Source: Octopus bimaculoides
Taxonomy: Eukaryota
Assembly: GCF_001194135.2 (NCBI RefSeq)
Contig: NC_068985.1
Location: forward strand, 50,429,020 to 50,467,522
Length of the DNA: 38,503 nucleotides
Direction: 5' to 3'
Shown here: positions 1 through 38,503 of the stretch, piece by piece
Position numbering within the stretch: position 1 is the stretch's first letter
Layout of the letters: every line of letters starts with the position of its first letter
Made by a program: the position numbers and the translations under genes
The notes under the pieces: generated by a model
Told to the model about the DNA's origin: nothing
What the model saw: the letters and a program-made list of their open reading frames with translations, nothing else
Database searches by the model: none

Positions 1-76
1 TATATATATACAAAAAGAGAGAGAAAGAAGAATGCAGTCAGTGGTTAATGTTATTTTCAATTTGCTATCAGAGATA

Positions 77-118
77 ACTCTACACGTTTTGGCCTTAATT
101 TGACCTCATCAGTGGAGT
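77..118 (-). ncRNA. Degenerate minimal type I hammerhead ribozyme motif (PLE-type)
   Basis: Minus strand reads ACTC-CA-CTGATGA-GGTC-aaattaa-GGCC-AAAA-C-gt-GTA-GAGT. CUGAUGA core, 4-bp stem II (one G-U), GUA cleavage triplet and ACTC/GAGT stem I are present. G12 is mutated (AAAA for GAAA) and stem I is offset by 2 nt. Confidence 0.6.
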
Positions 119-308
119 AATAGGTATGAATTAAATATGTCAACATGACCATAATTGTTGATAATGCTTTGTATGAGAATGGCGTCTCTGAGTTAATCTC
201 AATGCAACACATGACTAGATTAAATTTGAAATCCACTCGCATCATCGGCTTTCTTGCCGCCAACTCGTTTCTCTTCCAGCGTTAGATTTAGGTAGGCCGG
301 TAATGGTA

Positions 309-440
309 CACACACGCGCACATGTGCGCGCACACACACGCACGCACATACACGCACACGCGCGCACGCACACACACACATACGCACACACACACGCACA
401 CACACACACTTTATATATGTGTGCGTGTGTGTGTGTGTGT
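309..440. repeat. Compound (CA)n/(CACG)n/(TG)n microsatellite
   Basis: Direct reading; explains the His-Thr and Cys-Val ORFs 220..405 and 322..630. Confidence 0.95.
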
Positions 441-562
441 TCTTCTTCTTCGCCTCCTTCCTCGGCTACTACTGCTGCTTAAACAATCAATCATAACAAA
501 TATTCTTTTAGGAGTGCTGCTACCTACTACCTGCTACCAAGCCTTCAAAAGAGTAAAAAAAC

Positions 563-751
563 AGAGACAGACAGACAGACAGAAAAAAGGAAAACGTCCC
601 TTGCATTTGAAAGTCATGGAAATGTTTTAAAATATTTCATTTAATTTTTCCACAATTTAATTGTTTTTCATGCTTTACTCTAAGTTGAAATAGTCGCAAA
701 GACTGAAACCGGTACTAAAATGTTCTTGATGATAAAATTATTTTAGCATTT
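563..751 (+). repeat. Dispersed ~170-190 bp repeat, copy 1 (copy 2 at 38334-38503)
   Basis: Shares CAGAAAAAAGGAAAACGTC.CTTGCATTTGAAA, ATTTCATTTAATTTTTCCACAATTTAATTGTTTTTCAT.CTTTACTCTAAGTTG and GATAAAATTATTTTAGCATTT with the window end, in the same orientation. Confidence 0.9.
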
Positions 752-1155
752 TCTACCTTCTTGTCTTGTTTTCCATATATATATATATTATATATATATA
801 TATAGTGAATAAATAAATGGGATAATTATCCCCTTATACAGCACAACTCATTAGTGCCCTAATAGAGCCTCAAGAATATCAAACTAAGAAAGAGAACAAA
901 TTTCAAAGTTCATATTCACTTAATATATTTCAAAGCATCGGAATACTCCACAGCATACATAGGTGCATTCATATACACAAGATATAATATAAAAATTATT
1001 AATATATAAATGTATAAATGTACTTGCGAGGTTGTATGTCCTTATTTAAATCAATGAGGATATTAAAATATGCAGTGAATGTATAGCGGTAATCCAAATA
1101 GATGAGAAAGTTGGTATAAAATGATTTTAAAAGGAATCTTGAGCAGGTGCAAAGT

Positions 1156-1239
1156 CTGACGGCCGTTTCGAGAAGATATAGGTTGGTATGGGCGAGTTAA
1201 TTCCAACCATAACAATCAACTATATCTCTCTCATCAGAG
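1156..1239 (-). ncRNA. Type I hammerhead ribozyme motif with intact core, long stem II and palindromic stem III
   Basis: Minus strand: CT-CTGATGA-GAGAGATATAG...CTATATCTTCTC-GAAAC-GGCC-GTC-AG. All core nucleotides are canonical, with a GUC triplet. Stem II has 11 bp with one bulge and further pairing beyond. Stem III is the palindrome ACGGCCGT. Stem I is only 2 bp. Confidence 0.75.
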
Positions 1240-1330
1240 TTAATCTAAAAGATTTATAAAAGAGTTATTTAAATCTTAAAGTTTTAAGCAACATGAGAAA
1301 TTTAAGAATTTTTAAAAATCGATCGCTGTA

Positions 1331-1349
1331 TCGGAACATACTGTTCAGA
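1331..1349. repeat. 19-bp target-site duplication, left copy (TCGGAACATACTGTTCAGA)
   Basis: Exact match to 4513-4531; the two copies bracket the Tx1-like LINE at 1350-4512. Confidence 0.85.
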
Positions 1350-1574
1350 TTTTTTATTACCCTCTAGGGGTCAAAAAGCAGAGATTGTACAATCTGACGA
1401 GTCAGATGATTTACATAGAGATGAAATGGTTTTTTTAAAAAATTTATGACAAAGTAATTCGAATGATTAAACAAAGACACAAAAACAATGAAGTGGGGGT
1501 GGGGTACGGCTTCTGCTTCGACCCCACAAGCCCCTGATACCTAAGGTAAATCTTTTATGGAATAGTCATGAGGG

Positions 1575-2405
1575 TACATTCATTCGCAACATCCGTACCC
1601 CACTCTTCCATCTTTTCCAGAACACAACAGCTGACAGGCATCTCCTCTCCAGCCCTATATTCCTTTTCAGACGAAAAGTGAAACAAGTACAGGGCCAGAG
1701 ATGACGTTGCCGGTCACAAATCCTTTCATTCTGGAGGCAGGTGGGTCATTTTTCACATTTGACTCAGCGGACAGCTGTACTCTTCCAATACTTAACAACA
1801 GTTGTTCGACATAAGTCCACAGATCCGACACGCCTGGACATTGCACAATCGCATGCAGGATGGTTTCCTTATCTCACACGCATCTTGGGCAAATCTCTGA
1901 GCCGGGGCAGCCATGCCTTGTGAGCTTATCCCGAACAGGTAAGGCTCCTAGGTAACACTGCCAGGCCAAGGACTTCTGAAAATTATCCAGGGACCCCGAC
2001 CTGAATGTTCTTCAGAACAGGCTAGGATCTCCCTTCAGGTATCAGCACACTTCGACTCTACCATCCCTCTATAGAATGATATAGTTGAACCACCACCATC
2101 GGCATTGCCTGAACGATAGAAAAGTACGAGAGCCTTTCGGCATTCAGCGTACCACGTGCCCAACTTAGATCTACGATAGACCCAGGATTTCAGTCCACAA
2201 AAACGTTGAACTTAGAAAACGTCGATTTAGAGGGCGGAGTCCACACCCGTTCACCATCCAGATAGAGTTACAGATGCTTCAGCCATAGCGCATGTCTGCC
2301 CATCATCAAGCACGGCATCCCTAGCCCACCCATTAACGGTTGTTGGCAGCAGATAGAGTGCCTCAGAAGTGGTCCTGTGCCCTTCCACAAAAAGCGAAAG
2401 AGCCG
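1575..2405 (-). pseudogene. LINE A ORF2 C-terminal region (post-RT and zf-RVT-like), frameshifted
   Basis: Translations RRLFRFLWKGTGPLLRHSICCQQPLMGGLGMPCLMMGRHALWLKHL and EICPRCV*DKETILHAIVQCPGVSDLWTYVEQLL are typical of the L1/Tx1 ORF2 3' part. Confidence 0.8.
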
Positions 2406-2972
2406 TCGCTATTTGACTATGTCCACAATGGAGCGTTCAGGAATTCCAGTCTGTAAGGATCTGCTAGCGACTTAGCAGATCCAGGAGGCAAGAGTTACCT
2501 CTCCTGTCTTGGTTTGAGTCAGCATAATCTACATGTGCATCGTTGATTGCATTACAGTCTATCAGAACTAATGAGTGTGAAGTACTTAGAAATTTCTCGA
2601 GGCCTCGAAAATACTCACTTTTACCATCGTTAGTTGGTGCATAAATTACTACCAGCCTGATTGTCGTACCGTTGCTGAACGTCAAGTCTAGGACGACCAG
2701 CCTACCTTTTGGATCAATAGAAATGAACTTTTCTCAGAAACCAGATTTTTCTTAATTAGAACCAAGACACCTGTTCCACTCATAGTATGTCATGAAGAAA
2801 TAAATTTCTCATAACCATTTAGCAGTTGGAGCAAGTCTCTTGGTTCAGTCAACCTGATTTCAGTAGCAACAATAGCATCCAATCCACATGACCTGATGTC
2901 GTTAAGAAAACGTCCTTGTTTCCAGCTCGACATCAGCCCACGCACATTTAAACAGCCAACATGAATACTCAT
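2406..2972 (-). pseudogene. LINE A APE-type endonuclease remnant
   Basis: MSIHVGCLNVRGL...DAIVATEIRL (NVRG and E motifs), IRLVVIYAP, LVLIDCNA (GDFN-like), LADPYRLEFLNAPLWT*SNSDG. Confidence 0.85.
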
Positions 2973-3022
2973 AAGCGACTTACCGTTTTTGTGGTGAGAG
3001 ATGGGCTGTTATGACCATCTCT

Positions 3023-3984
3023 TTATTGAACTACGCTTGCTTGCGGGATGATGTTAGATGGGCCCTCGAAAATTTGGTGGGAAATGTCTCTCCGTAGAGG
3101 GTCTATATTATGGTGAAATTCTGATTTCAGAATCCTAAAATTCTTACTGTCAATTGCAAATATCTTTATCCGTTTCGGGGTTTTATTGTATTCAACAGAT
3201 TCTGCCGTTGGAACAACAGCCAACCTGCTTAACAGTCTTGTATTATTTTCTTTGATCGCTATCAGGTTGCAGTCATTTTTCTTTGTTGTTGGTTTCTTTT
3301 TCTTGTGAGTATGTGTTGAAAAAGTTGAAATGATGGGATGTGGGTGCCTTCTTTTCCCACTATTTTTATACTCCACCCCTCGCCCTTCTCTTTGTCATTG
3401 GTTTTGTCTACCATTACGGGGGATTCTGTATCTATTGTAGTTGCTGTTCTTGTTGATTCTTCCTCTTCCTCTTCTGAATGTGGGGGAACTACCGCTTTTT
3501 CTTGGGGTGGACCGCACTCTGCCCTTATGTGGCTTTTTTGCCACACTTGAAGCAACGACACTTTCTCCCCTCTATTATTACAATTAATCTGAGTCCCCCA
3601 CCTGAATGATTTCAGGTATTTCTTCTGAATCAGCAGGGGCCGCTTGAATCGCAATTTCAAGCCCTTGCCAATTTTGTTTATCGGTTGTTGTTGCTTGCGG
3701 GATGGGAATTTTATCCTCCAAGCCGACAACTGTTGTTGCCACTAACCAGGCAGCATCTACTTCTGGCGGGACTTCGGTAACTCTATTTTTGACGTTCTTC
3801 TCCCCAAGTACGTGAGGAGAAGAACCACTTCTTCCGGCTTTAAAGTATTAGTCGAATGCTGCATGGATTTCTCTTCACCGTGGAATCTCACCTCAATGGC
3901 AGCAAACTTCTTCGCTCGTGTTATATAAATTATGTGAGACCAAATTGGTCTAAGACACTTTTCCACCGCATCTCTCGACGCCAT
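3023..3984 (-). pseudogene. LINE A ORF1 (gag-like) remnant
   Basis: MASRDAVEKCLRPIWSHIIYITRAKK...LLTYLGRRTSKI, and a degenerate zinc knuckle (..KSHIRAEC) near 3520-3570; homologous to ORF1 of element B. Confidence 0.7.
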
Positions 3985-4512
3985 GTCATGTTCCTTATAT
4001 TTTTACGATAAACGTTTTGTTGATGACCGTTGTTCTATTCGTTTGGTGAGAGATTTTGCTTGGAGGAGTTATTTGCACTTCCAGCCCCTCCTTTTTCAGC
4101 ATCCCTTTAAACTTCATTATTTCATTTAGATTGGTATTAAGATTTCTTTTAGTTATTCCTGCTGCTGCAGCAAAATTAAATTTTGTTGCAGTTAGAGACT
4201 TCACCGGTGGTATATCCACTGCTTCTTTATTTTCAGATTCAATTGAGTCGTACATTTTTCAAAGGATTTGGGCTGATGCCCCACAAAATTACGGCTAAAC
4301 GCCGCGTAAATTTGAGCCAACGCTCTGCAGAAAAACAATGACTCACCTTTCAAACAACGGGAAATTATAAGAAAAGAACTGCCGCAAGCAGTTACACCAG
4401 TTTTTTCAACAACACGAAATGTAACAAGTTCGGTAACAGGTTCAATAACAGGTTCAATAATAAACTAACCAAACAGCAAAAATTACAACCTAACTTCAGA
4501 ATGAGCGAAATG

Positions 4513-4531
4513 TCGGAACATACTGTTCAGA
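4513..4531. repeat. 19-bp target-site duplication, right copy
   Basis: Exact match to 1331-1349; sits between the 5' end of LINE A and the 3' end of LINE B. Confidence 0.85.
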
Positions 4532-6480
4532 CGGATGATATTAATTTTCTATTACCCACAAGGAGTCAGATAAAGAGGGGACAAGCAAAGACCAACAGGA
4601 CAGTACAAAGTAGGGACACAAAAAAAAAAAAAAAAAAAACCGATGAGAGGATGAATGAAATAATTAAAATAAATAATGAAATGGAGTCGCTCCTCCTCAC
4701 ATCCGAACGACTTAATTTATCTTTTTTTTACTTTTTGAAACTTTCAAAAATGTCTATTTTAAAATCGTTTATGAGATCTTCGTAACTTACCACCGTTGGC
4801 ATACCCTCGGTGTCCATTCCTCTCTGCCAGTACACCATGTTGCTTCCATACCCTTTCAGTCCCACAGTGTGAATAGTGTCCTGTGAGCACCTCCTTCAAA
4901 CCTGTAGTGATCACTGATATACGTTTCGTCCAGCTGTACACCCTTTATCACAGTTTGCCATTGTGTTGATTGTAGAGTACTATGCTCTTTTTTTTTTTTT
5001 TTTCACAGGCTGGGGACTAGAGAATTTGGGGCTCCTGTATGTTTATAATCGTTTTGTTAATGTCTGTTGGGGTAGGGCGTAGTTTGGTGTCTGCAAGGGA
5101 AGAGTGGAACGAAGTGGTTCGGGTGGGAGTTGGGTAGACGTGGGATTGGGGTCTTCATTTATAGTTTGTACTTTTTCCTCCTTTTTTGCTTCTCCTTGTT
5201 GTCGTTTCACATTCGTCTCTGTGTTTCCTCCTTCTTTTTATGTACTTCTGTTGCTCTTCGCCGTTGGTGGAGGTGCAGTTTTTTTTCAGACACTGGCGCT
5301 TCTTGGGGATTTTGGGGCGACGGAAGGCACTCTACCCAAATGTGGCCTTTTTGGCCACATTTGTAGCAGCGAGGAGTTATGCTCTCCACTCTGGCCCTGA
5401 GCGTTATCTCATCTACCGTAATTGTTTCCGTTATTTCCTAAAGGTCCTCTGGGGTTGCCTGAACCGCCCTATTCAGTGTCTGCCCTGCCAATTTCAGTGG
5501 GTAGTGCTAGTGGCTTGGAGGACCGTTATTTTATCCTCCAAACCCAGCAGTATCGCTGCCACCAGCCAGGTTACATTAATTTCTGGTAATGCCTTTTCTA
5601 CCCTTAACCTGGAAGCACGCGTTCCAAGGTTTTTGAGTAGACGAATTACCTCCTCGGTTTTCAGGAAGGCGTGGTTGCCGAGAGTCGCCTGGATGTGGCT
5701 TCGACTCAGAGCCGCACCTCCATCATTCCAAACTTTCTTTCTCCCACTGGCTATGTGTGTAATTTCCTGCCAGATAGGTTTTTAAGCCTTTTCGATTTGC
5801 CCTTTTGTTATTATCTCTATTCTCTGTGCATTCACCGAATACGTTCTGTAGCTGATCATTTTTCTCTTTGCCTCCTGTAATACTTCTTGGAGAGGTGATA
5901 CCTTTTCGTCATTCCCCTCCCTGCGAGGCATATACTTGTAGTTTTCTATCTCGTCCATATTGACTTCCGAGTTGTGGCTTTTGGCCACCGCCACAAAATT
6001 CCTTCTTCTTTCCTCTCCTTTGTCCATTTCATCAAGTGCTTGGAGTTACTCGTCTTTGGACGAACTCAGCGTTTCGTATTCCACCATCTTCTTTACTGTG
6101 TTACCCACTTCAAGTAAGGGAGAACATGTCAACAAAACTACCGTAAGGCAGCAAAAACAAGCGTGAGTTCTCCGTTGTGGTCGGTTCTGACTTGGGCCGT
6201 CGTAATGTTTATATCTTGTTTGGACGAGGTGGTCATTGTGAAAGATATGTCTCGAGCGGGATAAATTTTTACTTCTTCCTTGTTCCTGTTCCAAGACTTC
6301 ATTATGTGGAATGTGTCTCGAACGTGGGGAGTTCTTATTTCTCGTATAGTTCTGTCCGAAAGACTTATTCATGAAGACATTCCGTCTGAGACATGGAGGG
6401 TTCTTGGGATGAGATGGGTTTCTGTATCTTTGAATTGGAGTGTTTTGTCTTGTGGTGAAGGGTGATTTCATTCAGATATC
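4532..6480 (-). mobile_element. Tx1/L1-type LINE B, divergent relative of A (ORF1 with CCHC, A16 run, putative ORF2 C-terminus, 3' UTR; no EN/RT)
   Basis: ORF1 pieces 5782..6027 and KPIWQEITHI...LLKNLGTRASRL align with A. Intact CX2CX4HX4C (RCYKCGQKGHIWVEC) at ~5325-5370. The 3' end CTTGTGGGTAATAGAAAA resembles A's CCTAGAGGGTAATAAAAA. The ORF2 tail (4760-4950) is a weaker call. Confidence 0.7.
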
Positions 6481-6591
6481 TCATGCTCTGGAAGAAGAAC
6501 CATGGTCACTAGGGAATCATTTTTTCTATTGTTTAGGGATATTGTGCACAGCAGAAAATTAATTGCACAGGCAAAATTTATATATATATAT

Positions 6592-7010
6592 ATGAGGTGT
6601 TGTGTGCAAGAGAGAAGACTGTGCTGGTTTAGTCATGTGATGAATATGGATGAGGACCGCTGTGTAAAGTAGAGATCCATGAAGATGTGGAACAAAGTGG
6701 AGAAAAGGGATCTTTGCATGCCGGGCTTCACTGAGGAGAGGACAAGGGACTGGGAATTTTGGTGATTTGCTGTACTTGATAAAATGCGTCAAGCTAAGTA
6801 GAATCACTGTCTTCCACACATACAGGCTTGCACTTTCAGGTGTTGGTGCCACTTAAAAAGCGCCCATGCCAGTGCTGCATTAAAGTATCCATGCTGGTGC
6901 TATGGAAAAGCACCCATGCCAGTGGCACGTAAAAAGCACGACTGTTAAGTAGTTGGCATTAGGGAGGGCATCCAGTCATAGAAACCATGCCACAACTGAC
7001 AATTATAGTC
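6592..7010 (+). mobile_element. RTE-clade LINE 3' fragment (ORF C-terminus + 3' UTR)
   Basis: RCCVQERRLCWFSHVMNMDEDRCVK...DLCMPGFTEERTRDW matches the RTE RRLRWFGHV C-terminal motif. It is followed by repeated AAAAAGCACCCATGCCAGTG units and TTGGCATTAGGGAGGGCATCCAG typical of RTE 3' UTRs. Confidence 0.75.
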
Positions 7011-7464
7011 TGGACAGCTCCCTGCTAGCCAGTCCCATGTCAGACAGTTTGTTCTCGATGGAACATGAAGTGGGTGCTCCCTGTTATTGTACCATCACCA
7101 GAGGCAAGTACCTTGTATACAGTAAATGTGAATGCAGAGAATACTCAGTAAACCAAGGTGTGTAGACAAAAGAGGAGAATTGCTGAGTGTGTAATGACAG
7201 CAGAGAGACCAGAAATGGTTTGTTGATCTATGCTGGTATCTCTCATATGATGATAAATCCTCGTGTATACAATGGATAGTGAGAATCAAAATGATAACTT
7301 TATTCTTAATATGTTCTGGTATATTTGAATATTGAATATGCGAATCGATTGCCGTTTGGTAATTATGATACTTCTTCTACAATTGAAGATAATTTTAATA
7401 AACAAAGAATTTATGTATTATGGTATTTGATACTTGTCTTTTGTCTATGTTGTTCATATAAATG

Positions 7465-7610
7465 CCAGTACCAGGCAGAGGAGGTTTCCAGCAGTAACAA
7501 CAGCAACGACAGCAGTAACAGAACCGTAAGAATAAATAAATGGGAATATATCGGCGGAACAGGATAGTCCTTCAAGACCAGAGCTAATAACCACAAGTCA
7601 CCTCTTACAA
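7465..7610 (+). mobile_element. Penelope-like GIY-YIG endonuclease fragment
   Basis: YQAEEVSS...EYIGGTG*SFKTRANNHKS resembles the PLE motif Y.A.V...YIG.T...FK.R..NH.S. Confidence 0.5.
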
Positions 7611-7847
7611 TAATAGTGTTGTGATAAGAGTCAAGATACCCTCTTGTGAGGAATGGACTGAACCGAGAAAGTATATATGGTTCGAAGTTCGTGTTATTTA
7701 ACAGTGAAGACAAAGCATATAACACATTGTAAAGCAATGTGAATATATACATTCATAGGCAAAAAAGATTCATACATATAAAATATAAAGCATAAATCGC
7801 TATATAGAGACGTGTACGCACACATAGACGCACACATTCTCTGTTTT

Positions 7848-7895
<48 letters not shown>

Positions 7896-8275
7896 TTACT
7901 GTCTCACCTCATCTCTTTTTTTTTATCTTTCAAAATATCTGCGTTTGTTCTTCTCTGCTAACGTACGAGAATCATTTCATCTAACAGAAGGAACATCGTT
8001 GAGATACCTACGCCAGTTCAACAACAATCTACCATCACCACCAAAACAACAACAACAACTACAAGGTCAACTCAACCTGCGTTACCAACTTCTCACAAGT
8101 TCTCAGAAATGCTTGATAAATTTAAGTCTGCTGTTTATTTCATCTCTATTTACCACCCACTAGCAATTACAACGAGTATCAACATTTCTAACTACCTATC
8201 AACGTATTGGTGGCTTGGTTGATGAAGCCAAGTACGAGAAAATATTTGCAGCTTGTTCCTGTAAAATTTGTTGCA

Positions 8276-8510
<235 letters not shown>

Positions 8511-8699
8511 CATGTAAAAAAAAAAAATCGCCGAAAACAATCGCAGTAATGAAAACATAGAAGTCCAAAATTTCAGGATTGTAGGTCCGGATTCAGCCTA
8601 AAGTGCTTTTAATTTACAGCCTGATTCCAAAATGGTATATGTTGGGCTACGGCCTCTAGGAGTAATATTGAAAAAGTGTGACACACTGGCATTCACCTT

Positions 8700-8793
8700 T
8701 ATTTTATTTTATTATATTATATTATATTATATTATATTATGTTATGTTATGTTATATTACATTACATTACATTACATTACATTACATTACATT
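8700..8793. repeat. Compound pentanucleotide microsatellite (ATATT)n-(ATGTT)n-(ACATT)n
   Basis: Direct reading; stepwise single-base unit variants. Confidence 0.9.
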
Positions 8794-8997
8794 AAGGCGG
8801 CGAGCAGGCAGAATCGTTAACACGCCGGGTAACAGTATTTCGTCTGCCGTTAGGTTTTGAGTTCGAATTCCGCCGAGGTCGATTTTGCTTGTTGGGGCCG
8901 ATAAAATTAGTACTAGTTACGTACTGGTGTCGATGTAATCGACTTAATCCCTTCCCTCAAAATCTGAGACCTCATGCTTCCTGGAAAGGATTTATTA
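8794..8997 (+). mobile_element. tRNA-derived SINE (family 1, GGCGGCGAGCTGGCAGAATCG head)
   Basis: A-box-like GGCAGAATCG, B-box GAGTTCGAATTCC, conserved core GATAAAATTAGTAC; homologous to copies at 14823-15038, 36678-36900 and 36901-37125. Confidence 0.9.
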
Positions 8998-9437
8998 AAG
9001 TTGAAAAAGTGTGACACACTTGACATTCACATTTATTATATTAGATATGTTTAATTTTGGAAAAACTTTATTTCAATTAAAGTGTATTTTATAAATATAT
9101 ATGTGTGTGTGTGTGTGTGTGTAAAAAATAAAACAAAAATGATAGTGTTCAATATTCAATATGCAGTCCACAAGAATTTTTGTCAAAGAGAGATGGTTAA
9201 ACAAAGTTGTACATCATCTCCCTCTTTCTCTCACATACCCACTCTTTCTCTCATTATTACTCGCACTTCTACCATCAACGCTATTACTTTTAATAAAACA
9301 TCATCAGCTCTCCCTAATTTTTTGTCTCTCTTTCTCTCTCTCTCTCTCTTTCTCCACCACCGCCCTCACCGTCTCTATGCTTACTATTACTGTCACCCCA
9401 GCACGAGAAATAGTAGAAGTGTCAGTGAATAGTGAGA

Positions 9438-9844
9438 NNNNNNNNNNNNNNNNNNNNNNNNNNNNNNNNNNNNNNNNNNNNNNNNNNNNNNNNNNNNNNN
9501 NNNNNNNNNNNNNNNNNNNNNNNNNNNNNNNNNNNNNNNNNNNNNNNNNNNNNNNNNNNNNNNNNNNNNNNNNNNNNNNNNNNNNNNNNNNNNNNNNNNN
9601 NNNNNNNNNNNNNNNNNNNNNNNNNNNNNNNNNNNNNNNNNNNNNNNNNNNNNNNNNNNNNNNNNNNNNNNNNNNNNNNNNNNNNNNNNNNNNNNNNNNN
9701 NNNNNNNNNNNNNNNNNNNNNNNNNNNNNNNNNNNNNNNNNNNNNNNNNNNNNNNNNNNNNNNNNNNNNNNNNNNNNNNNNNNNNNNNNNNNNNNNNNNN
9801 NNNNNNNNNNNNNNNNNNNNNNNNNNNNNNNNNNNNNNNNNNNN
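9438..9844. other. Assembly gap (other N-runs: 10756-11573, 15840-15849, 18706-19102, 21912-22050, 25285-25294, 26369-27241, 28586-28650, 31961-32493, 36212-36495)
   Basis: N characters; most gaps are flanked by microsatellites or TE ends. Confidence 0.99.
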
Positions 9845-10285
9845 CGGTAGGTGAAGGAAAGTAAGGTAAAAAAGGATGATAAAGGAGGTTTACAAAAGTG
9901 GAAAAGTTCAAAAGTTTTTTAGACGTCGTGGTATATTGAAGCGATTTCCAATCAGAAGATGGGTCCAGTGTAATCCGTGGGTAGGAGAGGTGCAGCGGAG
10001 GGTATAAAGTTCAGAATCAAACAGTCCAGATCCAGAAGGAAAGAAGGTAGAATCCAAAAGTTGGTAGTGTGTGATGAGAGGAGACAGGATTTTTTTCAGC
10101 CTGTCCCTTTGTGAGTTGCACTTCTTCCTCGCTGGCAGTGACCGTGTTAATGTAAATTCTGGAGGAAACATTCAATTTTACAAAGTGAAGCTGTTGTGTT
10201 GTGGTGATCTTTCTAAGACCAAAATTTGTTTTTTCTAGTTAGTGGGCGAGGCTCAAGTTACGTTTATGAATATATATATATATAT

Positions 10286-10500
10286 TCTTTTATTCTTTTA
10301 CTTGTTTCAGTCATTTGACTGTGGCCAAGCTGGAGCACCGCCTTTAGTCCAGTAAATTGACCCCAGGACTTATTCCTTGGAAGCCTAGTACTTATTCTAT
10401 CGGTGTCTTTTGCCGAACCGTTAAGTTACGGGGACATAAACGCACCAGCATCGGTTGTCAAGCGATGGGGGGGGGGACAAACACAGACACACACATATAT
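10286..10500 (-). mobile_element. SINE family 2, 3' portion
   Basis: CTTGTTTCAGTCATTTGACTG...GGAGCACCGCCTTTAGTC...CCCCAGGACTTATTC...CCAGCATCGGTTGTCAAGCGATG is recalled as the tail of a very abundant cephalopod SINE; its 5' tRNA-like part appears at 27541-27712. Confidence 0.75.
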
Positions 10501-11573
10501 ATATATCCCCACCCTCAGCCTAACCCACACTGCACCCATACTTTCCCCACTCTCGCCTCCCCCGCCTTCGCCTTCACCACCTCCCAACACCCTCACATCA
10601 CACCACACATCACTTCACAACACACACCACGCACACACTACAACTGACCAACTCCTTTCTCCCCTCCCCATTTTTTCACATATACATACGTCAAGATCAC
10701 CAGCATTCTCTCCCTCTCTCACACACACACACAGCTCCTCGTATTTGGGTCACCGNNNNNNNNNNNNNNNNNNNNNNNNNNNNNNNNNNNNNNNNNNNNN
10801 NNNNNNNNNNNNNNNNNNNNNNNNNNNNNNNNNNNNNNNNNNNNNNNNNNNNNNNNNNNNNNNNNNNNNNNNNNNNNNNNNNNNNNNNNNNNNNNNNNNN
10901 NNNNNNNNNNNNNNNNNNNNNNNNNNNNNNNNNNNNNNNNNNNNNNNNNNNNNNNNNNNNNNNNNNNNNNNNNNNNNNNNNNNNNNNNNNNNNNNNNNNN
11001 NNNNNNNNNNNNNNNNNNNNNNNNNNNNNNNNNNNNNNNNNNNNNNNNNNNNNNNNNNNNNNNNNNNNNNNNNNNNNNNNNNNNNNNNNNNNNNNNNNNN
11101 NNNNNNNNNNNNNNNNNNNNNNNNNNNNNNNNNNNNNNNNNNNNNNNNNNNNNNNNNNNNNNNNNNNNNNNNNNNNNNNNNNNNNNNNNNNNNNNNNNNN
11201 NNNNNNNNNNNNNNNNNNNNNNNNNNNNNNNNNNNNNNNNNNNNNNNNNNNNNNNNNNNNNNNNNNNNNNNNNNNNNNNNNNNNNNNNNNNNNNNNNNNN
11301 NNNNNNNNNNNNNNNNNNNNNNNNNNNNNNNNNNNNNNNNNNNNNNNNNNNNNNNNNNNNNNNNNNNNNNNNNNNNNNNNNNNNNNNNNNNNNNNNNNNN
11401 NNNNNNNNNNNNNNNNNNNNNNNNNNNNNNNNNNNNNNNNNNNNNNNNNNNNNNNNNNNNNNNNNNNNNNNNNNNNNNNNNNNNNNNNNNNNNNNNNNNN
11501 NNNNNNNNNNNNNNNNNNNNNNNNNNNNNNNNNNNNNNNNNNNNNNNNNNNNNNNNNNNNNNNNNNNNNNNNN

Positions 11574-11760
11574 TGAGACTCTCTAAGCTATTCCTTACGC
11601 TGATTGATATTGATGTACAGGCACCATTTTTCGTCGCCTTAGAACCTTGATTAAAAGCAAAAAGGAGGTGTCGAAAATGCTCGTTTTTCTTAACTTGACA
11701 TTTCATTTTAATGATCTGAAAATAAACAAAAAATTAACTAAAATTAACTAGGAAAAAAAA
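11574..11760 (-). mobile_element. Mariner-family transposase N-terminal fragment (runs into gap)
   Basis: MKCQVKKNEHFRHLLFAFNQGSKATK matches the mariner HTH start (EHFRH.LLF.F..G..A). Confidence 0.75.
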
Positions 11761-12019
11761 AAAGATTCTAAAATGATTCAAAAGTAGAATTCTCGAAAAA
11801 TATAGATTCCAAAATTTAAAAACGCAATAAATTCCAAAGCTTAAAAAACGCCAGGAACTTAGTTGCCAGCCCAACACAAATTTCTCGAACTGCTTGTGTG
11901 TACTCAGTTTGCTAGTAGATCTGAAGTCTGTTTTGTATAATATTTAGTAGTTTCATCTCTGTGACTTCTAGGGAGAAAGACAGAATAAAATGAATGTATG
12001 CAGATAGACTAACAAGCTA

Positions 12020-12525
12020 GTGTGAAAAACAAAATAGACATTTTGAAAGAAGTATCTACAAACTAGTTTTTAAACAGAATGGTTATTGGTGACTACTAGA
12101 ATACAATAGTAATAAAAGAGTTCCATAGTTTAAAAAAAAAGGCATGTGAACCACTGTTCTAGATGGACTAAGAGTAGATTTATCATCAGTTCAGTATGTT
12201 TTCTTTTTCACTCAACTTTATAACATTAAGTAGACATCTGCTGGACAACAAACGTCAGTTAGTGTGCATAACTTCTATTCACTGTCTTACATCATTATAC
12301 TTGGTCTGTTGTGCTTGCATGTTATTGAAGTTTTTGACAAGGACAGTTTACCAGTATTATGTGTGGTTATCCCCTTAACATCATTGTAGAATCTAATATT
12401 TGTCTCCACAAGATTATTTTTTCTGAGGATCTTATTATATATTATTCTAACCACGACAACATGTCTCTTAGGTAGGTAATATCGTGATGACATTTTCGAA
12501 TAGGTGATAGCCAAATGTGAATTCC
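12020..12525 (-). mobile_element. R4/Dong-type LINE 3' fragment with RLE endonuclease
   Basis: SRYYLPKRHVVVVRIIYN (RHD motif region) and CKHNRPSIMM*DSE*KLCTLTDVCCPADV (PD...D/E-x-K-type RLE motif, degenerate). Confidence 0.7.
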
Positions 12526-12534
12526 ACAGAGCTT

Positions 12535-13000
12535 ACATCTCCTGTTAGCCTTGTTAACCAACCGCTTGGCACGAATCAAACAGTTTTCCTGTGTCTTTGC
12601 TGGCATGAATTATCTATCCTCACTACATGCGATTTGTATGGAATGTTCTCATGCCCCAGAATTCTGATAGTTCACTCCGACACCTGAAGTTCTTTGGCGA
12701 TGGCCCTCATTGAACTGCAGCATTCTTGTAGTATCCGAACGCTTAGAACGTTTTATTCACCTTATGATATTTGAAACATTGCAGCCTGAGGCTCTCAATT
12801 CCAGATTTTGCATCATTTAGAAAGCTGACAATTTCTAAATCACTGTGTTTCGCACAAATAGCAACAATGACTGCATATCTTCCCACTTCTTGTTTTTGCA
12901 TTTTATCTGCTTCGGAGGATCTGAAAGAAATGAAAACCTTTTAATTGGATTGAAAACAGTAATATACTCATAATTAAGTGTCCTAAAATGCCTCTAGAAC
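12535..13000 (-). mobile_element. Tc1/mariner (maT/DD37D-like) transposase N-terminal fragment
   Basis: RYAVIVAICAKHSDLEIVSFL and MRAIAKELQVSE*TIRILGHENIPYKSHVV form the HTH and IRYKSY motif region of this family. Confidence 0.75.
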
Positions 13001-13900
13001 CTTGTATATGTACGTGTATGCATGTATACATCCATGTTTGCGTATATATATATATATATATTAGAGAGGGAAAGAGAGAAAGAGAAAGAGATAAGATGAA
13101 AAAACACAAAAGTTTTGTTTTACAGGATTTATGAGTATATTAGAGCCATGATAATAAAGATATACAATTTTGTACAAAATAAGGTTTTGTTCTTTCAACA
13201 TAATTGAAGTAAGGACAGGTTTCGCATTGCTCATCAAACTGAGAGTTGAAAGAGATAAATTGCTAGGGGAAAAAAAAATATTGATAGGAGAGATAATTGT
13301 TCACTCATTTATTTTGCACTAAAGAGAGGTAAATCTGTAATTTTTATATTTTTATTTTTTGTGTTCTCTGCTTTATTCTGCCTTACATTCTGCACGCACA
13401 TTTATCCTCATACATTAAGATCCAGCTTAGGAAGATGTCTCATATTCACTTGATGTTTACGATTAATCAATTTCTTCTTATAAATCCATTTATTCGACAG
13501 ATAACTAAATAAAACACCAACTGAAGAGGAACATCAACCGCGTCGATTGCGTTAATCTTGGTAAGTCTGTGAAGGCCGTTCCCCACCAGATGAAATCATA
13601 AAGGAAAACAAATGAGTTTGTTATAATAATACTGGATACGTTCATTTTTGTTAGAAGAGGAAGGAAAGACGGAATGTTGTTCATCAATTCACTCTATTTA
13701 TTATTCCAGTGTGCAAATTTTTGTGTATCAAGCAATCTTTATATATCGAATAAAATGAAAAACAAATGTGTTAACAAGTTTTGTCCATGACTGTTTGGTT
13801 TTCAGTAACTAATTACAATGACAAATATGATATAATATTAAAATATATATGATATAATATATTATATGATATAATGTGGCATAATAATAAAATAAAATAT

Positions 13901-14758
13901 TCTATACTATAAATTGCAGTGTTCTTGATTGCTTGCTTGATTGAGTGTCGGCAGATTCACTCGAGAACGGTGCAGTGGAATCGCGTGAAATTCAGCACAG
14001 AGCGGCAGCATGGTCCGCTCATGTTCAGGCGATTTTTATTGCCCTCCAGCTCCCATGGTTACCGAGATAATCGATTATTACTTTTTAAGATAGGAATATC
14101 CCATTCAAAGTGGGGAGGAGCGATTTTGTTGCCTTTCCCATGCGCGAAATTTTACGAAAAACCAGCACAATAAAGATTATTTTTTTCCAAGTAATGTGGC
14201 TGGGTTTGTTTTTCGAAAATTTTAATCAGAGGTACAGAAAAAAAATAATTTCAGTTTTTTGTGCATTAAAAAGCCAAAGCTGTTAGACGCTAGCGTACAG
14301 CGATCGATATATACGCAGTGAACGTTTTCTCCATTTGCGTGCAATAAGGCTTAGAGCAAGCGAGTGTAACATCGAAATAACTTGAAAAGAATGCATGTGG
14401 GAATGCCGTTATAATGAATGCTCATTTAAATGTATTTTGCATGGAGTTGATGTACTTTTTAACAGAAGAGGAGTGCCTGCAGGCTGGTTCTTCTCAAGTT
14501 TATGCATTTTCAGGTTCAATGTGTTTCAAATAAGTACTGACAATTGAAGGTGATTGCAAAGACAAAGAACTACCTGTATTTTTTAACAATTTTAACAGTG
14601 AGAACATTGGACAAAATATGTTATTGACATTAATAGTTTGTACCTCAGCTAATTACTGTTGAGAACTGCATAATCCATGTGTCATGTTAGAGATCTAAAA
14701 GGCATTTTCGAATTTCATTATTTTCTTTAATCCAGGCAACGCTGGATATTTCTGCTAG
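13901..14758 (+). mobile_element. Candidate complete non-autonomous Helitron (~858 bp)
   Basis: Starts TCTATACTATAAA. Ends with hairpin ATCCAG-gcaacg-CTGGAT (14730-14747), then CTAG (14755-14758) followed by T. No TSD, AT-rich flanks. The base before TC is T rather than the canonical A. Confidence 0.65.
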
Positions 14759-14822
14759 TATGTAATAAAATAAAAATGAAATGAAACAAACATTTCTCCT
14801 GTTATCTCAGCTAACATATTGA

Positions 14823-15038
14823 TTTTCAAATTTTGGCGCAAGGTCAGCAATTTCGGAGGAGGTGGCAAATCGATTATATCGACCCCATTACTAAACTGGT
14901 ACTTATTTTCTAGACCTCGAAAGGGAAGGAAGGCGAAGTCGACGTGGGCAGAATTTGAACTCAGGACGTAAAGACGAACGAGATGCCACTGTGTATTTTT
15001 GCCTGGGAAACTAATAATTCTGCCAGTTGGCCACTTTA
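14823..15038 (-). mobile_element. SINE family 1, full-length diverged copy
   Basis: Reverse complement has TGGCAGAATTATTAG, B-box GAGTTCAAATTCTGCC, and AAAATAAGTACCAG...GGGGTCGATATAATCGA. Confidence 0.85.
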
Positions 15039-16204
15039 TGGAGCAGCTACCATATTAACATATAAACAAGATATTATATGGACAAATTGATAAAACACAG
15101 AACTTGATGAATACGGTATTAACACTTCTTAGTCTGACGTTGTGGTGTTCATTCCTGTTATATTCCTTCTGATGGAACAGCGACTTACACGTTGGTTAAA
15201 TACTGTGACGTTAAAGTCAGAGAAGGTTTCTGAAAATAGGTTCAGTTCTTCTCGAAGGTTAAAGTTATGTCAAGTTTGAAATGAAAATAGTAATATAGAG
15301 TGGTTAACAAGTCAATAATGTTTTAGGCTCCAGAACAAATCAATCTGTGGTCATGTTTCAAACAAACAGATATGACAGATTGAAGTGCTTTGCAGGTTTC
15401 CACCAGTCTTTTAGTAGATAACTAATGGGTGAATAGTAGCCTGGGCGTTGTTCCAATGAAACCCTTGCACCTCATTTTGCACTACAAAACTATAATTTTC
15501 TGCTGTTTTATTTGTGATGGTGGTAGTGTTAGTGGGTGGGAACGAATTAGCCGGGTCGTTAAAGCATCGGAGAGAATGCTCTGCGATATTTGTTTCGGTC
15601 TTGTGCGTACTGAGTTCAAGTTTCGCTTCCTTTGACTGAAAACTGGGTCCTTCAGAGCCCAACAAAAATGGGGACAGTCTTGAAGAAGTCTTCAAGTTAA
15701 TGAACAACTATTTCTGCTTATCTCTTTCAAAAGCAGTACACCAGATGGAAGGAAAGATTAGAAGAAAACTGTCAAGCCTCATGCAATCTCTCTCTGTTTC
15801 TGTATCTCTCTCTGTCTCTCTAACTCCACCTTTCTCACCNNNNNNNNNNCTGTGATTCCGAAAAGGATTGGTTTTATTCAGAAACATGACCTTGCACCGA
15901 TTTTCGGTTCAAGAATCCTTTTGTAAACAAATTTTCAGTTGGAGACCACTGATTTCAATATATGAGTTTCCTTGAATTTCTGGATTTATCTTTCTCATAT
16001 ATTTGTCAAGGTTTATATACCTACAGACTAAGTCATTTGGTATCGACTAGTTGAATTGGTGTTGTATTCTGCACTGTGCCTATGGTCGAAATATTTAACT
16101 CTTAGCGGCTCAGTACATATAGATATTTATTCCTATTTATAGGAATGCAGAAAATTCCTGATTGTCCTTCTATTATAATTCCATTTCCATCTAAAATGCA
16201 TTAC

Positions 16205-16345
16205 AAGAATATTGACTCAACTTCAGTATATCATTGATACTCTATTCTATCAACCACGAAAGTGTAGACAGCCAAATTGCTCTTGACAGAATTTGAACTC
16301 AAGAACCCAAATGGACGTAACTAAATATTTTATCCGGGATTTATC
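16205..16345 (-). mobile_element. Degenerate SINE family 1 fragment
   Basis: CAGAATTTGAACTCA (reverse B-box) with weak similarity to the core. Confidence 0.5.
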
Positions 16346-16904
16346 AGAATTTTTTTTTTAAAAAGGAAAGTGTGTCTTGAGGGAAGCGATTGATCCGCTG
16401 TATTTTAACTTTTATGGGGGTACCGAGCTAGCATTTATGCAGGTATATAATGTCATCGTTGTCGGTGGCGGTGATCGTAATCCATCGGGGTCGAGAATAA
16501 CAGCTTTTATGGACCCGTATGTGACTATGTAGGCTAATGCGGGTTACAGAATCGGTTATTTAATGAGGCGTTATGTTTGTTGCTTAGCACTGCATTTTAT
16601 GCTCACATTTTACATTCAGATGCTTGTTTCGTGCTGAGGTGATGTTTTGGGCTTCATCATGGCTGATGTTTTCCACTTATGCCGTTCATTCGCCAACGAT
16701 CCCCACTCGTATAATATTCATGCCACATGTTTTCGAATTTCAATTTCCTTTAAGTACGTTTTTGAACCGCTTTCTTTATCCGACTTACTTGGTTTTCCTT
16801 CATTCAGTTGCGACTAAAATAGTTGTTAGAAAAATCCATGGCTTAATACTCGCAACACACATTGACTCATTCACTCTCCCCACCCCTTTCTCTCTTTCTG
16901 CGCT

Positions 16905-17240
16905 CCCCTCCCCTCCACACTGCAACCTGCTTGACTGCAAAGCCCCTTAATTATGGTGTGTGGGACGCAGTTGAGCGAGAGATTAACAAAACTCCTTGTA
17001 ACACTAAAGATGAACTGAAGGCAAGGATTATGGCAGCACTTACCAACTTAAACAAGGAGACCGTCCAGAAGAGTTGTAGGAGATTCCGAAGTTGTCTGCA
17101 GGCCGTGGTTGAAGCCAATGGTGATTTTATTGAATAAATTTACTCTGTATTTTTTGGTAAATATAGCTGTTAAAAATGAGACATCAGTGTTATTTTCATT
17201 TTTACGTAATTTAGACGGCAATTCATTCACCGCACCCTGT
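16905..17240 (+). mobile_element. Tc1/mariner (maT-like) 3' end with right TIR and TA
   Basis: PLNYGVWDAVEREINKTPCNTKDELKARIMAA...RRFRSCLQAVVEANGDFIE*, then TIR-like GACGGCAATTCATTCACCGCACCCTG followed by TA. Confidence 0.85.
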
Positions 17241-17267
17241 ATATATCTCTATCTATATCTATATCTA

Positions 17268-17327
<60 letters not shown>

Positions 17328-17337
17328 AATCTATCTA
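17241..17337. repeat. (TATC)n microsatellite
   Basis: Direct reading. Confidence 0.95.
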
Positions 17338-17409
17338 TTGCGTATACCTGATTTTTATTCACCTGATTTTTATTCGCAACATCAGTGTGTGTTTCATTCA
17401 CTTTTTCCT

Positions 17410-17539
17410 ATATCAGAGGCGACGAATTCTCTCCGATTTTCGCAGCGAGTAGGCGCAATTGACAAGGTCCCCAAAGCCGAAATATATCTGGCCTTTTCTC
17501 TGGCCACTGCTGAGACGAATTTTCGTCCCCCTCTGATAT
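17410..17539. mobile_element. MITE-like ~130-bp element with ~20-bp imperfect terminal inverted repeats
   Basis: ATATCAGAGGCGACGAATT (17410-17428) versus the reverse complement of AATTTTCGTCCCCCTCTGATAT (17518-17539). Confidence 0.45.
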
Positions 17540-17939
17540 CTATTCTGCTTTTAATACATCACGTTCATAAGTGATGTTGCCTCTAGAACAAATGTTGGAC
17601 TAACTGGGCTATCGACAATATGTGTACATTAGATATGATACGTAGATGGCTATTTTAATTATGTACAAACTGAAGATAAATTCTGGAGCAGATAGAAAGG
17701 AAACAAACAAAATAATCATATATTGCTCTGCTCATAGATTGCTTTAAAAGTTGTTACCGCAAACAAAATTCTACTTTCTCAAAAATGAGAGAAAGGATAT
17801 CTCAGACTTATCCAGCTATGTATGTTAGTTGACAGAACGGTATCTTGAAAATTTTGATATCAGTCATCGAACATGGTATACTTACATAAATGTGGCAAAG
17901 CTGTCACTTAGCACAACAGAGAAATACTGCATCATAACA

Positions 17940-18480
17940 AAACTAATAACATCATAACATTTCTAAACAATATCAACGTGATTACATATAAGTCGACAAC
18001 AGCAGAGAAAACGTAGGCAAAGAGGAAATTCCAGACATCTGCTGCTCTGAAGAGGTAAGCTAGAGCAAGTGGTTTTAAGCAGGAAATGATGAGTGAAATA
18101 TAGGACTAACGAAGGCAGTAGAGTCGAGTGTGTCAAGAGTATGGAATTAATATGCCTAGACAGTTCAGAGGAACGGAATCCGTGATAGGAGAGGCAGAAT
18201 AGATAGAGAGGCGGCGATGACATTGCATTAGCATATTGATGCTGCTAGTGCGTATGTTAGTCAATTTATGCCAGTCAGTTGGGTTGCCCTATTTTGGGTG
18301 CAATATGGAATGTTCACGTAGCAGCATTTCTGTAGCACACCTGAAACCAGCACATCATAGTATATCCTAGCAAAGTTCTTGAGGCAGCAACTGCCGTAAG
18401 TAGTTACTGCAAAATGGTGTACACAACGACAACCTTGTGGAATTGAGGAATATTTCTTTACGTTGCACATAATTCCGCCA
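17940..18480 (-). mobile_element. CR1/L2-group LINE 3' fragment
   Basis: LFCLSYHGFRSSELS and DVWNFLFAYVFSAVVDL correspond to the LFYRYYHG.CS.EL and LWNSLP..VFP motifs; PYCTQ corresponds to EYCSH. Confidence 0.65.
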
Positions 18481-18670
18481 CATGAACAGAAATCAATTCC
18501 TCCATTTGAAGTGTTATCTATGTTAGATAATACTCATCTTTCAAATATTATACTACACCATCCGAACTTCAGCACCACCTCAACGGAACTTTATGATGCA
18601 GAATGCATTAACGTCCTTTAGTTTTTAACTGAAAAATTTATATATATATATATATTATATAGATAGATGG

Positions 18671-18701
<31 letters not shown>

Positions 18702-19102
18702 GATANNNNNNNNNNNNNNNNNNNNNNNNNNNNNNNNNNNNNNNNNNNNNNNNNNNNNNNNNNNNNNNNNNNNNNNNNNNNNNNNNNNNNNNNNNNNNNN
18801 NNNNNNNNNNNNNNNNNNNNNNNNNNNNNNNNNNNNNNNNNNNNNNNNNNNNNNNNNNNNNNNNNNNNNNNNNNNNNNNNNNNNNNNNNNNNNNNNNNNN
18901 NNNNNNNNNNNNNNNNNNNNNNNNNNNNNNNNNNNNNNNNNNNNNNNNNNNNNNNNNNNNNNNNNNNNNNNNNNNNNNNNNNNNNNNNNNNNNNNNNNNN
19001 NNNNNNNNNNNNNNNNNNNNNNNNNNNNNNNNNNNNNNNNNNNNNNNNNNNNNNNNNNNNNNNNNNNNNNNNNNNNNNNNNNNNNNNNNNNNNNNNNNNN
19101 NN

Positions 19103-19240
19103 AGGAGGGAGGGAGGGGAGGAGGAGGAGGGGAGCGGAGGAGGAGGAGGAGAAGAAGAAGAAGAAGAAGAAGAAGAAGAAGAAGAAGAAGAAGAAGAAGA
19201 AGAGCAATAACAGCAACAACAACAACAACAATGACAGTAC
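19103..19240. repeat. Compound (GGA)n-(GAA)n-(CAA)n microsatellite
   Basis: Direct reading. Confidence 0.95.
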
Positions 19241-19734
19241 AAGTACAATAAAGTGTAGAAAAGATGTCAGAAAAATATGAGGGTAAAGGATGATAAAGAT
19301 GGGGAAGTAAGACATGGGAGGGGTAGACTGAGTGAATGAAAAGAGAAAAAATGCAAAATGCTGGTAAGATGAGCGTGGAATGCTTTTTGCGAATCGGCTT
19401 AACATTACACTAAGATATGGCCAAATACATTCAGCTTTTTATCGGCATTGTGGTACTTTAATCACTGATAATATGTAGATCCTGCCCATACACCACTTGA
19501 TATAGACTAGCGGTTGATGGGGACCTGTGGGTCGTGTTGACAAGCTACATTCTAAAGAAAGAAAAGAATATTCAATATGATTCTGGAAATAGATATCTCT
19601 CGTTATCCTTTCCATAATATCGGAAAATGCAAAATTACACAAAGAGAGACAGAGCAGGAATGAAATCGAATGAACTTATTGACCGAGTTAGTTTCCTCAT
19701 TGACTTAAGTTTCTTACGTAGGACCTAAAATATC

Positions 19735-19862
19735 ATACATAAAATTGCTGAACCAACAAGGGAACCTCTACACAGTCGCTCCACCTGCTGGAGATAGCCT
19801 CCAAATTTCAACAAACCACACTCTACTATCTTTAGGAAGGACATGAAGCATAACGTAGTTTC
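19735..19862 (+). mobile_element. SINE 3'-tail fragment
   Basis: GAACCTCTACACAGTCGCTCCACCTGCTGGAGATAGCCTCCAAAT resembles a recalled cephalopod SINE tail. Confidence 0.4.
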
Positions 19863-19899
19863 ACATACAAACATACATACATACATACATACATACATA

Positions 19900-21795
19900 C
19901 ATCATGGCGCCGTCAACATCAGACGTGCAGTTATAGAAGACCTTTTTAAAAGTCCGTCTTGAACGCCTTCCTCTAGAAATACGCCGACTTCTCTATCGGT
20001 AAGTGGTTTATTTCTCCAATAATTAATAAGAGAAACACCTTTTATTCACCAACGTAGCGTTATCCTGAACAGATTTTGAAATATACAACTACACCACCTG
20101 GAATCTAGCTAACACGATTATGGCTGAAACTAACACCACCACACATGAAACTAACAATGTCACCACCGATGAAAACAGAACTACTTCACCAGTAAGCTAT
20201 TTAAGAAGACGTAAGTACTCTTCTCATTTTACTTAGACTCAACAACTAAACCAAGATTTACTTCGGTGCTAAGAAAAAGCCCGAGATGACCCTTCAATCG
20301 GATACATGAAGCTGTTAAAACAATACTGGGACGAAGCTCATCCCAACTTAAATACCTTCACGGCGAAACAGCTCCGACAACAAGCATGTGAAACAATGAG
20401 AATGGGCCAAAATCTGCTAGAAGCGGCGTAAAAAAATAATGTAAACAGACCACCGCTCCCGCCATAGCTAAATTCGAGTGTGTCTCCAAATTTAACTGAC
20501 TCAGTAGCGAAGACTGCGGAATGCATCCAACTCAAAAACATTTTAAAATTATAATTCCCCCAAAATTTTATTACTTTCTAGAAGCTTTCTTTGAGCAACA
20601 GACCATTCCCAACAAGAGTGAGAAAAAATCCGACCGATCTAATGTTTAAAGTTATCAACGATGTTGCTGGAGAGCACATGGAATCATGTGAAGTTAATTA
20701 CTGCAATATTTCATACTCTTATATACACAGCCGCTATTACTCATAAAGAACACCTAGGAGAAATCTACAGTGAACAAAGTAACGAAATTACTAAACGGAA
20801 ACACCGAGATGGAAAACAAAACTTGAAGAAAACTTCAACAACGTGCGCCGCCATATTGGATGGTCAACTACAACAATAAAATGTAAGGAGAAAAATAAGT
20901 TTACACTTCACCAACTCTACCTTAGACAAAAACGAATGAAACTTTATGGCAATTCTTCACACCGAGCTCTTGAGGGAAAGCTAATCACTTTAAAACATGA
21001 ACTCAGGACGATGAGCGAGAAACTCTGCTATCGCATGCGAATTTTTGAGCGAACCAGTATCAATCGCAAGTTTGCTTCCAACCCACAAGCATTATACAGA
21101 GAGATCAGGAAGGAAAATATTACCATTAAGAAAGCTCCCTCCCAAGAAGATCTACAATCATTCTGGTCATAAATTTGGAACGAAAAGAGTGATTTTAACC
21201 TGAACACATCATAATTAAATACAATTGCGAAAGAATACTGTACCAACACTAACAGTAAAACATACAAAGTTGATGCATACAAAATCGATGCAGAAACCTT
21301 CGCTATATCAGCAGGCATACTGCAGAATAGGAAGGCACCTGTAAGGGACCTAATAGTTGGATATTAATACAAGAAGGTGACATTTTATAGAAACCAATTG
21401 ATATGTATGTTCAAAAGAACTAATGGAAGGTCAGAACTGGTATACCAAATTCGTTTGCTACAGCAAGGACCAATCTTGTTGCCAAAAATGAAACCACCGA
21501 AATGGCAGGAAACTACAAGCCCATTGCTTGCCTAAACATTATGTAGAAACTGTACACAAGTTGCCTCAACCAAATCCTCCAGGACCATTGTGAGTCGAAC
21601 AACATTGTGACTGATGAACAAGCTGGTGGAAAGAAGGGAATGTGGGGTGGTGCCGAACAACTTTTAATAAAAAAAAAAAAGCGGTACTGTGTGAAGTAAG
21701 AAAACGACGTAGAAATCCTGTAACTGTGGCTCAACTATAACAAGGCTTTCGACTCTATCCTTCATTCATGGCCGTTGAAGTGCCTACATCTGGCA
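19900..21795 (+). mobile_element. R4/Dong-type non-LTR retrotransposon, 5' half (N-terminal region + RT domains 0-3), decayed
   Basis: RRRKYS...GYMKLLKQYWDEAHP; INRKFASNPQALYREI...SFWS*IW; KAPVRDLI.GY; GNYKPIACLN; EQAGGKKGMWG..EQLLIN; KAFDSI.HSW. Truncated by a (TACA)n tract. Confidence 0.85.
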
Positions 21796-21819
21796 GTTTA
21801 AAGTCATACATACATACAA

Positions 21820-21854
<35 letters not shown>

Positions 21855-21863
21855 TATAACTGA

Positions 21864-21911
<48 letters not shown>

Positions 21912-22050
21912 NNNNNNNNNNNNNNNNNNNNNNNNNNNNNNNNNNNNNNNNNNNNNNNNNNNNNNNNNNNNNNNNNNNNNNNNNNNNNNNNNNNNNNNNN
22001 NNNNNNNNNNNNNNNNNNNNNNNNNNNNNNNNNNNNNNNNNNNNNNNNNN

Positions 22051-22089
<39 letters not shown>

Positions 22090-22260
22090 GTGCCTCACAA
22101 TAACTCGAGAACTACCAAACGGATTTCATTCAAATTTTACACATGCCTTACTTAGGGTCCATGCAATGTCATGGACCCAAAAACGTTTCAGTTTCTTGTC
22201 TATTGCGAGCCCGGAGCAATCTCTTATATCTTACACAGTTTCCGTATTATGTGTTAAAAG
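22051..22260 (+). mobile_element. Helentron/HINE-like non-autonomous element fragment
   Basis: (TGTC)n tract, then ATAACTCGAGAACTACCAAACGGATTTCATTCAAATTTT (DINE-1-like core), and a perfect 9-bp hairpin GGGTCCATG/CATGGACCC (22155-22178). Confidence 0.45.
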
Positions 22261-22269
22261 TGATTAATA

Positions 22270-22790
22270 ATAATAACAGCATCGAAAAATACTTTCGGAA
22301 TGAGAACCCAGGTTTGAAATTTCCCCAAGACACCTGATGAAGGCTGGAGGGTATATCAGCCGAAACGTTGTGTTAACAACAAACAAGATGAGGGCAAATA
22401 TCCGTCAAATGTAAATAATGTACATAATTCCTCATCTCTTAAATATAGATCTATATGGGTCAATATATGAACACAAAACCGGGAAAATATTCACAAACGC
22501 ATATATGAACTGCAAAAGCAGAAATTTATTTGACTGCATCAAATGTCCAAATTGTGAAGAATTACATGTAGGTCCGACTGGAAATGCACTGTCAGAACGT
22601 TCAGGTGTGCACCAACAGCAAGTTAGAGACCCAGGCGTATGTCAGATACCTTTGAATAACCATCTAGCAACATGCGGTCGGAAAATATTTATATTTCCAT
22701 TCTACAAACTACACAGTCCCAGCGAAATTGAAAGAAAAATTAGAGAAAAGAACTTTATTAATAAATTCAAACAATAATACTAATACTTAG
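22270..22790 (+). mobile_element. Penelope-like element remnant: hammerhead-bearing pLTR-like segment + GIY-YIG domain
   Basis: NCKSRNLFDCIKCPNCEELHVGPTGNALSERSGVHQQQVR...HLATC...IFPFYKL...RKIREKNFINKF is a PLE GIY-YIG with CCHH; the hammerhead lies about 80 bp upstream. Confidence 0.8.
22329..22374 (+). ncRNA. Minimal type I hammerhead ribozyme motif
   Basis: GACAC-CTGATGA-A-GGCTG-gagggtatat-CAGCC-GAAAC-GTT-GTGTT. Stem I 5 bp (one G-U), stem II 5 bp, extra A after A9, loopless palindromic stem III (ACGT), GUU triplet. Confidence 0.8.
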
Positions 22791-22940
22791 ATGTACTATT
22801 TCTACTGCAGCGACCACCACCACTAACAACAACAACAACAATACTAAAGGTGCTCATTATGACGATAGCAGGAAAATACTAGCTAAGTCAAAATAAAAGT
22901 TAGTAAAAATCATTTTATTTTTGGGTTTAAAGTTCATATT

Positions 22941-22971
<31 letters not shown>

Positions 22972-23513
22972 AAACAACGACGACGACGACAACAACAACA
23001 ACAACAATAAAAGAGATGATAATGATGATGATGATGATAACTGAAATGTAAAAATCCCTGGGAAATGTTTACAACACTTCTAAAAATAGTCCAACGATTA
23101 CTGCTTTGGCCAGGGTCAAAATACAGGTCTCTTGACATGCTCAACAAATCGTGACGCCTAAACCAACTAATTTAGTTAAATCACACACTGATTGGTTAGA
23201 ATACAGATTTCAAAAGTTAATATTCTGGAGCCTATACAAATGTATTTGAGGCACACAGTTTAGCCATCTCACCACAGTTGTAAATTGTAAAACATAACTG
23301 TTATCACGACTACATGAACTTGAAGATTGCATAGTTTAATGCATGAAAGTACTAGTTCAATCAGAATGGACATTTAATATTCAATTATTTCTTTATATTA
23401 TATTATATTATATTATATTATATTATATCATTAAAAGATTGTAAATAAAACGTGAAAATCAAAGTTGGAATTTCTTTGAGTAATATATTCTTCTATACAC
23501 AGTCATACACACC

Positions 23514-23562
<49 letters not shown>

Positions 23563-24465
23563 TATATGCATATATACATGCATATATGTACATACTTACA
23601 TATAGAAAATACGAAAACATGAATTACGAAATACGAAAACATGAATTACGAAATACGAATACATGGAATATGAACTATTTTACGACGCCACGCATCCATT
23701 TCCAAGTAAGTTATTTCTTAATAATCCTGATGGGACACTTCCATTCTATTCTATTACTCTTTCGTTTTCTCTCTTCCTTTCAATAATTCTTTTTATCTCC
23801 TCCTCTCCCCCTCTCGTTTTTTCTCGCGTATCCTTCCTCTCATTCTTTTCCTCTCTCCTTTGCCGTTCTCTGTCTGTCACTCTCTCTCCCTCACTCTTTC
23901 TCCTTTGCTCTCTCGTTGCTCCCACGTGACCATCGGTCGTCTTTCTTTTCCTAACTTATGTTTCTTTCTTTCCTTCTGACTCAGCTGGAGGGATCAGTCT
24001 ATCTCCTGTCCAAGCTTACTCCTCCGCGTTCGCCACCTCACCTCGTTTAGGCTTAGCAGCACTTCCTGTTTGTTTTCACTGTCCTGTTTTTGTTACCAAT
24101 TTTGACCCTCCGCAAAATCCCAAATTTAATTTAATTTGCTTTGCGGAAGCAACTGTTTTATCGAAGTCGTATCTTGTCGTTGAATTGTTTGAAATACGGA
24201 TTAGAAAAACAGCCGAGAACTAATGAAAGATCGTTCTTTGTGTTGCTTGTCTTGTTTTCCATTTGTTTCTTTCCTTGTTCGCAAAAAAAAGTTCATATTC
24301 GATGTATTCGTATTTCGTAATTCATATTTTCGTATTTTATGTTGTTTACGTTCTCTGAAGCCCTGCGCCCACATATGCATATGTATATACGTATATATGT
24401 AAGTATGTATATACGTATATATGTAAGTATGTACATATACGTATGTATATATGCATATATATATT
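23563..24465. mobile_element. Fold-back/MITE-like segment with long inverted repeats
   Basis: 23629-23681 (AAATACGAAAACATGAATTACGAAATACGAATACATGGAATATGAACTATTTT) matches the reverse complement of 24285-24337 with 3 mismatches. A second, outer AT-rich arm pair lies at 23563-23603 and ~24418-24460. Confidence 0.65.
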
Positions 24466-24522
24466 ATTTATATTATATGATTGAATGCCACGAATCCATT
24501 TCCAACTAAATTTTATATAGAT

Positions 24523-24555
<33 letters not shown>

Positions 24556-24556
<1 letters not shown>

Positions 24557-24672
24557 GTCTACGTTTTGTTTGCAATGTCCTGTACCCAGATATGCACCTA
24601 TATATACAGGTAGACGTAGGTATGCACATACCTGTACGTATATATGCATATACTCATTTATTATTTGTTTTA
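24556..24672 (+). repeat. 117-bp direct repeat, copy 1 (copy 2 at ~25312-25427)
   Basis: TGTCTACGTTTTGTTTGCAATGTCCTGTACCCAGATATGCACC...ACTCATTTA.TATTTGTTTTA is near-identical in both copies. Confidence 0.92.
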
Positions 24673-24765
24673 CATGATCGAACGCCTGCGTCATTCCCTG
24701 TAAGTAGTTTTGAACTTAATATTTTCTGACGCGACTCTATCTATCTCTATCTCTATCTCGTTCTT

Positions 24766-24990
24766 CCCCCTCTCGTTCTTCCTTCTGTTACTACTACGTA
24801 TCTCTCTCTTTACCCCTCTTGTTCTTCCTTCTGTTACTACTATATCTCTCTCTTTACCCCCTCTCGTTCTTCCTTCTGTTACTACTACGTATCTCTCTCT
24901 TTACCCCTCTTGTTCTTTCTTCTGTTACTACTATATCTCTCTCTTTCCCCCCTCTCGTTCTTCCTTCTGTTACTACTATATTTCTCTCTT
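24766..24990. repeat. Minisatellite of ~45-46 bp units in a 91-bp A-B higher-order repeat
   Basis: CTCTCGTTC recurs at 24770, 24861 and 24952; alternating TCG/TACG and TTG/TATA variants give A-B-A-B-A'. Confidence 0.9.
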
Positions 24991-25311
24991 CCTCTCTTTC
25001 TCTCGTTGCTCACCTATTTTCCACTTCCTCTCCTAGTTTCTCCCTCTACCACTCTCTCTTCCTTACCCCTCGTGCTCATATGTGTCCACGTACTAATTCT
25101 TTTCTTCCTTGGCTATCGCCAAGCAAACACGCGAACTACTTCGTCCCGCTTCCAGTTCGTTGCTTCACAGCGTTCCACATACACATAATTTTTCACGTCT
25201 GGCCGTATAGCCTTTTCTGTTTGTTTTCCTGTCTTGTTTTCTTTTCCGTTTGTTTTCCTGTCTTGTTTTCTGTCCGCCACTACANNNNNNNNNNGTTATT
25301 ATTATTTTTTG

Positions 25312-25427
25312 TCTACGTTTTGTTTGCAATGTCCTGTACCCAGATATGCACCTATATATACAGGTAGGCGTAGGTATGCACATACCTGTACGTATATATG
25401 CATATACTCATTTACTATTTGTTTTAT
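25312..25427 (+). repeat. 117-bp direct repeat, copy 2
   Basis: Near-identical to 24556-24672; begins just after a 10-N gap. Confidence 0.92.
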
Positions 25428-25437
25428 ATACATATAT

Positions 25438-25483
<46 letters not shown>

Positions 25484-25714
25484 GTATATACATGTTTATA
25501 TGAGTGCGATTATATGTATACATACAAACATATTTTATGTGTGTGTGTGTATGTGTGTGTGTGTGTGATGCAGTCAGTAGTCAGGGCGTAATGAATTTTG
25601 CAGGCTGTCGATTTAGGTCACATAACGTCTATTATGCAACTGTAGCATAATGTCACAACATAACTTGTTATGTATATGTATGCGTTTGCGCACGGGTGTG
25701 CGCGTATGTGTGTA

Positions 25715-25762
<48 letters not shown>

Positions 25763-25893
25763 CGTGTGTGTGTGTATGTGTGTGTACACGCGGGCCTACG
25801 TAAAAGTTGCATTGCATATTGTGGTTTCAGATAAATTACGGTTGAAACAGGGTTGGGCTAGCTCGAAAGCTTTTCATAATTGGCCTGCTCAGG

Positions 25894-25924
<31 letters not shown>

Positions 25925-27483
25925 GCACACACACAGAGTCATATATACTTATAGATATATATACATATATACACACACGCAGACATGCAAGTATATGTCT
26001 GGGTGTTTATGTATAAGTGTATATATATATAGGTCGACTATTCAAATGGCTTGATGAAACACTCCCTTAACACCCCACCACCTCTCAACTCCACCCCCAA
26101 TGAAATATTTTGTGTTGACCATTCAACTATTTTCTTTCAGCTAACATTCAGCAGCTGTCTGTCATTCACACACTAATTTACAAAGCCCAACCCCACCTAG
26201 ATCCCATATATAGAATCACAAAGCCCAAAATTCTCAGGTCCCTGTTTGACAACGAATGCGAGAAAGTTCTCCCAAAAAGTTAGCAATGATTTTTTTGAAA
26301 AAATCTCGGCACTTAAGTTAAAAAAGAACTTACGAAATCTATGAGCTAAATATATATATATATATATANNNNNNNNNNNNNNNNNNNNNNNNNNNNNNNN
26401 NNNNNNNNNNNNNNNNNNNNNNNNNNNNNNNNNNNNNNNNNNNNNNNNNNNNNNNNNNNNNNNNNNNNNNNNNNNNNNNNNNNNNNNNNNNNNNNNNNNN
26501 NNNNNNNNNNNNNNNNNNNNNNNNNNNNNNNNNNNNNNNNNNNNNNNNNNNNNNNNNNNNNNNNNNNNNNNNNNNNNNNNNNNNNNNNNNNNNNNNNNNN
26601 NNNNNNNNNNNNNNNNNNNNNNNNNNNNNNNNNNNNNNNNNNNNNNNNNNNNNNNNNNNNNNNNNNNNNNNNNNNNNNNNNNNNNNNNNNNNNNNNNNNN
26701 NNNNNNNNNNNNNNNNNNNNNNNNNNNNNNNNNNNNNNNNNNNNNNNNNNNNNNNNNNNNNNNNNNNNNNNNNNNNNNNNNNNNNNNNNNNNNNNNNNNN
26801 NNNNNNNNNNNNNNNNNNNNNNNNNNNNNNNNNNNNNNNNNNNNNNNNNNNNNNNNNNNNNNNNNNNNNNNNNNNNNNNNNNNNNNNNNNNNNNNNNNNN
26901 NNNNNNNNNNNNNNNNNNNNNNNNNNNNNNNNNNNNNNNNNNNNNNNNNNNNNNNNNNNNNNNNNNNNNNNNNNNNNNNNNNNNNNNNNNNNNNNNNNNN
27001 NNNNNNNNNNNNNNNNNNNNNNNNNNNNNNNNNNNNNNNNNNNNNNNNNNNNNNNNNNNNNNNNNNNNNNNNNNNNNNNNNNNNNNNNNNNNNNNNNNNN
27101 NNNNNNNNNNNNNNNNNNNNNNNNNNNNNNNNNNNNNNNNNNNNNNNNNNNNNNNNNNNNNNNNNNNNNNNNNNNNNNNNNNNNNNNNNNNNNNNNNNNN
27201 NNNNNNNNNNNNNNNNNNNNNNNNNNNNNNNNNNNNNNNNNTTTATATATATATATTTATATTTATATATTTATATATTTGATCCTTTATATTGAACACT
27301 CAATATTTCATCTACATTCAATACTTTCTTTCATGGTGCCATCCATTTTTATTTTATTTTATTTTATATTGTATATTGTATATCATATTATATATTGTAT
27401 ATTCCATATTCTATACCCCACATTAGTTCTGCAGGAATATAAATAAAACATAAAAAACAGACAGTGTTGGAACTCTTTTAAGC

Positions 27484-27519
<36 letters not shown>

Positions 27520-27540
27520 TCTCTCTGTATATATATATAT

Positions 27541-27712
27541 ACGACGGGCTTCTTTCAGCTTCCTTCTGCCAAATCCGCTCGCAAGGCTTTGGTCAGCCTG
27601 AGGCTATTGTAGAAAATACACTTGCACAAGGTGCCACGCAGTGGGACTGAACCCGGCAGCATGTGGTTGGGAAGCAAGCTTCTTACCACACACCCACACT
27701 CACCAACCTTCC
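27541..27712 (-). mobile_element. SINE family 2, 5' tRNA-like head and central domain
   Basis: Reverse complement: GTGTGGTAAGAAGCTTGCTTCCCAACCACATG...GGGTTCAGTCCCACTGCGTGGCACCTTGTGCAAGTG (A-box/B-box-like plus a CORE-like segment). Confidence 0.85.
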
Positions 27713-27764
27713 CAACCACGCGCGCACGCATATATAGGCAGAAAAAGGAGCCATTGTTGAAATG

Positions 27765-27898
27765 AGACATCGTAACATTATTTGTGATCAGCTTTTCAAA
27801 CGCTTTTCAGGGTTCAAAAGTCATTTAAGATCTCAAGCTAGGAAAGAGCAATTGGAAGTAGAAGAAGAGATCAAACTCTGCAAGGATCACATATTCAT

Positions 27899-27900
<2 letters not shown>
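27765..27900 (+). mobile_element. Probable LINE (RTE-like) 3' tip with degenerate C2H2-like motif, ending in (TG)n
   Basis: IICDQLFKRFSGFKSHLRS resembles the CxxC..CKS..GL.SHxR.H tails of RTE ORFs. Confidence 0.4.
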
Positions 27901-27947
<47 letters not shown>

Positions 27948-28083
27948 ATGTATGTATGTGTGTATTATGTATGCATGTATGTATGTATGTATGCATGTAT
28001 GTATGTATGTATGTATGTATGCATGTACATATGTATGTATGTATGTATGTAAGTATGTATGTATGATGTATGCATGTATATGT
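27900..28083. repeat. (TG)n-(TATG)n compound microsatellite
   Basis: Direct reading. Confidence 0.95.
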
Positions 28084-28549
28084 AACTGCAAGAACAGCAC
28101 CACTCTTACAAACCCATTAACGTGCTGGCCTAGACTGGTATTGTTTAATCGATCCAGAAATGATTTAAATCGGTGAGACTTCAGAACGTAGAGGCATTAT
28201 ATTCAACATTATGAGAACTCTACCTGTGAGCTGCTATATTTTACTTTTTCCTTATTTATTTATTTATTTATTTATTTATTCATTTATTTATTTATTTCCA
28301 TACGTGCAATAGAATGGTTGTGACTATTCACTTTTCCAGTCGCAGTCACACAAAATATGACAACAAATGTTATCTGGACACATTTCTTGGTATAACCATG
28401 AAGTAAAGACCACTTCACTTGTCACTACAGCTTCCTTTCACGGCCCTTGTCTCAGCACTCGAAGTAGAATCGGAGTTTCTGAGATGGTACTTCCAACAAC
28501 GAATCTCTTGTTCATAATGGCCTATATCTACAGAGGCCAGGAACCTTTG

Positions 28550-28585
<36 letters not shown>

Positions 28586-28651
28586 NNNNNNNNNNNNNNN
28601 NNNNNNNNNNNNNNNNNNNNNNNNNNNNNNNNNNNNNNNNNNNNNNNNNNN

Positions 28652-28687
<36 letters not shown>

Positions 28688-28699
28688 CTACTTATGTTT

Positions 28700-29560
28700 A
28701 ATAAAAAAATAACTTATGTGTCTAAGTTTAAGCATCTTCGCCTTCGAAATAGTCACATTGCCCAGCAATGCTTCGGTCCCAGCATTTCTACCACTTTTGG
28801 AATCCGGCCTGGAAGTCGTTTTGCGTTAGCGAATTGAGGACGTTCTGCGATTCGCTCTGGATCTCGACAACGGTATTAAAACAGCGACCTCTGAGCTGCA
28901 TTTTCATCTTGAAGACCAGATAGAAGTCCGCAAGTGCTAAATCTGATAAACAAGGCAGATTCGGAGGCGATGCCATGTTGTTTTTGGTGAGAAACTAACG
29001 AATGATGAGAGCTCGATGAAGAATCCAATTCTTCGTACGGCACAAATCCTGTCGCGTTGGCCGAATATCCTCCCTCAAACACTTCAAAATGTCGCAGTAG
29101 AACGCTCGATTGATGGTCTGACCCTAGGGGACGAATTCTCGATGCACAATATCATATTTCCGAGGTTTATGCTCTTGGTAGGTCTTCCGGATCGCTCATC
29201 GCCTTCCAGGAACGTTCTTCTGCTTTCGAAGAGCCCGTGCCACCCAAAACATTGCATACAACCCATTGCCTCGCCGTAAGCTTGCCGGTGCTTGCTCAAT
29301 ATCTCTGTAGCGGACTTGCTAAGTTTAACGCAAAATTTCGCGCTAGCTCTTTGTTCCTGTCCATGAAAAAATCGCATACTACAGCATACACTTTAACACA
29401 AAGACACAAATTTCACAATTTGCAAACTGAGCACAGAGATGTTACTTGGCACACTCTCCCATGAAGGTCACTACTAGCCCTCATTGCGCACGCCACCGTG
29501 TGCTGCCAACTGACGGCGCGCTACAGACCTAGACAGTGAACTTTGTTATACCATCTCATA
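28700..29560 (-). mobile_element. Mariner (DD34D) element, internally deleted, one TIR retained
   Basis: EQRASAKFCVKL.KSATE...DERSGRP (N-terminus), IVHREFVP*GQTIN..FYC, SDLALADFYL..KMKMQL.GR.F (YSPDLAP.DF) and DYFEG. TIR-like TA-TGAGATGGTATAACAAAGTTC at 29538-29560. Confidence 0.88.
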
Positions 29561-29618
29561 TACACACACACGCACACACATATACATACATACGTACATA
29601 CATACATACATACATAAC

Positions 29619-29940
29619 TGGCACTCCGTCGGTTACGACGATGAGTGTTCCCGTTGATCTGATCAACGGAACAGCCTGCTCGTGAAATTAACGTGCAAGT
29701 GGCTGAGCAATCCGCAGACACGTGCACCCCTAACGTAGTTCTCAGGGAGACCCAGCGTGACACAGAGTGTGACAAGGCTGGCCTTATGAAATACACGTAC
29801 AACTCATTTTGCCAGTTTAGTGGACTGGAGTAACTTGAAATAAAATGTCTTGCCCAAGAACATAACACGTCCCTGGGTATCGAACTCATGACCTTACGAT
29901 TGTAACCCGAATGCCCTAACCACTAAGCCATGCGCCTTCA
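29619..29940 (-). mobile_element. tRNA-derived SINE family 3, full length, within (TACA)n
   Basis: Reverse complement: GGCGCATGGCTTAGTGGTTAGGGCATTCGG (A-box), GAGTTCGATACC (B-box), TCTTGGGCAAGACA central domain; flanked by (TACA)n on both sides. Confidence 0.88.
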
Positions 29941-29977
29941 TACATACATACATACATACATATGAATTGATTTGTTT

Positions 29978-30184
29978 GATGGTTTGTATTGATTTAGTTT
30001 GATCGTTTATAGAGATTCAGTTCGACGTTTTGTATTGATTTAGTTCAATGGTTTGTATTCATTTAGTTTGATGGTTTGACTTTTTATTGTTCGATGGTTT
30101 ATATTGATTTAGTTCCATCGTTCACGTTGGTTAAGCCTGATAGTTTGTACAGATTTAGTTTGATTATTTCTATTAAGTTTGTAT
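29978..30184. repeat. Degenerate 23-bp minisatellite (~9 units)
   Basis: Units start at 29978, 30001, 30024, 30047, 30070, 30093, 30116, 30139 and 30162; consensus about GATGGTTTGTATTGATTTAGTTY. Confidence 0.85.
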
Positions 30185-30574
30185 GATGCTTTGCACTGTG
30201 CCGTCCAATGGATTGGTTTAAAATTTAGCTTGAAATAAAATGGTGATTCATGTGTAAGGAAGTGGTTTGTAGCTAGGGTATTGCTCCGTATCTGGGTCAT
30301 TAATTTATAAGATGGTCAAACTAATTTGTAATGTATTCTTAGAGTAGATGGCTGGGTCGTGAATATATCAATGGTTAGGAAAAGAAAGAAAAAACAGGTT
30401 GTTTTACTGAGAATTACTAATGGGCAGATTTAAATTAAGATGGCGTTTTAGACAAAAAGCAAAAAAAAACAAAAAAACTAAGCTTGCTGTTTGATATATT
30501 TATCGATTTAAATTTTTTAATTCAGCCTTTGTCATAAGAATATTTCATCTGAGAACAGAGTGCTACTTACATAT

Positions 30575-30752
30575 AAACACATACATACATACATAATACA
30601 TACATACATACATACATACATTAATACACACACACACATACATACATACATACATACATACATACATGTGTACGTACATACAAGCACATACAAACTTTCT
30701 CTGTCCCTCACTCACTCAACCTTCTGTTCTGTCGCTCGAACGTATGTTCTTG

Positions 30753-30813
<61 letters not shown>

Positions 30814-31016
30814 ACACGCATCTATATATATATATACACATACATACATCAGCGCGCGCACATATGCACACACATACAGACACACGTACAAACGTACAGA
30901 CATACTCACATACATACATGCAATCTGTTCTATCACAAAATGTTTGTCTCCCACACATTTCGTGTTTAATTATCTCATGAAGCAATCTATTCGAAATAAA
31001 TGAATGAATGAATGAA

Positions 31017-31088
<72 letters not shown>

Positions 31089-31835
31089 CAGGGAGTGATT
31101 TAAAAAGGGACAATGATGAAGAAAATCAACAAATATGAAAAAAAAATGAAATACTCTTTGAAGTATGTAGGTGAGGGAGGGGTTAGGGGTATGGCGGGTA
31201 TGTGGGTTGCAGGGTGAAAGAGGTTGACAGAGTAATAACATAGTGAAGGGAGGAGGTAAAGGTGGTGGTGGGTCAAATAATATATAGAAAATGTCCATCA
31301 AGGAAAAGTAATCCACTTTCGAGGTTCCATTACTGTACGATTGAGATGTTTTAAAATAGTTTTGGGCGTGTGCGAGTAATGCGTAGTAAGTGTGTGTGTG
31401 TGTGTGTGTGTCTGTGTCTGTGTGTGTGTGTGTCTGTGTGTGTCTGTGTGTGTGTGTCTGTGTGTGTCTGTGTGTGTCTGTGTGTGTGAGCGCGCGTGTG
31501 TTTGCGTGCGTGTGTGTGTGCGCGTATGTGTATGCATGTGCGTGTAAATGCACGCACGCGTTCGTATGTCGGTGTAGGTGTGTGCGTGTTTGTGCTTGTC
31601 TGAGTGTGTGTGTGCGCGAGCGTGTATGCACAACGGTGTGCGCATGTGTGTGTGTGTTAGTGTATGCGTGTATGTATTTGTGTTAGTGTGTCTGTTAGAG
31701 TATGCATGCAGCAGCGTGTGTGTTTTAGTGCGTATACGTGTTAGTGTGAGCGTTAGAGTATGCATATGTGTATTAGAACATATATGCATGTATATGTGCA
31801 ATATTCTGTGTGGGTATGTGTGTGTGTGTACGTGC

Positions 31836-31872
<37 letters not shown>

Positions 31873-31900
31873 TGTGTATGAGTGTGTTCATATGACGGGG
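30575..31900. repeat. Cluster of compound microsatellites: (CATA)n, (CA)n, (AAT)n, (TG)n/(TGTC)n
   Basis: Direct reading; accounts for the His/Thr, Cys/Val and poly-Tyr ORFs. Confidence 0.9.
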
Positions 31901-32493
31901 ACTTTTCTAAATATTTATGTGTATATATATGTATGTGAATACAGGACTGAACATGTATTANNNNNNNNNNNNNNNNNNNNNNNNNNNNNNNNNNNNNNNN
32001 NNNNNNNNNNNNNNNNNNNNNNNNNNNNNNNNNNNNNNNNNNNNNNNNNNNNNNNNNNNNNNNNNNNNNNNNNNNNNNNNNNNNNNNNNNNNNNNNNNNN
32101 NNNNNNNNNNNNNNNNNNNNNNNNNNNNNNNNNNNNNNNNNNNNNNNNNNNNNNNNNNNNNNNNNNNNNNNNNNNNNNNNNNNNNNNNNNNNNNNNNNNN
32201 NNNNNNNNNNNNNNNNNNNNNNNNNNNNNNNNNNNNNNNNNNNNNNNNNNNNNNNNNNNNNNNNNNNNNNNNNNNNNNNNNNNNNNNNNNNNNNNNNNNN
32301 NNNNNNNNNNNNNNNNNNNNNNNNNNNNNNNNNNNNNNNNNNNNNNNNNNNNNNNNNNNNNNNNNNNNNNNNNNNNNNNNNNNNNNNNNNNNNNNNNNNN
32401 NNNNNNNNNNNNNNNNNNNNNNNNNNNNNNNNNNNNNNNNNNNNNNNNNNNNNNNNNNNNNNNNNNNNNNNNNNNNNNNNNNNNNNNNNNNNN

Positions 32494-32535
<42 letters not shown>

Positions 32536-33139
32536 GTTATACACACACGCACAGCTATTCGCTCGCAATCACACACACAGCATAGTCGGAGAAAGAAAGG
32601 GGTTTGCAATGAGCGAACCGAAGTTAACTCTTCTCCGATACAATGACATGTCATTGACATATGTGAGGCCAAGCTGTCAAAATAAATATACCGTAATCCT
32701 TTCTCGATTAAGTAAGGATTATTTCTTCCTGCTGCCATCATCGTCGTCGTCGTCGCCGCTTTCATGGTCGCCCTTGTCGTCATCTTTGTCATTCTGAATG
32801 TGGAAACGCCATCCTCGACGTTCTCATCGTTATCAGTCTATGACGTCATTGTCGTCTTTATAGTTTTCTTAAAATATCATTTTAATGTCTTAGTCAAAGA
32901 AAGAAGGGCGGCGTCCATCACGTTTTACAGGGCGTCCGAAAGCAGGGAACAGAGAAAGACGTGATCCTTAGACTAGTGACATGGATCGAATGCTTGCAGT
33001 GGAATGGACTCTTCCAAAAGCGCCCAGCAATTAGCAAGGATCAAGTGGAAGTATTGAACTGGGCAATGAATTAAGCCTACCATCTAATTACTGATTCAAA
33101 TACCTTGTAAACTATACTGTCTTCGTCTAACCAATTACA

Positions 33140-33240
33140 TTCACAAGGAACTATTTTAGAAGACACACTGTGTCAAAGTACCACGCCGAGGGATCAAACC
33201 CAGTAACATGTGAATACAAAGCAAACTTCTTTACAACATG
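33140..33240 (-). mobile_element. Degenerate SINE family 2 head
   Basis: AGAAGACAC...CAAAGTACCACGCCGAGGGATCAAACCC parallels 27610-27660. Confidence 0.5.
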
Positions 33241-33444
33241 GTTTTATTTGAGTCCTCACGTAAGCTTTGGTATTTTTATCTGTATTTCATCAACATTATA
33301 GCATCGTTGCCACCTTCGTTGTTGAAGTTATTGTTGTTTTACCGTCGACGGCTTTGTCGCTGTATTTGTCACTGTCGTTGAACATTAGCCATTCTACTCC
33401 TCGTTCTCTTCCTTTTATCGTCCAATTACTCTTGCAACTTGCAT

Positions 33445-33665
33445 CACCTTCCTCCTCCTCCTCCTCCTCCTCTTCCTCCTCCTCCTCCTCATCATCATTA
33501 TCATCATCATCATCATCACCATCGTCGTCATCGTCGTCGTCATCACTGTTGTTATCATCGCCATCGTCGTCGTCATCATCACCATCATCATCGTTATCAT
33601 TGTCCTCGTCGTCATCATCAATCATTATCATTGTCCTTCCATAATCATTATCATCACCACCATCC
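33445..33665. repeat. (TCC)n-(TCA/TCG)n trinucleotide microsatellite
   Basis: Direct reading. Confidence 0.95.
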
Positions 33666-33754
33666 TGACTAGCTCTAATCCTCTTTTGTCTTGTGGGGGG
33701 GGGGGTCGAGTAAATTGACCTCAGTACTTACTTTGGAAGGCTGCCTCTTATTTT

Positions 33755-35997
33755 TATTATTCAAGACATCGCACAGAATCCAATATCGTGATGTTGTTGA
33801 TTGAAGGTATTGTGTCTACCGGGGGTTTGTACTGTCTGTCAAGTCACAGCAGGGACCGCAGGCAGACAATACTTTAGGCAATATATATGCAGTTTTTTGC
33901 AATACACCTAAATTGTAGGGTATTTCTAAAGTTTCCAGTTGGTTCTTCAGGTTGGGTGGTATTGAACCAAATGCTCCAATGACAATAGGGACAACCTTTA
34001 TGCTTGACTCTCGTAGCTGCCACATCTTGGCGATCTCAATTCTCAGGTCTCCATATTTATCAATCTTTTCTCTTTCTTTCATATGTTGATCTCTTGGCAC
34101 TGCCACGTCGATTATTAGGCTCTCTTGTTTGTCCCTCCTAAAGGTTACTATATCCGGCTTTCGGGTGCTCTAACACCTCGTCTGCCTGGAAGTCAAAGTC
34201 CGAGAGGAATTTTGCCTTCTTTTTGTCCATTATCTTTACCGGTGTATGTTGGTACCAAACACCTGTTAACTCGTATCTCTAATTCCGGCATAGTAGCCAG
34301 TGATGGTTTGGGGTTACTTTGTCGTGTCTACTCTTGAACTCTGCGCAAGGCTTTCACAAGGGGTTTCTTCTCTCTCGCTGGCTGTTCATGATCGGAACTC
34401 ATGAGCTCTCTGAAGTCCATTTTTGGGAAGTTCATCTGCATTAGCAGCATACTGTAGCAGGTCTTTGTTGTTTACAAAATATTCTGCCATGTTTCTTCTT
34501 TCACCGTTGATGCACTCCAGTACACTTATCAGCTCACGTCCACCTTTACACTTCTTCATGTAGAGCCTGTGTACATTCATCTTAAAGTGGAAGGCACCAT
34601 GCATTGTCATTGTATTTCGGGTAGTGCAATCGAGTTGGTTAACCTCCACTCGTGTCCATTTCAGGATAGGTGCACTATAGCGGATTACAGCAACAGCCCA
34701 TATGTTGACGGCGGTCACAAGTTTCCTTGAGTTGAGTTTTGATTTCAAGAGAAGTTTGAGGCGCTTGAAATATGCAGTGATGACCTTGTCTTTCATTTCA
34801 CTGTGCAAGATATTGTCCAGCTCCAGGATCCCAAGATACTTGTACCCACCATCATCCGGGTCTTCTATTCTCTCTCCGTTTGGCAATTCTCTGTCCTTAC
34901 AATCTGATCTTTTCCCCCGTTTCAAAGTGAGCACTGCACACTCCCTGACACCGAATTTGAACCCTATATCCTTGCTGCACATCTGGACAGTCTCAATCAG
35001 GCACTCCACTTCAGGATCTCTTTTTGAGAACATATTTAAATCATCCCTAAAGAGAAGATGGTTGAGACGGGGTCCATTCTTTCTCAGCTCATTGCACGTT
35101 GACTTTGCGTAGGACAACAGAAAGTGGGATCATGGCTATAATAAATAAACAAAGGTGAACAAGAATCTCACTGGAAAACACCTCTCTTAATTGTTACCTC
35201 GGCAAAGTACTGGTTATTACAGAAAAGACGTGTTTTCAAACTAGGCATGCAGTTCTTAATCAGTGTACACATGCTCTCAGCTATTCCATACATGTCGAGT
35301 GTTTCCAAAATCCATGAATGCGGCAATCTATCGTAAGCCTTTTTAAAGTTTATCCAGGCTATGCACAAGTTTTTTTTTGGTACCGTTTACTGTTCTTCAT
35401 TACAACCTTGTCTATCACAAGGTTTTCTTTAGTGCCCTTGGATCCTTTTCGGCATCCCTTTTGTTCTACTGCAAGTAGATTGTTTTCTGCAAGGAGCGTA
35501 TATATTTTTCCTGCGAGGATGCGGTTAACACTTTCCACAGGAGGTTAAGACAAGCAATGGATCGGTAATTGCCAACCTCATTGCCCTCCGACCGACCTCT
35601 CATCAACAATGTTGTTTTCCCCTTTATAATCCACTCCGGATCTGCACCACTCTGTAGGCAACTGTCTACTTGCAACACAATTTGCTTGTGTGTTGACCTA
35701 AACCACATGAACCAGTAGCCTTGAATTCTGTCTGGTCTTGCCACTTTCCAGTTTGGCAGTTTTGATTCTTGTGCAATTACATCTCCCATTGTTATGCGCA
35801 CATAGTTTTGTTATGGAGCCTCCCAGTGATGGAGTTCGGATCTCACGGAATGTATCCACTCAACACACTGGTTGTGGGAAACTTCTTGCCTCCAGATGCC
35901 GAGTTTCCTCTGCTTCAGGGGGTATAATATCTTCTGTATCTCCTTCTAAGCTCTAAAACAAACTGCCTCTGGTTATTTGAGAATCACCGGTTTTGCT
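33755..35997 (-). mobile_element. R4/Dong-type non-LTR retrotransposon, 5'-truncated (RT + RLE), decayed
   Basis: PNWKV.RPD.IQGYW; GNYRSIACLNLLWK; FKKAYDRLPHSW; LNHLLFRDDL (YMDD box); GYKYLGI; EFKSRHDKV; LIIDVAVP...EKIDKY.DL..EI..MW...VVPIVIGA.G. The 5' end abuts (AAT)n. Confidence 0.92.
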
Positions 35998-36167
<170 letters not shown>

Positions 36168-36580
36168 TATGTTTGACTTTTGCTTTGCATTTGTACAAGT
36201 TGGATCCAAGTNNNNNNNNNNNNNNNNNNNNNNNNNNNNNNNNNNNNNNNNNNNNNNNNNNNNNNNNNNNNNNNNNNNNNNNNNNNNNNNNNNNNNNNNN
36301 NNNNNNNNNNNNNNNNNNNNNNNNNNNNNNNNNNNNNNNNNNNNNNNNNNNNNNNNNNNNNNNNNNNNNNNNNNNNNNNNNNNNNNNNNNNNNNNNNNNN
36401 NNNNNNNNNNNNNNNNNNNNNNNNNNNNNNNNNNNNNNNNNNNNNNNNNNNNNNNNNNNNNNNNNNNNNNNNNNNNNNNNNNNNNNNNNNNNNNNACAGA
36501 TACGTTTATATCGATTGGGACAGTCATATCAATGAGGAGGCATGATTTTTGTCTGAAGTCTTTCAGTATGATGTCTGGCC
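36168..36580 (-). mobile_element. Short 5'-truncated R4/Dong-type copy spanning the gap
   Basis: RPDIILKDFRQKSCLLIDMTVPIDINVS (RLE motif) right of the gap; 3' end ACTTGGATCCAACTTGTACAAATGCAAAGCAAAAGTCAAACAT + (AAT)n left of the gap. Confidence 0.8.
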
Positions 36581-36590
36581 TATTATTATT

Positions 36591-36677
<87 letters not shown>

Positions 36678-36900
36678 TAAGGTGTCGAGCAGACAGAATC
36701 ATTAGCTCGCCGGGCGAAATGCTTAGCGGTATTTCGCCCCTCACTACATTCTGAGTTCAAATTCTGCCGAGGTCGACTTTGCCTTTCATCCTTTCGGGGT
36801 CGATAAATTAAGTACCAGTGAAACACTGGATTCGATGAAATCGATTATCCCCCTCCTCCAAATTTCAAGCCTTGTACCTATTGTAGAAAGGATTATTATT
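36678..36900 (+). mobile_element. SINE family 1 copy (first of tandem pair)
   Basis: CAGAATC..TAGC head, GAGTTCAAATTC B-box, GCCTTTCATCCTTTCGGGGTCGATAAATTAAGTACCAG core, ATT tail. Confidence 0.92.
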
Positions 36901-37125
36901 AAGGCGGCGAGCTGGCAGAATCGCTAGCACCCCAGGCAAAATGCCCAACAGTATTTCGCCCGTCTTTACGTTCCGAGTTCAAATTCCGCCGAGGTCGGCT
37001 TTGCATTTCATCCTTTCGGGGTCGATATATTAAGTACCAGTTGAACACTGGGATCGATCTAATTGACTCATCTCCTCCTCCAAAACTGCTGCCCTGTGGC
37101 AAAATTTGAAAACATTACTATTATC
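36901..37125 (+). mobile_element. SINE family 1 copy (second of tandem pair)
   Basis: AAGGCGGCGAGCTGGCAGAATCG head directly after the previous copy's ATTATTATT tail; same core. Confidence 0.92.
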
Positions 37126-37129
37126 ATCA

Positions 37130-37174
<45 letters not shown>

Positions 37175-38089
37175 CGTACACATATATACCACACACATAT
37201 ACAAATACAAACATGCTTGCATGCACGCGCGCGCGCATATTCTTTCGACCTGCTTAAAGTATCAAAGAAATCTCATTCGAAAGACACTCTTCTGATTTCA
37301 CAAAAAGACGGAGTTGAATAAATTTGTGTTAGAAAATGCTTCAAAAATGATGAAATGGTCACGGCTGGAACGCGTTTTATACGCGCGCTCGATCAGAAAT
37401 GACCCAGCTTAAACAACGACAATAACAATGATGAATTCCTTCCTTTCTAAACCTGTCCATAAAACAAGTCAAGGCACACGCTTAGGCAAACACGTGTGTG
37501 TGTGTGTGCAAGCATTCATGCGTGTGTGTGCGTGTGCGTGTGTTATGCACGTGCTTGTGTTTTGATCTTATTGAGCTGTTCATAACTTAAATGGTTAGTT
37601 TTCGTATGAATGATTACATTGAGAAGATAAATTAGTTGTGACAGTTCACATTACTTGAGACACTGTGACACCGAAATAATTGCAGCCTTAAGAGCACGTG
37701 TGTTCAAGATATACTTGAGATAGAAAGCTGAACTGCGACTGAGAATTATAGTAAGTTTTAATTTGTTTTAATTAATTTATATTTCTGTTGATGTCATCGT
37801 CTTTCTTGATCTGAATTAATCATCATGCTGATGACTTTATGCTAATAGATTTTTTTTTATCTCTTTCTCATTAAGGGTGTGATTTTAATTAATTATTATG
37901 TTAGCTCAATCTTAACTAATAAACTATAGTAATGTTCATTGTAAAATTACTATAGGTCTTGTCTGTTATAAGAGATATACACTGGTCGAGAAGTGCGATT
38001 CGGTAATATTAAAATATTGTAGCAAGGAAGTGATAAGAATGATTGTAGAAACATGCAAATAAAATGATTCTGAAAACTTTGGATATATA

Positions 38090-38333
38090 TATTAGAAGAC
38101 ACAACATATTATGAAAAGGTCCAGCACTACTGTCAGCAGAAAATAATGAGAAACTTAAAATCCATGTTAAACCTATACAGAAAAGGGCTCGCCGACAAGG
38201 AATACGACTATTTGACCAATTTCAAAAGTAAATCCAGTCAATTCTACAGTATTTCCAAGATACACAAAAGTGAGAAAATAAGTAACGACACAGACATAAT
38301 AATCAATGTCCCTACTTCTAATGACCTCATATT
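38090..38333 (+). mobile_element. Penelope-like RT-proximal fragment
   Basis: LEDTTYYEKV...DYLTNFKSKSSQFYSISKIHKS...NDLILR corresponds to the PLE FY.LPKIHK...LRPI motif just upstream of the RT core. Confidence 0.75.
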
Positions 38334-38503
38334 GAGACAGAGACAGGCAGAAAAAAGGAAAACGTCTCTTGCATTTGAAAACTATGGAAATATATTTTTT
38401 TAAAAAGACATTTCATTTAATTTTTCCACAATTTAATTGTTTTTCATACTTTACTCTAAGTTGGAAAAGTCGCAATGACTGGATAAAATTATTTTAGCAT
38501 TTT
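38334..38503 (+). repeat. Dispersed repeat, copy 2 (copy 1 at 563-751)
   Basis: Same orientation; lacks a ~26-bp internal segment present in copy 1 and carries a small insertion. Confidence 0.9.

What the first reader, a model, noticed from the sequence alone, without database searches (positions are those of the whole stretch)
1331..4560. Two divergent Tx1-like LINEs end at the same 19-bp near-palindromic site: candidate new site-specific LINE family
Seen: TCGGAACATACTGTTCAGA occurs exactly at 1331-1349 and 4513-4531 and brackets LINE A as a TSD. The 19-mer is self-complementary in 7 of 8 pairs (TC-G-GAACA-tac-TGTTC-A-GA). LINE B's 3' end (GGGTAATAGAAAA, like A's GGGTAATAAAAAA) terminates about 13 nt from the right copy, so both elements landed at essentially the same point, head to tail. 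The target lies about 90 bp from the 1156-1239 hammerhead. Known: Tx1-clade APE LINEs are often sequence-specific (Xenopus Tx1 into Tx1D, Keno into U2 snRNA, Dewa into tRNA, Mutsu into 5S). I do not recognise this target as any of those. Inferred: a Tx1 family that targets a palindrome inside a hammerhead-bearing repeat, i.e. a retroelement parasitising another retroelement.
Basis: partly seen in the sequence, partly recalled or inferred. Interest (0 to 1): 0.85.

Follow-up and report, generated by a model that had tools for sequence, protein, structure and literature searches.

The report
Defective LINE inserted beside a relative's tail
A broken copy of an L1-type jumping gene sits between two perfect 19-base duplications right next to the tail of a related broken copy, which looks like ordinary retrotransposon behaviour and gives no good evidence for a new site-specific family.

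Summary
TCGGAACATACTGTTCAGA occurs exactly twice (1331-1349, 4513-4531) and brackets a 3,163-bp minus-strand LINE (A), so it is a target-site duplication. A second LINE-related element (B) ends 8-13 nt from the right copy.

A and B are both defective. A lacks about 1.75 kb of ORF2, including the whole RT. B has ORF1 and a tail but no detectable ORF2. They share ORF1 homology (30% aa) and a conserved 3' tail block.

The same tail block ends a LINE and tRNA-like SINEs in the octopod Argonauta hians. Seven tails there have seven different 3' flanks, and two new copies sit in or 12-16 nt after an older tail.

The RT of relatives is L1-like. Tx1 membership could not be tested.

The site-specific reading is not supported:
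- The two 3' junctions differ in position and sequence.
- There are only two copies.
- The first 3 nt of the duplication match the family tail, which suggests microhomology.
- The hammerhead has the core motifs but no Rfam support.
- Whether the target lies in a repeat cannot be seen.

One point stays unexplained: the 19-mer is unusually palindromic (0.16% of window 19-mers). No other copies from the source genome could be reached. Interest is low.

The parts
1331..1349 (.). Target-site duplication, copy next to LINE A's 3' end
   Evidence: Exact 19-mer, one of only two in the window. It directly follows A's tail on the minus strand.
4513..4531 (.). Target-site duplication, copy next to LINE A's 5' end
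   Evidence: Exact 19-mer. It directly precedes A's 5' UTR on the minus strand.
1350..4512 (-). LINE A: a defective L1-superfamily non-LTR retrotransposon of 3,163 bp
   Evidence: Six-frame translation; Pfam zf-RVT at 33.6 bits; tblastn to P0001-P0008 and P0067; 61.7% DNA identity to the Argonauta LINE over 712 nt.
1350..1373 (-). Conserved 3' tail block of A (CCCCTAGAGGGTAATAAAAAA, containing AATAAA)
   Evidence: 83% identical to B's tail over 24 nt. Aligns to the Argonauta LINE/SINE tail consensus GGCCCTTGTGGCTAATAGAGAAATCTAT.
1557..2408 (-). C-terminal part of A's ORF2 (post-RT region plus CX2CX8HX4C zinc domain), with at least 3 frameshifts
   Evidence: tblastn to P0001-P0008 gives 38-69% local identity in four frame segments; Pfam zf-RVT.
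2408..2467 (-). Internal deletion junction in A: the C-terminal half of the APE and the whole RT (about 584 aa, about 1.75 kb) are missing
   Evidence: P0067 residues 80-162 map to 2706-2467 and residues 747-810 map to 2408-2217.
2467..2952 (-). N-terminal half of A's APE endonuclease domain
   Evidence: Pfam Exo_endo_phos E 0.018, below cutoff; 27-39% identity to the APE part of P0067, P0030 and P0111; 64% DNA identity to the Argonauta LINE APE region over 140 nt.
3490..4255 (-). A's ORF1, with a decayed CCHC knuckle near 3514-3558 and at least 3 frameshifts
   Evidence: Homologous to B's ORF1 and to the Argonauta ORF1 (28.6%, E 2e-25).
4256..4512 (-). A's 5' UTR
   Evidence: The sequence between the duplication and the first ATG of ORF1. 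Inferred.
4532..4544 (.). Spacer between A's duplication and B's GGGTAATAGAAAA. Its B-proximal 5 or more nt (TTAAT...) probably still belong to B's tail.
   Evidence: Alignment of B to the family tail consensus AAATCTAT and to the Argonauta LINE tail AAATTTAAT.
4540..4568 (-). Conserved 3' tail block of B (CTCCTTGTGGGTAATAGAAAATTAAT)
4569..4989 (-). B's 3' region: no ORF2 homology. On the minus strand it is bounded by a T21 run (4620-4640) and an A16 run (4990-5005).
   Evidence: No tblastn hit with 121 relatives; Pfam finds nothing; sequence read.
5210..6027 (-). B's ORF1 with CX2CX4HX4C knuckle (CYKCGQKGHIWVEC, about 5327-5372)
   Evidence: Pfam zf-CCHC at 19.1 bits, just under the cutoff. 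58.6% DNA identity to A's ORF1 over 582 nt.
1158..1237 (-). Hammerhead-like motif (CUGAUGAG, long helix II, CGAAAC-GGCC-GUC)
   Evidence: Motif scan: 2 strict matches in the window against 0.125 expected. Helix II appears in the MFE fold. No Rfam match.
575..752 (+). Start of a dispersed repeat whose second copy (38345-38503) is cut off by the window end. It may or may not extend to the insertion site.
   Evidence: About 90% identity.

Best explanation
LINE A is a non-autonomous, RT-less copy of an L1-superfamily retrotransposon family that has relatives in octopods. It integrated by ordinary target-primed reverse transcription.

Inferred steps of the insertion:
1. The + strand was nicked after ...CTGTTCAGA.
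2. Its 3' end AGA paired with the UCU at the end of the family's RNA tail (...AAAUCU).
3. cDNA synthesis started there.
4. The other strand was cut 19 bp away, giving the 19-bp duplication.

The insertion lies a few nucleotides downstream of the tail of a related defective element, B. This LINE/SINE group tends to integrate in or just beyond tails that are already in the genome. That habit probably comes from a short-motif or microhomology preference of a tail-dependent ('stringent') reverse transcriptase. It does not require recognition of the 19-bp palindrome. The order in which A and B inserted is not known.

Shown: the duplication, the anatomy of A and B, the tail homology, the varied flanks in relatives, and the repeated tail-adjacent insertions in Argonauta.

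Inferred: the nick positions, the 3-nt pairing, mobilisation in trans, and the tail-adjacency preference as the cause of the arrangement.
For: - A perfect 19-bp duplication flanks an element with a 5' UTR, ORF1, partial ORF2 and a tail carrying AATAAA.
- A and B tails align with the tail shared by an Argonauta hians LINE and its tRNA-like SINEs, and the consensus continues ...GAAATCTAT. A reads ...AAAAAATCT|GAAC, so the first 3 nt of the duplication equal the tail's end.
- In Argonauta locus L004, seven tails have seven unrelated 3' flanks.
- SINE copy u3 has a 13-nt duplication, CTATTTCAAGGAA, that begins with the tail's CTAT and lies 12-16 nt after the tail of copy u5. Copy u2 begins 2 nt after the TCTAT of copy u1. 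So 2 of 7 tails there, and 1 of 2 in the window, have a family member immediately downstream.
- The chance of A landing within about 14 nt downstream of the only other tail in 34.8 kb, in the same orientation, is about 2e-4 by my own arithmetic. The adjacency therefore needs a cause, but the recurrence in a non-site-specific relative supplies one.
- A has at least 6 frameshifts, several stops and a 1.75-kb deletion, yet its 38 nt of duplication carry no change. This fits the copying of an already defective master.
Against: - Only one insertion with a duplication is available from the source genome.
- The tail-adjacency preference rests on three cases in two species.
- The Argonauta family is only about 50% identical in protein (about 62% in DNA) to A, and site preference can differ between families.
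- A 3-nt microhomology is expected by chance about 1 time in 64.
- The strong palindromy of the 19-mer (p about 0.002) is not explained by this model.
- Frameshifts could partly be errors in a draft assembly.
Confidence: 0.55

Rival explanations
1. Chance neighbourhood. A and B are two independent, unrelated insertion events in DNA dense with transposable elements. Their closeness and the palindromy of the duplication are coincidences that a post hoc reader picked out.
For: - The window is full of TE fragments and microsatellites.
- The palindrome and the adjacency were both noticed after the fact.
- A 19-bp duplication is within the normal range for L1-type elements (established knowledge).
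- The only match to the 19-mer outside the window was a chance hit in a bacterial contig.
Against: - Only two tails of this family occur in 34.8 kb of called sequence, yet they sit within 14 nt of each other in the same orientation. By my arithmetic that has a probability of about 2e-4.
- The same head-to-tail pattern recurs in the Argonauta locus.
Confidence: 0.25
2. A and B belong to a site-specific Tx1-type lineage whose endonuclease recognises the near-palindromic 19-mer. It would cut both strands after TGTTCNGA, and the site would lie inside a hammerhead-bearing repeat.
For: - The 19-mer is palindromic in 7 of 9 pairs, which is rare (0.16% of non-simple window 19-mers).
- As a consequence, both inferred nick sites read TGTTC(A/C)GA^.
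- B's tail is 8-13 nt away.
- A dispersed repeat begins about 750 nt away and could extend over the site.
- Many Tx1 families are target-specific, and some target other transposons (PMC4494074).
Against: - The 3' junctions of A and B are at different nucleotides and in different sequence. Site-specific LINEs share one junction.
- No duplication was found for B.
- No second copy of the 19-mer or its flanks exists in the window, even with 3 mismatches.
- Relatives with the same tail have varied flanks.
- The symmetry of the nick sites is the same fact as the palindrome, not independent support.
- The hammerhead gets no Rfam support and is linked to the site by distance only.
Confidence: 0.07
3. 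The 19-mer, or part of it, belongs to the element rather than the target. For example, it could be a read-through or transduced 3' extension carried by all copies of A's lineage.
For: The first 3 nt (TCT) coincide with the family tail consensus AAATCT(AT).
Against: - The remaining 16 nt have no counterpart after any of the nine other tails examined.
- The second copy lies exactly at A's 5' end, as expected for a duplication. A 3' extension would not explain that.
Confidence: 0.05

Closest known systems
L1-superfamily (L1/Tx1 group) APE-type non-LTR retrotransposons
   Same: - ORF1 with a CCHC knuckle.
- ORF2 with an N-terminal APE and a C-terminal CX2CX8HX4C zinc domain (Pfam zf-RVT).
- AATAAA at the 3' end.
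- A 19-bp target-site duplication.
- The RT of the nearest intact relative (P0007) matches human L1 ORF2p far better than R2 (E 3e-50 against 4e-24).
   Different: - A has lost its RT, and B has no ORF2.
- The tail is a conserved sequence block with almost no poly(A). It is shared with tRNA-like SINEs, which is the 'stringent' style of 3'-end recognition rather than the poly(A)-dependent mode of mammalian L1.
Site-specific Tx1-clade families (Tx1 into Tx1D, Keno into U2 snRNA genes, Kibi/Koshi into microsatellites, Tx1-Mar into Mariner-N4_AMi; PMC4494074)
   Same: The domain layout is compatible. The proposed idea of a LINE that targets another repeat has precedent in this clade.
   Different: Those families are defined by many copies that share one junction in one target. 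Here the two junctions differ, and relatives show varied flanks. Clade membership was not tested.
HAL1-type (ORF1-only) and other internally deleted LINE derivatives mobilised in trans
   Same: B keeps ORF1 plus the 3' tail but no ORF2. A keeps ORF1, fragments of ORF2 and the tail. A's perfect duplication alongside heavy coding decay suggests it was copied from an already defective master.
   Different: It is not shown that the deletions predate insertion. No other copies carrying the same deletions were available.
Insertion of L1/Alu into the A-rich tails of older elements, and LINE/SINE partners sharing a 3' tail (Kajikawa and Okada 2002, as cited in PMC4494074)
   Same: New copies land in or just after the tails of older copies, and the target begins with bases matching the RNA's 3' end. 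SINEs share the LINE tail (Argonauta).
   Different: The tail here is a specific block (..TTGTGGSTAATARAGAAATCTAT), not poly(A). The offset of about 8-16 nt seen twice is not a described rule.

Membership tests
L1-superfamily APE-type LINE | N-terminal apurinic/apyrimidinic-type endonuclease in ORF2 | tested here: inconclusive
   Only the N-terminal half is present in A. Pfam Exo_endo_phos gives E 0.018 and 15.3 bits against a cutoff of 24.5. There is 27-39% identity to the APE part of relatives that carry PF03372.
L1-superfamily APE-type LINE | Reverse transcriptase domain of L1 type | tested here: not met
   Absent from both copies in the window: deleted in A between 2467 and 2408, and no ORF2 in B. 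Relatives P0007 and P0008, which share A's C-terminal region, have an RT closest to human L1 ORF2p (E 3e-50, against 4e-24 for R2). The family qualifies; these copies are defective.
L1-superfamily APE-type LINE | C-terminal cysteine-histidine zinc domain after the RT | tested here: met
   Pfam zf-RVT at 33.6 bits, above the cutoff of 27.5, E 6e-8. CPRC...H....C is visible.
L1-superfamily APE-type LINE | Target-site duplication and a defined 3' end | tested here: met
   Exact 19-bp duplication. The tail block is conserved across A, B and the Argonauta copies.
Tx1 clade | Placement of the RT within the Tx1 clade in a phylogeny with reference elements | not testable with these tools
   There is no RT in A or B. 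No Tx1 reference sequences or Repbase were available. No named Tx1 protein appeared among the hits.
Site-specific LINE (any clade) | Independent copies share the same 3' junction nucleotide in the same target sequence | tested here: not met
   A's tail is followed by TCTGAACAG. B's tail is followed by (TTAAT)ATCATCCG. The junctions are 8-13 nt apart. This rests on only two copies.
Site-specific LINE (any clade) | The target is a repeated genomic sequence, and empty sites exist elsewhere | tested here: inconclusive
   There is no second 19-mer in the window. The one hit in JGI metagenomes is a chance bacterial match. A repeat starts at about 575, but its extent is unknown. The source genome could not be reached.
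Site-specific LINE (any clade) | Relatives with the same tail show the same target | tested here: not met
   Seven Argonauta tails plus L007 and L008 all have different flanks.
Type-I metazoan/PLE-style hammerhead ribozyme | Catalytic core CUGAUGA ... GAAA ... UH in the right order | tested here: met
   CUGAUGAG...CGAAAC GGCC GUC on the minus strand at 1237-1158. The strict pattern is found 2 times against 0.125 expected.
Type-I metazoan/PLE-style hammerhead ribozyme | Helix II, and a short helix III with a palindromic loop (PMC4209133) | tested here: met
   About 11 bp of helix II in the MFE fold. ACGGCCGU is self-complementary (read). The feature is described in PMC4209133.
Type-I metazoan/PLE-style hammerhead ribozyme | Helix I of about 6 bp, a match to a curated covariance model, and a partner copy nearby for the dimeric form | tested here: not met
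   Only 2 bp can be drawn for helix I (read). There is no Rfam hammerhead hit at E up to 10. The fold z-score is -1.33. The only other motif is 21 kb away.

The most novel reading that the evidence does not exclude
The endonuclease of this cephalopod L1/Tx1-like lineage is sequence-specific for a palindromic site. It would nick both strands after TGTTCNGA, giving a fixed 19-bp duplication. The site would sit in a dispersed repeat that carries a type-I hammerhead. A and B would then be two hits on neighbouring positions of one target unit.
Probability: 0.06. Interest if true: 0.5.

Novelty: new member of a known kind. Interest (0 to 1): 0.15.

Why it matters
As it stands, little. This is a standard retrotransposon insertion next to a relative, in a repeat-rich genome that is probably an octopod's.

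Two modest points may interest transposon specialists:
- A LINE lineage and tRNA-like SINEs in octopods share a conserved, nearly poly(A)-less tail block. New copies repeatedly land in or about 10 nt beyond older tails.
- RT-less and ORF2-less derivatives seem to have been mobilised in trans.

If the palindrome were a true recognition site, it would add a new target type to the site-specific L1/Tx1 elements. It would also offer a natural endonuclease that cuts symmetrically on both strands. Site-specific Tx1 families that live inside other transposons are already known, however.

Tried and rejected
- **Copies from the source genome.**
  - A protein search with A's stitched ORF2 gave only 6 hits, all at 46% identity or less.
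  - A profile of the ORF1 sequences of A, B and Argonauta gave no hits.
  - Ten window ORFs are not in the protein collection.
  - No genome-wide table of 3' flanks could therefore be made.
- **The 19-mer in JGI metagenomes.** One hit, a bacterial contig with unrelated flanks, so a chance match.
- **The degenerate tail pattern in IMG/VR.** Nothing found.
- **A duplication for B.** No k-mer of 11 nt or more from B's downstream flank recurs in the right orientation between 5,900 and the N gap at 9,438.
- **ENA contig L006, from a 43%-identical RT.** Unrelated organism, no tails and no similarity to the window.
- **Rfam for the hammerhead.** No hit at gathering threshold or at E values up to 1 and up to 10. 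The second motif at 22334 also got no hit.
- **Chimeric insertion by template switching, or 5' transduction, as the cause of the B-A arrangement.** Rejected, because the 5' copy of the duplication lies between B and A rather than upstream of B.
- **Tandem array whose units each begin with the 19-mer.** Rejected, because the sequences after the two 19-mers diverge at once.
- **Pfam on other window ORFs that look TE-derived by eye.** No significant families.
- **Whole-window repeat search.** Dominated by microsatellites and N runs, so not informative.

Full report
**1. The observation**

The 19-mer TCGGAACATACTGTTCAGA is present exactly twice, at 1331-1349 and 4513-4531. No further matches appear with up to 3 mismatches, and none of 100 shuffles gave two matches. 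The bases just outside the two copies differ, so the repeat is exactly 19 bp. It is palindromic in 7 of 9 symmetric pairs. Only 40 of 25,289 non-simple 19-mers in the window (0.16%) are as palindromic. GGGTAATAAAAAA and GGGTAATAGAAAA (minus strand) are at 1362-1350 and 4558-4546, and TATTACCC occurs nowhere else in the window.

**2. LINE A (1350-4512, minus strand)**

Six-frame translation and comparison with relatives give this layout:

| Part | Window coordinates |
|---|---|
| 5' UTR | 4512-4256 |
| ORF1, with a decayed CCHC knuckle | 4255-3490 |
| N-terminal half of an APE endonuclease | 2952-2467 |
| Post-RT 'FLWKG...GGLGMP' region plus zinc domain | 2408-1557 |
| 3' UTR ending in AATAAA plus three A | about 200 nt, to 1350 |

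- The zinc domain is CX2CX8HX4C and matches Pfam zf-RVT at 33.6 bits, above the cutoff.
- Relative P0067 maps with residues 80-162 at 2706-2467 and residues 747-810 at 2408-2217. About 584 residues are therefore missing, which removes the rest of the APE and the whole RT.
- The remaining coding sequence has at least six frameshifts and several stops.

A is a genuine LINE bracketed by a genuine target-site duplication, but it cannot move on its own.

**3. Element B**

- Upstream of A on the minus strand lies an ORF1 (6027-5210) with an intact CX2CX4HX4C knuckle.
- It is 30% identical in protein to A's ORF1 (E 5e-29) and 58.6% identical in DNA over 582 nt.
- It is followed by an A16 run, about 350 nt with no similarity to any ORF2, a T21 run, and about 75 nt ending CTCCTTGTGGGTAATAGAAAATTAAT.
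- B therefore has ORF1 and a tail but no ORF2.
- I could not find its 5' end or a duplication for it. I cannot say whether the ORF1 part and the tail part were always one element.

**4. Relatives and likely host**

- The closest proteins to A's C-terminal region are P0001-P0008, at 45-69% local identity.
- P0008 is annotated in the octopod Argonauta hians, and a more distant hit is from a cuttlefish. Together with the N gaps, about 36% GC and many microsatellites, this suggests a cephalopod genome, probably an octopod. That assignment is an inference.
- The RT of P0007 matches human L1 ORF2p (E 3e-50) much better than R2 (E 4e-24). The family therefore belongs to the L1 superfamily.
- Whether it is Tx1 clade could not be tested. 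There is no RT in the window copies and no reference set was available.

**5. The tail in Argonauta**

The Argonauta locus L004 holds a LINE with ORF1 at 3153-3857, ORF2 at 4591-8010 and a 3' UTR. A aligns to it at 61.7% DNA identity over 712 nt.

- The LINE's tail recurs seven times in 14 kb. Most copies sit at the ends of about 245-nt tRNA-like SINEs.
- The tail consensus is ...GGCCCTTGTGGCTAATAGAGAAATCTAT.
- The tails of A and B align to this block:
  - A: CCCCTAGAGGGTAATAAAAAATCT|GAAC
  - B: CTCCTTGTGGGTAATAGAAAATTAAT|ATC

Two things follow.
The gap to A's duplication is then 8 nt or less.
- The first three bases of A's duplication (TCT) equal the end of the family tail. The nicked + strand end ...CAGA-3' could pair with the RNA end ...AAAUCU-3', which is ordinary microhomology-assisted priming.

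**6. Test of site specificity in relatives**

- The seven Argonauta tails are followed by seven unrelated sequences.
- Two further contigs of the same family end in other contexts. One is followed by (ATT)n (L008) and one reads CAACACACAC (L007).
- None resembles the 19-mer.
- Head-to-tail neighbours do recur:
  - SINE u3 has a 13-nt duplication, CTATTTCAAGGAA. It starts with the tail's CTAT and lies 12-16 nt after the tail of u5.
  - SINE u2 starts 2 nt after the TCTAT of u1.
- Thus 2 of 7 tails in Argonauta and 1 of 2 in the window have a family member immediately downstream.
- By my arithmetic, A landing within 14 nt downstream of the only other tail in 34.8 kb, in the same orientation, has a probability of about 2e-4. 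The closeness is probably not chance, but it matches a habit seen in a relative that is not site-specific.

**7. Why the site-specific reading fails on present evidence**

- Site-specific LINEs are recognised by many copies sharing one junction (Tx1, Keno, Kibi, Koshi, Tx1-Mar; PMC4494074).
- Here the two 3' junctions lie at different nucleotides, 8-13 nt apart, in different sequence.
- B has no identifiable duplication, and the sample is two copies.
- No second copy of the 19-mer or its flanks exists in the window.
- The single external match is a chance bacterial hit.
- Both inferred nick sites read TGTTC(A/C)GA^, but that is the same fact as the palindrome, not an extra one.
- The palindromy itself (p about 0.002, noted post hoc) remains unexplained.

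**8. The hammerhead and the 'repeat'**

- The minus strand at 1237-1158 reads CUGAUGAG, a helix II of about 11 bp with a long insertion, then CGAAAC-GGCC-GUC.
- The short helix III with a palindromic loop is typical of metazoan type-I hammerheads, which act as dimers (PMC4209133).
- Against it:
  - Helix I can form only 2 bp.
  - The fold is not unusually stable (z = -1.33).
  - Rfam finds no hammerhead at any threshold.
- The hammerhead is therefore a plausible motif and nothing more.
- A dispersed repeat does begin near 575. It is about 90% identical to 38345-38503, but that second copy is cut off by the end of the window. Whether the repeat reaches the hammerhead or the insertion site cannot be seen.

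**9. Mechanism and verdict**

Most likely (about 0.55), A is an already defective family member that was mobilised in trans. It integrated by target-primed reverse transcription a few nucleotides beyond the tail of a relative, helped by a 3-nt match between the target and the RNA tail. This reflects a tail-adjacent insertion habit of this LINE/SINE group.

| Reading | Probability |
|---|---|
| Tail-adjacent TPRT insertion of a defective copy | about 0.55 |
| Pure coincidence | about 0.25 |
| True site-specific palindrome-targeting family | about 0.06-0.07 |
| The 19-mer is part of the element | about 0.05 |

The finding is a correct observation with an over-reaching interpretation. It is a new member of a known kind and of low interest. 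The decisive test is a genome-wide table of 3' flanks in the source assembly, and it could not be run because no other copies from that genome were reachable.

Noticed in passing
window 22334-22369 (+), with ORF 22415-22774 (+): A second, compact hammerhead-like motif, CTGATGA-A-GGCTG...CAGCC-GAAAC-GTT, of the minimal Penelope-element style. It lies just upstream of an ORF whose CX2C...GPTGNALSERSGVH stretch looks GIY-YIG-like by eye. Rfam and Pfam give no hit.
   Followed up: partly
window 575-752 and 38345-38503: A dispersed repeat at about 90% identity, with a 25-nt indel. The second copy is cut off by the window end, so its full extent, and any link to the hammerhead or the insertion site, is unknown.
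   Followed up: partly
L004 9616-9860 (-), 10819-11063 (+), 11074-11313 (+): In Argonauta hians, tRNA-like SINEs of about 245 nt end in the same tail block as the LINE (GGCCCTTGTGGCTAATAGAGAAATCTAT). This is a LINE/SINE partnership by shared tail. Two of the SINEs sit head-to-tail.
   Followed up: partly
window 1350-4512 with 1331-1349 and 4513-4531: A's 38 nt of duplication carry no change, while its coding sequence has at least 6 frameshifts, several stops and a 1.75-kb deletion. This suggests it was copied from an already dead master, that is, mobilised in trans.
   Followed up: partly
window 4620-4640 and 4990-5005: On the minus strand, an A16 run and a T21 run bracket a segment of about 350 nt inside element B that has no recognisable homology. 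Its origin is unexplained. It could be an inserted piece, or expanded homopolymers in a UTR.
   Followed up: no
window 1333-1347 / 4515-4529: The core of the 19-mer, GGAACAtacTGTTCA, resembles the inverted-repeat steroid-receptor response element AGAACAnnnTGTTCT (from memory). This is probably a coincidence.
   Followed up: no
L008 1990-2105: In a metagenome contig of the same LINE family, the tail ...CCCTTGTGGCCAATAAAAGAAATC runs straight into a long (ATT)n array. Either the tail ends in this repeat or the copy inserted into a microsatellite.
   Followed up: no
window 33819-35810 (-), 20795-21169 (+), 16847-17134 (+), 29087-29392 (-): Other ORF fragments look TE-derived by eye. There is an RT-like fragment with FRDD and YKYLGI motifs, and there are mariner/Tc1-like pieces. 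Pfam gave no significant match for any of them. Ten N gaps show that the window is a draft assembly.
   Followed up: partly
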